A stretch of DNA of 64,000 nt from Candidatus Poribacteria bacterium (GTDB taxonomy: Bacteria; Poribacteria; WGA-4E; WGA-3G): NCBI GenBank assembly GCA_022394775.1, contig JAGFCB010000154.1, positions 1,463 through 65,462 of the forward strand, in the 5' to 3' direction. The notes beneath the pieces were generated by a model. It did not search any database. It saw only the letters and a program-made list of their open reading frames with translations, and was not told the DNA's origin. Positions 1 through 64,000 of the stretch are shown here, one piece after another. Position 1 is the stretch's first letter, and every line of letters begins with the position of its first letter. Both the position numbers and the translations under genes were made by a program.

Positions 1-763
1 ATTCGCCTTGGTATTTCCAGAAGTTCGGGGTTATCTCTTCTCAGGGTGGGGTCGCAATGAATGGCAACGCAGTCCGCTCTATATTGTGCTAACGCTTGTG
101 CAAGGCGTGAGTGTTCCGATAGCAGTTACGGCGTTCTTTGGTGCCGCTCTGATGCCATCCAATAGGTCCGTGCGTTTTTTACTCTGCTATGCCGGTGTGC
201 CGTTGGTGCTTTTTCTTATCGCATCGCAGCTCCAAAACGTCGCTGGCTATTATCTCTTCTGGACGACCACCGCTTATTTCATCCTCACTGGCGTTGCATG
301 TGAACAGGTGTGGAAGGCGATAGAAGACAGGTCTGGAAAAGTACTCGGTATGTTTGTGCCATGCGTGTTAGTGGTATCGTTGCTTTCACAGTGCTATCTT
401 TACTTTAAAATTGAAAACGGTGGGCGACCGAAATGGCGGGAAGCGTTTGCGGCTATTCAAGGCGAGAAGCAACCTACCGACAAAGTGGTGCTTTCTGAAC
501 CTGAGATGGGTAGGTACTATCTCCCAGAATTGACCCCTGTTTATATCGGTGAGTTGTTAGACAGTCGGGAAGCGTTTGAAAAAGCGTGGGAAACTTCAGG
601 GAAAGATCGGTTATGGTTTGTTGTGGACGTGGCGAGTTTTAATGTCTTCGATGCGAATGAAGATGTCCGCAGTTGGATTCGTCAACGCGGACATCTTGTC
701 CAAACGTTCCCAGCTTTCTCGCGAGCGAAAGACAGGACGATTCATATTTATCTATTGCAGTAG
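1..763 (+). CDS. C-terminal part of a polytopic membrane protein, possibly family-39/ArnT-like glycosyltransferase (5' end outside window)
   Basis: Frame is open from the window edge; the track ORF 8..763 starts at an internal TTG. Several hydrophobic helices are followed by a soluble C-terminal domain. Stop TAG at 761..763. Family assignment is by general resemblance only. Confidence 0.55.
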   Translation, partial: FALVFPEVRGYLFSGWGRNEWQRSPLYIVLTLVQGVSVPIAVTAFFGAALMPSNRSVRFLLCYAGVPLVLFLIASQLQNVAGYYLFWTTTAYFILTGVACEQVWKAIEDRSGKVLGMFVPCVLVVSLLSQCYLYFKIENGGRPKWREAFAAIQGEKQPTDKVVLSEPEMGRYYLPELTPVYIGELLDSREAFEKAWETSGKDRLWFVVDVASFNVFDANEDVRSWIRQRGHLVQTFPAFSRAKDRTIHIYLLQ

Positions 764-800
764 AATACAGCAACAGACAAACACATTTATGGTGTCTGCG

Positions 801-3005
801 TTATATGCCAAATGTATTCGTATACTTTAGTAACACTGTGCGTCCCCTTGTCAATAATTTCCTTGGTATTTTATCTTTTCTGTCCGTGTTGAGATTTTCA
901 TTGTAAACTAACCATAGATCATTCCCTTCACGGAAGTTATATCGAAACCGGATATTTGTTGAGAAGCGATCATTAGCACTATTGTATTGCACAAATGCAT
1001 TCAGAGAGATCTCTGTGTTCACAGCTGCGCGGGTCCGAAGTCGAACGACATGTGCATTAAACCCCTGATTGCGTTCTGGGAAACGGATAACATTGACTTC
1101 ATATTCGCTGCTCATCTCTAAATGTCGGGACACATTCCAAGTCGGTTTAACGCCACATTCGAGTCGCCATCCATCAAAAAAACCGCCGAAAGCCCAATCG
1201 AAATCAGCGCGGAACAATCTTCTACTGGGCATATCAAATTTACCTTTAGCCTCAAAGGTGGTGTAGCTGCCCGCTGGCACTACCGTATCTTTCGGAAAAT
1301 CCTCATCTTCAGGGAGGTCTTCATAATCCATTTGAAAGTCGAGTGCAGCGGCGGCCCCAGATTTCCACTCTATATCTATATCATAATCCAGTTGCGCGGA
1401 TTCGATTGAATTATCTTCATTCCGTAGCACAAAGAATCCCCCGAATTTTAACGGACTCACCTGTCTAATAGAGGTTCCTTTTTTCATGAGCCAATCATAA
1501 CGAGCACTCCATTGCAGCTGAGTGAAATCCTTTCGTTTTGTATATCCAATCCCGGGCAAAAAGTCCTTGCCTCTTCGCGCCACGAGGAGTTCATAATCAA
1601 ATCCAACATCAGTGCGCCTGGTGAGTTCAGCGAGAAACATCGCTGTATCGAAAAAATTGAATGCCTGTTTTCGGATGATTTTATCTTCAAAAGTTTGTCC
1701 CCATTTAAGGGTCAAATATTCTTTTCCAAAGAGTCGCAAAATGCTGTCAACACCATAGGCGAAGTTGTAATTTCCTTCTTCATCTACACGATTCGTTGCC
1801 ATAACACCCGCGTAGGAATACGGATTAAGAACTTGCCGCCGGAGTCGCAGTACTCCGAAGTTTTCAGTGGGGCTCTCTTTTTTCCGTGCGGTTTGCATGT
1901 CAAGAAAACCGAGATCCCAACTTCCGACACGTCCGACAAGTCTCGCGCCAGCAATAATTGGGATTTGTTCATCGTCCCGAATACCGATCCGGCGGCTATG
2001 AAAAAGTCGAGCACGATCAATGAAATTGAAGGCGAAAATCCCGGAACGTTCTTGAAAAAATTGACGTTTCTCTGGGAAAAAGAGTGAAAATCGGCTTAAA
2101 TTAACCTGCTGATCATCCGCTTCTGCTTGAGCAAAGTCAGGATTCAGTGTGGTGTCCAAGGTAAGGTTGCTGGTGACATTATATTTTATATCGAGTCCAA
2201 GATTCCTCGCCAACGCATTTTCGAGATGATAGGCGGTTTTGGTATCGTTTAACGCGGGTGTTTGTTCGAGTCCGCCGATGGCGTAAGGCGTAAAGTAAAC
2301 TGGTTTTTGACTGTAGACTTGATTTAAAACGATAGGATGCGCTCGCGAGGGTGTATCAATTCCGCGCTCCGGAGACAAATCCGGGAAGACAACTCGTTCA
2401 TTTTTCCGGGCAATATTTCGATAAGCGATTAATCCCATGCTCACCCGCCCCGCTTCATCCTGAAAACTTAGACTGGAGAATGGGATACGCATTTCAACGA
2501 ACCATCCCTCTTCATTCTGAACCGTGGCGACATCCCAATAGGTATCCCAGTTTTTATTCTCAGATTTGCCATCATTAAAAACGGCTTCATCGCCGCGAAT
2601 ACCTGCAGGTGTCGTCCAAAATGACAGTGCACTTTTCTTGTCGTTGAAGGTATCAAGAATGATCCCAAATTTATCATCCTTGCTTGACCTGTCCCGATAG
2701 AGCGAGTTTACACGAACCCCAGAGGGGTCGGTATCATAACACCGTGCTGAACAGTAAAGATAATCCTTATCGTAAGCAATTCTGACCTCAGTGCTCTCGG
2801 TGGGTTCGCCCTTATAAATGGGCTTATACATGATCATAGGAAGGGGTTCAATCCGCTGCCATCCGGGTTCGTTGCTTAAGCCGTCAATTTGGATGGATTC
2901 TGTAAAGTGGGTTAAGGGTAGCGGTTCTTGGGCGTTGGCAGCATTCACAGCGGCAGCAAAGATTAGAATTACATACGCCAAAATAGGCTTGGATAAATCT
3001 ATCAT
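801..3005 (-). CDS. secreted protein with N-terminal carbohydrate-binding (CBM9-like) domain and DUF5916-type C-terminal domain
   Basis: 734-aa ORF with N-terminal signal peptide (ILIFAAAVNAANAQE). The IDGxLxEPxW and YDKDYLY-type N-terminal motifs and the long beta-rich C-terminus are typical of the CBM9/DUF5916 family. Confidence 0.7.
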   Translation of the reverse strand: MIDLSKPILAYVILIFAAAVNAANAQEPLPLTHFTESIQIDGLSNEPGWQRIEPLPMIMYKPIYKGEPTESTEVRIAYDKDYLYCSARCYDTDPSGVRVNSLYRDRSSKDDKFGIILDTFNDKKSALSFWTTPAGIRGDEAVFNDGKSENKNWDTYWDVATVQNEEGWFVEMRIPFSSLSFQDEAGRVSMGLIAYRNIARKNERVVFPDLSPERGIDTPSRAHPIVLNQVYSQKPVYFTPYAIGGLEQTPALNDTKTAYHLENALARNLGLDIKYNVTSNLTLDTTLNPDFAQAEADDQQVNLSRFSLFFPEKRQFFQERSGIFAFNFIDRARLFHSRRIGIRDDEQIPIIAGARLVGRVGSWDLGFLDMQTARKKESPTENFGVLRLRRQVLNPYSYAGVMATNRVDEEGNYNFAYGVDSILRLFGKEYLTLKWGQTFEDKIIRKQAFNFFDTAMFLAELTRRTDVGFDYELLVARRGKDFLPGIGYTKRKDFTQLQWSARYDWLMKKGTSIRQVSPLKFGGFFVLRNEDNSIESAQLDYDIDIEWKSGAAAALDFQMDYEDLPEDEDFPKDTVVPAGSYTTFEAKGKFDMPSRRLFRADFDWAFGGFFDGWRLECGVKPTWNVSRHLEMSSEYEVNVIRFPERNQGFNAHVVRLRTRAAVNTEISLNAFVQYNSANDRFSTNIRFRYNFREGNDLWLVYNENLNTDRKDKIPRKLLTRGRTVLLKYTNTFGI

Positions 3006-3020
3006 TTTTCTTTTTAAGCG

Positions 3021-3073
3021 TTATGGAAATAAAACGTGTAGGCGCGCTTCTCATCTGTTTGAAGCGCGCCTAC
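3021..3073 (-). terminator. Rho-independent terminator of the 3094..3822 gene
   Basis: Perfect 13-bp stem gtaggcgcgcttc (3038..3050) / gaagcgcgcctac (3061..3073) with a 10-nt loop. On the minus strand it is followed by ACGTTTTATTTCC. Lies about 20 nt after the stop at 3094. Confidence 0.6.
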
Positions 3074-3093
3074 GGATTGATAGGAAAATATGC

Positions 3094-3822
3094 CTACCAC
3101 CTTCGGGTAAAATTCATTCTACCGGTAAGTCCGGTTTGATCATCATCTTTTTTCGTCTCATACCCGACATATAAGCCGAGTGTGTTATTTTCACCATAAC
3201 CGATGTTCAAACGTCCACCGAAATTGAGAGCCCATAGCGCGCCCTTCTCGCCGAGACCGAGGACGGATTCAAATTGTGGACCGATAGCGATGGTATCGTT
3301 TAAGGCATAGGTAATGTAAGTCCGGTTGTAGAGTTCATTAATACTTTGATCATCAAATATGGTTTTGACTGTGGCGATTGTCCAATGGAAACCGAAGATT
3401 TTACCAGCAGGTAGGATCGCAAAGATTTGCGGGTATAAGGCATAGGGTCCGTCTGGCGTGGTATAATTGAACCCAACGCCGAGCATCGGTGTTAGCAGCA
3501 GTGCCATGCTGTCGTTGGCGATAACAGGGAATGAAATGCCCATGTCAAACTCGCCCAAATGATCATTAACATAGATATTAGAATCAAATGAAATTCCACC
3601 ACTGAGCGGATGGCTTGCCCCAACTAAGAAATAGGTACCGAGACTATCAACATCAATCTGGAACCATCCGGTAATCTTCGGTTTCTCTTCCATCGCTTCG
3701 CCTTCAGTTTCATGGGCATCAGCGAACGCGGTAGAGAAACTGATAATAGACATTCCACATATAAGTATTACGATAGCAGCTAGCCGAAAAAGACTGTTAA
3801 AAGGCTGTGTACAAGTGTTCAT
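3094..3822 (-). CDS. hypothetical secreted protein, possibly an outer-membrane beta-barrel
   Basis: 242-aa ORF with a hydrophobic signal-like N-terminus (AAIVILICGMSIISFSTAFA), alternating beta-strand-like pattern, and aromatic C-terminal residue (..FTRRW). No family recognised. Confidence 0.6.
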   Translation of the reverse strand: MNTCTQPFNSLFRLAAIVILICGMSIISFSTAFADAHETEGEAMEEKPKITGWFQIDVDSLGTYFLVGASHPLSGGISFDSNIYVNDHLGEFDMGISFPVIANDSMALLLTPMLGVGFNYTTPDGPYALYPQIFAILPAGKIFGFHWTIATVKTIFDDQSINELYNRTYITYALNDTIAIGPQFESVLGLGEKGALWALNFGGRLNIGYGENNTLGLYVGYETKKDDDQTGLTGRMNFTRRW

Positions 3823-3848
3823 AAAAATCTCCTTAATGGTTATCAGTT

Positions 3849-3901
3849 TTAACCATCAACTCGTGCTTTAACACTTATACCGGAGGCGAGTTGATGGTTA
3901 A
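3849..3901. repeat. perfect 15-bp inverted repeat with 23-nt spacer
   Basis: ttaaccatcaactcg (3849..3863) pairs with cgagttgatggttaa (3887..3901). An extra atggtta (3835..3841) can pair alternatively with taaccat (3850..3856). Located between the trpF stop and the 3822 start. Confidence 0.6.
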
Positions 3902-3966
3902 GGTTAAGAGATGGCTGTTGAACCAGAGTTCGCTTTAATCGACGACTGGTAACTGATCGCTATTTT

Positions 3967-4656
3967 TCAATTGGCTTGTTCGATCTGTTCCATCAGTTGT
4001 ACCAATTTATGAGGATCTTTAACACCTTTCGATGCTTCGACACCGGAACAGAGATCTATACCGTGCGGACGGATCGTTTCAATAGCAGCTTTGACGTTCT
4101 CTGGACGAATCCCACCTGCAAAGAATACCGGTAGGGGGCTTTCAGTGATTAGCTCAGCGGCGACATTCCAATCACAAGTTTTGCCTGTGCCGCCGTATCT
4201 CGGTTTCTCACCACTCAGATCCACGCTATCGAATAGAAGAAAATCCGCACCCGCATCGCGATAGGCTTGCATCTCAGCCTGGACAGCAGTCATATCCACA
4301 TTCTCTGGACTGCCAGCAGGTAGATAGACAGATTTCCAGAGTTGACATGTCACAGCACGTTTCAGTGCTTCAACCTGTTGTGGCGACTCCTGTCCGAGGA
4401 GTTGAACAGCAGACGGTTGAATTTGTGACACGGCCTCTCGGATGTCAGATGTTGTGCGGTTATATAGCAAAAGTACGGTGGGGATAGGGCTCTCGGTCGC
4501 GATTTCGACGGCTTGTGCAGTGGAGCGCGTTCGTTCGGACACAGCAACATCAACCAATACACCGGCGTAATCTGCGCCTGCGTCAGCGGCGAGTCGTGCA
4601 TCATGGATAGAGGTTATGCCACAGATTTTGACACTGCAGCGGGATTCTTTGGACAT
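3967..4656 (-). CDS. trpF: phosphoribosylanthranilate isomerase
   Basis: N-terminal VKICGIT motif, length about 229 aa, (beta/alpha)8 TrpF pattern (..FAGGIRPENV..). Confidence 0.9.
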   Translation of the reverse strand: MSKESRCSVKICGITSIHDARLAADAGADYAGVLVDVAVSERTRSTAQAVEIATESPIPTVLLLYNRTTSDIREAVSQIQPSAVQLLGQESPQQVEALKRAVTCQLWKSVYLPAGSPENVDMTAVQAEMQAYRDAGADFLLFDSVDLSGEKPRYGGTGKTCDWNVAAELITESPLPVFFAGGIRPENVKAAIETIRPHGIDLCSGVEASKGVKDPHKLVQLMEQIEQAN

Positions 4657-4782
4657 CTTTTAATTTACCTTGCGGTTAAATGGAGTGGATTGAAACTTTG
4701 GCGTTCTTTTCTCAAATCCGCTCTCCATTTCATTACGAGCTACGCGCCGAGGAAATGTGTAAATCCTATTAATTATCCCTTG

Positions 4783-4862
4783 CGTAGGATAAGATCGGGA
4801 TTACAAATCCCTCCTACAAATTGATAGAATCGGATCGGGATTACAAATCCCTCCTACAAATA
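4783..4862 (-). repeat. two tandem copies (period 40 bp) of a REP-like GTAG-hairpin element
   Basis: The exact 29-mer gatcgggattacaaatccctcctacaaat occurs at 4793..4821 and 4833..4861. On the minus strand it reads TTTGTAGGAG-GGATTTGTAATCC-CGATC (GGGATT/AATCCC stem). Lies between the cupin stop and the trpF start. Confidence 0.8.
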
Positions 4863-4868
4863 CCCTGC

Positions 4869-5228
4869 TTACTCTTCAAAGACGGTTTGGCGATCAGCAT
4901 CCGAATAACAGATAATCATTGTCACAGGTTGCCAACCGGTGTTGACGGCGTTATGTTTGACGTTGCGTGGAATCCGCAACATCATCCCTGGTCTGAGCGG
5001 GATGACTTCATCTCCCAATTTGTGGTCGCACTCACCGGAAAGCACATAGATGAGTTCTTCACAGTTCGGATGGTAGTGCGTAGGATTCCCTTCGCCAGCG
5101 TTAATGTAGACGACTCCGAAAGTCATCTCGGCTTCCGGATCAATCTGATCATTGCAGAGCCATTTAATCGCGCCCCACGGAAATTCAAGGGCACCTGCAT
5201 CGTTGCTATTAGTTAAGGTTATTTCCAT
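4869..5228 (-). CDS. cupin domain protein
   Basis: Cupin motifs G(x)5HxH (GEGNPTHYHPNCEE) and a second motif (PRNVKHNAVN). Start chosen at ATG 5228 (MEITLTN..), preceded by AAAGGAA; the longer track ORF to 5318 has no RBS. Confidence 0.8.
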   Translation of the reverse strand: MEITLTNSNDAGALEFPWGAIKWLCNDQIDPEAEMTFGVVYINAGEGNPTHYHPNCEELIYVLSGECDHKLGDEVIPLRPGMMLRIPRNVKHNAVNTGWQPVTMIICYSDADRQTVFEE

Positions 5229-5234
5229 AACGAT

Positions 5235-5341
5235 TTCCTTTCTCTCTTCCGAATTTATAGTAAAACCTGCAATTAACGAGACATCCAGAGAAGGCTGGGT
5301 TCCAAACCCAGCCTGCATTGACTTCCTTTCTCTCTTCCGAA
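5235..5341. repeat. hairpin element flanked by exact 19-bp direct repeats
   Basis: ttcctttctctcttccgaa occurs at 5235..5253 and 5323..5341. The 69 bp between contain the hairpin ggctgggt-tccaa-acccagcc (5293..5313), followed by tgc. Confidence 0.75.
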
Positions 5342-5346
5342 CTTAA

Positions 5347-6183
5347 TCATATCTCAAAACAAACCAAACGTTGTGTCGCATAATCTCGTAAACCCACCGT
5401 CGGTTTTTCTTGGAGATAGCCGACAGGTGCACAAATAGCTCGCAGATTGCGAATTTGCATATCCAGTGCCTGATGCGTATGCCCAAAGAGGGCATGTGTG
5501 ACACGCTGTTCCTCCAAACAGATATCACCAAGGCGTTTACTTCCCATGAATGCGCGAAAGAAATCCCACGGCAATTCACCTCGGTATTGGATACACTCCT
5601 GAAAAGGAACGTGGTGCGTAACAACAATGATCCTCGATACTTCGTCTCGGACGGAGGCAACCTGTGCGTTGAGTTCTGCCTCAAAACGTCCCGCAATAAC
5701 AGGATCCGTATCCGACCATTTCGCATACCGCTTATCATTCCAGACCGCGCCCATCAATTCTTTTTCGGCATATTGGGCATCAGAGAAGTCATATCCATCC
5801 GGTGCGAAACTATAATCGTACCAACCGATAGTTCCACAGAAACCGATCTGCTCCTTGATAAAGGGTTGCTCCGTGAGCGGATGAAACCCACACTCATAAC
5901 AGAGTGTTGAAATAATCTCACATTTCTGTTCACTTGTGACATCGGGTGTTTCAATTGCCCAGATGTCATGGTTGCCGGGAACAAACAATTTCTCACACGC
6001 TAAATCTGCAAGCTGAAATGCGTTAAGTGTTTCAGAGAGTTGAACCAAATGGCGGGCGAGATCACCTGCAAGCACAAAAACATCAAGTTGTGCCGCCTTT
6101 ACCGCATCAATAAGATGCGGAACAATTGCTCTGTTCAAAGGCGTAACGTCTGTGTGTAAGTCTGAAATGAGTCCAATTTTCAT
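5347..6183 (-). CDS. metallophosphoesterase (calcineurin-like)
   Basis: MKIGLISDLHTD.., ..LAGDL.., ..GNHD.. and ..GHTH.. motifs. Start at ATG 6183 (GGAG upstream); an alternative upstream ATG is at 6219. Confidence 0.85.
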   Translation of the reverse strand: MKIGLISDLHTDVTPLNRAIVPHLIDAVKAAQLDVFVLAGDLARHLVQLSETLNAFQLADLACEKLFVPGNHDIWAIETPDVTSEQKCEIISTLCYECGFHPLTEQPFIKEQIGFCGTIGWYDYSFAPDGYDFSDAQYAEKELMGAVWNDKRYAKWSDTDPVIAGRFEAELNAQVASVRDEVSRIIVVTHHVPFQECIQYRGELPWDFFRAFMGSKRLGDICLEEQRVTHALFGHTHQALDMQIRNLRAICAPVGYLQEKPTVGLRDYATQRLVCFEI

Positions 6184-6220
6184 TAGCAGCCTACACTCCG
6201 TTAGCGAGCCTCCGGACAAA

Positions 6221-7654
6221 TTACATTGATTTCTGCGTTAAATTTTTGAAGACTTCATCCAAAAAAATGCGGATACCGCTGTCATCGTCATCTTGGTACT
6301 GTTGACGCTGGCGCTCAAGTGCTTGTATTGAAGGTGCATCACCGATTTGGGCAATTGCATCAACAAGCGTGAGCTGAATTGCGGATTCACTGGTGTTTTC
6401 CAACGCCTTAATGAGCCGATCCCGTGCCTGAACACCACCGATCCCGCCGAGGGCAGAGGCGGCGATGTCTTGCGTGCTGGTATCCCCACTTTCAAAAGCA
6501 GCAATAAGTGCCTCAACAGCGGGTTCACCAATTTGCCTAAGTGTTACGCCTGCTTGGAAACGGATGCCAGGGATTTCTGTCGGATTTTCGAGAACAGCGA
6601 TGAGCGCATCAATCGCAGAAACCGGCTTAAGCGTTCCGAGTATAGCGAGACAGGCACGCCGAATTTCTTGCTCCGGTTCCACCTTGATCTGAATGTATTC
6701 CTGAGCGAGTTCTGCAAGTTGCCCTTCGTTAATTTTCTGGTAAAGCGCCTCAGATCTATGTCTGAACTGCGTTCCGAATGGGGCTTTAAGGGTAGCAGTG
6801 TTTTCAACGCGATCCACGATAAGTAAGCCAAGGATCCCAGCGGATTCAAGCTGCTGTGCCTGAAGGCTATCGGCAGGAAGTTGGTTTACATTGGCACGTT
6901 GAAACTGCTGGAAGAGTTCGTTGAGAACGCTCAGTTCAACGAGACGTTGTAAACTGCTAATTGATGCCTTTCTGAGCGAAAGTTCTGTACTGTTTCTGAA
7001 AATATCCACCAACGGTTCGATTGCTCGGACATCTCCCAAATCGCCAAGTGCGCTCACAGCGGCAATTTTCACACCTATCAATTCAGTGGTTCGGAATTTA
7101 ACGGACTGTTTAGAGAGTTCTCCGATCGTTTTTTTATAATCATCAAGGCTGTAAATTTTACGTTCGTCAACAATCTTTTCAACAACGTCGCCCACCTGAA
7201 TATCAGCGTTCGCGGCAGGGGTTCCCGGACGAATATCTTCAACGCGCACGGTGCCATTGCCTGTTACACTCAATCCAACTTTATCGCCTTGTCTACGGAG
7301 AGAGATGCGAAGTGGCGGTTTATCTTTTAAATGAAGGATAAGGTTATTGTCTTCATCTAACCCGCTTTTCAGTGCCTTGTTAAAGTCGCCAGGGCTTCGG
7401 ATCGGATATTCTGCGATAACATAAGAGATGAGTTCGCCCCTCTCAAGTTGCGCCTTATCTGCGGGTCCATTTGGCGTAGTTTCTAAGACGACAACTCCAC
7501 TCGTCGACCAACGGTCTTTGAGGTCGCTGTCCAGCTGTTGCACTTGCATTTCCAAATGTTCATCGTAATATTGATTGTCGCAGCCGAGTCCGACGATTAC
7601 AGCCAAAAGCGGCACGATAAACATCAAGTAGTGAAGTTTGTCGAACCTGTTCAT
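6221..7654 (-). CDS. lipoprotein with two PDZ domains and C-terminal HEAT (PBS-lyase-like) repeats
   Basis: Lipobox VGLGC after a signal peptide. PDZ-like GPADKAQLERGELI and GTPAANADIQVGDVV. Repeated ALGxLGDxRAIEPL-type HEAT motifs. ATG 7654 is preceded by GGAAGGAG; the track ORF extends to 7669. Confidence 0.75.
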   Translation of the reverse strand: MNRFDKLHYLMFIVPLLAVIVGLGCDNQYYDEHLEMQVQQLDSDLKDRWSTSGVVVLETTPNGPADKAQLERGELISYVIAEYPIRSPGDFNKALKSGLDEDNNLILHLKDKPPLRISLRRQGDKVGLSVTGNGTVRVEDIRPGTPAANADIQVGDVVEKIVDERKIYSLDDYKKTIGELSKQSVKFRTTELIGVKIAAVSALGDLGDVRAIEPLVDIFRNSTELSLRKASISSLQRLVELSVLNELFQQFQRANVNQLPADSLQAQQLESAGILGLLIVDRVENTATLKAPFGTQFRHRSEALYQKINEGQLAELAQEYIQIKVEPEQEIRRACLAILGTLKPVSAIDALIAVLENPTEIPGIRFQAGVTLRQIGEPAVEALIAAFESGDTSTQDIAASALGGIGGVQARDRLIKALENTSESAIQLTLVDAIAQIGDAPSIQALERQRQQYQDDDDSGIRIFLDEVFKNLTQKSM

Positions 7655-7699
7655 TTTTCTCCTTCCCATTTGCTACAAGGTTTCGGTTTATAAGGTGCG

Positions 7700-7723
7700 C
7701 CGAAAAGTGCGAGTCCGACTCGC
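7700..7723 (-). terminator. possible terminator after the 7727..8611 gene
   Basis: Stem gcgagt (7709..7714) / actcgc (7718..7723) with a 3-nt loop. On the minus strand it is followed by ACTTTTCGG. Short stem, so weak. Confidence 0.35.
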
Positions 7724-7726
7724 GAT

Positions 7727-8611
7727 TTAATTCAGAGGAATAACAACATCCCGACTGCTCTGTTCTTGCAAAGCGTCTAAGAGCGGCTCCACAACTTTTT
7801 CGTCGCCGAGGACTGCTAAGGCGCGGATCGCATCAACGCGCAGTGATGATCCTTTGTTTTCCACAATTTTGACTAACTCAGGCACAGCAGCCCCGCCGAT
7901 TTTTCCGAGGGCTTCCACAGCGAGTTGACGGACTTCAGGTTCTTCTCGGTCGCGTTTCCACTTAGCGGATCCGGATTCAATGCGCGCGGCGAGTGCTGGA
8001 ATAGCGGCTTCACTTCCAACTTCCCCGAGTGCCTTGACAACATTCAAACGGGTTTCGGTGCGTCTGTGTTCCAGAAGCTTCACAAGGATCGGTACAATCG
8101 TGTTTGGGTCATCTTTGCCAAGGTGTCCAAGGACCCAATGCGCATTATGCCTATCGCGATTGTCACTCGACTTAATCGCCTTTTGAAGTTGACTGAGGAG
8201 CCGTTTCTGGTCTCCTTGTTTATAAACGCGTTTTAGGGCATCAAGCGCGGCGTTTTGGATATCCAAGTCATCATCACGGAGCGTCTCAAAAACGAGTCTC
8301 TCAAGATATTTACTTTTTTCTTCTTGATAAGCAAGGAACATCTGTTTGCCGCGTTCAGTAATCGATGCCTCTTCCCAATCAGCCGTATTCGGCTCGTAAA
8401 ATTCCTGAGAGTTATAGAGCCCGAGCAAATAATATGCTTCAGCGTTATCAATCTTCTGTTGAAGTGCAAGTTTAAATTCCCGGACAGCGCGTTCTTCTTT
8501 ACGCCGTTTATCCGATTTAATCAATTCTTTGCCCTTCGCGAGGTTCTCGTTCTGGGTGCCGCAGCCAACACCAAAAAGGACGAGTACAAAAACAAGCCAT
8601 ATTTTCTTCAT
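7727..8611 (-). CDS. HEAT-repeat lipoprotein
   Basis: Start ATG 8611 (MKKIWLVFVLVLFGVGCG, lipobox) is preceded by AGGGGA. C-terminal repeats VVKALGEVGSEAAIPAL and AVEALGKIGGAAVPEL. Confidence 0.75.
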   Translation of the reverse strand: MKKIWLVFVLVLFGVGCGTQNENLAKGKELIKSDKRRKEERAVREFKLALQQKIDNAEAYYLLGLYNSQEFYEPNTADWEEASITERGKQMFLAYQEEKSKYLERLVFETLRDDDLDIQNAALDALKRVYKQGDQKRLLSQLQKAIKSSDNRDRHNAHWVLGHLGKDDPNTIVPILVKLLEHRRTETRLNVVKALGEVGSEAAIPALAARIESGSAKWKRDREEPEVRQLAVEALGKIGGAAVPELVKIVENKGSSLRVDAIRALAVLGDEKVVEPLLDALQEQSSRDVVIPLN

Positions 8612-8778
8612 ATTCAATTCCCCTATGAGGTTAGCGCGAGAGCTGCTTGCCTTTCCACTGGAGGTGCTTGCAAATTCACCTGTTTGTAGGCACAATTCAG
8701 GGATGCGCGCCATCTAAAGCGAAGCACCTCACAAAGTGCGCCTACAACAAAGTGAAATGCATAAGTTTTCCTAATATT

Positions 8779-9339
8779 TTAGTTACTAAGCAGTTCCTGC
8801 TGCTCACCACCTGCGTCAACAGCTGCGCTCTCCTCTGCAACTTCGGCGGTTTCATTCGCATCATCCTCATTGACTTCTTCATCTTCCGGCACCGAGTTCA
8901 GCGACTTTTGAAGAACAACGAGCGGTTTTTCAGTGAATCCCCAATCCTTATACCTCTGTATAACATTCGTCTCGGAGTTGGGAAGTTCAATTTCGAGCGT
9001 CTTCAGGCCATCTTCTTCTGCTGCAGTCTCAGCAGCCGCCATGAGATGGTCAGCGACCCCTAATGGACGAAAAGGCGCGGATACAGCAAGACCGCCGACT
9101 TCAGCGACTTCGGAATCAGCAGCGTCCCGAGTGATGGAAATTTGTCCAATCGGGTATCCGCCGACTTCAGCGACGAGTCGTTGTGTCTGGCTATCTTCAG
9201 CCAAATCGTCTTGCAATTCTTGCAAAACCTCCATCTTGCCCTTTTCAGGAAAACAGTATGCCTGTAAATGTCCCGCATCATCTTCTTCAGCCTGGCGCAC
9301 TATTACGGCACCACTGAAATTGAAATCTTGATTTGCCAT
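8779..9339 (-). CDS. GNAT family N-acetyltransferase with acidic C-terminal extension
   Basis: Start ATG 9339 is preceded by AAAGGAG. GNAT-like core (..VGGLAVSAPFRPLGVADHLM..), then an E/D-rich tail. Confidence 0.7.
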   Translation of the reverse strand: MANQDFNFSGAVIVRQAEEDDAGHLQAYCFPEKGKMEVLQELQDDLAEDSQTQRLVAEVGGYPIGQISITRDAADSEVAEVGGLAVSAPFRPLGVADHLMAAAETAAEEDGLKTLEIELPNSETNVIQRYKDWGFTEKPLVVLQKSLNSVPEDEEVNEDDANETAEVAEESAAVDAGGEQQELLSN

Positions 9340-9538
9340 GTGGCTCTCCTTTGTACTTATCAAGCTACCGGTATTTCCGCACATTGTGTCGCAACACGTT
9401 TGCATATCCGGCATCTATGTATGTTATCGTACCATTCTACTACAGATTATCTTACACTACAAGTATTTTCTTCAGGACTATTTAGTTTTAGATAAATTAC
9501 TGGATTTTCTAAATTTTTGAATCTTCTTTTTCAAGTCC

Positions 9539-9566
9539 GGTGCGGTTCCAAACTGCACCTGCGGGG
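9539..9566 (+). repeat. TTCCAAA-loop hairpin element (family copy)
   Basis: ggtgcgg-TTCCAAA-ctgcacc-TGCGGGG. Same architecture as 5293..5316 and as the cores of the elements at 36562..36587 and 49896..49908. Confidence 0.65.
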
Positions 9567-9639
9567 CCTGGGGCATCCAAAATTGAAGAAAAAAAACCGA
9601 GAACTAAATAATCCTGTATTTTCTTTCAGGTATGTAGGG

Positions 9640-12120
9640 CTATTCAGTTTCAGCCTTTTTGGTCAGAACCGTACTTTCCGTTTCTATATTATCGGATTCC
9701 TCAGACGCAATAGAAGGCGACTCACTGGCATCAGCAACATCGGCTGTTGTTGCTTCATCAAGACTTTCCTGCCCGATCCGCAATTGCCGCTCGGCATCAA
9801 CAACATCTCTATTAATCTTTTCGATGCACCGATTGAGTTTTTCCACGAGGGCAGTATGGCTCCTCATAGCACGGCGGATTTGGCGGAGTTGATCAATGAC
9901 GAGTCGAAAGGTTCGGACGAAGTCGCCAGCATCTATATGTGCGTATTTTTCAAGCTGATCAAACTCACAACCGCTGCTCCATGCCAACATTGCGGTACAA
10001 AGCCGGAACTCTAACACAGGCGTAATTTCCGTTACCTTGTGCTTGACCTCTAACTGCTGGATAAATGAGATTTCAGAACTGACAGCGTACAGTATGTCTA
10101 ATAAACGTTCATCTTTGAGTCGTTTAAAGTAACCATCTTTACGCGGTTCAGAGACGATCGCTACCATGAGGCAGTTAATTTCGTCTTCTGTAAGTTTTTC
10201 AAAAACACCGCTAAACAGCAATTGGGTGAACTGGACTTCATACCCATAGATATGTGCGGCAGCGCTGCCGCGTGGTAGAAGTGTTTGTGCCTCAATATAC
10301 CCCAATTCTTCAAGGACCTTCAGTCGCGCCGCTATTTGTCGTCTGGGATCATTCTCAATATAAGTCGTTCTGTTTTTAAATTTCCGAAGTCGCTTTTCTT
10401 CTCTACGGATAGTATAATATCTGTCTGTGCATGTTTGCAAGTGCTGACATCCCTCACAAAGACTCTGCTCGGCTTCCCTTTGCAGCAGAATAATTTTTTT
10501 CTGAACAGCGTTCAATCTTTTAACGCGTTCTTTTTCCTGCTTCTTCTTCCGCGTTTCCGATTTGATCTGTGCTATATGTATATGGTAATTCTGTAATTTT
10601 ATTTTATGATCTCGTTTCAGCCGATAATGTTCTTCAATCTGCTTGATTCCCTCAATACCGTCATGGATGCACTCTGGCTCAGGTAGTGCTTGGAGTTTCT
10701 CTGTTTTAACCGAGATCTGTTTGTTGAGATTCGCCACCCGTACGCGATTCTGATGATTGCTTAAACTCATCGTATAAACATCGTATATGTCATCACCATA
10801 TTTCTGATACAGATTAAGAATACTGGAATAGGAGAGATTAAACTGACTTTCTATCGGCTCTATCTTGTCAGCAACAACGCCTTTAATCTCACCTGAATCG
10901 GCGTATTTGGGTACAATTTGTGCATAAACGTACCCGATCGTATCAATCCCGCGTCTGCCAGCACGTCCTGCCATCTGGTGATATTCCCGTGCTTTGAGAT
11001 AACGGAATCCGATACCGTCAAATTTCCTAAGACTATCAAAGACGACAGTACAGGCAGGCATATTAATACCGACAGCAAATGTTTCAGTGGTAAAGAGGAG
11101 TTGGATTAACCCGGAAGTGAACAGCCTTTCTACGACCTCTTTGAGCGTCGGTAGCATCCCCGCGTGATGATAGGCGACCCCGCAGCTAATTAGTTTACGG
11201 AATTCCGTAATCTTTTTTTCTTCAACGATGTCAAATTGGACACAGAGTTGGTCAAATTGCCGTAAAATCTCTACTTTCTGTTTTTTATTCAGCAATTGCA
11301 GCTGCGATTCAAATACGAATGCGGAAGCGTTTTCCTCACACCCCTTTCGGCTAAAACAGAAATAGAGGCAGGGCAGCTGCTTCTCACGACGGAGATGTGG
11401 CAGAAGTCGTGTCTGTATAAAATCAGATGGAAGTCCTTTTACAGGTTTATCATTAAGCTGATCAGATTTTCTGCGTTTACGTCCATCGCGGGATGCTCTG
11501 TTCCGAAGTGCCCCCATATGTTTTACATTGCCAATACCGTAATCTTTAAAATAGAGATGATGCTCCAAAGGGACGGGTCGTTTTAATTCTTCGACGACCT
11601 CAATGTCAATATCTCGGACGCTTTGCATCCACTCCGCGAAGGGTTTGATGTTCGGGATTGTGGCACTCAGGCAGACAAATTTGATGTGTTGGGGGGCGAA
11701 AATAAGGCTCTCTTCCCAGACGGTGCCGCGCTCAATATCATTAATATAGTGAATTTCGTCAAAAATGACGTAAGAGACATCCTGTAACCGTTCAATACTA
11801 TCAAAGATGGTATTGCGGAAAATCTCGGTTGTCATCAATAATACTTGGGCGTACGGATTTAGGACTACATCACCGGTAACAATGCCGATTTTGTCCCCGT
11901 ATTCAGCATAAAAGTCTCGATATTTCTGATTACTGAGGGCTTTGATCGGTGCGGTGTAGATAACGCGGCGGTTTTCCGCGATGCATTTTTCGACAGCGTA
12001 CTCTGCGATAACAGTTTTGCCGGCACCCGTCGGTGCGGTGACAATAACCGAAGTATCCCGATTAATTGCCGCGATCGCTTCTTCCTGAAACCGATCCAAT
12101 TGTAACCCTTTATAAAGCAT
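9640..12120 (-). CDS. Ski2-like DEAD/DEAH-box helicase (HelY-type, with DSHCT-like C-terminal domain)
   Basis: Walker A APTGAGKT, DEIH box, SAT, helicase-C motif QMAGRAGRRG, then a long arch/coiled-coil and C-terminal domain. ATG 12120 is preceded by AAAGGAGG. Confidence 0.85.
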   Translation of the reverse strand: MLYKGLQLDRFQEEAIAAINRDTSVIVTAPTGAGKTVIAEYAVEKCIAENRRVIYTAPIKALSNQKYRDFYAEYGDKIGIVTGDVVLNPYAQVLLMTTEIFRNTIFDSIERLQDVSYVIFDEIHYINDIERGTVWEESLIFAPQHIKFVCLSATIPNIKPFAEWMQSVRDIDIEVVEELKRPVPLEHHLYFKDYGIGNVKHMGALRNRASRDGRKRRKSDQLNDKPVKGLPSDFIQTRLLPHLRREKQLPCLYFCFSRKGCEENASAFVFESQLQLLNKKQKVEILRQFDQLCVQFDIVEEKKITEFRKLISCGVAYHHAGMLPTLKEVVERLFTSGLIQLLFTTETFAVGINMPACTVVFDSLRKFDGIGFRYLKAREYHQMAGRAGRRGIDTIGYVYAQIVPKYADSGEIKGVVADKIEPIESQFNLSYSSILNLYQKYGDDIYDVYTMSLSNHQNRVRVANLNKQISVKTEKLQALPEPECIHDGIEGIKQIEEHYRLKRDHKIKLQNYHIHIAQIKSETRKKKQEKERVKRLNAVQKKIILLQREAEQSLCEGCQHLQTCTDRYYTIRREEKRLRKFKNRTTYIENDPRRQIAARLKVLEELGYIEAQTLLPRGSAAAHIYGYEVQFTQLLFSGVFEKLTEDEINCLMVAIVSEPRKDGYFKRLKDERLLDILYAVSSEISFIQQLEVKHKVTEITPVLEFRLCTAMLAWSSGCEFDQLEKYAHIDAGDFVRTFRLVIDQLRQIRRAMRSHTALVEKLNRCIEKINRDVVDAERQLRIGQESLDEATTADVADASESPSIASEESDNIETESTVLTKKAETE

Positions 12121-12261
12121 CCAGCCCTCCTTTGCATCCAAGAACGTCTCTGTGTAGTGTATAGACGTTTGAGGTATAATGTTACAAACAATTCTAATAG
12201 ATATGGTATTTTTTGTCAAGTGAAATCGTTTTTTTGCCCGTTGTAGATATTAGGTTTACGC

Positions 12262-12290
12262 TTGACATCCGTCGCCTCCTGTGTTATTAT
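12262..12290 (+). promoter_or_regulatory. sigma70-like promoter for the 12331 gene
   Basis: TTGACA (12262..12267), 17-nt spacer, TATTAT (12285..12290). Confidence 0.5.
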
Positions 12291-12330
12291 GATATAAGAA
12301 CTTCTACACCTATAATAACTGGAGGGAATC

Positions 12331-12813
12331 ATGAAAAATGGTAAGCGGTACCGACACTACCGACATATTTGGATAAAACGAACCGTAGGTATCCTTATAT
12401 GCGTCGCACTTTTCGGTGTTATCGCGTGGGCGCAAAAGGCGGAGAATAAAAATGCACAGGCAAGAACATGGGCGGATCTTGGCGTAACACCCGAACATCA
12501 GACCCAACTTAAAGCATTATGGGAGTTGAAACGCCAAAAGGAGATTCAGGCAGTCAAAGACTTGAAAACTTTAAACCGATTTGCAAAGGACTCGCTTGCT
12601 ACAGACGCGGAGATTCAAGAAACCTTGGAAGCATTTCGGGTAAAACGCAAAGAAACACAAGGGGAAATTGATAAGGCAGAGGCAGCATTGATTGAGATAT
12701 TACCGACGCAAGCCCAACTCCATTTAACGCTTTTGGGCATCTTGGATAACGGTGTCCCGCGGAAAATAACGAAGCCACAAACTAACAAGAAAACAGAAGA
12801 AACACCGCAGTAG
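12331..12813 (+). CDS. hypothetical periplasmic protein (Spy/CpxP-like helical protein?)
   Basis: RBS GGAGGG 6 nt upstream. Signal/anchor segment, then K/E/Q-rich helical sequence. Function not recognised with confidence. Confidence 0.5.
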   Translation: MKNGKRYRHYRHIWIKRTVGILICVALFGVIAWAQKAENKNAQARTWADLGVTPEHQTQLKALWELKRQKEIQAVKDLKTLNRFAKDSLATDAEIQETLEAFRVKRKETQGEIDKAEAALIEILPTQAQLHLTLLGILDNGVPRKITKPQTNKKTEETPQ

Positions 12814-12826
12814 AGAAAATAAAAAG

Positions 12827-12899
<73 letters not shown>

Positions 12900-12974
12900 A
12901 CATTAAAGATCGTTTTAATTATATCACACATTCCCAAGGAATGCAAGAAAAATTTGCTTTCTTTCAGAAAAATA

Positions 12975-13808
12975 ATGAGAAACCCGAAAACAGATCCGTT
13001 CTTTTCCTTCGCTAACCTTGATAATAGCGAAATGCAGCTCGCAATGGGCGCGCTGCTTATCGCGCAAGGCGAGTACCCTGAACTCAATATTGAGGCATAT
13101 CTTCGGCAATTGGATGAAATGGCAGACGCAGTTCGGGAACAGATCCAAGCGACTACGCTACCTGAGCAACACATCGCTGAACTGAATCGCTATCTCTTTG
13201 AAGAAAAAGGGTTCACAGGAAATATCGACAATTACTACGCCTTGGGGAACAACTTTCTCAACATCGTTCTGGAACAAAAGACGGGGATCCCAATTACGTT
13301 AGCGGTCGTCTATATTGAAGTCGGTAGACGTGCAGGGCTTCCGCTCGTTGGCATCAATTTTCCGGGGCATTTCCTCGTCAAATACCGACTTGAACATTTA
13401 GATATTCTCCTCGATGTGTTTGAAAACGGGATGCTTATGACTGAGGATACGCTTCGCTCAAAACTTCAAGCCAATTTTGAGGAATCTGTGTCGTTAGCAC
13501 CGAGTATGTTAGCCGAAGCCACGGATAAAGAAATTTTAGCGCGTATTTTGCGAAATCTAACGCGTGCCTATACACTTCTTGAGAAGTATGATAAAGCGGT
13601 TACCGCCGCCGAACGCATTATGTGGTTGCTCCCAGAGGCTACTGGGGATTACCGCACGCTCGGTTATCTTTACTACAAAAACCACGCGTATCATAAGAGC
13701 ATCACCGCTTTTGAAACATATCTTCAACTTGCGAAGGAACCCCCGGATGCGGCAGCAGTCGAGCGAAATATACAACAACTCCAAAAACTGCTTTCACGTC
13801 TGAATTAA
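12975..13808 (+). CDS. SirB1/YchA-like protein (transglutaminase-like N-domain plus TPR)
   Basis: Motif TGIPITLAVVYIEVGRRAGLPLVGINFPGHFLVKY followed by a TPR-like C-terminus. Start is uncertain (TTG 12954 or ATG 12975). Confidence 0.7.
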   Translation: MRNPKTDPFFSFANLDNSEMQLAMGALLIAQGEYPELNIEAYLRQLDEMADAVREQIQATTLPEQHIAELNRYLFEEKGFTGNIDNYYALGNNFLNIVLEQKTGIPITLAVVYIEVGRRAGLPLVGINFPGHFLVKYRLEHLDILLDVFENGMLMTEDTLRSKLQANFEESVSLAPSMLAEATDKEILARILRNLTRAYTLLEKYDKAVTAAERIMWLLPEATGDYRTLGYLYYKNHAYHKSITAFETYLQLAKEPPDAAAVERNIQQLQKLLSRLN

Positions 13809-13858
13809 AAAACTGAGTACCCAGAACCATTTTATCAACACACTTTTCGATATAACAA

Positions 13859-14548
13859 ATGAAAATCTTAGGTATTGATACCTCAACCCCTATTGGCAGC
13901 GTCGCCTTAATCGATGGCGACAATTTAGTCGCTGAACATACCCTCAATATCGTCCAAGCACACTCCTCCAGACTCATGCCTGCGATTGACGGTGTCCTGA
14001 AATGGGGCGATATTACTGCAGACACTTTAGATGGATGCGCCGTCGGCATTGGCCCCGGTTCGTTCACTGGTATCCGTATCGGTGTTGCGACGATTAAATC
14101 GCTCTGTTACGCGCTCGACAAACCGATTGTCGGTGTCTCAACCTTGGAAGCAATCGCCTATAATCTCCGATGGACAAACAGCATCATCTGTCCGCTCCTT
14201 GACGCGCGGCGAAGTGAAATCTATGGTGCTATTTTTGAAGGCGGGTCCGAATGGCAACGTCTCAGCGAAGATATCTGCTTACCGATTGATGCTTTCCTTG
14301 ATCGGCTTGGTGAAATGACGGCACAACGGCGTGTACCTACTACTTTTAACTTTGTTGGTGATGGACTGGCGACGTACGGGGAGGCAGTCCGCGAAAGACT
14401 CGGCGAGCGTGCTCACTTTGCGGATCCTATTTTCAATGTTCCACGGGGTGCAGCTATTGCTTGTCTTGGAAAACAACGACTCCAAACAGGCGATATTGAT
14501 GACTACTGGACTTTGGTGCCAAACTATGTTAGAGTTGGGCTATACTGA
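13859..14548 (+). CDS. tsaB: tRNA t6A37 biosynthesis protein TsaB
   Basis: MKILGIDTSTPIGSVAL.., ..GIGPGSFTGIRIG.. and about 229 aa length are typical of TsaB. Confidence 0.9.
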   Translation: MKILGIDTSTPIGSVALIDGDNLVAEHTLNIVQAHSSRLMPAIDGVLKWGDITADTLDGCAVGIGPGSFTGIRIGVATIKSLCYALDKPIVGVSTLEAIAYNLRWTNSIICPLLDARRSEIYGAIFEGGSEWQRLSEDICLPIDAFLDRLGEMTAQRRVPTTFNFVGDGLATYGEAVRERLGERAHFADPIFNVPRGAAIACLGKQRLQTGDIDDYWTLVPNYVRVGLY

Positions 14549-14585
14549 TTAGGACTTACGGAAAAATAGTAATTTCGGTGTTTTT

Positions 14586-14659
14586 AACCCCCTAAAGAAT
14601 CAGAATCAACGGTATGAATGCCTTATGGGCATTCCCCGCCCCTTATCAGGAGACTTTAA
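14586..14659 (+). repeat. short interspersed repeat carrying a nested hairpin insertion
   Basis: aaccccctaaa (14586..14596) and ccccttatcaggagactttaa (14639..14659) are contiguous in the copy at 32970..33003. Here they are separated by 42 bp containing the hairpin gaatgcc-ttatg-ggcattc (14616..14634). Confidence 0.6.
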
Positions 14660-14684
14660 GAGGAATGCTTTAAGGAGGTTTTTT

Positions 14685-15557
14685 ATGATATTTACTCATT
14701 TCTGCAGATGTTTACTTATCCTATTGCTCTCTATAGGTATCACAACAACCGGCCACACTTTAGAAATCGGCGACAGCGTGTTTGGTTCCGAGCTTGCCAC
14801 AGATATTGAATACGCAGAAAATTTGCACGGCAAATCAAACGTGTATGTCATAAATTATATGGTACCTGAGTCAAAGTCGGATGCCCCAGAAATCAGCGAA
14901 GAACTCATGCTAAAATATAACACGACGGTAGTGTCGAGACAAGTATCCGAAGTAGAAGAAACCGGATTGTTCATTATTGATAAATCAGGGTACGTGCGAT
15001 GGAGACACTCCGGTGAAACCGAAAATCCGACATTAGAAGAACTCACAACAGCACTCGCCAAACTTAAGCGGAACACGCCTTTACCTATCGGCTCATCTGC
15101 CCCAGATTTTAACCTCATTGAAGCGGACGGCAAAACACAGTTCAAACTTTCGGATTATAGAGGAAAGAAGAACGTCCTTGTCAGTTTATTGCTTCAGACG
15201 TACTGACCGGTTTGTGCGAATTACACGGCGCAGTTTGCGACCGATCAAAAACTATTCAACGAAAAATATGACACTGTTGTTGCAGTGATTAAACCGGAAC
15301 CGCTTTCAGTCATATCGAAATTTAAGGATACTGAAACGATGGACGTTCCGCTGCTTGCGGATCCGGGTTCTTCTGTTCATGAATCTTACGGTATTGTCAA
15401 ACCGTATCACTTCCACCGTCGGGATATGTACCTACCTGCGACCTTCATAGTCGATAAAGCGGGTAACTTAAAATGGCTCTATATCGGTAAACGCAATTCG
15501 GATCGTCCTGCCCGGGAATTGATTCTCGAACAACTCTCGCAGCTGCAGCATAGATGA
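14685..15557 (+). CDS. secreted thioredoxin-fold / AhpC-TSA (peroxiredoxin- or TlpA-like) protein with in-frame TGA; candidate selenoprotein
   Basis: ATG 14685 is preceded by AAGGAGG. Track ORFs 14625..15206 and 15285..15557 share one frame and are split only by TGA 15204..15206. Read-through gives ..SAPDFNLIEADGKTQFKLSDYRGKKNVLVSLLLQTY-U-PVCANY.., a UxxC redox motif. Stop TGA 15555..15557 overlaps the next gene's ATG (ATGA). Confidence 0.6.
15204..15206 (+). other. in-frame TGA, candidate selenocysteine codon (or a nonsense mutation)
   Basis: Occupies the position of the N-terminal Cys of the thioredoxin-fold CxxC motif. 26 sense codons in the same frame link it to the downstream ORF. Confidence 0.5.
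15208..15243 (+). promoter_or_regulatory. possible SECIS-like stem-loop downstream of the TGA
   Basis: Outer stem is 15208..15212 (cggtt) with 15239..15243 (gaccg, one G-U pair). Inner stem is 15215..15218 (tgcg) with 15229..15232 (cgca). Loop is aattacacgg. Drawn by eye and modest, so not decisive. Confidence 0.25.
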
Positions 15558-16984
15558 ACCGTATCTTTAAAAACACATCCAGCCTTTTTAGCGCGCACCT
15601 TATCGGCCGCCTCGGTTCACTGGTAATAACAGTCTGGCTGATGCAACGTTATTTTACTGAAAGTGAACTCGGCGGCTATTTTGTTGCAATCGCGCTGACC
15701 AACCTGATTGCAATCCTGACAGAACTCGGCATACAAAACCCGCTGATCCGAGAGATGACGCTGCACCTGGAGCAGACACGACACTATCTCGGCAATGCGC
15801 TCATTGTTCGCGGGATTCTATCAATCATTGCATACAGTCTCATGCTTATCAGCGGTATTTTCCTCTACACTCCGATAATTGTAGAGATGATCATTTTCTT
15901 AGGATTGGCAGAGATCGCTAATTCCATTGCACAGTTGTACCGGTGTGTCTTCCGCGCACACGAGGAGATGACATACGAGGCACTCACTGTGATTGCCGAG
16001 CGTGGCATGTTCCTCTTCGTCAGTGGTGCAGCGATCCTCTTTGGATATGGTCCGGTGGATGTTTGTCAGATAATGTTGGCAGCAGGTTGCGTTAACCTCG
16101 TCTTGAGCGTTGGGTTCACCCGATTTCGCTTCACGCCGCTCCGGTTCCAACCCAGCCGAGAAACGGTAAAGGTGCTGATGCAGCAGGCACTTCCGTTTGC
16201 TATCGGCAATCTCTTCAACCTACTCTATTTTCGTGTAGATGCGATCATGCTGTCAAAGTTAAGTTCAGAAGGTGTAGATGCTAACACATGGTATGGGTTG
16301 GCATATACCATTGTCAACGCCTTCACGATACTGCCGGGCGCGTTTATGATGGGTGCTATGTTTCCAGTGCTATCGCGGGCTTGGGAGCGAGAGAAGGGGA
16401 GATTCCCAAGCGCGTACACGTTCGGTATGCGATGGATGATACTGTGCGGACTTCCGTTTGCGGTCGGGCTTTCAACACTATCTCCCGAAATTGCGGGGGT
16501 ATTATTTCCGACTTATACCTCGGAGCAAGTAAATAAAATCGCAACGGCACTTCAATGGCTCAGTTGGTCGGGTGGCCTTATCTTCATAACAACGGTAGTC
16601 CTGGCAGTCCTACGAGCTACAGATAAACGACGTGCCTTCTCAGTGCTCATGGGGACAACGGCATTCTTGAACATCTGCCTGAATTTATATCTGATCCCAC
16701 GTTTCAGCCATGTCGGTGCAGCAATAGCGATGGTTATCAGTGAAGCATACATACTCATCGTTGGGATCGGCTATATCTCAAGAAATATCGTTAAATTTCG
16801 CGAGACATCCCGCATCATACGAACACTTCTGAAAGCAGGCTTTCTCGCTGCTGTGATGGGAGTCGGTTTGGTATTGTTAAAGGGATTTCTCTCAGTTTGG
16901 GTTTTGATTCCGTTGTCCATGCTGTTTTACGCTGGTGGGATCGCCGTTTTAGGGGAATTCCGGGCAAGGTTTAGGTTTGATTAG
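15554..16984 (+). CDS. polysaccharide biosynthesis protein / oligosaccharide flippase (Wzx-like, MOP superfamily)
   Basis: 476 aa with about 12-14 predicted helices and the typical N-terminus (NTSSLFSAHLIGRLGSLV). Translationally coupled to the upstream gene by an ATGA overlap. Confidence 0.8.
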   Translation: MNRIFKNTSSLFSAHLIGRLGSLVITVWLMQRYFTESELGGYFVAIALTNLIAILTELGIQNPLIREMTLHLEQTRHYLGNALIVRGILSIIAYSLMLISGIFLYTPIIVEMIIFLGLAEIANSIAQLYRCVFRAHEEMTYEALTVIAERGMFLFVSGAAILFGYGPVDVCQIMLAAGCVNLVLSVGFTRFRFTPLRFQPSRETVKVLMQQALPFAIGNLFNLLYFRVDAIMLSKLSSEGVDANTWYGLAYTIVNAFTILPGAFMMGAMFPVLSRAWEREKGRFPSAYTFGMRWMILCGLPFAVGLSTLSPEIAGVLFPTYTSEQVNKIATALQWLSWSGGLIFITTVVLAVLRATDKRRAFSVLMGTTAFLNICLNLYLIPRFSHVGAAIAMVISEAYILIVGIGYISRNIVKFRETSRIIRTLLKAGFLAAVMGVGLVLLKGFLSVWVLIPLSMLFYAGGIAVLGEFRARFRFD

Positions 16985-17051
16985 CACTTGGTTTTAAAAC
17001 GCGAGTTCAACTCTGTTCCAAACAGATTTCGCGAATGAAAAAGAATCGCTC

Positions 17052-18323
17052 TCAAGCGTACAACTGTTCCAGCACCTCAAAATAATCAGGGAACGTCTTG
17101 TTAACACACTCTGGATCCTTAATCCGAATCCCGTTCGCCTTTAAACCGACGAGCGAAAACGCCATCGCTACGCGATGATCTTCATAAGTGTCAATCGCTG
17201 CGGGAGTAATAGAGGCAGGTGAGATTTCGAGTCCGTCTTGGTGTTCAACTACAGGAACACCGAGCTTCCTTAGTTCCGTTACCATCGCATGAATCCGATC
17301 GGTCTCTTGCCAGCGCGTGTGTTCAATGTTTCGGATGGTTACTTTGCTATCAGCAAAAGGTGCGATTGCAGCAAGGGTCAGGGCAGTATCCGAAATCGTC
17401 CGCATATCAACATCAACGCCTTTTAATTGGCAGCGCGGTCCAGTAACGGTAATACCTGTGTTAGAAACGTTTGTCTGACAGCCCATCTGTTCTAAGATAT
17501 GTATAAACTGGAGATCCCCTTGTGCGGAATCTAAATTTAGGTGTTGGACAGTGACACGTCCACCGGTGAGTGCAGCGGCAGCAAAGAAGTAAGAGGCGTT
17601 AGAGGCATCCGGCTCAATGTTATAGACCCGCGGCTGATACTGCTGTCCACCTTCAATCCGAAAAAACTTGTAGTCCTCGCTTATGACCTGTACACCAAAC
17701 GCTGTCATGACGGATCGTGTGATGTCAATATAAGGCATTGTTCGGCTACCGAGGACCTCAATCTCCATACCGTTTTTTGCATAAGGCGCGATGAGCAGCA
17801 ATGCTGTTAAGAACTGGCTGCTCTTACTGATATCCAGCTGGGTTTTTCCACCTTCAAGTCCGTCTGCTTCAATAATGACAGGGAGATGTCCGTTCTCAAA
17901 TTGGGTGCGCGCCGAAACTCCGATTTGTCTGAGTGCGTCAAGTAGGTCCGCGATAGGACGCCCGTGGCGCATCGGTTCATCGCCATCAATGATAAATTTA
18001 CCGTGTCCCAAAGAAACGTAGGCGGTAAGCGAGCGCGAAGTGGTGCCAGAGTTTCCGATGTAGAGATCCGCGCTGGAAACTGGAATATCGCCCCCGTTTC
18101 CATGGATATCGAACCTTGCTTGTTTTTCATCAGCATCAATTTTGACTCCGAGTTTTCGCAGCGACGCGGACATATAACGTGTATCATCGCTAAAAAGCGC
18201 GCCTGTTAGTGTCGAGGTGCCGCGTGCCATTGCAGCGACCAGCAATGCTCGGTTGGTATAACTCTTAGAACCCGGGACCTCTATCGTGGCATTGATCGGT
18301 TTACGGATCGGCTGTATCTCCAT
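17052..18323 (-). CDS. aroA: 3-phosphoshikimate 1-carboxyvinyltransferase (EPSP synthase)
   Basis: VPGSKSYTNRALLVAA, LYIGNSGTTSRSL and length 423 aa. Confidence 0.95.
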   Translation of the reverse strand: MEIQPIRKPINATIEVPGSKSYTNRALLVAAMARGTSTLTGALFSDDTRYMSASLRKLGVKIDADEKQARFDIHGNGGDIPVSSADLYIGNSGTTSRSLTAYVSLGHGKFIIDGDEPMRHGRPIADLLDALRQIGVSARTQFENGHLPVIIEADGLEGGKTQLDISKSSQFLTALLLIAPYAKNGMEIEVLGSRTMPYIDITRSVMTAFGVQVISEDYKFFRIEGGQQYQPRVYNIEPDASNASYFFAAAALTGGRVTVQHLNLDSAQGDLQFIHILEQMGCQTNVSNTGITVTGPRCQLKGVDVDMRTISDTALTLAAIAPFADSKVTIRNIEHTRWQETDRIHAMVTELRKLGVPVVEHQDGLEISPASITPAAIDTYEDHRVAMAFSLVGLKANGIRIKDPECVNKTFPDYFEVLEQLYA

Positions 18324-19222
18324 TATTCACGCACCCCCAACTCTTCAAGTAGCTGCCGAAGTTCGGCTTTCTCGGCATCAGTAAGCGGGAGTAGCGGGCT
18401 TGTTGTGCGTGCGCTGCAGACCCCTAAGATTTCCAAGCACGCCTTCATACCGCTGACACCTTGTCCGTAAGTATACATCTTACTCAGCTGAAGCATCCAT
18501 TTTTGTAACCGATGAACTTCATCAATATCGCGTGCCTTCGCCGCATTGTAGAGCGCGACCGATTCTTTCGGTGCAACGTTCGCGATCGAGACAACTCCAC
18601 CGTCCGCACCGAATAGGAGGGCTGCACCGAGTGCGACATGCGAGCCGAGGAAGATAGAGAAATCTGTCCGGTCGCCGAGCAGTGCTATAAGATTAAGCGA
18701 GTTGGTCCAATCGCCAGTACTGTCCTTAACACCGACAATATTCTCACAGGTATCAGCGAGTTCGACGACGATTTCCGGCTTAATGAAGGTTTTAACGGTT
18801 GAAGGGATATTATAAACGAAAACAGGGAGATCCGTACTGGCGGCGACTGTTTGATAGAATTCGATCAGATCCGCATCGTCGGTGGAGGGGTAATAGTAGC
18901 CCGGTGTCGTAGCGACTGCATCAACGCCGAACTGTTCGGCAATCTCAATATTTTGGATAACGCGTTGGGTGCTTGTGTCCATTACACAACAGATAACAGG
19001 AACGCGCCCCGCAACTGTTTTGAGGGCGATGTCCAGTGCTCGCTCGCGTTCTGTATTTGTTAACGTCGTAAATTCACCGGAACTCCCAAGTAGATAGATA
19101 CCGTGAACGCCGTTGTTAATCAGGCGGTTAAGTTGAGTGACGAACCCGCGTTCATCGACGCGCTCTTTTTCGTCAAGCGGCGTTACTGTTGGTGTAAAAA
19201 TTCCTTCAAATCGGATATTCAT
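18323..19222 (-). CDS. dihydrodipicolinate synthase family (DapA-like) aldolase
   Basis: GIYLLGSSGEFTTL and VGVKDSTGD (Schiff-base Lys) motifs. Its stop overlaps the aroA start by 1 nt (TAATG). Confidence 0.85.
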   Translation of the reverse strand: MNIRFEGIFTPTVTPLDEKERVDERGFVTQLNRLINNGVHGIYLLGSSGEFTTLTNTERERALDIALKTVAGRVPVICCVMDTSTQRVIQNIEIAEQFGVDAVATTPGYYYPSTDDADLIEFYQTVAASTDLPVFVYNIPSTVKTFIKPEIVVELADTCENIVGVKDSTGDWTNSLNLIALLGDRTDFSIFLGSHVALGAALLFGADGGVVSIANVAPKESVALYNAAKARDIDEVHRLQKWMLQLSKMYTYGQGVSGMKACLEILGVCSARTTSPLLPLTDAEKAELRQLLEELGVRE

Positions 19223-19316
19223 GAGTATTTCCTATTAGGCGTAATCGCAACCTTTCTTTATAGAACGGGCTTGCAAGCAATATCCTACAAACCAATTGGT
19301 TCAGACTCTGGTTTCC

Positions 19317-19345
19317 AGTTTAGCAGTACTTGGTTTAGATGTCAA
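19317..19345 (-). promoter_or_regulatory. sigma70-like promoter for the dapA-like/aroA operon
   Basis: Minus strand reads TTGACA (19340..19345), 17-nt spacer, TAAACT (19317..19322). Confidence 0.4.
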
Positions 19346-19514
19346 GAAAAGAAGTACGCATCCAGCAAGTTTCGGCTTGTAAGTTAGGCAGAAATTGTGC
19401 TATCATTATGTTAAATATGACTTATAACATGAGGTCTGCCCCTCACGCGTCAGCAGTGCGAAAAACTTCAAACCAATAAAAATAACTAACAGCAACACCT
19501 AAGGACAATCAGAG

Positions 19515-21338
19515 ATGAACATCCGCACACAATTAACACTCAGGTATATCGGCATTGTGCTTTTGGTGTTGTTTGCGATGTATCTCTACCTCAGTGCGAT
19601 GCTCAAGGATTCCATGAGCACGCGGATTACGCGTGAATTAGAAACTCAGGCGGCATTAACCGCGGAATTCCTTATCGAAAAACTCCCCACTCAGAACAAT
19701 TTCACCTACCACGCGATAGATTCTCTCGTCGACAGACTCGGAAAAACAAGCGACGCTCGGTTAACGTTCATCGGCGCAGATGGAACTGTCTGGGGCGATA
19801 CAGAACGCGATAGCACAGCACTACGCGCGATGGATAGCCATCTCACACGTCCAGAAGTTCAAGATGCCCTCCAATTCGGTAGTGGCATTCGGGATAGATA
19901 CAGCGATACCACCCAGACAGAATTCCGTTACTACGCAATGCCAATATATCGCGATGCCAGCCCACAAGCCTCATCCGATGAAAAGAAAACATTAATTGGT
20001 ATTTGTCGTGTCGCGATGCCGATGGAAATCGTCAATACAGCAATCAGCAATCTCCGACAGATACTCCTGTTTGCGAGTGTAGCGGGTTTAATTCTTACAA
20101 TCGTATTCAGCGTTTTCTCCACCAAAATTATTACAAAACCGATTGAGAAATTAACGCAGATGACGCAATCTGTTGCGGCTGGCAATATAGACTCGCGTGT
20201 CCCTGTCGATTCTAAAAATGAACTCGGGCAACTCTCACAAAATTTCAATCTCATGACAGACAGGGTACAAGAACAGATTGATAAGATTTCGGAGGAACAC
20301 CGACGTTTGGAAACCATCCTGACAGACATGGGTGAAGGCGTTCTACTCGTAAATGGTGCGTTTGAAATTACTTATGCCAATTCTATGGCTATCTCTATGT
20401 TGTCCCTCCCGGATGTTTATGTCGGCAAAGCGCTGATCGAAATCAATCGGATCCCCGAACTCCAAACGCTGTTGCAGGCAGCAGAACAGACAGAAACTGT
20501 CGCGTTCGCAGAAATCCGACTCGGTAACCTAACGGAACCCGAAGCAGAGGTTACAGTTGTCCCGGTCTCCACGGGTGAAGAGTACGTTATTGTCATCCAC
20601 GATGTGACCAAGGAGCGGCAGTTGGAGCGCATCCGCGCCGACTTTGTCGCGAACGTCTCGCACGAACTGCGTACCCCGCTCACAACAATCCAAGGTTACG
20701 CCGAAACTTTACTGAATGAGGATACACCGCGATCAAAGACAAGCGAGCAGTTTATCGTGAAAATCCTGAATCATTCATCTCGGCTCTCAAGATTGATCTC
20801 GGAGCTGCTCGAACTCTCTCGGCTTGAGTCTGGTGATGTCGAATTGAAACGCACACGCTGTCATCTTAACACCTTCCATGAACCCATTTTAGAGGTATTT
20901 GAACCGCTATTAGAAGAGTCCGCATTGGTTTTAAAATGGGAGATACCTGAAAATCTGCCAGAGGTTAGCGTCGATCAACAGCTGTTCATGCAGGTGCTCG
21001 TAAACCTGATTGATAACGCCATTAAATATACGCCAGATAGTGGCATAATTACCGTCTCGGCAGAGATTAACACGAGTGAAACATTTGAAGGCATCAATAT
21101 AGCCTCAAAAGAAATTATCATGTGTGTCCAAGATACAGGTATCGGTATCCCGATGGAATCCCAACAGCGTGTGTTTGAGCGGTTCTATCGTGTGGACCAA
21201 GGGCGCGCCCGTGAAATGGGAGGCACAGGATTAGGGTTGGCAATCACCAAACATATCGTGCTCCGCCACAATGGACGGATCTGGCTGGAAAGCTCTTTAG
21301 GGAAAGGTAGCGTATTTCATGTCGCTATCCCATTATAA
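19515..21338 (+). CDS. sensor histidine kinase (periplasmic sensor, HAMP, PAS, HisKA, HATPase; PhoR-like)
   Basis: Two TM segments, a HAMP region, H-box DFVANVSHELRTPLTTI, N-box LIDNAIKYT, G-boxes DTGIGI and GGTGLGLAI. Confidence 0.9.
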   Translation: MNIRTQLTLRYIGIVLLVLFAMYLYLSAMLKDSMSTRITRELETQAALTAEFLIEKLPTQNNFTYHAIDSLVDRLGKTSDARLTFIGADGTVWGDTERDSTALRAMDSHLTRPEVQDALQFGSGIRDRYSDTTQTEFRYYAMPIYRDASPQASSDEKKTLIGICRVAMPMEIVNTAISNLRQILLFASVAGLILTIVFSVFSTKIITKPIEKLTQMTQSVAAGNIDSRVPVDSKNELGQLSQNFNLMTDRVQEQIDKISEEHRRLETILTDMGEGVLLVNGAFEITYANSMAISMLSLPDVYVGKALIEINRIPELQTLLQAAEQTETVAFAEIRLGNLTEPEAEVTVVPVSTGEEYVIVIHDVTKERQLERIRADFVANVSHELRTPLTTIQGYAETLLNEDTPRSKTSEQFIVKILNHSSRLSRLISELLELSRLESGDVELKRTRCHLNTFHEPILEVFEPLLEESALVLKWEIPENLPEVSVDQQLFMQVLVNLIDNAIKYTPDSGIITVSAEINTSETFEGINIASKEIIMCVQDTGIGIPMESQQRVFERFYRVDQGRAREMGGTGLGLAITKHIVLRHNGRIWLESSLGKGSVFHVAIPL

Positions 21339-21350
21339 GGACTGTTTTTG

Positions 21351-22094
21351 ATGAAGAACATGGTGTTAATCCCCGCTGGCAACCTTGAGATCGGAAGCGT
21401 CAACGCTTTTTATCTTGACACACACCCCGTGAGAAATCTTGAATACCAGCAGTTTCTGGTTGAAAACCCACAGTGGCAAAAATCGCATATTAAGGATAGG
21501 TTTCACGACGGAGACTACCTAAAGCATTGGGATGGCAATACCTACCCCGAAGGAAAAGCGAATCACCCTGTCGTCTACGTCAGTTGGTTTGCGGCGATGG
21601 CTTACGCTTTGTGGTCAGGGAAACGGCTCCCGACAGAAGCTGAATGGGAATACGCTGCACGCGGCGGGCTTGCGAATCAGAACTATCCGTGGGGTGATAC
21701 GAGCGATACGACTAAAGCCAACTATGATAGAAAAGTAGGAGATACCACCCCTGTCGGTAAGTATTCACCTAACGGTTACGGCTTGTACGATATAACTGGC
21801 AACGTTTGGGAATGGTGTCTTGATCTTTACGACGATGATTTTTTCTTCGCCACGCCTCGCAAGAATCCGCGCGCCGGAACGAATGAGATTGGTTGGTTGA
21901 CAGCCAATTTCACAGACATTGAAACGATCCCGATAAGGGCGTTACGTGGTGGGGGTTGGAGTGCTACCGAAAAAGGTATCTGCGTCACCCATCGCTTACT
22001 GCTCTCGCCGACAAACACAATCTATGATTACGGCTTTCGTTGTGCGCAGTCAACGTCAGGAACGACTGCCGAGTCGGAACAAGACGCACTATAG
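21351..22094 (+). CDS. formylglycine-generating enzyme family (SUMF1/FGE-sulfatase domain) protein
   Basis: HPVVYVSWFAAMAYALWSGKRLPTEAEWEYAARGG, GNVWEWC and RGGGW motifs. Starts 10-13 nt after the kinase stop. Confidence 0.85.
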   Translation: MKNMVLIPAGNLEIGSVNAFYLDTHPVRNLEYQQFLVENPQWQKSHIKDRFHDGDYLKHWDGNTYPEGKANHPVVYVSWFAAMAYALWSGKRLPTEAEWEYAARGGLANQNYPWGDTSDTTKANYDRKVGDTTPVGKYSPNGYGLYDITGNVWEWCLDLYDDDFFFATPRKNPRAGTNEIGWLTANFTDIETIPIRALRGGGWSATEKGICVTHRLLLSPTNTIYDYGFRCAQSTSGTTAESEQDAL

Positions 22095-22175
22095 TAGGCA
22101 GTTTGGCGAGAATCCAGAAAACAGCTACTGACCGCCTCAACAGAACCGGTATTTTTGGGCAGTTCACTGAAATCG

Positions 22176-22198
22176 ACAGGTGACGAAACCCTGTTTTT
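22176..22198 (+). terminator. weak candidate terminator after the kinase-FGE pair
   Basis: acagg (22176..22180) / cctgt (22090+100..22094+100, i.e. 22190..22194) with a 9-nt loop, followed by a TTTTT run. Confidence 0.3.
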
Positions 22199-22281
22199 GG
22201 AATGCGCACTGCGAGGGTACGATCTCTCCAGTTTGCGCGATAATGAAACGACTGCGGAGATTGTTAAGATTGGATAATGCG

Positions 22282-22959
22282 CTAAATTTTCCAGACCTCT
22301 TGCGTGTAAGCCATCTCCCAAAAGAGGTATTCATAACGACTACTCTGCAAAAAGTAGTTTTTAATCCGTTCTTTCTCAGAGACGCTATACTCCGCTGCGA
22401 GGTCGTTGAGTAAACCGCGTAACCACTCGCCTAATGACAGAAATTCGGGAGAGGCGTACATGTCAATCCATTCCTGATAGAGAGGTTCTGGTGAACCGCC
22501 CTGCTCAGCAAGCGTTGTGCCGATTTCGGCGTAGCCCCACTGACACGGTAGTACACCGGCGACGAGGTCTGCCAAAGTGCCGGTTTCCGCGACATTGAGC
22601 ACATGCCGCGTATATGCGTGTGTAGTAGGTGCCATCGAGGCGGCTTCCATCTCAGCAGCGGAGATGCCAAATTTCTCACAATATCCACGATGCAAATCCA
22701 TCTCTGTGTTTAGCGTTTCATTGACCAGTTGCGAAAACATCGCCATCGTCGCTTCATCGTGTGCCTTGATAACGCCATAAGCAAACACGCGGCTATAGTC
22801 GAGCAGGAATAGGTAATCCTGAATCAGGTAGAACTTGAACTTCTCTGTCGGCAGACTGCCATCAGCAAGACCACAGACGAATGGATGCTTAAGATCTGCT
22901 TCCCAAATGGGTGCGGCTGTACGTCTGAGTTCATCGGTAAATTTCTCATTTTGTGCCAT
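22282..22959 (-). CDS. tenA: thiaminase II / aminopyrimidine aminohydrolase (TenA family)
   Basis: HPFVCGLADGSLPTEKFKFYLIQDYLFL and a C-terminal ..YEYLFWEMAY pattern typical of TenA. Confidence 0.85.
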   Translation of the reverse strand: MAQNEKFTDELRRTAAPIWEADLKHPFVCGLADGSLPTEKFKFYLIQDYLFLLDYSRVFAYGVIKAHDEATMAMFSQLVNETLNTEMDLHRGYCEKFGISAAEMEAASMAPTTHAYTRHVLNVAETGTLADLVAGVLPCQWGYAEIGTTLAEQGGSPEPLYQEWIDMYASPEFLSLGEWLRGLLNDLAAEYSVSEKERIKNYFLQSSRYEYLFWEMAYTQEVWKI

Positions 22960-22967
22960 ACGCCTTA

Positions 22968-22995
22968 TTGAAACTCCTTAAGAATATGCTATAAT
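22968..22995 (+). promoter_or_regulatory. sigma70-like promoter for the 23038 gene
   Basis: TTGAAA (22968..22973), 16-nt spacer, TATAAT (22990..22995). Confidence 0.45.
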
Positions 22996-23037
22996 ATTTT
23001 GCTGTGTAGCATATCATAACAAGAAAAGGATGTCAAA

Positions 23038-23925
23038 ATGTTTGAAAAACTCGGAATTGTAACCAACATTTGGGCTGCAGAGATAGAAAAGGGTGCACGC
23101 TTCGATGAACTCATGGTCGAATTCGGTGCGAACGGTTTCAAGGATATGGAGGTCCGCGAAGGCGACTACCTCCGTAACTCCGAATTCGGACAACTAATCC
23201 AGGAACTCGAAATCGCGATGTCTGTGTACACCGATGCTGAATTCCGGACTATCTGTGATGCTGTGTGGACTGAACAGCCTTATGAGTCGAAGCACCCCAC
23301 GCTTTTTGAGGAAATTGCCGCCTTCACCGAAAAAGCGTCTGGGCTCACCCTGAGTTATGCCAGGTCTCACCCTTGGCTTTCAGCACCCATCGACAGCAAT
23401 GCGGACACACAACGGATAATTAGAGCGAAGAAGTTAGCTTACCTGCTGTGTCCAGAGCGACCGAGGCTCCGTCTCGTTGACCTTGACACCGAAGGAGACA
23501 TTGACGCATCAGCGGCTGTCGCTAACTTAAAACGTTACAGTGGACTCCTACCAGACTATCCGATGATTTTCGCTGTGGAGAACGCTCGCCAAACTGCCAC
23601 GTTAACCTTGAAGTTGGCAGTCGCAGGTGAGGTAAAACTTACGTACGACGAAACGAACACGTATCGCGGCGACGGAACGGCGGTGAACCCACCAGACGAA
23701 TTTTGGACTGCTGTCAAGATGTCGGATCTCACGTCGGTGCATTTCAAACAAAAAACGGAGGCGGGCGTGCTGTCAGAAGTAGCGGACGGTTTTGTTAACT
23801 TCCGTGCAATTGCGGAACACCTGAAAACGCGGCATTATACAGGCGATCTACTCCTCGAAAACACGCCGACTGCGCATTCTTTGCAAGATGCACTACGGAG
23901 TCGGGAGTATTTGCTTAAGTGTTAG
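23038..23925 (+). CDS. hypothetical protein, possibly a xylose-isomerase-like TIM-barrel fold
   Basis: 295-aa ORF with a clean start. Weak resemblance to sugar-phosphate isomerase/epimerase proteins (..VENARQT.., ..LLLENTP..). Confidence 0.5.
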   Translation: MFEKLGIVTNIWAAEIEKGARFDELMVEFGANGFKDMEVREGDYLRNSEFGQLIQELEIAMSVYTDAEFRTICDAVWTEQPYESKHPTLFEEIAAFTEKASGLTLSYARSHPWLSAPIDSNADTQRIIRAKKLAYLLCPERPRLRLVDLDTEGDIDASAAVANLKRYSGLLPDYPMIFAVENARQTATLTLKLAVAGEVKLTYDETNTYRGDGTAVNPPDEFWTAVKMSDLTSVHFKQKTEAGVLSEVADGFVNFRAIAEHLKTRHYTGDLLLENTPTAHSLQDALRSREYLLKC

Positions 23926-24017
23926 TATGGAGACATTTATAGAACCCAGACTAACGGTTTCCTATGCTACAATTTTTAAGCCGTTTCTATAAATATACCG
24001 ACCCTACAGAGCTTTGC

Positions 24018-24863
24018 CTAAAAAGGAGAGTCTTGCGCTTGTGTCGTTTCTCCTTCTTTCTCATCGGAAGCTGCTGCTTCTTGGGCTGCAGGTTCTTCCG
24101 GTGCCGGAACCTCACTCTCTTGGGAAGCGGTTGTTAATTGTTTGATACGTTCACAGAGATCAGCAAGTAGCTGCGGCGATGTCTCCGCTGCTTTGAGTTC
24201 TGCCGACAATTGCGTCCACTGCATCTCGGTCATGTCGTTTCGAGATTCCACACTGTATTTACGTTTGATGTAAGTCCAGAGATCCGCCTTGGTGATCCCA
24301 TTTTTCCCAAGCGGTTCTTCGAGATTGTTTGCGATTGCGAAAGCGGCTTTTTGCGCTTGTGCGATATTTCCGCCACCTTGCGGTATCTGTTGTTGTCGCG
24401 CTGAATTGCCACTCCCCGCTTTTCGATGTAGATAGAAGTTAAGGACCTCTCGGATTACCGGCACAGGTATCAGCTGCTTAATCGCATTCCGTTGCGCTTT
24501 ATGAACTGCTTTGGTAAAGGCAAATGGGTCCTGACGACCACCAGCCATCTTTGGTTGTTCATACGCGCCGTAACGAGATGAGCCAGTGATTGTATCAACT
24601 GCCTTAGCAGTCGCGATCCAAGAGTTCTCCTGTTCCTCGTATTTAATCTCTTCAACTTGGATACCGCCACGTCGGTTTGCGGCTTCGTTAATACCTGCTA
24701 AAGTTAGTCCTTCAACAGTGCGGCCACCCTGTTTAAAGGAGTAGACATAATCCTGAATCGTCTGTCCAGTCATTAACTCAATGATCGCCTGATCATCCAC
24801 CTGATCAACGACTTCATATTCAGCGGTAACTGGTACCATTTCTTCTTTTTTTTCTTCAGCCAT
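24018..24863 (-). CDS. hypothetical protein with Q/G-rich linker and acidic C-terminal tail ending ..DSPF (possible ssDNA-binding/annealing protein)
   Basis: ATG 24863 is preceded by GGAGG. Motif FTKAVHKAQRNAIKQLIP follows a beta-rich core. Linker is GSGNSARQQQIPQGGGNIAQAQ. Tail is EEPAAQEAAASDEKEGETTQAQDSPF. Confidence 0.6.
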   Translation of the reverse strand: MAEEKKEEMVPVTAEYEVVDQVDDQAIIELMTGQTIQDYVYSFKQGGRTVEGLTLAGINEAANRRGGIQVEEIKYEEQENSWIATAKAVDTITGSSRYGAYEQPKMAGGRQDPFAFTKAVHKAQRNAIKQLIPVPVIREVLNFYLHRKAGSGNSARQQQIPQGGGNIAQAQKAAFAIANNLEEPLGKNGITKADLWTYIKRKYSVESRNDMTEMQWTQLSAELKAAETSPQLLADLCERIKQLTTASQESEVPAPEEPAAQEAAASDEKEGETTQAQDSPF

Positions 24864-24930
24864 AATTTCCTCCGAAATTAATAATTTATCCCACACTCAG
24901 ATATATGTTACGCGCTATACGTTTTACCTT

Positions 24931-24959
24931 ATCATACCACTTTGTTCTCGATTTGTCAA
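24931..24959 (-). promoter_or_regulatory. near-consensus sigma70 promoter for the 24863 gene
   Basis: Minus strand reads TTGACA (24954..24959), 17-nt spacer, TATGAT (24931..24936). Confidence 0.55.
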
Positions 24960-25129
24960 GCATTGTTATGGATACAATAGCGGTATCCAGTTATCAGTAG
25001 TTAGCACTCAGCAAAGCACTTTTTAACCATCTTATACACTTACGCCAAATTTACATTATATATGATAACACATTTAATTTGGAAATGCAAATTATTTCTA
25101 TTGGAACTGCGTTCATCCACACGAAAAAC

Positions 25130-25158
25130 TTGATTTACATCCCCAATGCTGTTATAAT
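25130..25158 (+). promoter_or_regulatory. sigma70-like promoter for the ABC ATPase gene
   Basis: TTGATT (25130..25135), 17-nt spacer, TATAAT (25153..25158). Confidence 0.5.
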
Positions 25159-25192
25159 AGCAGAAAATTGAGTAGCGGAGCGTTGACGAACA

Positions 25193-26740
25193 ATGACGGC
25201 ACCACTTCTCCAGATGCAGGCGATTACGAAAGACTTTCCCGGCGTGCGTGCCTTGGACAACGCCTCTTTTGAGGTGCACCCCGGCGAGATTCATGCACTC
25301 TGTGGAGAAAACGGTGCTGGTAAATCGACACTGATTAAGATTCTCGGCGGTGTCTATCCATACGGCACTTACAGCGGTAAAATACGAATCAACGGTAGTG
25401 CGCAGCAGTTCCACTCCGTTCGCGAGGCAGAACGCGCAGGGATTGCTATCATTCATCAGGAATTAGCACTCATCCCTGAGATGACAGTCGCAGAGAATAT
25501 CTACCTCGGTAAGGAACCGCGACGGTTTGGGATTATTGATAGGCATCGCCTCTATCACGAAGCAGGTGAACTCCTATCGCAGTTTGGATTGACGATCCCG
25601 CTCCACAAACCTGTCTATGAGCTCGGCATCGGACAGCAGCAACTTGTAGAAATCGCGAAGGCTTTAGGACGTAGCTTGCAATCTGGTAACGCGCTGTTGC
25701 TTGTGCTTGACGAACCGACAGCCGCCTTGACAGAAAGCGAAGTGGACATTCTCCGTCAAATTCTGACACAACTCCGAGAAAAGGGTGTCGCGTGTATCTA
25801 TATCACCCATAAGCTCAAAGAGATTTTTCAAATCGCCGACCGAGTGACAGTTTTACGAGACGGCGAAACGGTAGCAACACACGCCATTAAATCACCCGAA
25901 TGCACGGAAGATGTGTTAATCTCGGAGATGGTTGGTAGGGCGTTAACGACACTGTTCCCAGAACGGCAGGCTGAAAACGGTTCAAATAGCGCGGAAGTCG
26001 CCCTACAGGTTGAAAATTTAAGCACGTATCCAGCAGAACCACCACGACTTGAAAACGTCAGTTTCGAGGTCCGGTGCGGGGAAATCCTCGGTATCGCGGG
26101 TCTGATGGGGGCAGGTAGAACGGAACTGATAAGCACCATCTTTGGTGCTTATGACGGTAAATGGAGTGGTGAAGTCTTCATAGCGGGTAAACCTATCCAG
26201 ATTCATTCTCCATACGAGGCGATACAGCAAGGGATGGCACTCGTCAGCGAAGACCGGAAACGTTATGGACTCCTTTTAGATGTAGATGTCACCCGCAATA
26301 TGACCCTGCCGAGCCTCGGTTTATCGGCAGACCTTGCAACTCGCGGCATCATTAACCACAATGCGGCAACTGAAAAAAGTGCCCACTATGTCGATTCGCT
26401 TCAGATTAAGACGACCTCACTTGAAGTCCCTGTGAACCAGCTCAGCGGTGGCAATCAACAGAAAGTCGTCTTAGGCAAATGGTTGATGACGCATCCGAAG
26501 GTGTTATTCCTTGATGAACCGACACGTGGTATTGATGTCGGTGCGAAAGCAGAAATCCATGCACTAATGGCAAAACTCGCTGATGATGGCGTCGCGATTG
26601 TGTTTGTGTCCTCCGAGCTGCCGGAGATTTTGGGCATGAGCGACCGGGTTTTGGTGCTACATGAAGGCGAAATTACGGGTGAATTTGTCAACGATAACCT
26701 GACGCAAGAGGAGATTTTGCGGTGTGCAGCTGGGGCATGA
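25193..26740 (+). CDS. sugar ABC transporter ATP-binding protein (duplicated ABC domains; XylG/RbsA/MglA type)
   Basis: Walker A GENGAGKST, signature LSGGNQQK, and a second half with GLMGAGRTE. 515 aa. Confidence 0.9.
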   Translation: MTAPLLQMQAITKDFPGVRALDNASFEVHPGEIHALCGENGAGKSTLIKILGGVYPYGTYSGKIRINGSAQQFHSVREAERAGIAIIHQELALIPEMTVAENIYLGKEPRRFGIIDRHRLYHEAGELLSQFGLTIPLHKPVYELGIGQQQLVEIAKALGRSLQSGNALLLVLDEPTAALTESEVDILRQILTQLREKGVACIYITHKLKEIFQIADRVTVLRDGETVATHAIKSPECTEDVLISEMVGRALTTLFPERQAENGSNSAEVALQVENLSTYPAEPPRLENVSFEVRCGEILGIAGLMGAGRTELISTIFGAYDGKWSGEVFIAGKPIQIHSPYEAIQQGMALVSEDRKRYGLLLDVDVTRNMTLPSLGLSADLATRGIINHNAATEKSAHYVDSLQIKTTSLEVPVNQLSGGNQQKVVLGKWLMTHPKVLFLDEPTRGIDVGAKAEIHALMAKLADDGVAIVFVSSELPEILGMSDRVLVLHEGEITGEFVNDNLTQEEILRCAAGA

Positions 26741-26772
26741 GGATCGGCCATGCCCAACCTCACGAGAAACAG

Positions 26773-27276
26773 ATGGAAAATAGAAACGAAAGCTTTAAAA
26801 CCGAAAGTCCAGAGGCGACGCAGGTACTCGGGGAAAAAATCGGTAAAACACTCCAACAAGGGGATGTTATCGCGCTTATTGGCGATCTCGGTACAGGTAA
26901 AACCTGTTTAACACAAGGTATCGCTCGCGGTGTAGGCATCGCACCTGATGAAGTCGTCAACAGCCCTTCATATATCCTGATTAACGAATATAATGGGACG
27001 GTCCCTATCTACCACATCGATCTGTATCGACTCGAAAACACCGAGGAGATTGCTGAGCTCGGACTCAGCGAATATGTGGAAGGCGACGGGATTTGTATTA
27101 TCGAATGGGCGGAACGGATGGCGGATGCCCTGCCCGATACCTGTATAAAAATCCATATAACGCTTGCAGGCGCGAATGCCTCGCACAGCGCTGATGAAGT
27201 TTCTGAATCAATATTAGATAGTCCTGAAGATGAAAACATCCGACACATCGAAATCCAATATCCTATATCTCGATAG
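26773..27276 (+). CDS. tsaE: tRNA t6A37 biosynthesis ATPase TsaE
   Basis: ATQVLGEKIG.., P-loop GDLGTGKT, SPSYILINEY, HIDLYRL. An alternative start at ATG 26737 forms an ATGA overlap with the ABC gene stop. Confidence 0.85.
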   Translation: MENRNESFKTESPEATQVLGEKIGKTLQQGDVIALIGDLGTGKTCLTQGIARGVGIAPDEVVNSPSYILINEYNGTVPIYHIDLYRLENTEEIAELGLSEYVEGDGICIIEWAERMADALPDTCIKIHITLAGANASHSADEVSESILDSPEDENIRHIEIQYPISR

Positions 27277-28405
27277 CGGTTCAGGCATCGGGGGCGGACA
27301 ACGGAGTCTTCTGCTGCTGTTAGACCTGTTGGACAAGGCGCGTTTTACCCCTTTTGTTGGATGTCTCAGTGATAGTACCTTCGCAGCGGAGGTTGAAAAG
27401 ACAACAGCGAATGTTATCCCGTTATCGCTTCCGGCTGCACATAACAAAACCGATAAAGTGAAACGGTTCACCGTCCGAGACTTGCTTGAAGATTTTCGAC
27501 AACTTCGGGTCATCATTGAACTCCATCGGGCTGTGAAGCGACATGCGATTGATCTTATCCATGCGAACTCGCTTTCGGTGGCACTCCTCGGCGGTATTGT
27601 CGCGAGAATAAATCGTATTCCGATCCTGATGCATAAACGCTACGCGACCTCCTACGGGATCCTGGATAAACTCTGCGAAAGGCTTCTGCATCGTGTAATT
27701 TTGGTATCCGAGGCAACACGATGGGATTTCGCGCCTCTGGAAAAGCAGACACTCATCTATAACGGTGTGGATTTAGACGCATTTCAAGCATCGCTTGAAG
27801 AGGTGGAAACGCTGCGAGCAGAACTCTTTTCGGACGATCCTGAGGCTGCAGCACTTGTTGGTGTCGTCACCCGAATTACACCGGAGAAAGGTATCCACGT
27901 CTTAGTTAGCGCAATCGCGGAACTCAAAGAAAGGGCAAACGTAAAACTATTAGTTGTAGGCGGTCCTTATTTTCAAAAAGACATTGACTATATGGAGGCA
28001 CTCAAACAGGCGGTTGCGGACTTAGACATCAAAGACTCGGTCATCTTCACTGGATTTTTGTCGGATACGCGTATCGTAACAAGTCTGCTTGATATCGTGT
28101 TGGTGCCGTCAATTATTCCAGAGGCATGTCCGCGCACCATCATTGAAGCGATGGCAGTCGGTAAACCTGTTATCGCAACGCCGCTCGGTGGTAGCAAAGA
28201 ACTTGTCACGCCTGAAACGGGCATTTTAGTGCCACCTGAAGACGCATCGGCAGTTGCTAACGCTATCGCGACGCTTGTTGCCGATCAAGAACAATTGACA
28301 GCAATGGGAAACGCCGCCCGTGATCGTGCCGTGCAGTTATTTAGCAGTCAAAAGAATACCACTTCGACGGAGGCTGTCTACGCTGAACTGTTGGCAGCGT
28401 CCTAA
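27230..28405 (+). CDS. glycosyltransferase family 4 (GT-B fold)
   Basis: N-terminal GGGQRSL.., C-terminal RITPEKGI and E(x7)E region (PSIIPEACPRTIIEAMAVGKPVIA). Confidence 0.85.
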   Translation: MKTSDTSKSNILYLDSGSGIGGGQRSLLLLLDLLDKARFTPFVGCLSDSTFAAEVEKTTANVIPLSLPAAHNKTDKVKRFTVRDLLEDFRQLRVIIELHRAVKRHAIDLIHANSLSVALLGGIVARINRIPILMHKRYATSYGILDKLCERLLHRVILVSEATRWDFAPLEKQTLIYNGVDLDAFQASLEEVETLRAELFSDDPEAAALVGVVTRITPEKGIHVLVSAIAELKERANVKLLVVGGPYFQKDIDYMEALKQAVADLDIKDSVIFTGFLSDTRIVTSLLDIVLVPSIIPEACPRTIIEAMAVGKPVIATPLGGSKELVTPETGILVPPEDASAVANAIATLVADQEQLTAMGNAARDRAVQLFSSQKNTTSTEAVYAELLAAS

Positions 28406-28434
28406 GTTATCTCAGACACCACAGAGGAAACATT

Positions 28435-29454
28435 ATGAGAGGAAAAACGGTTAGTCCACCGCAAGGATCCCAAGCGAACCAAGGGCAAGTAAGACAGGTA
28501 TCTCAGTTGTTTGGTGAAGCTATCGGTGATACGCATGAGTGGGTAGAAATCCGCCGCACCAGCGATAAATGGGAAGCGCAATTGATCCAAACCACTTTGA
28601 ATGCGCAGCAGATTCGATGCCGACCAGTCGAATTAAGAGAGGAACGCCAAATCGCGCTCCTCGTGGCACCTGAACATGAGGTAACAGCCATGGAACTGGT
28701 AAGCCGCATTGATGTAGCCGTTACGGATAACGAAATGGCAGCGCGATCCGAAGAAAAAGCCGAGGCACTCAAACAACGCGATATGGCTGTCGTTCAAGAT
28801 GACACACCTACAACGTCAGAACCGGGTGATTCGTCAGAACTCGTAATGGCAGCACGCGAAGGTATCGGGAGCGTCGTCTATATTGCAGGACAAGGTTATG
28901 AAATTCGCGTCGGTCCTGAACCTTACGTCACTGTGCCAGACAGCGACTGGGAGGAGTTCACAGATTTCAGTGCGCAACGCCAAGAGTTTGTAATTCTCCT
29001 ACGCCACGAATATCCGGCACTTTTTGAGTGGATTCAAGAGGAGAAACTGCTCGCAGAATTCATCCGACTCATCGAGATGACGTATCAAGAGGGCGCGCCG
29101 ACTGTCGTTTCTCACAGACGCGGTGATGCTTCCAACGCTGAGGAACTGGATGCGACACCTTACCATCCACTTGCGCAATTGAGTCTCACGGTTGCAGTCG
29201 TTTCGCTGATCGCAGTGCTTTTCCAAGTACCGTGGACTGTGAACCTTGTGTTGGCTGTCGCCACTATAATATCTGCGGTTGTTGCGAAATCCCAGATTGA
29301 TGCGAGTGATGGGAAATCGACAGGTATCCCGATGGTACTCGGTGCGATGGTGCTGGCGTGTCTTGTTGTCGTTTTTGCATGGTGGTTGGCGCAACGTCCG
29401 GAGCCGGTGGAGCCAGCGAATCCACCCGTCCGTGAGATGGTTGAGGATCGGTAG
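28435..29454 (+). CDS. hypothetical membrane protein with N-terminal DUF2007-like domain
   Basis: WVEIRRTSDKWEAQLIQTTLNAQQI.. resembles the small putative signal-transducing (DUF2007) fold. Two C-terminal TM helices. Confidence 0.55.
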   Translation: MRGKTVSPPQGSQANQGQVRQVSQLFGEAIGDTHEWVEIRRTSDKWEAQLIQTTLNAQQIRCRPVELREERQIALLVAPEHEVTAMELVSRIDVAVTDNEMAARSEEKAEALKQRDMAVVQDDTPTTSEPGDSSELVMAAREGIGSVVYIAGQGYEIRVGPEPYVTVPDSDWEEFTDFSAQRQEFVILLRHEYPALFEWIQEEKLLAEFIRLIEMTYQEGAPTVVSHRRGDASNAEELDATPYHPLAQLSLTVAVVSLIAVLFQVPWTVNLVLAVATIISAVVAKSQIDASDGKSTGIPMVLGAMVLACLVVVFAWWLAQRPEPVEPANPPVREMVEDR

Positions 29455-29563
29455 AGTTTCAGAGGCGTTTCAATTCCAATCACCGGCCTCATCCACAGAA
29501 AGAGGCAAAACGATACCATGTCCGCGATGCGCGTGATTTTCTTAAAAAAGTGGGAATAACACC

Positions 29564-29818
29564 ATGAAAACAATGACATATCGAGGCTATACAGCGGAAA
29601 TTGTCTATAGTGACGAAGATGAGTGTTTTGTTGGCCATGTTGTCGACCCTGGCGATGATATTATAGGTTTCCACGGGGATACCGATGAAGAACTACGTGT
29701 TGCCTTTGAAAACGTGGTAGATCTTCACATCAAGGTCAAAGAGCAACCTGAAAATCCCCCGCAAAAACATTTTGCGGGGAGATTGTTGTCGCGTCTGCGT
29801 CAAGCCTTTCACCTATAA
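29564..29818 (+). CDS. HicB-like antitoxin N-terminal-domain protein (short form), paralogue 1
   Basis: MKTMTYRGYTAEIVYSDEDECFVGHV..GFHGDTDEEL..AFENVVDL matches the HicB-like antitoxin pattern recalled from memory. About 75 percent identical by eye to 31941..32192. Confidence 0.65.
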   Translation: MKTMTYRGYTAEIVYSDEDECFVGHVVDPGDDIIGFHGDTDEELRVAFENVVDLHIKVKEQPENPPQKHFAGRLLSRLRQAFHL

Positions 29819-29918
29819 CCCCCTGATGAGAAGGAATTTTAAAAGGGAAACAGGTCTCTGCCGAACTCGGTCAAGACACTACTTATACCAATACTATTCA
29901 GTCTAAGGTGGTGCTTGT

Positions 29919-31874
29919 GTGGAAGGCAGCCATGTCAGAAAAAGATACCAACCCCAAATCGGAACTGAAAATACCTCCCTCCTACTTGCACTTGCCATTG
30001 GTCTGCTTCTGATTCTGCTCAATGCCTACTGGATTGCATTGGTTAGCGGTATCCATCACTCTCTGAATCCCGCTTATGCTTCGCTGTTTATTGCTCCGAT
30101 TGTCAACCTCTTTTTCCTTGTATTACTCAATACATTGCTAAAGCGGATCCGTCCACAACTCGCCTTGAGCCGCGCACAACTTCTCATCGTCTATCAGATG
30201 CTGGTCATGCTTTGTCTGGTCTCTGGACACAACCCGATGGACTTTATCTTGGGGATTCTCGCGCATCCGTTCTGGTTCGCCACCTTTGAAAACGAATACG
30301 CATCCCTCTTTCATCGGTATATTCCATCTTGGTTCACGATCCAGGATAAAAGTGTGCTCACCGGTTTCTTTGAAGGTAACTCGACACTATACACAACAAA
30401 ACACGTATCCGCATGGATAGGTCCTACCGTGCTTTGGTCGTTTGTTACGTTTGTCCTCTTTTTCATCTTGATGTGCTTCAATAGCATCCAACGTCTACAG
30501 TGGAGTGAGCGAGAACGGCTTAGTTATCCGATTGCACAACTCCCGATAGAGATGACGACCCCGCGCTTTTTCGCAAGCAGATTGTTATGGCTGGGATTCG
30601 GCATCTGTGCAGCGGTAGAACTTCTCAACGGACTGCACTTTCTCTATCCTTTCGTGCCGAGTGTGCCTCTCAAAATACCCGACTTCGGGACAAAAATTTT
30701 TACGACGAAACCTTGGAGTGCTATCGGATGGTTACCGCTCTTCTTTTATCCATGGGTTATCGGTTTGACGTTCTTTGTGCCGCTCGAACTCTCATTTTCG
30801 GTTTGGTTCTTCTTTCTGTTTACGAAGTTTCAGTTGATTTTAGGGAGCATCGGTGGTTGGAAATCGCTACCCGGCTTTCCCTACTATAATCAACAAGGAA
30901 TCGGTGCGTGGCTGACCCTTGGACTTCTCATCTTATGGATAAGTCGTCCGCATCTGAAAACGGTATTTACGATGGCTTTGAAACCCGCTGACAAGGGCAA
31001 TGAGATTTCCAGAAACGAACCGTTTCGATATCGCACTGCGCTGCTGGGCATCTTAATAGGTATCACCATTCTCGTTTTCATTTTTCAGCAGGCTGGCATG
31101 TCTATTGGGATCCTTCTCGCCTTCTTGTGCCTCTATTTTCTTATGTCCATTGCTATAACTTATGCAAGGGCTGCAGTCGGTGTGCCTTACCATGAGGTTA
31201 TTTGGACGCATCCACAATTGATGCTCGTCTCAGTCTTAGGGGTACGACGGATCGGTGCGGCGAATTTGACACTTCTGTCTTTTTTGTATCCGTATGTTCG
31301 AGATAACGTCTCTCACCCGATGCCAAGTCAGTTAGAAGGGTTCAAAATCGCGGAACGCGCCCGGCTTTCTCAAAAAAAGATGGCGATAGCGATGATTGTC
31401 GCGCTATTGGTTGCCACGCCTGTTTCGTTTTGGGCGTATTTGCATCTCATCTATCAACACGGCGCGGTTCGGACGGAGGGCTACATTATCGGTATCGGCT
31501 TTGAAACCTTTGAACGTATGCTGCTGCCGTGGCTGCAACAACCGCACGCTACGGATAGCACAGGATTAAGCTTCACGGCGTTCGCCTCGTTGTTCACGTT
31601 AGGACTCATGTTTTTGAGAAGGCAGTTTATTTGGTTTCCTTTCCATCCAGCGGGTTATGCGCTCGGTTTATCCGCGGGGATGGTTTGGGTATGGAGTGCC
31701 GTGTGTGTCGGTTGGTTCATCAAAGCGATCTTGCTCAAATTCGGTGGTTTACGAACCTACCGGAAGGCGGCTCCATTTTTTGTTGGGGTGATTTTGGGAG
31801 ATTTTTTGATAGGCACATTTTGGAGTTTAGTGGGTGCGGTTTTCGAGATACCTGTGTATCGAGTCTGGTATTAA
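29919..31874 (+). CDS. large polytopic membrane protein of unknown function (DUF6785-like?)
   Basis: 651 aa, GTG start, more than 12 hydrophobic helices. The motif QWSERERLSYPI resembles DUF6785-type proteins from memory; this is unverified. Confidence 0.65.
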   Translation: MEGSHVRKRYQPQIGTENTSLLLALAIGLLLILLNAYWIALVSGIHHSLNPAYASLFIAPIVNLFFLVLLNTLLKRIRPQLALSRAQLLIVYQMLVMLCLVSGHNPMDFILGILAHPFWFATFENEYASLFHRYIPSWFTIQDKSVLTGFFEGNSTLYTTKHVSAWIGPTVLWSFVTFVLFFILMCFNSIQRLQWSERERLSYPIAQLPIEMTTPRFFASRLLWLGFGICAAVELLNGLHFLYPFVPSVPLKIPDFGTKIFTTKPWSAIGWLPLFFYPWVIGLTFFVPLELSFSVWFFFLFTKFQLILGSIGGWKSLPGFPYYNQQGIGAWLTLGLLILWISRPHLKTVFTMALKPADKGNEISRNEPFRYRTALLGILIGITILVFIFQQAGMSIGILLAFLCLYFLMSIAITYARAAVGVPYHEVIWTHPQLMLVSVLGVRRIGAANLTLLSFLYPYVRDNVSHPMPSQLEGFKIAERARLSQKKMAIAMIVALLVATPVSFWAYLHLIYQHGAVRTEGYIIGIGFETFERMLLPWLQQPHATDSTGLSFTAFASLFTLGLMFLRRQFIWFPFHPAGYALGLSAGMVWVWSAVCVGWFIKAILLKFGGLRTYRKAAPFFVGVILGDFLIGTFWSLVGAVFEIPVYRVWY

Positions 31875-31940
31875 CGATAAACCGATTTAAGTTGACTTTT
31901 TAAGAAATAGCGGATAAAGTTAACGAATAGGCATAACATC

Positions 31941-32192
31941 ATGAAAACAATGACGTACAAAGGCTATACCACGGAAATTATCTATAGCGACGAAGATGAA
32001 TGCTTTGTCGGCCATATTGTCAATATTGATGCGATATCAGGTTTTCACGGTGATACTGACGAAGAGTTGCGTGACGCTTTTGAAAACATGGTAGAACTCT
32101 ATATTGAGACACTGGAGGAGCCAGAAAATCCACCGCAAACACACTTTGCGGGGAGGTTGCTGTCGCGTCTACGTCAAGCACTCCACCTGTAG
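31941..32192 (+). CDS. HicB-like antitoxin N-terminal-domain protein (short form), paralogue 2
   Basis: MKTMTYKGYTTEIIYSDEDECFVGHI..GFHGDTDEELRDAFENMVEL.. Same length class and same C-terminal end (..HFAGRLLSRLRQALHL) as paralogue 1. Confidence 0.65.
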   Translation: MKTMTYKGYTTEIIYSDEDECFVGHIVNIDAISGFHGDTDEELRDAFENMVELYIETLEEPENPPQTHFAGRLLSRLRQALHL

Positions 32193-32253
32193 AAGCAGAA
32201 CGTTTGTCCCGCCCACTATCGGAATGAAGCCATAAAAACAAGGAATTTTACCA

Positions 32254-32952
32254 GTGAAAACGTGCCTTATTGTTTTCGCTAAGAATCCAGTACCGAACCA
32301 AGTTAAGACGCGGCTTATACCGACGCTTTCACCGGAACAAGCGGCAACACTCTATGCCGCATTTCTTACAGATTGGTGTGAGGCACTTGTTGAACTTGCC
32401 GACGTAGACCTCGTTATCGCGTATACCCCCGCAGACGCACAACTCGATTTACAGACGTTAATCGGAGACGATGTTATCTACATCCCACAAATGGGAACAG
32501 ATCTCGGGGAACGACTCACTTCAGCAACACAGTGGGCAACTGAACAAGGATACGCAAAGATACTATTCGTTGGATCTGATAGTCCGACACTACCGATTTC
32601 ATACATATCGCAAGCAATCACACTGCTCGACTCACGGGATACCGTTATCGGACCGAGTACAGATGGCGGCTATTACCTTATCGGTTTTTCAGTAGAGACT
32701 TTAGCAACCACAATACCACAAGTATTCGAGGAAATCGCATGGAGCACGGCAGAGGTTTTTCAACAGACAGTTACACGCATCCGTGAAGCAAAAGTAACGC
32801 TTGGACTTTTACCGCCATGGTATGATATAGATACCCCCGAAGACTTGACATTTCTGCATACACATATATCCGCAACACGACTTGCGGGTGACAGAGTGCA
32901 AGCAGTTAGAACAGAATCTTTATTAGCAGAGTTGAGAGTTTTGCTTACATAA
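32254..32952 (+). CDS. DUF2064 / TIGR04282-type glycosyltransferase-like protein
   Basis: GTG start. CLIVFAKNPVPNQVKTRL, GSDSPTLP and DGGYYLIG motifs. Confidence 0.8.
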   Translation: MKTCLIVFAKNPVPNQVKTRLIPTLSPEQAATLYAAFLTDWCEALVELADVDLVIAYTPADAQLDLQTLIGDDVIYIPQMGTDLGERLTSATQWATEQGYAKILFVGSDSPTLPISYISQAITLLDSRDTVIGPSTDGGYYLIGFSVETLATTIPQVFEEIAWSTAEVFQQTVTRIREAKVTLGLLPPWYDIDTPEDLTFLHTHISATRLAGDRVQAVRTESLLAELRVLLT

Positions 32953-32969
32953 TGGTTTCGCCTTAGAAG

Positions 32970-33003
32970 AACCCCCTAAATCCCCTTATCAGGGGGACTT
33001 TAA
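32970..33003 (+). repeat. short interspersed repeat (compact copy of the 14586..14659 element)
   Basis: aaccccctaaa-t-ccccttatcagggggactttaa contains the hairpin cccc-ttatca-gggg. Lies just after the 32952 stop. Confidence 0.6.
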
Positions 33004-33074
33004 CATACGACTACCATTAGGCAATACTCTCTGGGATTTGGTTTAGAAAAGAAAAAAGAAAAGGAGACTTGATA

Positions 33075-33806
33075 ATGGGACAATTAGATGGAAAAGTTGC
33101 GATTGTAACGGGCGGAAACCGCGGCATCGGTAAAGGGATTGCACGGGGACTTGCCGCCGAAGGTGCGAGTCTCACAATCGCTGCACGGAATGCCGAACTC
33201 CTTGAGGAAACCGCCAACGAATTCCGCGCAAACGGCACAAAGGTGTTGGCTGTTCCGACAGATGTAACGCAGGAATCACAGATCAAAGCACTCTTTGAAA
33301 AATCGATGGCGGAGCACGGTCGCTTGGACATCCTCGTCAACAATGCCGGGGCATTCGATGCCGGTCCTATAGACGAACTCTCAACGGAGGCATGGGACTG
33401 GGTTGTGGGTGTAAATCTCCGCGCACCGTTCCTCTGCACGCGTGAAGCATTCGGTATCATGAAAGCACAAGGCAAAGGAGGACGTATCATCAACGTCGGG
33501 AGTATCTCGTCGCATCGAGTACGTCCGCGCACTGCCCCTTACAGTGCTACCAAATTCGGTATCTGGGGACTGACACAGGTAACAGCACTCGAAGGCAGGC
33601 CGCACGGGATTACGGCAAGTTGTTTGAAACCCGGTAACACCTACGTAGAACGCCATCAAAATCAACCGCAGGAACCAGTTGAACCGATGATGGACGTTGA
33701 CGATCTCGCGCAAGCCGCTGTTCTCATGGCAACGCTTCCGCCCCATATTAATATGTTAGATGCGACTGTTTTACCCGTTGGTCAGCTTTATGTGGGGCGT
33801 GGGTAG
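33075..33806 (+). CDS. SDR family oxidoreductase
   Basis: TGGNRGIG cofactor motif, NNAG, YSATK catalytic motif. ATG 33075 is preceded by AAGGAG. Confidence 0.9.
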   Translation: MGQLDGKVAIVTGGNRGIGKGIARGLAAEGASLTIAARNAELLEETANEFRANGTKVLAVPTDVTQESQIKALFEKSMAEHGRLDILVNNAGAFDAGPIDELSTEAWDWVVGVNLRAPFLCTREAFGIMKAQGKGGRIINVGSISSHRVRPRTAPYSATKFGIWGLTQVTALEGRPHGITASCLKPGNTYVERHQNQPQEPVEPMMDVDDLAQAAVLMATLPPHINMLDATVLPVGQLYVGRG

Positions 33807-33842
33807 TGTAGACCTTCATAAACGCTCAGTCGGAGGCAAATC

Positions 33843-35069
33843 ATGAAAGTGAATCGGACGCAATTCATGGAAGAGGGGTATCTCGTTTTCCGAGAAGTAA
33901 TTCCACCGGAAGAATTAGATGCGCTTCGGGAGAGTTATGAACTGATGGTATCGCGCCAGCGGGAAATCTGGGCACGAGAACGGGGTCCAAACGACCCACC
34001 CGGCGGCGTATGGGAGACTTCACCGCAACCGCGTCTACTACTCGGACGTGATCCACTCGCAGGGCTTGTTGATGAAAAAACAGCGAGTGCTGTCGAAATT
34101 TGGGCGCATGAAAACATGCAAGGTGTCAGCACTGAGCTGCTCGGCGAGGAAGACGCAGGCGTTACCGAGATGATGCTCATGTGCAGCCCCGTCCGAGACT
34201 GCGGGCCTGCTGCTTGGCATCGTGATCATCACCCGATTGATACCGCACCATTACAAGGCTACATCGACGATATTGTGGAGACGGGACCGCGCTACGTGCA
34301 GTGGAACCTCTCACTCTACGACGATAATGTATTGTGGGTGCTACCCGGTAGTCATCTGCGCGTCAACACTGATGAAGAAAATCAGCGATTGTTGGCGGAT
34401 CCGAAAGTGCCGTTACCCGGTGCAGTTCAGACGCATCTTAACGCAGGCGATGGGGTTGTGTACATCCTACCTATTTTACACTGGGGAAGTAATTACAGTC
34501 GGAAAATGCGGCGGACGATTCATGGTGGGTTTGCAAATCACACCTACTATCAGGCGTTTGATTACATAGACTACTTGTCGCCAGAAGTGCAAGACAAATT
34601 CCATCGGTGGAATGAACGTAGTGAACAGATGCGAGTGTGGACGGAGAATGCCCTCCGCGCTGTGATTGAAAAGCGTGCGGATGCCTATCACACGGCACTC
34701 GAAAATTTGCACCCAGATAGAGGCGAAAAAGGGAAGATACTCTCAACCGTTTTCCTGTGTAAAGCTGCCTGTTTTGTGGCAATGATGCACGACTGTGATC
34801 TGGCAGACATTCCCGATGAACTCAAGAACCGAGGGAAGGGTTTCCACGCTATCACCTTGAATTGGGGACCGCCGTTCGCGGAGCGGTTCACGAAAGCGGA
34901 GGCCGCTATACTATGGGACCGTTTTAAACCCCTTGATGCACTCCTCAAGACCGACGAAGAGTTGTATCTACCAGGTTTTCAATCTGGTCCGATGCACTAC
35001 TATTTCAATGAAATGCCTGCCAATTTCGGCGTTGCAGATTTCATCAAGACGTGGGAACTACAACCGTAG
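33843..35069 (+). CDS. phytanoyl-CoA dioxygenase (PhyH) family protein
   Basis: N-terminal F.EEGYLVFREVIPPEEL, WHRDH (His-x-Asp-type iron motif region), and a downstream HGG. Confidence 0.8.
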   Translation: MKVNRTQFMEEGYLVFREVIPPEELDALRESYELMVSRQREIWARERGPNDPPGGVWETSPQPRLLLGRDPLAGLVDEKTASAVEIWAHENMQGVSTELLGEEDAGVTEMMLMCSPVRDCGPAAWHRDHHPIDTAPLQGYIDDIVETGPRYVQWNLSLYDDNVLWVLPGSHLRVNTDEENQRLLADPKVPLPGAVQTHLNAGDGVVYILPILHWGSNYSRKMRRTIHGGFANHTYYQAFDYIDYLSPEVQDKFHRWNERSEQMRVWTENALRAVIEKRADAYHTALENLHPDRGEKGKILSTVFLCKAACFVAMMHDCDLADIPDELKNRGKGFHAITLNWGPPFAERFTKAEAAILWDRFKPLDALLKTDEELYLPGFQSGPMHYYFNEMPANFGVADFIKTWELQP

Positions 35070-35852
35070 ACCGAGCATTCCGCTGAGATAGAAATACGCT
35101 TCTTCAGTATAACGGGGTAGGTTCTCAGGATCTTCGACTTCTAACTCTAAAGTCAGGTCGCCTTGGTAGTCTACAGCTTGGAGTGTCTCAATAATCTCTT
35201 TGAGGTTGAGTTCACCGCGCCCGATGCCAACAGATATAGATCCGAGATGATCCTTGAGGTGTACTGCATAGAGGCGCGATGCGAATTGACGAATCGCAGC
35301 AAGCGTGTCTACACCCGATGAGTGGAAATGCCCAGTATCGATACAGACACCAACGCGTTCGTCAGCGATAGCATCTAAAACCGTCTGGAAATCCTCTGCC
35401 TGTTCGAGGACGTTTCCGTGATGCGGTTCAAGCGTTAGTTTGATTTGACTTTCGGCTGGCATGCGCCGCAACACCTCACGGACACAGGCGGTTACCCTGT
35501 CCAATGCACCAGGATCTGTTCTACGTTGCGCGCCGCTCGTTGTCAAATGGGTTGCGCCAAGTCCTTCGGCGATTTCGACGCACCTTGCGATCGCGCCAGC
35601 GCGTGCGTCAACATCGGCATTGTCCTGTCCACCCCAACCGGGTGGATAGAGTCCAGCGCACTTCATGCCGGATGCGTCAATTTTTGCCTTCATCTCCTCT
35701 ATGTCAAACGCGTGCGCGGCGTCCACGCTCCAGATAAGCGGTCCGTGGATTTCCATGAGACGGTAACCGATTTTCGGTGCATTTTCCAAAGTTGCGGCAA
35801 CCTCGTCTTCGGCGTAACCTCGGTAACAGATAGAAGCACAAATAACGTCCAT
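35058..35852 (-). CDS. sugar phosphate isomerase/epimerase (xylose-isomerase-like TIM barrel)
   Basis: ..LTLEPHHGN.., ..CIDTGHFH.., ..HLKD.. metal-ligand pattern. The 3' end overlaps the convergent PhyH gene by 12 nt. Confidence 0.8.
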   Translation of the reverse strand: MDVICASICYRGYAEDEVAATLENAPKIGYRLMEIHGPLIWSVDAAHAFDIEEMKAKIDASGMKCAGLYPPGWGGQDNADVDARAGAIARCVEIAEGLGATHLTTSGAQRRTDPGALDRVTACVREVLRRMPAESQIKLTLEPHHGNVLEQAEDFQTVLDAIADERVGVCIDTGHFHSSGVDTLAAIRQFASRLYAVHLKDHLGSISVGIGRGELNLKEIIETLQAVDYQGDLTLELEVEDPENLPRYTEEAYFYLSGMLGLRL

Positions 35853-35923
35853 AACAACTCCTTATGGTCAGTAGTATTCAGTTATCAATTGTCAGTAAAA
35901 TAGCCATTAGCAGTCAATAAATG

Positions 35924-35948
35924 TCGCGACCAGAAGGTCGCTCCTATA
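35924..35948 (-). repeat. REP-like hairpin element (TAGGAG-hairpin-CGA type)
   Basis: Minus strand reads TATAGGAG-CGACCTTCTGGTCG-CGA. Flanks match the 4793/4833 copies, but the stem sequence is different while still complementary. Confidence 0.6.
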
Positions 35949-36020
35949 GTAACAGGTATCACGAAATCCAAAGGTTGGTCTTATGGCAGAACTAATGATT
36001 CAACAGCGAAACTGTTCGAC

Positions 36021-36049
36021 TTTCCAGTTTCCTCAAACTGTGCTATAAT
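36021..36049 (+). promoter_or_regulatory. extended -10 promoter for yjbQ
   Basis: TTTCCA (36021..36026), 17-nt spacer ending in TGC, TATAAT (36044..36049). Confidence 0.4.
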
Positions 36050-36071
36050 ACATCAGAATTAATCATTAAAC

Positions 36072-36497
36072 TTGGAGACATTAAAAGTGATTCAACAAAT
36101 TGAAATAACTTTACCTGAATACTCACGCGGCTTTCATCTCGTCACAGATGAGATCGTGAAATCGCTCGGTGAACTGCCGAGAGAAGGTATCCTGCACCTA
36201 TTCATCAAACACACTTCAGCAGGATTGACGATAAACGAAAATGACGATCCGACTGTTCGTGAAGACTTTGCCAACAGTTTCGACCAATTTGTCAAGGAAC
36301 GCGAACCGTTCTATAAACACACAATAGAAGGCGACGACGATATGCCAGCGCATATTAAAGCGTCGCTCGTCGGTTTCAGTGTCTCTATCCCGATTACGAA
36401 CCATCGCCTGAATTTAGGTATATGGCAAGGCATCTATCTATGCGAATTTCGGAACCACGGTGGTCAGCGACACTTAATGGCGACGCTCTATTCTTAG
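36072..36497 (+). CDS. yjbQ: YjbQ/UPF0047 family protein (secondary thiamine-phosphate synthase)
   Basis: HTSAGLTINENDDPTVREDF, PAHIKASL and LGIWQGIYLCEF motifs. Start is TTG 36072 or GTG 36087. Confidence 0.85.
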   Translation: METLKVIQQIEITLPEYSRGFHLVTDEIVKSLGELPREGILHLFIKHTSAGLTINENDDPTVREDFANSFDQFVKEREPFYKHTIEGDDDMPAHIKASLVGFSVSIPITNHRLNLGIWQGIYLCEFRNHGGQRHLMATLYS

Positions 36498-36512
36498 CGT
36501 TTAGATGTTATT

Positions 36513-36603
36513 AGGATTTACACAATTTTCCCATGAAGCTCCATGTATTATGTGCTGCAGACGAGGTTTCAAACCTCGCCTGCGGGGAGTTTGCGCAAGT
36601 CCT
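36513..36603 (+). mobile_element. MITE-like element (91 bp) with terminal inverted repeats
   Basis: Left end aggatttacaca (36513..36524); right end tgcgcaagtcct (36592..36603). Arms are complementary at 9 of 12 positions. Internal blocks atgtattatgtgctgc and cgaggtttcaaacctcgcctgcgggg are shared with 49825..49934. Confidence 0.65.
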
Positions 36604-36621
36604 GGTTATGACATATATCCG

Positions 36622-37380
36622 CTATAGCGTGCTATAGAGTTCGGCGTGTCGTTGCAGCACTGCGTCGGAATCCTCTGGATTGATCACCTCTATAGAGACA
36701 AACCCGTTATATCCGTCCTCTGCGAGAAGTGTGAGTGAATCTCGCTCCGTATCTGGTAGCGGTCCGCTATCCCCGAAGTTGACGTGTGCATGCCGGACTT
36801 TGCCGCGCAAATGGACATACGCCACATTGATCGGCTCTCCATGCCGGACATGATGCGCAGCATGCCAATTGACATAAGTGTTCTGCGCTTCAGCGCGATG
36901 CAGTGTCTCCGCAACGTAACTGCCGATAAGGTTGCCGTGTGTCTCCAAACAGAGCGCAACGCCTGCGTCGCCTGCCAATCCGTCGCATTCACGGATACCG
37001 TCTGCTTCCCAATCCAAAGTTTGGGACACTTCAACAGGTGTTTCCGGGACTCTATCCCCAAAGATACGGATATTCGCCGCACCCATCGTCGCTGCGAGGT
37101 CAATGTACCGCTTGAGGAGTTCGACCTGCTCGGCGCGTTTGCTTGCGTCGGGATCAATGAATCGGACCCCCGTTGCGATACAAGAGAGATCAATTCCACT
37201 ATCAACAAATTGGGCGCGTGCATCTCGGAGCTGCTGCGGTGTCGAATCCAATTCAACGCCGTGTCCGTGATTCCACTCGACGCGGAGTTCTAAGTGTTTA
37301 TAGTCATACTGTTTCGCTTTGTCAATCAGTTCCGCCAGCGTTAGTGGGGGACAGACAGACGACATAAATCCAAATTGCAT
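36622..37380 (-). CDS. sugar phosphate isomerase/epimerase (xylose-isomerase-like TIM barrel)
   Basis: ..LELRVEW.., ..LCLETHGN.., ..HAHVNF.., ..SIEV.. pattern. 252 aa. Confidence 0.8.
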   Translation of the reverse strand: MQFGFMSSVCPPLTLAELIDKAKQYDYKHLELRVEWNHGHGVELDSTPQQLRDARAQFVDSGIDLSCIATGVRFIDPDASKRAEQVELLKRYIDLAATMGAANIRIFGDRVPETPVEVSQTLDWEADGIRECDGLAGDAGVALCLETHGNLIGSYVAETLHRAEAQNTYVNWHAAHHVRHGEPINVAYVHLRGKVRHAHVNFGDSGPLPDTERDSLTLLAEDGYNGFVSIEVINPEDSDAVLQRHAELYSTL

Positions 37381-37403
37381 GTAAAGCCTCCAGTTTTGTT
37401 AGG

Positions 37404-40400
37404 TTAGCCTTGAATATCAATAGATGATCCGTATGAACCGTCATCTCCTCGTTTCCTTACGTTAATTTTCACAGGCAAACGTCTCGTTAATTCCCGAATG
37501 TGGCTGATGAGGAAAATGTTGCGTCCTTGCATGCGGAGTCCTTCCAACGCGCCGATTGCAATGTCGAGCGTTTCGGCATCAAGTGTGCCGAACCCTTCGT
37601 CAAGGAACAGCGAGTTGAGTTGCGCCCGCCCGCGACTGAGCTCGGAAAGCGCGAGTGCCAAAGCGAGACTCGTTAGGAACGATTCGCCACCGGAGAGCGT
37701 CTCAACGGGACGTTCCTCATTCGCATTCCAGCGATCAACCACACTTAAGTCGCCGATCCCTTCAACTTTAAGTTGGTACCGCTCGGAAGTGAGATATTTC
37801 AATTGTTCATTTGCCAAGCTGCCCATCTGTTTGAACATAATCTCCAGCGCGAAATCGCGTAAGGTATTAGCGGGAATTGTCTCCTGTAACCGCTGCCAGC
37901 GTTCCAATTCTTGCTGCGCTGTACCGAGTTCAGTGCTGAGAGCCTCGCGTTTTTCGAGCGCATCTTTTATGTCTTTGATTTTCTGCTGCTGCGCACCGAC
38001 CGTTTGCAGTGCTTCTTGAAGCAGCGTCTCAATTTCTTCGAGTTGATGCTCAATTCGTTCTAATGCCTCTGAATCATAAGGCGTTTCTTTAAATCGGGTT
38101 TTTAATTCCGTGACTTCTAACGCGAGTTGCTGGGTTTCCGTCTCATGTGCATCAATCTGATCAGTTATTGCCTGCAGCTGTGTTTCGTCTTGAAAAGCGT
38201 TATCGTGTGTTTCCGGTGAATCAAACCCTGCGTCCGTTAGCTTATAGGTGTAAACTTGACAGGCATTATCAAACTTTTCACTGGATTGCTTCTTTTGCTT
38301 TTCACCAATCTCATGAGCGGTCCGCTTTTGAGTGAGCAACTCTCGACTTTTTTGCAATCTTTCATCAGCTTCGTCCCTTTTATCTTCTTTCGCTTGCAGC
38401 GCAGTTTCTAAAGTATCAATAGCAGTGTCAATCTCGTTTTCCGTTTCCAACCCGTCAGTTTTCTTCCGAACAGCATCTAAAATTTCCTCTCCGTCGTGCC
38501 GATATTCGGCTATCTCTGTTCCCACTTTTTTCTTTCGATCTTCCAGGTCCTCAAATTTGCCTCGATCTGCCTCAATGTTAGTATTAAGCACTTGAAGTTG
38601 TGTTTTTGCTGTGTCGCGTTCATCCTTACGGGTCTCAACTTCGTCAATCTTATTTTCAAACTGATTTACAGCCGCCTTCGGTGTAATACCATGAAAAGCG
38701 TCAGGTAGTAATTCCCAAAAACGGGTTTCAATAGATGTAATGTCCGCTTCCAAATCCTCTATGTTATTATTCACTTCTTGTAACTGCTCCTTAGTTTCCT
38801 GCAAGGACCTCTTCTCATTAGCGATATTGTTTTCGGAATTTTCGAGTTGTTGCAATAGCGTTTGATCAGCATGCGAAGCCTGCGTATGTACCTTCTCAGC
38901 ATCACCGATCACTGTAACAGCATCATTCGCCTCAGTAAACCGTTCGGATGCCCACGCTGACGAGACTTCAATATCCGAATAAATCGTTTGCCATTCAGCG
39001 AGAAGTTCCGCTGCGTCCTTTTGTAGCGTTTGTATCTCTGCGTTGCAATCCTCAATTTGTTCAGTAGTATTTTGTTTGTTCTGCTTAGTCTGAGTCTGTT
39101 TTGTCTTCACAGACTGCATTTGCGCTTGTGCCTCAGTTTCCTGAGTTCTCGCTTTTTCTAAGGCAATTTCGGCATCTTGTAGCAAGTCCTCATTTTCATC
39201 TTCTACAACATCGGCACACGGATGATCTGTCGCTCCACACACTGAACAGGGTTCTCCGGGTTGAAGGCGTTGCCGGAGTTGATTGATTGGGTTTACCCAT
39301 TTCGCCGAGTCTCGCTCTGCTTCACAACGTTGAACGGCTTTTGCTGCCTGCTGACATAAATCCGTTTGCCTTGCTAAGTCGGTTTTAACCTGTTGCAATT
39401 CTATATTCAGTGTAGCTGCAGTATCGTTTAAATCGTTCAAACGATTTTGGTCATCCGCCAAGTTATCTTGTATCGTTTCATATTTCTGTGCGATAGGTTG
39501 TGCCTTAGCTGCGTGCTGCGTTCGGGCAGCCCATTCCTCGCGGGTGCCAGTTGCAATCAGTTCATTCAATTCAGCGGTAACATTGTCTAAAGTTGCTGCT
39601 GCCTCTGTTTTTTCCGAAAGGAGTCCAGCGTGAGTGTTAGACAACTTTTTGATCTCTTGATTCAACGACGACATTTTCTTTTTCGTCCGCGTTCTGCTCG
39701 CTGATGCTGTCTCCAACTGCTTCTGATATGCTGTCATTTCTGCCAACAGGCCGGTTGCATCATTGAGACGTTGCGGGCTATTCGCGGGCAGGTGATTTAC
39801 ATCTAAAAAGGTTTGTGCTTCGTCGATCCATTTCTGCAATCGGGTTTGCTCAGTTTGTTTATCGGTTAATTTGCTTTCCAACGCGTCAATCTGTTTCTCC
39901 AATTCTGCCAAATCTGGATCCCGCTTTTTCGCCTCTGCAAATTGTTCTGCTGCGCGTTGAACATTTGATTTCGCAGTCGTATAGGCTTCCACTTTCCAAT
40001 CACGTTCAACAGATGCGCTCTGATAGACTGCCTCTTTTGCATCAAAATCAATTTGATCGGTTTCAATTTGTTTTTCTGCTTCCGTTTTCTCCATTTCAGC
40101 TGAACTTAATGCCGTTGCTGCCTTTTCAAGTTCCGATTTCGCGCTGTCATACGCCTGTTTTTCAGGAAGAAGTCGCTGGGCTTTTTCTGCAAGTGCTCGC
40201 TCCGATACAAGCGCGTCGATCTCTATTTGCTGCTCTGAAAGTTCTTTTTGTCGTTGTTCTGCAGACTGGAGTTTCTCGAAGTCCTCTGTGCGCTTCGTTT
40301 CCCGATCTTTTTGTTCTTGAATTTGTTGACTTCCCGCCGCTAAAGCGTCGGCTTCAGTTTGCAATCTGTCAAGTTCCGTTTCAGCATCTGTGAGCTGCTC

Positions 40401-41057
40401 ACGAGACGCTTCTGGAATCCTATTTAATTTATCGTAGACTTCGGCGTTCGCTGTCTCGACTTCACTAACTTTGTCATTCAACGCTTGCTTCAGTACATCG
40501 TAGATACTGACACCTGCAGTCGCTTCCAAAATTGTGCGTCTCTCTTCGTTGCTCGCCTTCAAGAACGCTGCGAATTCGCCTTGCGCTAACATGACTGACC
40601 GCCTGAAGGCATCAAAATCGAGTCCTAAAATAGACTCCACCTCTTCACTGACTGTGTTTTGGCTTGAACCGAGAGATTTGCCACGTGTTGATAGTTTATC
40701 GCTAATCAATTTGCCATCATCGGCGTAAAACAACTGTACCTTCGGGGCACCTTTTTGTCTAATAGACCAAGTCGCAAGATAACGGGTGCCGTTTGCTATG
40801 AACTGCACTTCGGCGAATGCTTCTTTTTCACCGTGACTAATGAGGTGATTCGGATTTTGGCTCCCGGTTCCACTCAATCGCGGGGTTCTCCCGTAGAGTG
40901 CAACGCAAATCGCATCTAACAATGTGGTCTTCCCAGCACCGGTTGGCCCGGTAATCGCTACAAGTGAGGCATCATCCAACGGAGGATTTTCAAAATCAAT
41001 ATCAACTGGGTTGCGAAAACTATTTAGATTCTTAAGTTTCAACCTACATATCTTCAT
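37404..41057 (-). CDS. sbcC: exonuclease SbcC (Rad50-like SMC ATPase)
   Basis: N-terminal Walker [12 protein letters not shown], about 900 aa of coiled coil with central zinc hook CSVC, C-terminal signature LSGGESF and Walker B LFLDEGFG. Confidence 0.9.
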
Positions 41058-42226
41058 TCGGACTCCTCAACCATCTGGACCAATTCGCGAAATGTCTGCG
41101 TCAAGGTTTCATCCGGTGTTTTACCATCGTAATTCGACTTGTAAAACTGTTCAAAGATCTCCGCTGGACGTTTCATATCTTCAACGAGGATCGCTGGTCC
41201 CTGCTTTGCCTCCGGCAATTCAAGTTCCACGCTCAGTACATCACCACCACGATCGCTAAATGCTTTCCGTATTTCATCGCTGATACCGACTCTCGGTGCG
41301 TCCAATTTCAGTTTGACTTGGACATACTTTCCGCGCCAGTCGGCTGTCATTGCATCTGATAAAACTGAAACTTCATCACCCTCAACAGTGCATAATTCTT
41401 TGAAGGTCGGGATCTCAATTTCTTCATCTCGCACGAGCGTGCCATCATCAGACAATTCCAGTAAATATATTTTTTTTCTATAACCTGTTTCGTTGAACCG
41501 TAGTGGAATCGGTGAACCGGAATAGCGGATTGGATAATCGGTGCCGCTGATTGTCTGCGGTCTGTGAAGGTGCCCCAAGGCGACATAACTGACATCATCA
41601 GGAAAATCGCTGACGTGGGTAGCCGTTGCACCACCAATCTGTACGTTCCGTTCAGAATCGCCGACTTGTCCATCTTGGACGAAGAGGTGTCCCATTAAAA
41701 TCTTAGGGAGTTCCGATGGCATAGCAGAAACGCAATCATCATAGAACATCTTGAGCCACTCCCGATACCGTTCGTTCCGCTCAGTTTCTGTTTCATACGA
41801 CAGGTGCCGGAGGTCGCTTTCAGAGAGATATGGAACAGCAGCAACGGCAACTCGGGGATTGTCCGGAGGGAGAACAACGACACAGTCATCAGCCGCATTC
41901 GCAAGGCCAACAACGTGGATTCTGCCCATTTTGAGAAATTCGCGTGGTGCTTCCAAGTGACGGGCAGAGTCGTGGTTGCCAGCAGTAATCACTGTGTATG
42001 CATTCGTCTCATCAAAAAGACGGTAGAGAAACCGGTAATAGAGATTCGTTGATTCCGAGGAGGGGAGCGCCGTATCAAAAATGTCGCCTGAAACGAGGAG
42101 GAGTTCGACTTGATATTCTTGGATCTTTTTAAGAAGCCAACCCAGAAATTTTTCATGTTCGTCAGTGCGTTGACGTTCATGGAGCCGTTGACCGATGTGC
42201 CAATCGGCAGTATGTAGTATTCTCAT
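41054..42226 (-). CDS. sbcD: exonuclease SbcD (Mre11-like nuclease)
   Basis: [24 protein letters not shown] motifs. Its 3' end overlaps the sbcC start by 4 nt. ATG 42226 chosen (the track ORF extends to 42286). Confidence 0.9.
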
Positions 42227-42471
42227 ATTTTTTATACGTTTACCGCCTGTTGAAAATTGTTTGAAAGATCCGATATAAACTATCATAACAAATCTCTAAA
42301 TCTCTTTTCAAGCAAATTAATTCATTGCGAAAAATGGAGGCGCGTGATAGACTAAAGTCAACGCTAAAGCCAATCATTCGTGAAGTTCGTTGACTACATT
42401 GAAATACTACATTTTTCGATAAAAACGGAAATTTAGTGATTGCAATGCCGTGGACAATAAGGAGTTAGCCC

Positions 42472-43674
42472 ATGAAAGACAACGCAAACCCCCTCAGCCC
42501 AGAATTAGAAGAGATGCAAGTCTATGGAGAAACACGGGTCGGATGGGATGCGCACACACCTCCCAATGAAACCGTCGATGGGGACGGAAACTACACTCCG
42601 AGCCGTAGAGGCTTCGGTATAGCAGATCCGAATTCGCCCAAACGTCGGGTCTACGACGATCCAGAAGTTGAGGCACTCCGCGCAAAACTCCGTGAACATA
42701 ACGGCATCCGTGGACTCGAAATTTGTGATCCGCATGAAGTCAAGAGAGCCGCTCGGATCTTCCATCGGGACGGGTTTGTTGTGGTGCGCGACCTACTCAA
42801 TCCTGAACAACTTGCACGCTGGAGAGATGGATGCGCCGAAGCACTTCGCGATATTCTTTCAGTCCCTGACGAAGGAAACAGAAAATACGTAACCGAGACC
42901 AATAGGCTGCCACACCGCTATAGTTACGGCACCTCTTCTGCTTCAAGACAGATGCTACATCACCCCGCTTGGGCAAGCATGATTGATCTGCCAACAACAA
43001 CACCAATCGTCACAGAGATTTTCGGCGGCTCAGATTACCGAGTATGGGGTTCAGGTGGCGACCTCTGCCTTCCCGGTGCGATTGAATACCAACATCTGCA
43101 TCTCGACGGTAGAGATTCACAACACCTCACCGAAGCGCGGATCGCGCAAGCAGAGCGACTCGGTGCTCAACTGCGCAGAGACGACAATGGCAACCTCGAT
43201 GTCCCCTCACAAAAATTGATTATGGAGATGACACCGCCGATGGTCACTATCAACTTCATCATGTGTGATCTCACTTGGGAAAACGGACCGATCCGTCAGA
43301 TTCCCGGAACACATACGTTAGAACAGAACCCACCGCCTCCGGGCGACGAACCCGATTGGATGAAACATTCAACGCTCGTCGGTGCGACTGCCGGTTCTGG
43401 CGTATTCCGAGATAACCGGGCATGGCACGGCGCAACACCGAATTTATCAAAAGAAATCCGGGCACTGCCAAATGTTGAGTACGCGGCACCGTGGCGTACA
43501 CAGCACGGTTTCAGCAGGATTATGCCACATGAAATCTGGGAAACTTTGACACCATTCGGTCAGAAACTGTGCGATTGGATTAAAGCGGAACCCGGTGTCT
43601 GGCCCCCCGGTGCGGGTATTATGCATCCACTCGCAGGCAAGCGCGCGGAAGCCATACAAAAATCAAACGGTTAG
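42472..43674 (+). CDS. phytanoyl-CoA dioxygenase (PhyH) family protein
   Basis: FHRDGFVVVRDLLNPEQL, HLHLDG (HxD) and a late WHGATPN. RBS AAGGAG. Confidence 0.75.
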   Translation: MKDNANPLSPELEEMQVYGETRVGWDAHTPPNETVDGDGNYTPSRRGFGIADPNSPKRRVYDDPEVEALRAKLREHNGIRGLEICDPHEVKRAARIFHRDGFVVVRDLLNPEQLARWRDGCAEALRDILSVPDEGNRKYVTETNRLPHRYSYGTSSASRQMLHHPAWASMIDLPTTTPIVTEIFGGSDYRVWGSGGDLCLPGAIEYQHLHLDGRDSQHLTEARIAQAERLGAQLRRDDNGNLDVPSQKLIMEMTPPMVTINFIMCDLTWENGPIRQIPGTHTLEQNPPPPGDEPDWMKHSTLVGATAGSGVFRDNRAWHGATPNLSKEIRALPNVEYAAPWRTQHGFSRIMPHEIWETLTPFGQKLCDWIKAEPGVWPPGAGIMHPLAGKRAEAIQKSNG

Positions 43675-43690
43675 CAGGAGGAAATAACAG

Positions 43691-44731
43691 ATGTTAAATT
43701 GGGGCGTTATGGGAGCAGGCGGTATCGCCTATGTTTTCTGCAACGGCATGCGTTTTACAGATACAGGACAGATCCTTGCAGTCGCGAGTCGCACGCAAGA
43801 ACGTAACGATAGACTCGCCAACGATTTCGGTATCTCTCGTCAATACAACGATTACGCCGATCTGTTAACCGATGACGATATTGACGCTGTTTATATAGCG
43901 ACAATTCATCCGTTACATGCAGAGTGGGCGATAAAATGTGCCGAAGCGGGGAAACATCTACTGATCGAAAAACCGATTAGCATGAATCACGCCGAAACTG
44001 CTGCGATGGTGAACGCTGCACGCGAAAACGATGTTTTCCTCATGGAAGCCTTTATGTATCGGTGCCATCCACAGATCGCTAAAATGGTTGAGTTGATACA
44101 AGACGGCACCATCGGTGAGGTCCAAGCCATTCGTGCGACGTTCGGTTACCGCTCAGGTTTCAATCCAGAGAGCCGTATCTATAATCGTGAGATGGGCGGT
44201 GGTGGTATTCTCGACATCGGATGTTATACCGCATCAATGGCACGGAAAGTTGCAGGCGCAGCGGCAAATGAACTCTTTCTGAACCCGATTTCTGTAAAAG
44301 GGAACGGAAAAGTCGGTCCGACAGGTGTGGATCATATCGCAGCGGCAACCCTGAAATTTGAGAACGATATTATCGCTGAGATCGTTTGTGCAGTTGAATG
44401 CACTTACGGTAGTAACGTTATCATCTACGGCACGGAAGGCACACTAACGATTCCGAATCCGTGGCTGCCGTCATCGCCTTGCCGCGGTGCAAGAGAACCA
44501 CTACCGCCTGATACAACTTTCCCCGCAACGCAACTGATCGTTCAATCGTCCCAAAGTCCGGAAACGACTGAAGTCATTGTCCCCGCCGACAGGGATCTGT
44601 TTACTTATGAAGCGGACACGGTCGCAACACATATCGCTGACCGACAGGCACCGGCGATGTCTTGGGAGGATACGCTTGGTAACATGCAGCTGCTTGATGC
44701 TTGGCGCGAAGAGGTTGGCGTTGTAAAGTAA
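43691..44731 (+). CDS. Gfo/Idh/MocA family oxidoreductase
   Basis: N-terminal Rossmann motif WGVMGAGGIA, and EKP motif LLIEKPIS. Confidence 0.9.
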   Translation: MLNWGVMGAGGIAYVFCNGMRFTDTGQILAVASRTQERNDRLANDFGISRQYNDYADLLTDDDIDAVYIATIHPLHAEWAIKCAEAGKHLLIEKPISMNHAETAAMVNAARENDVFLMEAFMYRCHPQIAKMVELIQDGTIGEVQAIRATFGYRSGFNPESRIYNREMGGGGILDIGCYTASMARKVAGAAANELFLNPISVKGNGKVGPTGVDHIAAATLKFENDIIAEIVCAVECTYGSNVIIYGTEGTLTIPNPWLPSSPCRGAREPLPPDTTFPATQLIVQSSQSPETTEVIVPADRDLFTYEADTVATHIADRQAPAMSWEDTLGNMQLLDAWREEVGVVK

Positions 44732-44760
44732 CGGAAAAAAAAGGTGTCAATACAAATGTC

Positions 44761-44789
44761 TTGCATGTTTTTCCGATTGATTGTATACT
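44761..44789 (+). promoter_or_regulatory. sigma70-like promoter for aroQ
   Basis: TTGCAT (44761..44766), 17-nt spacer, TATACT (44784..44789). Confidence 0.45.
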
Positions 44790-44831
44790 GCTTATGGCAA
44801 AGGTAATACTTTACGAAAAAGGAACACTTGC

Positions 44832-45290
44832 ATGAACATCCTTGTCCTACACGGACCGAATTTACATCTCTTGGGAAAACGTCAACCGGAGATTTATGGG
44901 CACGAAACTTTGGCAGACATTAATACGATGCTTGACCAACACGCCGCAGCGTCGTCGCATCCGATTGTCCTGAAAATGTTTCAATCTAACCACGAAGGAG
45001 AACTCGTCTCTATCATCGGTAACCATATCGACTGGGCAGACGGCATTTTAATTAATCCTGCAGCCTATACACACACCAGCGTCGCTATCCGAGATGCACT
45101 ATCTACCGTCGCACTACCTGTCATTGAGATCCACCTCTCTAACATCTACGCCCGTGAGGAATTTCGGCATCATTCATACATATCGGCGATCGCTGTTGGT
45201 GTCATTGGCGGTTTTGGCACGCATAGTTATAAACTTGCCCTTGAAGCAATGATCCACATCCTGCAGCTAAAAATGGAACCGTCAGAATAG
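44832..45290 (+). CDS. aroQ: type II 3-dehydroquinate dehydratase
   Basis: [49 protein letters not shown]. Confidence 0.92.
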
Positions 45291-45367
45291 ATACTTTGAG
45301 TAAAGACATCTTACACTGAATTTATATGGAATTATAACACACAATCTGGAATACAAGGAATATCTCT

Positions 45368-46513
45368 ATGGCAGAAAACCGATTTATACCCTTTAGTCGT
45401 CCTTGGATCGATGATACCGAAATAGAAGCCGTGAGCCAAGTACTCGCCTCGAAATGGATCAGCACGGGAAACAGAACACGAGAGTTTGAACGCGCCTTCG
45501 CCGAATACCTTGGTGTTAAGCACGCGATTGCCGTCAGTTCTTGCACCGCAGCGTTGCATCTGAGTCTCGTTGTAGCCGAAATCGGCAGCGGCGACGAAGT
45601 CATCACGACTCCTTACACCTTCACTGCGACTGCCGAGGCGATCCGATATGTCGGTGCGAAGCCTGTGTTTGTGGACATCCATCCCGATACACTAAACATT
45701 GACACAAGTAAAATTGAGCAGGCGATAACGCCCCGTACAAAAGCGATACTCCCTGTTCATATTGCGGGTCTCCCGTGCGATATGGACGCACTACAGGACA
45801 TAAGTCGGAACCACAATCTCATTCTCATTGACGATGCAGCGCACGCCATTCCTGCTGAATATAAGGAGCAATACATTGGCACCCTCGGTGACCTGTCCGC
45901 CTTTAGTTTCTATGCGAATAAGAATCTCACTACAGGGGAAGGCGGTATGATTACCACTAACAACGACGCATTCGCTAAACTGCTCCGCACAATGCGACTT
46001 CACGGGATCGACAAAGACGCGTGGGCACGTCAATCGCAGCGCAATATATGGCGTTACGACATCGCTACTGAAGGCTATAAATACAACATGACCGATATTC
46101 AAGCGGCGATGGGGTTGTGCCAACTTATGAAACTTAACAAGCAGCATGAACGTCGCCGAAATTTTGCGCAGATCTACCAAACGGAACTGGCGAAATTCCG
46201 GCAGATTAGCACGCCCGTGGCACCGGATAATCCCCGCGAGCATGCGTGGCACCTCTACATCATCCAACTCCAGAGCGGCAACCGAGACGCATTTGTGGAG
46301 TCTCTCAGCGAGGCGAACATTGAATGCAGTGTCCACTATATCCCGCTACATCTCTTCGAGTTCTATCAGGATCAATACGGTTACCAAATAGGCGATTTCC
46401 CGTGTGCTGAGGCGGCATTTGAGCGCGTTGTGAGTCTCCCACTCCACCCCGGGTTAACAGAGGAAGATATCCATATCGTGATTGATGCGATAGGCAAAGT
46501 TTTGGAGTCATAA
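45368..46513 (+). CDS. DegT/DnrJ/EryC1/StrS family sugar aminotransferase
   Basis: IPFSRPWI.., AVSSCTAALHL, DDAAHA, SFYANKNLTTGEGG (PLP lysine). Confidence 0.9.
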   Translation: MAENRFIPFSRPWIDDTEIEAVSQVLASKWISTGNRTREFERAFAEYLGVKHAIAVSSCTAALHLSLVVAEIGSGDEVITTPYTFTATAEAIRYVGAKPVFVDIHPDTLNIDTSKIEQAITPRTKAILPVHIAGLPCDMDALQDISRNHNLILIDDAAHAIPAEYKEQYIGTLGDLSAFSFYANKNLTTGEGGMITTNNDAFAKLLRTMRLHGIDKDAWARQSQRNIWRYDIATEGYKYNMTDIQAAMGLCQLMKLNKQHERRRNFAQIYQTELAKFRQISTPVAPDNPREHAWHLYIIQLQSGNRDAFVESLSEANIECSVHYIPLHLFEFYQDQYGYQIGDFPCAEAAFERVVSLPLHPGLTEEDIHIVIDAIGKVLES

Positions 46514-47134
46514 TTGAGGCGCGGGCTCTTGCCTATGCTGCAGTTCAACAGGTTTATTGGACATACGATGGAAACCCGCAACCCTGTGCCCTCCACACTC
46601 TATCAAATCATCCCCTCTGAGGTCTGTTTCTCATGCAATGTTTGCTGTCGGTTTTTAGAGGTAGACAGCCCGCTTGCACCCATTTTCACTGAGACAGAGA
46701 GACAAAAAGCCATTGCACAAGGTACTGATCCCTCACTCTTTCGCCCACAAACAGACGGGAACAGCGCGCAGATCCAGCTCAAACCGCACAACGATTTCTA
46801 TATATGCCCCTTTTTTGAACCAGAGACGAGCCACTGCACCATCTATCCGATCCGTCCGCTGGATTGCCAACTCTATCCGTTCGCGCTGATGTACAGCGAG
46901 GATAGAAGCGAGGTTGTGCTCGGTGTAGATACCCTCTGCCCGTTCGGTGAGGAACATCTCGAAACGGCGGCGTTCCAGCAGCATATCCATGATGTTATTA
47001 ATTACGTTGAATCCGAGGCGGTTATCGCACTGATTACAGAGAATTGGAGCCTCATCGGCGATTATCAAGATACCGTAAAAATTGTCCACACCTTAGCAGA
47101 GTTGACAGATGCAACTCCAGCCACTCACACTTAA
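46514..47134 (+). CDS. YkgJ-family cysteine-cluster (zinc/iron-chelating) protein
   Basis: CFSCNVCC .. CPFF .. CTIYPIRPLDCQLYPF pattern. TTG 46514 follows GGAG directly after the DegT stop; ATG 46535 and 46568 are alternatives. Confidence 0.65.
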   Translation: MRRGLLPMLQFNRFIGHTMETRNPVPSTLYQIIPSEVCFSCNVCCRFLEVDSPLAPIFTETERQKAIAQGTDPSLFRPQTDGNSAQIQLKPHNDFYICPFFEPETSHCTIYPIRPLDCQLYPFALMYSEDRSEVVLGVDTLCPFGEEHLETAAFQQHIHDVINYVESEAVIALITENWSLIGDYQDTVKIVHTLAELTDATPATHT

Positions 47135-48026
47135 CGATAAACCGATTTTTGACGCACACGCGCATCGGACGTACGCGCGCCTGTCTCACTATGCCTTCAC
47201 ACCAGTCTATATCTGGCAAGAACATTTTCAGTTCTATTGGGCACCACTGGCAGATTACTTATGCCTCTTCGCCAAACAGGGTGACGACTATTTCATGCCG
47301 ATATTGCCCATACCGTGCGAGACTGAAACCAGCACCTATCTAAATGTTATTTGCCAAGCATATCAATTTATGTTAGCATCCAATCGGAATCCGCACATCG
47401 CCCGTATCGAAAATGTACCACAAGAAATGATTTCTACCTTTGAAAAGAATGGGTTTCGTGCGACCTTGAAGGAGACTGAATATCTCTATGAAACTGAGGT
47501 GCTCGCAGGACTGAGAGGGGATCGCTACAAGCAGCAACGCCACGCGTATAACACTTTTGTAACACAGCATCCTGCAGCAAAATTGCGTCCGTACATCGAA
47601 ACGGATCAGGATGCGTGTCTCGCGCTTTATGATGTATGGCGGAAGGGACGTTCGGAAAGATACGACGATCCGGTCTATAACGCGATGCTCGACGATTCAC
47701 AATCAGCACATAGGATCGGAATTTCACGTGCGGAAGCACTCGGACTCCTCGGTAGGGTTGTCCATATTGACGGAGAAATCAGGGGTTATACCTTTGGCTA
47801 TCCATTGAATGCGGAAACTTTCTGCATCCTTTTCGAGGTAACCAACCTAAAAGTAAAGGGACTTGCCCAGTTTATCTATCGCGAATTCTGTACGGAATTA
47901 AAGGGCACCCACAGATGGATTAACGCGATGGACGACTCAGGGTTGGAAAATCTAAAGCGCGTCAAACTCGCCTATCATCCTACTCAATTGCTTCCATCGT
48001 ACAATATTATAAGACAAAAAAATTAA
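47109..48026 (+). CDS. DUF2156 domain protein (MprF C-terminal, aminoacyl-transferase-like GNAT fold)
   Basis: N-terminal LTLNDKPIFD..SHYAFTPVYIWQ and C-terminal ..INAMDDSGLENLKRVKLAYHP resemble standalone DUF2156 proteins. Overlaps the upstream gene by 26 nt. Confidence 0.65.
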   Translation: MQLQPLTLNDKPIFDAHAHRTYARLSHYAFTPVYIWQEHFQFYWAPLADYLCLFAKQGDDYFMPILPIPCETETSTYLNVICQAYQFMLASNRNPHIARIENVPQEMISTFEKNGFRATLKETEYLYETEVLAGLRGDRYKQQRHAYNTFVTQHPAAKLRPYIETDQDACLALYDVWRKGRSERYDDPVYNAMLDDSQSAHRIGISRAEALGLLGRVVHIDGEIRGYTFGYPLNAETFCILFEVTNLKVKGLAQFIYREFCTELKGTHRWINAMDDSGLENLKRVKLAYHPTQLLPSYNIIRQKN

Positions 48027-48122
48027 AAAAAAGCGCAGCCCAAGCATCGCGCCGGGTGGGTCAACGAAAAGGAACGTCAAACATCTAATCCACCTTACCG
48101 AACTGCAAGGAAACTTAAAAGA

Positions 48123-48848
48123 ATGAAATCGGGACTTATTTTTCTCAACGGCTACTACGACATGGGGCATCTCGATTTTTATCGTCAAGAGATTGTAACC
48201 GCGGTAAAAAATCGTTCACCGCTCATCTGTGCCGATGGCGGGATTCGGATATTTGACGAACTAAATCAGGATGAGGATACGACGCTCGTCCCGGATGTCC
48301 TCATTGGCGATATGGATTCGGTATCGCATCGGGGTTCCAAACCGCTCTTGCAACCGAAACAGATCGTTCAGGAATGGGTTGGGCAAACAGATAAAGACTA
48401 TACCGACGGGCAGCTTGCTGTAGACTACGCGCTGGAGCAATACGGATGCCGACATATTATTATTTTTGGAGGTTTACCACGTCCAGAAAGGTATGAGACA
48501 GATCATTTTCTTGGCAACCTAAAACTGATGCGCTTCGGACATTACCGCGTATCCATGGACGAACATTACAAAGCCGAAATGCGTGACCCAAAACAGACGA
48601 TCCACTATGTCTTATCAACCGTACGACTCACACGAAAAAGCAGTGGGTTGCAACGCGTCTCGCTCGTTGCTGAAGCCGATAACGTCGTTGTGGAAAAGAG
48701 CGAAAATCTGCGTTGGGATCTGGCATCGCTACACATCCATCCCACCCTCACAAACGCCCTCCGTAACGAATTCGTGGAAGGTGCAGAATGGGCAGCCCTC
48801 CAATTGGTTGAAGGATCTGCCTCCGTCTACGTGATTCATAATTGGTGA
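48123..48848 (+). CDS. thiamine diphosphokinase
   Basis: ICADGG, LIGDMDS and DKDYTDGQLA motifs of the TPK family. Confidence 0.8.
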   Translation: MKSGLIFLNGYYDMGHLDFYRQEIVTAVKNRSPLICADGGIRIFDELNQDEDTTLVPDVLIGDMDSVSHRGSKPLLQPKQIVQEWVGQTDKDYTDGQLAVDYALEQYGCRHIIIFGGLPRPERYETDHFLGNLKLMRFGHYRVSMDEHYKAEMRDPKQTIHYVLSTVRLTRKSSGLQRVSLVAEADNVVVEKSENLRWDLASLHIHPTLTNALRNEFVEGAEWAALQLVEGSASVYVIHNW

Positions 48849-49801
48849 GCAAGGATTTTCTTGAGCGTTTCCGTGTCAAGATTCCCGCCACTCATGACCA
48901 TCACCACATTTTTCCCTGCCAGTTTATCTGTGAGTTTATGCGCGGCTGCTATTGGAGACGCACCTGCTCCTTCTGCCAAGTTGTGTGTCCACCGCAATGC
49001 CAGACGGATGCCCTCCTCAAGTTCTGACTCGCTAAGTAACACAATGTCGTGAATGCCGTCCTGAATAATAGAAAGAGGTAACAGGAACGGTGCCCGGGTC
49101 GCAATACCGTCCGCCATCGTATCGCAAGAATCGGTCTCTACACGCACTTCTTCTTTCCACGAGCGATAGATCGCGGGTGCATTTTCGGCTTGCACACCGA
49201 TGACTTTGACCTTCGGGTTAATCGCCTTCGCAACGGTAATCGCACCGCAGGAACCGCTACCCCCACCGATAGGCACAATAATCGCGTCCACATTCGGAAG
49301 GCTTTCAAAGATCTCAAGCGAATAGGTACCGACACCGTGAAAAAGTCCGGGTTCCATACACGGGTGAACATAGTAAAGCCCACGTTCCGCTTGGAGTCTT
49401 TCACATAACACAAGTGCCTCATCAAAATCAGCACCGTGTTCAATGAGTTCCGCACCGAACGCTTGCATCGCACTATTCTTTTCCGGGTTATTGCCGTGTG
49501 GCACCACAACGGTAGCCTTGACACCAAACTGTGCCGCCGCGTAGGCGATAGACTGTCCATGATTCCCACGCGTCGCCGTAATAACGCCTTTTTCACGTTG
49601 TGCCTCTGGGAGATGGTGCATGAAATTCAGACCACCGCGAATTTTAAAACTACCTGTTGGGTTATGGTTTTCGTGTTTGATATATGCTTGAAATCCGAGT
49701 TGCTCAGACAATTCGGGATAGTGAATCAGAGGTGTAGGTTTTAAAAACCGCGTCACGATTTGTCTCGCGGCAATGATGTCTTGAAATGTAAGGGCTGCCA
49801 T
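48836..49801 (-). CDS. PLP-dependent threonine/serine dehydratase
   Basis: PLP-lysine motif HENHNPTGSFKIRGG, glycine loop PIGGGSGSCG. 321 aa with no ACT domain. Confidence 0.85.
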   Translation of the reverse strand: MAALTFQDIIAARQIVTRFLKPTPLIHYPELSEQLGFQAYIKHENHNPTGSFKIRGGLNFMHHLPEAQREKGVITATRGNHGQSIAYAAAQFGVKATVVVPHGNNPEKNSAMQAFGAELIEHGADFDEALVLCERLQAERGLYYVHPCMEPGLFHGVGTYSLEIFESLPNVDAIIVPIGGGSGSCGAITVAKAINPKVKVIGVQAENAPAIYRSWKEEVRVETDSCDTMADGIATRAPFLLPLSIIQDGIHDIVLLSESELEEGIRLALRWTHNLAEGAGASPIAAAHKLTDKLAGKNVVMVMSGGNLDTETLKKILAHQL

Positions 49802-49824
49802 TTTTACTTTCTCCCAATGTATTC

Positions 49825-49934
49825 AGGACTTACGCATTTCTCTATGATAACCTATGTATTACGCACTGCTGGGTTTTTGCTGGGGTATTTCTTCAGGGTT
49901 TCAAACCCCGCCAGCAAGAGGGTGCGTGAGTCCT
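49825..49934 (+). mobile_element. MITE-like element (110 bp) with terminal inverted repeats
   Basis: aggacttacgca (49825..49836) and tgcgtgagtcct (49923..49934) are complementary at 11 of 12 positions. Internal atgtattacgcactgc and gggtttcaaaccccgcc blocks match 36513..36603. Sits 24 nt upstream of the 49801 start, in a divergent promoter region. Confidence 0.7.
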
Positions 49935-50021
49935 ATGTATTTTTAAAAATCCAAATATGATAATATGATAACATATCTTAGGACGCACGTTCAAAATTAA
50001 CCACATAGGAAGGAAACATGC

Positions 50022-50963
50022 ATGGCACAAGAATGGCATTCTACACAACTGGAAATTGAAGAAACCGAGGATCTGATTGAGGCGTGCTATGAAAACGGCT
50101 GGACAGATGGATTGCCCGTTGTTCCACCGACACCTGAACGTGTTGCACGCATGCTCAGTGGAACAGACCTGAATCCAGAAGACCTCATCGCTGCGGTCCC
50201 ACCGAAATGGGGCAGAGCGACAATCGAAAAGGTCGCAATCAACGCAGTCATGGCAGGTTGTAAACCGGCGTATCTACCGCTCATCCTCACCGCTGTCAAG
50301 GCAATGACTGACGAACAGTTCAACCTCCACGGGGTCCAAGTCACGACTTCGCACGTCGGACCGATGCTCATTGTAAACGGACCTATCCGCAAACAGTTAG
50401 AAATCAACGACGGATTCAACCTCTTTGGTCAAGGCTGGCGCGCAAATGCGACCATCGGTCGCGCGTTGCGGCTTATCTGTACGAATATCGGCGGGGCATT
50501 GCCTGGAGAACTCGATCGCGCAGCGTTTGGACACGCTGGCAAATACACCTGCTGCATCGCTGAAAAAGAGGAGGCAAGCCCTTGGGATACCTTACATGTT
50601 GACCGCGGATTTCAATCAGACGATAGTACTGTTACCGTCTTTGCGGCTGCCGGTCCGCAAACTGTCAATGACCACGGAAGCAACACCGCTGAAGGCATCC
50701 TTACTACAATCTCCGAGAACATCGCTGCCCCGGGCAACAGCAGCGGCGAAACGCTTCTCGTTATTGGTGTTGAACACGCGAAGACAATCGCCGAAGACGG
50801 TTTCAGTAAAACCGACATCCGGCGTTATATCGCTGACGCCACACAGCGGTATTCGGAAAAAGACTTACTTGTCATGGTAGCCGGTGGCCCAGCAGGTAGA
50901 TGGAGCATCGTCGTTCCGGGTTGGGGTTCACCGAGTTCAAGTGCTGTTACAGTGCCGCTATAG
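50022..50963 (+). CDS. conserved hypothetical protein
   Basis: 313-aa ORF, RBS AGGAAGGAA. N-terminal motif NGWTDGLPVVPPTPERV. No family recognised. Confidence 0.6.
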   Translation: MAQEWHSTQLEIEETEDLIEACYENGWTDGLPVVPPTPERVARMLSGTDLNPEDLIAAVPPKWGRATIEKVAINAVMAGCKPAYLPLILTAVKAMTDEQFNLHGVQVTTSHVGPMLIVNGPIRKQLEINDGFNLFGQGWRANATIGRALRLICTNIGGALPGELDRAAFGHAGKYTCCIAEKEEASPWDTLHVDRGFQSDDSTVTVFAAAGPQTVNDHGSNTAEGILTTISENIAAPGNSSGETLLVIGVEHAKTIAEDGFSKTDIRRYIADATQRYSEKDLLVMVAGGPAGRWSIVVPGWGSPSSSAVTVPL

Positions 50964-51116
50964 ATGCTGAATAAATCGAACGGAGACTACAAAATTTGGT
51001 GCGAATTTTCCGCCGAAAATATTTTTGCAAATCGCTGAAAAATGTGGTATCCTTTTTAACAAGAGAATAAGAAACTGAAATCTGTTTTCTGACGTTATAC
51101 TGAAGGAATAGACGCG

Positions 51117-51545
51117 ATGGATGCGAGAACGCTGTCTCTACCGATCAGCACCTTAGATTACAAACAACCTGCCACTGTACCTATCGGGTCGCCTGTCTCT
51201 ATTGTCATTGATATGATGCAAGAAGGAAGACGTGGGTGCGTTCTCGTCGTTGATGAGGATGAGCAGTTGGTCGGTATCATCACGGAACGGGACTTGCTGC
51301 AGCACGTCAGTGGGCAGCGTGCCGCGCCTACCGAATTTAAGGTTGAACAGGTTATGACCCCGGATCCGGAGGCACTTCGTGCGAGTGACCCGATTGCTTT
51401 TGCGTTAAATTTGATGCATCTCGGACACTTTCGGCATGTTCCGCTCTGCGTCTGGGACGACCAAAACGAGGCATATCCGATCGGAATCATTTCGACCCGT
51501 GATATTCTGGAACATATCGCTATATTTATAGAACATCAGGATTAG
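51117..51545 (+). CDS. CBS domain-pair protein
   Basis: Two CBS repeats (..VVDEDEQLVGIITERDLL.. and ..HFRHVPL..IGIISTRDIL). Confidence 0.8.
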   Translation: MDARTLSLPISTLDYKQPATVPIGSPVSIVIDMMQEGRRGCVLVVDEDEQLVGIITERDLLQHVSGQRAAPTEFKVEQVMTPDPEALRASDPIAFALNLMHLGHFRHVPLCVWDDQNEAYPIGIISTRDILEHIAIFIEHQD

Positions 51546-51556
51546 GAGGCGTAACC

Positions 51557-52090
51557 ATGCTGTACGACTTGGCAATTGATGAAGAATTAGAGAAGATGGA
51601 CGAAGACGCTGCATTAAAAGCATGGAGTGCCCAAGAAATCCAGATTTCACTAAAAGAACTGATGCGTCCGATTGTCACCATTGACATCAGCTGTAGCACA
51701 AACGAGGCAATTGACCTGCTCTTAGCACACAAAATAGGCGCAGCACCCGTGGTTGAAAACGGCACGCTCTGTGGAATTTTCAGTGAACGAGACGTATTAA
51801 ACAAAATTCTCAACAAGCAGGTTGGAGATCTGGATGTCATCGGCGTTGAAGAATTCATGATAGCCGCTCCACAGACGGCACAACAGGAAGATTCACTGAA
51901 CATCGCTATTCTCTACATGGCACAAGGTGGTTACCGACATCTTCCAATCGTTGACAGTGGGAATCGTCCGATCGGCATGGTATCCATTCGTGACGTGATC
52001 TCTTATCTCGTAGAGGAATTTCCGCAGGAAGTCTTAACACTACCACCGAGACCGGTTCGGGATGCCCTTAAAGCCCGAGAGGGCGCGTAG
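51557..52090 (+). CDS. CBS domain-pair protein
   Basis: ..GAAPVVENGTLCGIFSERDVL.. and ..YRHLPIVDSGNRPIGMVSIRDVI.. Confidence 0.8.
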   Translation: MLYDLAIDEELEKMDEDAALKAWSAQEIQISLKELMRPIVTIDISCSTNEAIDLLLAHKIGAAPVVENGTLCGIFSERDVLNKILNKQVGDLDVIGVEEFMIAAPQTAQQEDSLNIAILYMAQGGYRHLPIVDSGNRPIGMVSIRDVISYLVEEFPQEVLTLPPRPVRDALKAREGA

Positions 52091-52208
52091 ACGTTTAAAA
52101 TTTACATATTTCTCAGGTGCGGTTTCTGAGCGCGAACCCTATGTCCTAACATCTTGCAGGCGCGCTTCCCAAGCGTGCACCTATCACACAAAAAAGGAAG
52201 CAATTGTG

Positions 52209-54062
52209 ATGCGCAAGCCAGTAGAGCAACTCGAGGAAGCGACAATCCTATTTGCTGGCGACTCCGGCGATGGTTCACAGACCATTGGCACACAAATGAC
52301 AGAGACCACCGCCCTCATTGGTAACGATGTCGCAACCCTACCCGACTACCCCGCCGAGATTCGCGCACCCGCCGGATCGTTAGCAGGTGTGTCCGGGTTC
52401 CAACTCCATTTCTCAAGCGAACAAATCCACACGCCCGGAGATCTCTGCGATGTACTCGTAGCGATGAATCCCGCCGCTTTAAAGGTCCACCTCCATAAAC
52501 TCAAACCTAACGGCATCCTCATCGTAAATTCTAATAACTTTGCGCGCCGCAATCTACGTCTCGCTGGATATGAAGAAGATCCGCTCGAAGATGATAAATT
52601 TACAAAATATCAGGTTTTCCGCGTTGAATTAACACAACTCACTCGCAAAGCACTCGAAGCAACACAGCTGACAACACGCGAAATGGATCTGTGTAAGAAC
52701 TTTTTCGCGCTCGGTATGATTCTCTGGCTTTATAATCGCCCGATGGAATACGCCATGAAATGGGTGAAAACAAAGTTTGCCCAGAAACCGCAATTCATCG
52801 AAGGCAATATCCTCGCGCTTCGCGCTGGAAACACTTACTGCGAAGCCACTGAACAGTTCGCTGTCTCCTACGATGTCAAACCGGCTACGTTTGAACCCGG
52901 CACCTACCGAAATATCGAAGGCAATATGGCGACAGTCCTTGGACTCGTTGCCGCTTCACATCAATCCGGTCTGCCGCTCGTGTATGGCAGCTACCCGATA
53001 ACTCCTGCGAGCGATATTCTCCACGGACTCGCTAAATACCGGAATTTCGGTGTCGTCACAATGCAGATGGAAGATGAGATTGCGGCTGTCGGTGTCGCAA
53101 TAGGTGCAGCATTTAGTGGTGCCCTCGGTGTCACCGGTAGTAGTGGTCCCGGTCTCGCGCTCAAATCAGAGGCGATTAACCTTGCTATGATTGCCGAATT
53201 ACCGATCGTAATATGCAATATTCAGCGCGCGGGTCCGTCAACGGGAATGCCAACAAAAACGGAACAATCAGATCTGTTGCAGATGTTTTACGGTAGGAAC
53301 GGTGAGTCTCCTGTTCCGATCATCGCTTCATCACGTCCGTATGACTGTTTTGACGCTGTCTACGAAGCGTGTCGCATCGCGGTCAAATATAGAACGCCGG
53401 TCATCTTCCTCTCTGACCTCTACATTGGAATGGGGGCTGAACCGTGGAAAATCCCGCAACTCTCTGAATTGCCAGAGATTCGACCCGATTTTGCTGTGAG
53501 CGCGGATACCGGTAACGGATTTGAACCGTATCTACGCGATCCAGAGACATTGGCGCGTCCGTGGGCAAAACCTGGTACCGCCGGTTTAGAGCACCGCATC
53601 GGCGGCTTAGAGAAATCCGATGTAACAGGACACGTTAGTTATGATGCCGAAAACCACGAGAAAATGGTGGAAATCCGCGCTGAAAAGGTCGCACGCGTCG
53701 CTGATGACTATCCGCCAACAGAAGTGTTTGGCGCCCAGGAAGGCGAAATCCTCTTACTTGGATGGGGTGGTACTTTCGGCGCGATTCGAACCGCAGCAGA
53801 GAGCTATGTCGCCGGAGGACTCCCGGTAGGGCACGTCCATCTTCGACATCTCAATCCGTTCCCAAACGATTTAAGAGACATTCTTAGCAGATTCAAAAAG
53901 ATTTTAATTCCTGAACTTAACAGCGGGCAACTCCGTCAACTCATTCGCAGCACCTATCTCATTGACGCGATCGGACTTAACAAGGTGCAGGGACAACCTT
54001 TCCACGTTTTTGAGCTGCATTCCAAAATTGACGAGATACTTAAAGAAATAGGACACCTTTAG
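52209..54062 (+). CDS. korA: 2-oxoacid:acceptor (ferredoxin) oxidoreductase subunit alpha (fused gamma-alpha)
   Basis: N-terminal FAGDSGDGSQT (gamma-type domain), then GSYPITPASDIL (alpha domain). ATG 52209 is preceded by AAGGAAG. Confidence 0.85.
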   Translation: MRKPVEQLEEATILFAGDSGDGSQTIGTQMTETTALIGNDVATLPDYPAEIRAPAGSLAGVSGFQLHFSSEQIHTPGDLCDVLVAMNPAALKVHLHKLKPNGILIVNSNNFARRNLRLAGYEEDPLEDDKFTKYQVFRVELTQLTRKALEATQLTTREMDLCKNFFALGMILWLYNRPMEYAMKWVKTKFAQKPQFIEGNILALRAGNTYCEATEQFAVSYDVKPATFEPGTYRNIEGNMATVLGLVAASHQSGLPLVYGSYPITPASDILHGLAKYRNFGVVTMQMEDEIAAVGVAIGAAFSGALGVTGSSGPGLALKSEAINLAMIAELPIVICNIQRAGPSTGMPTKTEQSDLLQMFYGRNGESPVPIIASSRPYDCFDAVYEACRIAVKYRTPVIFLSDLYIGMGAEPWKIPQLSELPEIRPDFAVSADTGNGFEPYLRDPETLARPWAKPGTAGLEHRIGGLEKSDVTGHVSYDAENHEKMVEIRAEKVARVADDYPPTEVFGAQEGEILLLGWGGTFGAIRTAAESYVAGGLPVGHVHLRHLNPFPNDLRDILSRFKKILIPELNSGQLRQLIRSTYLIDAIGLNKVQGQPFHVFELHSKIDEILKEIGHL

Positions 54063-54089
54063 CCTCAACACCAAAGGTGGTAACACATC

Positions 54090-55136
54090 ATGAAAAGGAA
54101 AAGAACTTCACGCATTCCAGGCGGGGCACCCACCCTGACAAAAAAGGATTTTGAGTCCGACCAAGATGTCCGCTGGTGTCCAGGTTGCGGTGACTACTCC
54201 ATCCTTGCCCAGACACAACACATTATGCCAGACCTCGGCATCCCAAAAGAAAATGTAGTCTTTATCTCTGGTATCGGGTGTTCGAGTCGGTTCCCGTATT
54301 ATATGAACACTTACGGTTTCCATACCATCCACGGCAGGGCACCGACGATCGCTTCTGGTGTTAAAACGGCGAATCCTGATCTCTCTGTCTGGGTGATTAC
54401 GGGAGATGGCGACGCGCTCTCAATCGGTGGTAACCATTTCATTCACTTGATGCGCCGCAATTTTGACATCAATGTGCTGCTGTTCAACAACCGTATCTAT
54501 GGACTCACCAAAGGACAATACTCGCCGACATCAGAGCGCGGTAAACAGACATATTCTACCCCTCTGGGCTCCTTGGACACACCGTTTAACCCGATTAGCC
54601 TCGCATTGGCTTCCGGTGCCACGTTCGTCGCACGTTCCGTTGACATAGATTCAGGGCACTTACGTCCGTTACTTAAAGCTGCCTTCGAGCATAAAGGCAC
54701 CTCTTTCATTGAGATCTACCAAAATTGTCACATCTTTAACGATGCAACTTTTGAACTCTACAGAGAAAAAGAGTTTAAGACCGATAATACGGTGCTTCTT
54801 GAGCACGGCGAACCGCTTGTTTTTGGGGCAGAACACGATAAAGGTATCCGACTCAACGGTTTCCAACCTGAAGTTGTTGACATCACAAATGGTGAGTACT
54901 CCACCGATGATCTCATCGTCCATGATCAGTACACTGAGGATACTACCCTGGCGAACTTCCTCGCGGGGATGAGTGATACGTCTGACCTGCCGCATCCGAT
55001 GGGTATCTTCCGCAGTGTCCGGCATCCGTGCTACGAAGACTTGATGACGAACCAAATCCAAACTGCGAAAGAACGCACAGGTGAAGGCGACCTCGAAGCA
55101 CTTCTCAATGACGGCGAAACATGGACTGTGTCATAG
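54090..55136 (+). CDS. korB: 2-oxoacid:ferredoxin oxidoreductase subunit beta
   Basis: WCPGCGDY, GIGCSSR and TPP-binding GDGDALSIGGNH motifs. Confidence 0.9.
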   Translation: MKRKRTSRIPGGAPTLTKKDFESDQDVRWCPGCGDYSILAQTQHIMPDLGIPKENVVFISGIGCSSRFPYYMNTYGFHTIHGRAPTIASGVKTANPDLSVWVITGDGDALSIGGNHFIHLMRRNFDINVLLFNNRIYGLTKGQYSPTSERGKQTYSTPLGSLDTPFNPISLALASGATFVARSVDIDSGHLRPLLKAAFEHKGTSFIEIYQNCHIFNDATFELYREKEFKTDNTVLLEHGEPLVFGAEHDKGIRLNGFQPEVVDITNGEYSTDDLIVHDQYTEDTTLANFLAGMSDTSDLPHPMGIFRSVRHPCYEDLMTNQIQTAKERTGEGDLEALLNDGETWTVS

Positions 55137-55162
55137 TATCACACGATACTTTAAAGGTAGTA

Positions 55163-55179
55163 GGCACACGCCGTGTGCC
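55163..55179 (+). repeat. GTAG-type hairpin after korB
   Basis: aGTAG-GCACAC-gcc-GTGTGCC. 7-bp stem, 27 nt after the korB stop, no T tail. Confidence 0.5.
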
Positions 55180-55249
55180 GTAACAGGTGGGTTCTTGTAG
55201 CACAAGTTTGCCTCGCGGTGAGAATTTGTTCCACACCCCACACGAACTC

Positions 55250-56023
55250 ATGAAGATTTACATTCTAACCGATTTAGAAGGCGTTGCGATGGTCTCTCGC
55301 TTCAGCCAAACCCGTGAAGAAGGTCCCCAGAAACAAGCAGCCATGGGATTATTGACCCAAGAGGTAAATGCTGCTGTTGACGGTATCCTTGATGCGGATG
55401 CTGACGCAGAAATTGTGGTCTGGGATGGACACGGGACCGGCGGGATTGATGTGCTTGAATTTCACCCTAAAGCGAAGTTAATTGCGCGAGGACCGATTCG
55501 TCCGCCCTACTATCTTGATGAGACCTACGACGCTCTCTTTTTCGTAGGACAACACGCCATGGCAGGCACACCAAACGCGCCGTTGAGTCATACATATTCA
55601 TCTCTGTCAATCGAATACTATAAACTCAACGGGGAGATGATCGGAGAGTTCGGATGCCGTGCAGCGTTGGCAGGTACTTTCGATGTCCCAACGGTTTTCA
55701 TCTCCGGCGACGATAAAGCAGTTGCTGAAGCCAAGCAACTGATACCTGATATTTATGGTGTCGAAACCAAACAGGGACTCGGACAGGAACTCGCGTTGCA
55801 TCTTTCACCACAACGGTCGCGAGAACTGATTCGAGAGACCGCTGCGGCGGCTTGTCAAAATTTCGTTAAGATCCCACCCTTTAAAATTGATCCACCCTAT
55901 GAATTTGAAGTCCGGGTCCTTGAGGGTAAATCCATTGACGGGTACCTGAAACGCGGCGCAGTGAAGATCGATGACCGCACCGTCAGCTGGCAGAGCAATG
56001 ACCTTTGCGCCCTATCTATCTAA
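55250..56023 (+). CDS. M55 family metallopeptidase (DppA-like D-aminopeptidase)
   Basis: MKIYILTDLEGVA.., EVNAAVDG.., VWDGHG.. pattern. Confidence 0.8.
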   Translation: MKIYILTDLEGVAMVSRFSQTREEGPQKQAAMGLLTQEVNAAVDGILDADADAEIVVWDGHGTGGIDVLEFHPKAKLIARGPIRPPYYLDETYDALFFVGQHAMAGTPNAPLSHTYSSLSIEYYKLNGEMIGEFGCRAALAGTFDVPTVFISGDDKAVAEAKQLIPDIYGVETKQGLGQELALHLSPQRSRELIRETAAAACQNFVKIPPFKIDPPYEFEVRVLEGKSIDGYLKRGAVKIDDRTVSWQSNDLCALSI

Positions 56024-56134
56024 TCCCTTGACTTTCCGCTCCCGATTCTGGTATCCTTTTTTATACATTTATTATACGCTACGATCTTTTACCGGCACGC
56101 TTGATAAACGCGCCATATTATATCGGATTCATAT

Positions 56135-57256
56135 ATGGAAACCTTTGATTGTGAACTGAAACAACAGGTTATCTTCGGTGATAACACGATTGAAAGGCTC
56201 GGTGAGTTGACGCGCTCGATCGGTGGGAGTCGAGTCCTCATAGCAACAGATCCAGGCATCGAAAAAGCTGGGATTCTTGGGAGAGCCGTCTCAGCACTGC
56301 AGAGCGAACGGATCGCCGCCTACGTTTATGCGGATGTTACGTCCAATCCGACAACAGAAAACGTCGAAGCTGCCGTTGAAGTTGCGAAAACCAACGCGCC
56401 GATAGACTGCATCATCGGACTCGGTGGCGGTAGCTCGATGGATTGTGCGAAAGGCGCGAACTTCCTACTCACAAATGGCGGTAAAATGGAGGACTACTGG
56501 GGTACGAATAAGGCAACAGAATCGATGCTGCCCTCTATTGGTGTCCCGACAACCATCGGGACCGGCAGTGAGGCACAATCCTTCGCACTTATATCGCAAG
56601 CAGACACACACATCAAAATGGCGTGTGGGGATAAAAAAGCAAAATTTGGGACTGTGATTTTGGATGGGACGCTCACCAAAACTTTGCCGAGACCGATTGC
56701 AGCAATTACCGCGATAGATGCTGTCGCACACGCTGTTGAAAGTTATGTCTCGACGCGACACAACCCGATGTCACAGATGTTCGCAAGGCATGCGTGGGAG
56801 TTGTTAGATACTCACTTTGAGGCATCGCTTGGACCTAACAGTTCCACAGCACGCAGCAAAATGCTGTTCGGCGCCTACCTCGCCGGACTTGCGATTGAAA
56901 ACTCGATGCTCGGTGCCGCGCACGCCTGCGCCAACCCGTTGACAGCAAGATACGATGTCATCCACGGAGTGGCTGTTGCGTTGATGCTACCGCATGTCAT
57001 CCGATTCAATAGCACAGTCGCCGGAGAAGCCTATCACGAATTGTACCCGGACGGAGATATAGCGGACAGAATCGCCGCACTCAAGCAGATCGGTAATTTA
57101 CCGAACAGACTTCGGGATTACCCTGTCCAATATACGATCGGGACAGCAGACATACCGACGCTGGCAAAGGAAGCGGCTGCGCAGTGGACAGCGCAGTTCA
57201 ACCCGCGTCCTTTGGAGATTGGAGACTTTATAAGGCTTTATGAACAGGTTTATTGA
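56135..57256 (+). CDS. iron-containing alcohol dehydrogenase
   Basis: GLGGGSSMDCAKG and a His-rich metal site (AVAHAVE, GAAHACANP..HG). 373 aa. Confidence 0.85.
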   Translation: METFDCELKQQVIFGDNTIERLGELTRSIGGSRVLIATDPGIEKAGILGRAVSALQSERIAAYVYADVTSNPTTENVEAAVEVAKTNAPIDCIIGLGGGSSMDCAKGANFLLTNGGKMEDYWGTNKATESMLPSIGVPTTIGTGSEAQSFALISQADTHIKMACGDKKAKFGTVILDGTLTKTLPRPIAAITAIDAVAHAVESYVSTRHNPMSQMFARHAWELLDTHFEASLGPNSSTARSKMLFGAYLAGLAIENSMLGAAHACANPLTARYDVIHGVAVALMLPHVIRFNSTVAGEAYHELYPDGDIADRIAALKQIGNLPNRLRDYPVQYTIGTADIPTLAKEAAAQWTAQFNPRPLEIGDFIRLYEQVY

Positions 57257-58439
57257 CAGTCAAACAAGCGATCGAAATCGCTCGCTCCTTAAAAAGTCAA
57301 AGGCTACGACACAACGGTGTGTCTCTGCTACTTTCCTCATCCTTGCGCTTCTGCTTAGCATTGCAAATGCAACGCTCGGTAACTGGACAAGTTTTCGTGG
57401 GAACCCTCAACTTACGGGTGTAGCAGACTCCCAACTCCCGGACAATCCCCAATTGCTCTGGACTTTTGAGGCAGCGGACATGATTGAATCTACCGCTGCA
57501 ATCGCTGATGGAACGGTGTATGTCGGTGCGTTGGACGGGATCCTTTACGCTATCGACGCACAAACAGGTGAGAAGCAGTGGACGTATCAGACGAACAGCT
57601 CGATCAAAGCGTCCCCCGCTATTCACGATGGGGTCGTCTACTTTGGTGACGGTGATGGCGTGTTTCATGCAGTAGACATCAACACCCATGAAATGAAATG
57701 GCAGTTTAGCACGGAAGGCGAAATCATATCTTCAGCAAATTTTGCTGGCGACCGTGTGCTATTCGGTTCCTACGACGGATTCCTCTACTGCCTCAAGCGA
57801 GAAAATGGAGAACTGGTCTGGAAATTTGAGACAGAAGGGTATGTCCACGGCACCCCGGGTGTCTGGACACGGTCTGTGAGCGGTTCTGACAAGGCTGCGA
57901 ACTTCGTGATTCTGACGGGGTGCGACAGTTATCTACGCATCATTAATATCGATGACGGCACACAAACGCAACAGGTAGACCTCGGTGCGTATGTTGGGGC
58001 AAGCCCTGCGATCTCGGAAGATCGGGTCTATTGTGGCACATACGGTACTGAAATACTCGGTATTGCTTTAGATACCGGAGAGATTGCGTGGCGATATCGG
58101 CATCCGAAACGGCGATTCCCGTTCTTTGCCTCAGCTGCCCTGACTGAGGAGACCGTTATCATCGGTGGCCGCGATAAGATGGTACACGCGCTCTCACGGG
58201 AAACCGGTGAACCGATTTGGACTTACACGGCTAAAGCGCGCATTGAGTCTTCTGCTGTTGTCGTCGGCACCCGCGTCTTTCTCGGAACAACTCGCGGATT
58301 GTTCATGGCGTTAGACCTTAAGACGGGGGAATCGGTATGGCAATTCGAGACGGGTTCATCTATCATTGCATCACCGAGTGTCTCAGACGGTAAAATCTAC
58401 ATCGGCACCGAGGACGGGATTCTCTATTGCTTTGGATAG
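57240..58439 (+). CDS. PQQ-like beta-propeller repeat protein (BamB-like fold)
   Basis: Signal peptide, then repeated G.VY.G..DG.LYA.D..TGE..W units. Confidence 0.8.
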   Translation: MNRFIDSQTSDRNRSLLKKSKATTQRCVSATFLILALLLSIANATLGNWTSFRGNPQLTGVADSQLPDNPQLLWTFEAADMIESTAAIADGTVYVGALDGILYAIDAQTGEKQWTYQTNSSIKASPAIHDGVVYFGDGDGVFHAVDINTHEMKWQFSTEGEIISSANFAGDRVLFGSYDGFLYCLKRENGELVWKFETEGYVHGTPGVWTRSVSGSDKAANFVILTGCDSYLRIINIDDGTQTQQVDLGAYVGASPAISEDRVYCGTYGTEILGIALDTGEIAWRYRHPKRRFPFFASAALTEETVIIGGRDKMVHALSRETGEPIWTYTAKARIESSAVVVGTRVFLGTTRGLFMALDLKTGESVWQFETGSSIIASPSVSDGKIYIGTEDGILYCFG

Positions 58440-58493
58440 GTTAGTTTTCAGTGTAATTATACTACATACACCACTGCCGCTGTCAACATAGCA

Positions 58494-58523
58494 TTGACAC
58501 AACGTCTGGCGGTATGTTATAGT
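58494..58523 (+). promoter_or_regulatory. candidate promoter for the radical SAM operon
   Basis: TTGACA (58494..58499), 18-nt spacer, TATAGT (58518..58523). Confidence 0.35.
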
Positions 58524-58620
58524 ATAATATGGACTTATAGCAACATCATACATCACATTCGGTGCCTTAGGATTAGGCACATGTCAAGACACACATAAGT
58601 CGGATAAAGGAGCAGAGATA

Positions 58621-59961
58621 ATGCCTGAAACCAAACCGGAACCCGCAACAGCAGGCATAGATTCAAAAGATACAACTGTAGGAAGCGTTTTCGTCTCAAA
58701 CTATCCTCCGTATTCTGTATGGGGTGAATCCGATGTGCCAGAGGTGCATCGTGCGCTCGACGAACCGCCGCGTCCAGATGCGACCTTAGGGCTTTACCTC
58801 CATATTCCGTTCTGTCGCAAGCGGTGTAAATTCTGCTATTTTCGAGTCTACACGGACAAAAACAGTTCAGAAATTGATACATATCTGAATGCACTGGGGA
58901 AAGAGGTTGAACTTTACAGCGAACAACCCGCAATCGCAGGCAGACCTTTGAGATTCGTTTACTTCGGTGGCGGCACGCCTTCCTATATCAGTGTCAAACA
59001 TTTGACGGCTCTTGTGGAAAGGGTGAAACGGGTGATGCCGTGGGATGCAGCTGAAGAGGTGGCGTTCGAGTGCGAACCCGGCACCCTGACAGAAAAGAAA
59101 CTTGATGCCATCAAAGCGATCGGCGTAACCCGGTTGAGTCTCGGCGTTGAAAACCTAAACGACGAAATTCTCGCTGAAAACGGAAGAGCACACCTTTCCA
59201 AAGAGGTCTATCGCATCGCACCGTGGATAAAGTCATTAGCGTTCGATCAGGTTAACATCGACCTCATCTCAGGTATGATAGGCGAGACATGGGAAAGTTG
59301 GCGTGATACCGTCAGAAAGACGATTGAACTTGACCCGGATAGTGTCACCATCTATCAACTCGAACTGCCGTTTAACACCGTCTATTCCAAGGACATCCTC
59401 GGCGGCGATGCACTACCGGTGGCAGACTGGAAATTAAAACGCGAATGGCACCAATACGCCTTTGAACAGTTTGCGGAAGCGGGTTATGAACAATCCAGTG
59501 CGTATACTGTTCTCAAGAAAGACAAACACTGTCAGTTCATCTATCGCGATGCGGTCTGGCAGGGTAGCGATATGATAGGCACAGGTGTTGCATCTTTCTC
59601 GCATCTCAGTGGGATCCACTTTCAGAACGCACCCTCATGGGGAGACTATCTCGGTGACCTTGCCGAAGACAGGGTCCCGATCTATCGCGCCCTGAAGCCC
59701 ACAGCATCGGAACGGTTGACGCGTGAGATGATACTGCAGCTCAAACTCGGCAAAATCAGTCCTTCCTATTTTGAAGCGAAGTTTAACGCAAACATTCTTG
59801 ATATTTTCGCAGAAGCCTATGAAAAACTGCAGAACGACGGCATGTTGCGCGTCAACGCCGCATCAGATGAAATTCAACTGACGCAGCGCGGATTACTCCG
59901 GGTCGATAGTTTGCTGCCTGCGTTCTATGCCCCTGAATATCAGAACACGCGATATACCTAA
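58621..59961 (+). CDS. HemN-like radical SAM protein (coproporphyrinogen III oxidase family / class C radical SAM)
   Basis: LYLHIPFCRKRCKFCYF (CxxxCxxC), GGGTPS, and a HemN_C-like C-terminal domain. RBS AAGGAG. Confidence 0.85.
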   Translation: MPETKPEPATAGIDSKDTTVGSVFVSNYPPYSVWGESDVPEVHRALDEPPRPDATLGLYLHIPFCRKRCKFCYFRVYTDKNSSEIDTYLNALGKEVELYSEQPAIAGRPLRFVYFGGGTPSYISVKHLTALVERVKRVMPWDAAEEVAFECEPGTLTEKKLDAIKAIGVTRLSLGVENLNDEILAENGRAHLSKEVYRIAPWIKSLAFDQVNIDLISGMIGETWESWRDTVRKTIELDPDSVTIYQLELPFNTVYSKDILGGDALPVADWKLKREWHQYAFEQFAEAGYEQSSAYTVLKKDKHCQFIYRDAVWQGSDMIGTGVASFSHLSGIHFQNAPSWGDYLGDLAEDRVPIYRALKPTASERLTREMILQLKLGKISPSYFEAKFNANILDIFAEAYEKLQNDGMLRVNAASDEIQLTQRGLLRVDSLLPAFYAPEYQNTRYT

Positions 59962-59964
59962 TAT

Positions 59965-61215
59965 ATGGATATACAAACCCAATTACATCGTCTCCGCGAG
60001 ATGCTTGCCTCGGTATTAGAAACAAACGTCTTCTATCGACAAAAACTTACTGAAGCAGGGATTACAGATCCAAACGACGTGCAGACGCTGGATGATTATC
60101 GGCAGCTGCCTTTTACGACAAAGAAAGCACTCAGCACAGATCAGGTCTCACATCCACCTTACGGCACAAATCTTACCTTTCCACTGGCGCAATATACCTG
60201 CCTCCACCGCACCTCTGGCACAACAGGCGAACCGTTGCGCTGGTTAGATACAGCGGAATCGTGGGATTGGTGGGGAAGATGTTGGGGCGAAATCTATCGC
60301 GGTGCAGGCGTGACCTCAGCGGATCGGTTGATGATCGCCTTTTCGTTCGGCCCGTTTATCGGTTTCTGGAGTGCCTATCACGGCGCGCAGATACTTGGCG
60401 CACTCACAATCCCAAACGGTGGTATGACCTCAGATCAGCGGATACGTGCCATCCTCAGCAACGATGTGACAGTACTTATCGCTACGCCAACGTACGCATT
60501 GCGGCTCGCTGAAGTGGCCGAACAAGAGGGTATCAATCTTAATGAAACATCTTCAGTTCGGGTAACTATCCATGCGGGTGAACCCGGTGCGAGTCTACCT
60601 GCAACGAAAGAACGGATTGAGGCGCGTTGGGGGGCGCGCGCTTACGACCACGCCGGTGCAACGGAAGTCGGGGCGTGGGGTGTGATGTGCGAACCGCAGG
60701 CGGGTCTCCATCTCAACGAAGACGAGTTTATCTGTGAAGTGCTTGATCCAGAGACGGGCAATCCCGCAGACGAAGGCGAGTTAGTCATCACCAATTTAGG
60801 ACGCGTCGGGATGCCGGTTATCCGCTATCGGACAGGGGATTACGTTAGACTCAAATCGGGAGTGTGTGAATGTGGTCGAGAGAGTCGCGTCCTTGACGGC
60901 GGCGTTATCGGACGATTGGATAATGCACTCATTATCCGTGGACTGAACGTATACCCTGCAACCCTTGAAAATATCATCCTCAAGTTCCCGGAAGTCCAAG
61001 AGTTCGCCGGTCGGGTTTACGGAACAGAGACATTTGACGAACTCGAAATCCAGATTGAATCCACAAACCCGAATCCTAATGATACTGCCACTGCTGTCGC
61101 TGCTGCGATTCGAGACGCGTTAGGTTTGCGTGTTATTGTGAAAGCAGTCCCACTTGAAACGCTGCCGAGGTATGAGCTTAAGTCGAAACGGTTTACCGAT
61201 GAGCGGACTTTGTGA
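59965..61215 (+). CDS. phenylacetate-CoA ligase family (PaaK / F390-synthetase-like) adenylate-forming enzyme
   Basis: YRQLPFTTKKAL, TSGTTGEP, IHAGEPG and YRTGD motifs. Starts 3 nt after the radical SAM stop. Confidence 0.85.
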   Translation: MDIQTQLHRLREMLASVLETNVFYRQKLTEAGITDPNDVQTLDDYRQLPFTTKKALSTDQVSHPPYGTNLTFPLAQYTCLHRTSGTTGEPLRWLDTAESWDWWGRCWGEIYRGAGVTSADRLMIAFSFGPFIGFWSAYHGAQILGALTIPNGGMTSDQRIRAILSNDVTVLIATPTYALRLAEVAEQEGINLNETSSVRVTIHAGEPGASLPATKERIEARWGARAYDHAGATEVGAWGVMCEPQAGLHLNEDEFICEVLDPETGNPADEGELVITNLGRVGMPVIRYRTGDYVRLKSGVCECGRESRVLDGGVIGRLDNALIIRGLNVYPATLENIILKFPEVQEFAGRVYGTETFDELEIQIESTNPNPNDTATAVAAAIRDALGLRVIVKAVPLETLPRYELKSKRFTDERTL

Positions 61216-61232
61216 GCAACGCGTTCCGGTTC

Positions 61233-61255
61233 GTAGTAGCGCAATTCATTGCGCG
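61233..61255 (+). repeat. GTAG-type palindromic hairpin after the PaaK-like gene
   Basis: GTAGTAG-CGCAAT-tc-ATTGCG-CG (palindrome gcgcaattcattgcgc at 61239..61254). Confidence 0.5.
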
Positions 61256-61289
61256 TGGAGATATAATGAATTGCGATTATGCCCTACCC

Positions 61290-61442
61290 TTTGTCGATCA
61301 GGGTCATTCAATTTCCAAATTGTCTGAATCGCGGATTATCGCGGAGGACGCGGAGGACGCGGATTTTCGTGTTTAGATACGCCAAAATCATAAGGTAATT
61401 TAGCTGTTTTCCAGAGAATTGAATGGCTCTGTTTGTCGATCA
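61290..61442. mobile_element. MITE-like insertion (about 131 bp) flanked by 11-bp direct repeats
   Basis: tttgtcgatca occurs at 61290..61300 and 61432..61442. Inverted ends are gtcattcaatttcc (61303..61316) and the complement of ccagagaattgaatggc (61411..61427). Internal tandem is cgcggatt-atcgcggagga-cgcggagga-cgcggatt (61329..61365). Confidence 0.55.
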
Positions 61443-61490
61443 ATTAGGATTTACACAATCCTTTGAGTTGTGTTAAAATAAAAAGATATT

Positions 61491-61724
61491 ATGAAGCTTT
61501 CAAAAACACGGCTTTCTGAAATTGAGAGCCTTCCTGAGGACGCGATTGATACATCAGAGATCCCCGAACTTGATGACGATTTTTGGGAAAACGCTCGACA
61601 GATTGTTTCAGAAAATTATCTTCAAATTGAACATGAAATCTTGGAATGGTTCAAGGGACAGGAACAGGATCACCACGCGCAGATAAATCAAGTGCTTCGA
61701 TCATATATGGAAGCTCATAGGTAA
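61491..61724 (+). CDS. BrnA-like antitoxin / DUF4415 family protein (no adjacent toxin)
   Basis: IDTSEIPELDDDFWENA .. ILEWFKGQ .. QINQVLRSYMEA matches the DUF4415/BrnA pattern from memory. Stop TAA abuts the next ATG. Confidence 0.65.
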   Translation: MKLSKTRLSEIESLPEDAIDTSEIPELDDDFWENARQIVSENYLQIEHEILEWFKGQEQDHHAQINQVLRSYMEAHR

Positions 61725-62999
61725 ATGAACAAACACCATAACTACGACACCATCGTTATCGGGGGCGGACCGGCTGGGAGTACCGTTGCAACGCTTGTTG
61801 CTGAACACGGACATCGCGTGCTGCTGCTTGAACGGGAAGCCGCGCCGAAATTCAAAATCGGCGAATCGCTGATCCCTGCCACATACTGGACTTTCAAACG
61901 ACTCGGTATGCTGGAAAAACTACGAGAAAGCCACTTTCCACAGAAATACAGTGTACAGTTCTATTCACGCACAGGTAAAGGCTCCACGCCGTTCTACTTC
62001 TTCCAAACCAACCCGCATGAGAGTGCTGTCACATGGCAGGTACTGCGGAGTGAGTTTGACGAAATGCTTCTGGACAATGCGAAAGAGAAAGACGTTGAAG
62101 TCCGCCGCGGGGTCGGTGTCCGAGAAGTCCTTTTTGAAGGCGACACGGCAACCGGTGTCGTTACACAGAACACAGATGGCACCCGCGAAACCCTTCATGC
62201 AACTGTCGTCGTCGATTCTACTGGGCAGCGGTCGCTCATCGGAAGGCAGCTGAACCTGAACACGATAGAACCGAACCTCAAAATGGCATCGCTCTTTACA
62301 CACTACGAAGGCGGACATAGAGAGGAAGGCATCGACGAAGGTGCCACGCTCATCTTACACACCGAAGAGAAAGACTCTTGGTTCTGGTCGATCCCGTTGC
62401 CGTATAACCGGACGAGTATCGGGGTTGTCGGCGAGTTGGACTATCTCCTTCAAAATCGCAGAGATACTAACGGCAAACTCGACACTCAGAAAATCTTCAC
62501 CGAAGAATTGGAAAAGTGCGTGCCGCTGAAGCAACGACTCGAAGGTGCGAAGCAGCTGCTCCCGATCCAAACCACGAAAGATTTCTCTTATCGTGCCAGT
62601 CGTATCGCAGGCGATAACTGGGTATTGGTAGGCGATGCATTCGGGTTCTTGGATCCGGTCTACTCGACGGGACTGTTTTTGGCACTCAAATCGGGGGAGA
62701 TGGCAGCGGATGTCATCATCGAAGCCTTCCAAAAAGACGACTTTTCCGAAGCACAACTTGGGAGTTTCGGACCAGCGTTTGTAAATGGAATGGAAGCATT
62801 TCGGAAACTTGTTTACGCTTTCTACACGAAAGAATTCAGCTTCGCACGATTCCTATCAGAATACCCGGAGCATCAGGGGGGCATTGTTGACATCCTAAGT
62901 GGAGATGTGTTCAGGAAAGACGTAACGCACATCTTCCCAGCAATGGCAAAAATGTGCCCGTTCCCATCTGAGGTGCCGCTGGAGTCTTCGGCACAATAA
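61725..62999 (+). CDS. FAD-dependent oxidoreductase, flavin-dependent halogenase-like
   Basis: GGGPAGS dinucleotide fold, KIGES, WFWSIP (WxWxIP, nt 62379..62396), GDAFGFLDPVYSTG. Confidence 0.7.
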   Translation: MNKHHNYDTIVIGGGPAGSTVATLVAEHGHRVLLLEREAAPKFKIGESLIPATYWTFKRLGMLEKLRESHFPQKYSVQFYSRTGKGSTPFYFFQTNPHESAVTWQVLRSEFDEMLLDNAKEKDVEVRRGVGVREVLFEGDTATGVVTQNTDGTRETLHATVVVDSTGQRSLIGRQLNLNTIEPNLKMASLFTHYEGGHREEGIDEGATLILHTEEKDSWFWSIPLPYNRTSIGVVGELDYLLQNRRDTNGKLDTQKIFTEELEKCVPLKQRLEGAKQLLPIQTTKDFSYRASRIAGDNWVLVGDAFGFLDPVYSTGLFLALKSGEMAADVIIEAFQKDDFSEAQLGSFGPAFVNGMEAFRKLVYAFYTKEFSFARFLSEYPEHQGGIVDILSGDVFRKDVTHIFPAMAKMCPFPSEVPLESSAQ

Positions 63000-63085
63000 A
63001 TTGCCTCGTTGTAAACACAATATGTTTTTTAAGAGTGGATTCGGAGTATGTAATCCACCGTATCCATAGTTACAGGAGAACACCC

Positions 63086-64000
63086 ATGAAATATGTCATG
63101 TCCTTTTTATGTATTATCTGTTTCGTCTTTCTCCCTGCCAAGTCAGAGAGCGATAACGGCTCAAAACGTCGGTTTATCAGCATCGGAACAGCCCCAGCAG
63201 GCGGTGCGTTTTTCGTCGTCGGTTCTGCGATCGCAGAAGTCGTTGATAATGCCCCAGAAACAAACTGGGAGGTAACCGCTGAAAGCACAAAGGGAACGCA
63301 AGAAAACATCCGTCGCCTTGTGAATAACGAGCTTGAGTTCGCACTTGCCAATGCCGCGATTTCCTACTTCGCTGTGCGCGGTGAAGGCGATTGGAAAAAG
63401 GAACACGCCATTCGTGCCGTTATGACCCTTGCCCCGAATGTCGGCTTGTTTATTACACCGCAGTCCTCAAACATCCGTAAAATTCAAGATTTTGCGGGAA
63501 AACGGATTGTTGTTGGTCCAGCGGGGGCAGGATTTAAGTATTTCCTCGAACCGATATTACTCGCCCACGGTGTCACGTACGAAGACTTCTCTCCACTCAA
63601 TAGCCATTATATCGGCGCGGTGGATCTACTGGCAGACGGTTCTGCTGCAGCGGCCTTCATGGGAGGTGCGGTTCCAACGCCAGCCGTCACGCAAGCCAGC
63701 ACGTCTCAAAATATCTTTTTCATCCCGTTTGACGAAGCGGCGAAACAATTTCTCTTTGAAAAATATCCGTTCTTTAACGCCATAACCGTTCCTGCGGATA
63801 CCTATAAAGGGCAGACGGAGCCGTTCGCAAGTATGAATGTGGGTTCAATGCACCTAATCACCGCTGAGCAGATCGACGAAGATACCGTTTACGAATTTAC
63901 GAAGGCCTTGTACACACATCGTGCGGAAGTCGTCAAACGCCACGGTGCTGGCAAAGCGATTAACCCCAAAAATGTTATCAAAGATACAGGCACGCCTTTT
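63086..64000 (+). CDS. TAXI family TRAP transporter solute-binding protein (3' end outside window)
   Basis: Not in the ORF track because it has no stop in the window. ATG 63086 follows AGGAG. My translation is MKYVMSFLCIICFVFLPAKS..FISIGTAPAGGAFFVVGSAIAEVV..TKGTQENIRRLVNNELEFALAN.., typical of TAXI/TIGR02122 receptors. Frame is open to 64000. Confidence 0.85.
   Translation, partial: MKYVMSFLCIICFVFLPAKSESDNGSKRRFISIGTAPAGGAFFVVGSAIAEVVDNAPETNWEVTAESTKGTQENIRRLVNNELEFALANAAISYFAVRGEGDWKKEHAIRAVMTLAPNVGLFITPQSSNIRKIQDFAGKRIVVGPAGAGFKYFLEPILLAHGVTYEDFSPLNSHYIGAVDLLADGSAAAAFMGGAVPTPAVTQASTSQNIFFIPFDEAAKQFLFEKYPFFNAITVPADTYKGQTEPFASMNVGSMHLITAEQIDEDTVYEFTKALYTHRAEVVKRHGAGKAINPKNVIKDTGTPF

Follow-up and report, generated by a model that had tools for sequence, protein, structure and literature searches.

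Results

One reading frame interrupted by a single TGA

The window, by which we mean the whole 64-kb stretch of DNA analysed, carries on its forward strand a frame of 290 codons (14685..15557) whose sole interruption is a TGA at 15204..15206. As the earlier note had recognised, the open reading frames 14625/14685..15206 and 15285..15557 are in the same frame, with only this TGA and 26 sense codons (15207..15284) between them. Reading through the TGA gives ...NVLVSLLLQTY-U-PVCANYTAQFATDQKLF..., and residues 1-290 of the resulting protein are covered by tblastn in 30 other Poribacteria loci. Gene callers split the gene into products of 173 aa and 72-90 aa. The features at the level of the gene are as follows:

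14672..14678, + strand: Shine-Dalgarno sequence AAGGAGG, read from the sequence, 6 nt before the ATG at 14685
14685..15557, + strand: predicted complete selenoprotein gene of 290 codons and a stop, selenocysteine (Sec) being codon 174 in the read-through translation
15204..15206, + strand: UGA that we interpret as Sec (residue 174); TGA in 31/31 sequences, and 71/71 database clusters end there
15554..15557, + strand: ATGA overlap of the true stop with the flippase start, from ORF coordinates and Pfam; conserved in loci L001-L017, not in the divergent clade

The likely start codon is ATG 14685, which we prefer over ATG 14625 because of the Shine-Dalgarno sequence just ahead of it; the equivalent Met is also the start of the homologues. 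At the other end, the stop TGA (15555..15557) overlaps the ATG (15554) of a Polysacc_synt/MurJ-type flippase gene. This overlap had been taken as a sign that ribosomes normally reach the 3' end of the gene. It is indeed present in the window, but it is conserved in the closer clade only and so adds little to the argument for a selenoprotein. Synteny with TsaB and the flippase is restricted to the same closer clade, the neighbours in the divergent clade being unrelated, and a comparison of synteny across the loci found no conserved redox partner gene near the selenoprotein gene.

We also considered a global reassignment of TGA and rejected it, because 10 of the window's 46 long ORFs end in TGA, as does the selenoprotein gene itself.

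The TGA is conserved and the frame beyond it is under purifying selection

For comparison we used 30 loci from species-representative genomes of Candidatus Poribacteria, with identities of 48-90%. One of these relatives, L013, has an additional premature TAG. Complete Poribacteria chromosomes (OZ251998.1, OZ241378.1, OY762722.1, OZ220722.1 and OX639973.1) are among the sequences that carry the gene. Each of the 30 loci has TGA where the window has it, which makes 31/31 sequences with the window; neither TAA, TAG nor TGY occurs at this column among the 31. The TGA column is also where each of the 71 database protein clusters found for the family ends. Aligning homologues was one of the checks proposed in the earlier note, and its outcome agrees with the claim made there: in the 71 clusters and the 30 loci alike the column is TGA with P-x-C behind it, and there is no TGY allele among them. 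Synonymous sites are near saturation among the Poribacteria loci (pS ~0.66), and since 30/30 of the other loci nevertheless keep the TGA, its conservation goes far beyond what chance would give.

The frame downstream of the TGA is coding and under purifying selection. Codons +1..+26 have a pN/pS of 0.25 and codons +27..+111 one of 0.19, compared with 0.24 upstream of the TGA, and frame 1 alone is open downstream, the other frames carrying 2-8 stops. These values bear directly on the possibility of a nonsense pseudogene, in which a Cys codon mutated to TGA and left the gene dead or truncated. Such a change takes only one base (TGY to TGA), gene callers report two separate products, and L013 has its additional TAG. 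However, a dead gene does not agree with a TGA kept in 31/31 species at near-saturated synonymous divergence, with 116 downstream codons selected like the upstream part (pN/pS 0.19-0.25), or with the lack of a TGY allele in any of the 71 clusters and 30 loci, and we consider it exceedingly unlikely.

A sequencing or assembly error at the TGA of the window contig is a generic risk of metagenome-assembled sequence, with nothing specific to suggest it here. The check came out clean: an identical stretch of 873 nt, TGA included, occurs in a Logan project contig from run SRR12727663, and 30 further species, sequenced in many studies and on many platforms, have the TGA in the same column. Neither TGC nor TGT was seen at this position among those 30 species or in the Logan contig. 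An error at this site is thus hardly conceivable.

The two halves could instead be two polypeptides, a 173-residue protein ending at the UGA and an independent downstream product made from an internal start. GTG 15285 does open a 90-codon ORF in the window, and gene callers annotate a separate downstream product. Yet we found no conserved restart codon after the TGA: codon +27 is GTG in just 4/31 sequences, without a Shine-Dalgarno site, and across the 31 sequences it encodes Ala in 17, Thr in 8, Val in 4 and Lys in 2. The 26 codons from TGA to GTG are themselves under purifying selection (pN/pS 0.25) and include an invariant Cys (Cys177), and a complete redoxin domain is found in neither fragment. 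Separate translation of two products is therefore very improbable.

A conserved hairpin lies downstream of the UGA

If the UGA is read as Sec, a bacterial SECIS (bSECIS) element would be expected close behind it, and the following candidate lies there:

15226..15243, + strand: hairpin CGGCGCA-GUU-UGCG(A)CCG, candidate for a bacterial SECIS; stem of 7 bp, a single A bulged out, -8.4 kcal/mol

The hairpin starts 20 nt downstream of the UGA, and its apical loop GUU (15233..15235) is 26 nt after it. Published bSECIS criteria are an apical loop of 3-9 nt, an upper stem of 4-16 bp, a UGA-to-loop distance of 16-37 nt, a G in the first two loop positions and a minimum free energy (MFE) of <= -7.5 kcal/mol (PMC13188914). 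In loop, stem length, spacing and energy the window hairpin fits these constraints, so that the folding check proposed in the earlier note favours its reading. The stem-loop that had been drawn there, 15208..15243, stands in its 3' part (15226..15243), which is conserved; the remainder is not the conserved element.

The hairpin is present in 31/31 sequences, with energies from -4.0 to -10.1 kcal/mol. Its loop reads GUU in 25 of them; the other 6 have AGUUC or AGUUG. In 8/31 homologues it falls outside the bSECIS criteria on energy alone (-4.0 to -6.9 versus -7.5 kcal/mol). By folding energy, 15226..15243 ranks among the top ~1% of the gene's 25-nt windows. Synonymous change is suppressed about five-fold in the hairpin core (codons +7..+11), where pS is 0.12 versus 0.53-0.67 elsewhere, and the third position of codons +8, +9 and +11 is G in 31/31 sequences. 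About 90% of the cells in the alignment are paired, versus 10-57% in slid registers. Covariation is modest: 3/7 pairs are invariant and one pair has double changes (3/500 and 34/500 shuffles); the pair 33-47/48 switches from G-C to A-U in three lineages (L011/L013, L018 and L024). The outer stem pairs in two registers (an A is bulged out in the clade of the window but not in the divergent one), and we therefore counted base pairs clade by clade.

Global methods see less of this element. The fold of the 86-nt region 15195..15280 is not better than that of shuffled sequences (z = +0.6), so the global MFE does not reveal the hairpin, whereas the local 25-nt hairpin does stand out. RNAalifold applied to the 31 sequences returned just the invariant 3-bp CGC/GCG core and an unrelated 4-bp stem, and no SECIS family of Rfam matched at the gathering threshold or at E <= 10. 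A longer stem, rising from the UGA and with no G in its loop, would compete with the hairpin; it is predicted in the window clade only and may be an alternative or lower stem.

A UGA can also be recoded as a residue other than Sec, either as Cys through a SelB-dependent tRNA(ReC)-type tRNA or as Trp or Cys through near-cognate read-through. tRNA(ReC)-like tRNAs read SECIS-associated UGA as Cys in several phyla (PMC13582414), and in 30/31 of our sequences the TGA is followed by C, a leaky UGA-C context. However, Cys could be encoded directly by TGY, which leaves no reason for TGA in 31/31 species, and the conserved hairpin together with the suppressed synonymous change argues for factor-dependent recoding and not for a passive leak. 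SelA and SelD, which are required for Sec synthesis, are moreover annotated in Poribacteria: SelA, SelB and SelD COGs are listed for Poribacteria bins 44 and 70 and for the WGA-3G reference (PMC5649159 Table S4). We regard non-Sec recoding as improbable, and Sec remains the reading that we prefer.

In the 64-kb window itself we found no selA, selB, selD or tRNA-Sec: the search for the sel genes applied NCBIfam to 20 proteins that were of SelA-, SelB- or SelD-like size or adjacent to the gene, and the tRNA scan (ARAGORN and Rfam) returned tRNA-Ala alone. Given that the window is just 64 kb, this absence says little. Sec-type hydrogenases have been reported from Poribacteria (PMC13582414); in the literature searched we found no mention of other selenoproteins in this phylum, and a scan of the window for TGA-split ORF pairs gave no further convincing case.

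The read-through protein has a decayed and a complete redoxin domain and a predicted U-x-x-C active site

The protein encoded by the uninterrupted frame can be divided as follows:

14685..14759, + strand: putative Sec-pathway signal peptide, residues 1-25, with a basic n-region and an LLILLLSIGI core, by inspection only
14760..15071, + strand: decayed redoxin-like domain at the N-terminal side, which lacks a redox motif and closes with the linker ELAKLKR
15072..15554, + strand: predicted catalytic AhpC-TSA/Redoxin (thioredoxin-fold) domain with U174-P-V-C177, from Pfam and PDB alignments
15213..15215, + strand: codon of Cys177, the presumptive resolving Cys of UxxC; Cys in 31/31 sequences
15435..15437, + strand: Pro251 of L-P-A-T-F (codon +77), candidate cis-Pro; Pro in 31/31 sequences

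When the read-through protein was submitted to Pfam with U replaced by C, it matched a complete redoxin domain over residues 135-272 (AhpC-TSA, PF00578, 4.8e-22, 78.7 bits versus a cut-off of 26; Redoxin, PF08534, 5.6e-21), as the earlier note had predicted. That note had also held that the downstream fragment would be deficient by itself; this is true of both fragments, the upstream one keeping the first ~32 redoxin residues and neither amounting to the whole domain.

The putative cleavage site precedes L-E-[IV]-G-D, and by inspection the homologues show A-x-A, S-x-A or S-x-G before LE[VI]GD. Because the N-terminus resembles a signal peptide, the mature protein probably acts outside the cytoplasm. 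The domain that follows would be a decayed, redox-dead copy of the C-terminal one. The two domains of distant family members (P0057) are complete duplicates, 35% identical across 156 aa (E 3e-37), the N-domain having QTQ-PID in place of QTYUPVC; in the window protein, just the last ~35 residues of the N-domain still match the C-domain (E 3e-05). Possibly this duplicate has a role in substrate binding or docking.

In the C-terminal domain the TGA falls, as claimed before, at the redox Cys column. Its counterpart in PDB 4hqs is the first Cys of WCSIC, so that U-P-V-C lies on the CxxC column of TlpA/ResA-like proteins (the CSIC of 4hqs), and distant Cys forms read CPFC there. In PDB 2ywn, Sec174 aligns with the Thr of FTQVC. 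Cys177 corresponds to the TxxC Cys of 2ywn and to the second CxxC Cys of 4hqs, and is the equivalent of the peroxidatic Cys position of peroxiredoxins. From what is generally known of TlpA/ResA proteins, Pro251 is a candidate for the cis-Pro.

The earlier label of a peroxiredoxin-like protein is right as to the AhpC-TSA/thioredoxin fold, but this is not a canonical peroxiredoxin. Of PxxxTxxC the protein keeps the Cys alone: in L-Q-T-Y-U-P-V-C, Leu stands at -7 and Sec takes the place of the Thr. The catalytic Arg expected before the ...F[IV]ID strand is absent as well, its column falling on L-P-A (Pro251) in the 2ywn alignment. These substitutions matter for the choice between two functions within the selenoprotein reading. 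Rather than a protein-disulfide oxidoreductase, the product could be a Sec-dependent peroxidase, that is, a hydroperoxide reductase of the peroxiredoxin type: its top matches in Pfam and the PDB are AhpC-TSA and BCP-type peroxiredoxins, Cys177 occupies the peroxidatic position, and selenolates react fast with peroxides. Against this stand the missing Pro, Thr and Arg, the different position of Sec in the known Sec peroxiredoxin PrxU (TxxU, whose model scores only 22.7 versus 270), and the combination of CxxC with a candidate cis-Pro, which is the signature of thiol:disulfide oxidoreductases. We consider a peroxidase unlikely, although it deserves more weight than any of the rivals above, and favour the oxidoreductase.

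A Poribacteria family without a Cys orthologue

The protein missed the cut-offs of four related NCBIfam models: ResA (NF002854, 49.4 versus 170), SelL-related redox protein (NF040769, 41 versus 120), PrxU (NF040737, 22.7 versus 270) and WAxxUGC_long (NF041054, 15.6 versus 300). We found no Cys-form orthologue within the family. Its distant Cys relatives read CPFC (P0102, P0145 and P0183) or WCPFC (P0096 and P0112) at the Sec column, the nearest ones LLLETV-CPFC and LLKTE-CPFC, and beyond the UGA the protein is 29-37% identical to the CPFC relatives. Close relatives outside Poribacteria were not found either: among 1.84 billion representatives, the four matches below 1e-10 were all fragments of the same family.

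The closest description in the literature is that of the Prx-like thiol:disulfide oxidoreductase selenoproteins (PF00578, UxxC/UxxU), which are predicted and biochemically uncharacterised (PMC2398784 Table 2; PMC13188914) and of which 'Prx-like 1/3' are named in the GOS and Sargasso Sea selenoproteomes (PMC2398784; PMC13188914). Sec at the N-terminal position of UxxC, cited earlier as a known bacterial pattern, is indeed known for Prx-like and Trx-like proteins. Judged by this published description (reference protein WP_010940744.1), the Poribacteria protein shares the AhpC-TSA/Redoxin fold, the first-position Sec with a Cys three residues on, and a bacterial SECIS-type hairpin just downstream inside the coding region. 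In contrast to the GOS Prx-like families, which have many Cys homologues, the Poribacteria family has none that we could find among orthologues, and its protein adds the decayed duplicate domain and the signal-peptide-like N-terminus. It is a new, apparently Sec-only member of the Prx-like/Trx-like UxxC selenoproteins.

Other thioredoxin-fold families share parts of this pattern. With the extracytoplasmic thiol:disulfide oxidoreductases of the TlpA/ResA/CcmG/Etrx type (for example PDB 4hqs, 1st9 and 3or5) it has in common the redoxin domain, the W/Y-C-x-x-C at the same column, the conserved Pro before the beta-strand ...TF[IL][IV]DK.G (a cis-Pro position, candidate here) and an N-terminal export or anchor signal, putative here; the NCBIfam match to ResA is weak (4.7e-13). 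Unlike them it has Sec in place of the attacking Cys, lacks partner genes for cytochrome c maturation, CcdA/DsbD and Sco nearby, and ends in IGK.N.DRP, which is common to PRX-like CPFC proteins. Among solved structures the sequence is closest to BCP/PrxQ proteins (for example PDB 3drn and 2ywn, at 3.4e-09 and 1.6e-07), but their catalytic Pro, Thr and Arg are missing; PrxU differs in being TxxU, whereas the Poribacteria protein is UxxC with Sec at the Thr position. The SelL-related/PRX_like2 CxxC proteins (NF040769) likewise have an AhpC-TSA-like domain in which a CxxC-type motif replaces TxxC, and the match to them is weak (1.5e-10, with a score below the cut-off). The distant Cys relatives (W-CPFC or T-x-CPFC) carry the same C-terminal DRP motif as the Poribacteria protein; we presume that they and the SelL-related proteins belong with CDD PRX_like2.

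Discussion

The in-frame TGA is almost certainly a genuine Sec codon in the U-x-x-C of an apparently exported thioredoxin-fold protein. The earlier selenoprotein reading is supported, in that none of the refutation tests run went against it. In our view the gene 14685..15557 very probably encodes a single 290-residue selenoprotein, a SECIS-decoded and putatively exported UxxC redox protein.

In such a scheme, the hairpin would act as a bacterial SECIS when the ribosome arrives at the UGA, recruiting SelB-GTP-Sec-tRNA(Sec) so that Sec is inserted and termination does not occur. Outside the cytoplasm, the C-terminal thioredoxin-fold domain would work through a Sec174-Pro-Val-Cys177 active site, for which the TlpA/ResA/PRX-like CxxC oxidoreductases offer a model. 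By analogy with these enzymes, the selenolate of Sec174 may attack a disulfide, sulfenate or peroxide as its oxidised substrate, and Cys177 may resolve the adduct to give a selenenylsulfide that is then recycled by a reductant.

More tentatively, with the balance leaning slightly against it, these proteins could form a phylum-restricted, obligately Sec-dependent, exported two-domain redox family with no Cys orthologue in ~1.8 billion representative proteins. Poribacteria are largely known as marine sponge symbionts. If the family is what it appears to be, they would need selenium for a redox task outside the cytoplasm, for example defence against host-derived oxidants or the upkeep of thiols in envelope or secreted proteins. 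That the UGA was kept and never reverted to Cys across saturated synonymous divergence speaks for Sec giving this probably extracytoplasmic redox enzyme a strong advantage in catalysis. Thioredoxin-fold/Prx-like UxxC selenoproteins with an in-frame bSECIS are already well known, so this well-supported addition to the Poribacteria selenoproteome is useful and holds no conceptual surprise. It also has a practical side: the 71/71 database clusters are cut at the active site, some under the names 'hypothetical protein' or 'peroxiredoxin', and the catalytic half is in the databases either missing or a separate small ORF.

An in-frame UGA within a redoxin domain

The earlier note described one frame interrupted by a TGA, with a final stop overlapping the next ATG. 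The sequence confirms the in-frame TGA and matches this layout:

14672-14678, +, AAGGAGG preceding ATG 14685
14685, +, start codon ATG, 6 nt past AAGGAGG
15204-15206, +, in-frame TGA, then 116 further sense codons
15226-15243, +, candidate SECIS hairpin, CGGCGCA-GUU-UGCG(A)CCG, -8.4 kcal/mol in the window
15555-15557, +, final stop TGA, overlapping ATG 15554 of a Polysacc_synt/MurJ-family gene

The read-through product is 290 residues long and carries Y-U-P-V-C at 173-177. When U is replaced by C, Pfam detects the single complete AhpC-TSA domain that read-through had been claimed to restore (4.8e-22, 78.7 bits vs a cut-off of 26, residues 135-272), as well as a Redoxin domain over the same residues (5.6e-21). 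The 173-residue fragment by itself retains just the first ~32 residues of the AhpC-TSA/Redoxin domain.

Conservation of the UGA among Poribacteria

Querying 5.8 billion clustered proteins gave 71 family members that are 38-91% identical across the aligned portion; where a name is given, most are labelled Candidatus Poribacteria. All 71 stop at the TGA column, ending in ...LLLQTY in 70 cases and in ...LLLRTY in the remaining one. Scanning one genome per GTDB species yielded 30 loci, 28 from titled Poribacteria MAGs and two from 'uncultured bacterium', in which tblastn matches cross the stop and cover up to residues 1-290. When these were aligned with the window, the codon was TGA in 31/31 sequences, with no TAA, TAG, TGC or TGT. 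Next come [PI]-x-C-[AS], with P in 30/31, and ~115 conserved codons. The preceding codon (15201-15209 region) is TAC in every sequence, never TAT, and the next base is C in 30/31, which places the recoded stop in a fixed C-UGA-C context. Pairwise pN/pS is 0.24 in the 45 codons upstream of the TGA, 0.25 in the 26 codons from the TGA to the window's first possible restart, and 0.19 in the rest of the downstream part. Synonymous differences are close to saturation (pS ~0.66 across homologues), and the reading frame is the only one that stays open.

Taken together, these comparative results exclude four alternatives. A pseudogene is ruled out by the invariant TGA and the downstream pN/pS of 0.19-0.25. 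An assembly error is ruled out by the occurrence of the same TGA in all 30 loci and by an identical 873-nt stretch in a Logan-project contig assembled from run SRR12727663. Two separate polypeptides are ruled out because the restart GTG 15285, which opens the downstream ORF, is present in only 4/31 sequences and the codons between TGA and GTG are constrained. Global TGA reassignment is ruled out because TGA serves as a normal terminator in this genome, at the end of 10/46 long ORFs and of the selenoprotein gene itself.

Two irregular family members were seen. In homologous locus L013 (CBDFHD010000002.1), GAG is replaced by TAG at 3451-3453, 23 codons ahead of the Sec-UGA (position 3520) and within an otherwise conserved ...ADGKT-E-FTLSDY... 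segment; this is either a sequencing error or real pseudogenisation in that lineage. Database protein P0066 (272 aa, on a 9.9-kb ENA contig) has a transposase-like zinc-ribbon/HTH N-terminus joined in frame to the ~95 residues that directly precede the UGA, which looks like an IS insertion or chimeric contig disrupting the N-domain.

An exhaustive HMMER pass of the post-UGA part against 1.84 billion representatives gave only four matches below 1e-10, all fragments of the same family. The nearest Cys forms (LLLETV-CPFC, LLKTE-CPFC or W-CPFC) share the C-terminal IGK.N.DRP motif with the family. Because only own-family matches fall below 1e-10 and these Cys forms reach 29-37% identity over the post-UGA part, the family appears, on present data, to be confined to Poribacteria and to lack a Cys orthologue. 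In the closer clade only, the gene lies between TsaB and the flippase, and no linked redox partner is conserved among the loci.

A conserved hairpin downstream of the UGA

Local folding of the region after the TGA, as the earlier note proposed, gives the same hairpin 20 nt past the UGA in 31/31 sequences; among the gene's 25-nt windows it ranks in the top ~1% (median 0.9%). Its core, CGCAGTTTGCG, is found just once in the 64-kb window, against 0.07 occurrences expected. The whole 86-nt region folds no better than shuffles, and RNAalifold on all sequences recovers the invariant core alone. The strongest evidence of RNA-level constraint comes from synonymous sites: the third positions of codons +8 (GCG/TCG), +9 (CAG) and +11 (GCG), counted from the TGA, are G in 31/31, and the gene's other Ala codons use all four bases there. 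Across codons +7 to +11 pS is 0.12, vs 0.53-0.67 elsewhere.

The outer stem has two registers among homologues. In both, pair 33-47/48 changes from G-C to A-U, fully compensated, in loci L011/L013, L018 and L024; pair 34 is G-C, U-A or U-G. Hairpin cells are paired ~90% of the time, vs 10-57% in slid registers. Double changes affect one pair per clade, equalled in 3/500 and 34/500 shuffles, and formal covariation counts are modest but consistent.

The bacterial SECIS consensus has a loop of 3-9 nt, a stem of 4-16 bp, G in the first two loop positions and then G or U, a distance of 16-37 nt from the UGA and an MFE <= -7.5 kcal/mol (PMC13188914). The window hairpin lies within these bounds; eight homologues lie outside them, by energy only. 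An Rfam search found no matching family. In the window clade only, a longer alternative stem (15204-15250) has the UGA at its base (UGA/UCA base, CCGGU/ACCG(G), CUGUGCC/GGCGCAG) and a loop without G (AAYUAYAC). It competes with the conserved hairpin, and may serve as a lower stem or be incidental.

Active site and domain architecture

In HMMER alignments to proteins of known structure, U174 coincides with the first Cys of W-C-S-I-C in 4hqs, a pneumococcal thioredoxin-family protein, in agreement with the suggestion that the TGA occupies the attacking-Cys position of CxxC. In 2ywn, a BCP-type peroxiredoxin, it falls on the Thr of F-T-Q-V-C. Cys177 aligns on the second CxxC Cys, the peroxidatic Cys position. 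Action as a peroxidase is still in play as a competing function, if a rather unlikely one. On these alignments the protein is not a canonical peroxiredoxin, because the Prx Pro (-7), Thr and catalytic Arg columns are replaced by Leu, Sec and invariant Pro251 (L-P-A-T-F), respectively. Pro251 is a candidate cis-Pro, its arrangement presumably being that of TlpA/ResA-type oxidoreductases. No NCBIfam model reached its cut-off (ResA 49/170, SelL-related 41/120, PrxU 22.7/270).

By inspection, the N-terminus has one basic residue and a hydrophobic core, and homologues carry a small-x-small site ahead of L-E-[VI]-G-D; it looks like a putative Sec-pathway signal peptide. The N-terminal half repeats the catalytic domain in tandem but has lost the U/C motif; the divergent clade retains this copy intact, and in the window clade it has decayed. 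In P0057 and other distant family members, residues ~26-129 correspond to a full second copy (P0057 residues ~24-178); the P0057 copies share 35% identity over 156 residues (E 3e-37), with QTQ-PID replacing QTYUPVC. In the window lineage (14760-15071) the last ~35 residues alone still match.

Decoding of the UGA and relation to known selenoproteins

TGA conservation, downstream constraint, the hairpin and the Cys-column alignment support the earlier note's selenoprotein interpretation, and we consider it very probable that the UGA is truly recoded, as Sec specifically, in a redox-active selenoprotein. The 64-kb window contains no sel gene and no tRNA-Sec, an absence that says little over that length. 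COG1921 (SelA), COG3276 (SelB) and COG0709 (SelD) are listed for Poribacteria bin44 and bin70, and SelA, SelB and SelD COGs also for the WGA-3G single-cell genome (PMC5649159 Table S4); Sec-type group 4 [NiFeSe] hydrogenases have been reported for Poribacteria MAGs (PMC13582414). We give very little weight to a lesser alternative in which a tRNA(ReC)-type tRNA decodes the UGA as Cys or ribosomes read through it passively. Most likely, SelB loaded with Sec-tRNA(Sec) would bind the 15226-15243 hairpin and so decode UGA 15204 as Sec. In the mature protein, probably exported, the Sec174 selenolate would be the attacking nucleophile and Cys177 the resolving residue, with a catalytic cycle via a selenenylsulfide.

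Of the selenoprotein types predicted in bacteria, UxxC proteins of thioredoxin/Prx-like fold carrying an in-frame bSECIS belong to the commonest (PMC2398784 Table 2, PMC13188914). The Poribacteria protein is a new, lineage-specific member of this kind, sharing these features with Prx-like 1/3 and Trx-like (PMC2398784 Table 2) and with the 'Prx-like thiol:disulfide oxidoreductase' (PMC13188914). Its family is unusual in that it apparently has no Cys orthologue, carries a decayed tandem copy of the domain and is probably exported. An immediate practical consequence is that annotation of the entire family needs correction.

Many ~100-residue database proteins (P0097-P0100, P0105 and similar) match only the post-CxxC part of the redoxin domain and may be the downstream portions of further UxxC selenoproteins not yet annotated as such. 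P0097, which combines HEAT repeats with a redoxin domain, has W-W-G-Y-C at the expected CxxC position, where TGA may have been translated as Trp.

Other genes in the window

The protein at 21348-22094 (+) is FGE-sulfatase/EgtB-C-terminal-like, with sub-threshold GldK and EgtB matches. Its match to selenoneine synthase SenA is also sub-threshold (67 vs 420 bits) and is domain sharing only, no evidence for selenium metabolism. Adjoining genes at 6221-7669 (-) and 7727-8713 (-) encode HEAT-repeat proteins with NblB/CpcE-like matches; the former has a PDZ segment, through which alone it weakly matches a 'Trx7/PDZ (seleno)protein' model. At 52062-55136 (+), neighbouring genes code for a 2-oxoacid:acceptor oxidoreductase (alpha and beta subunits), and each subunit exceeds its NCBIfam subfamily cut-off.
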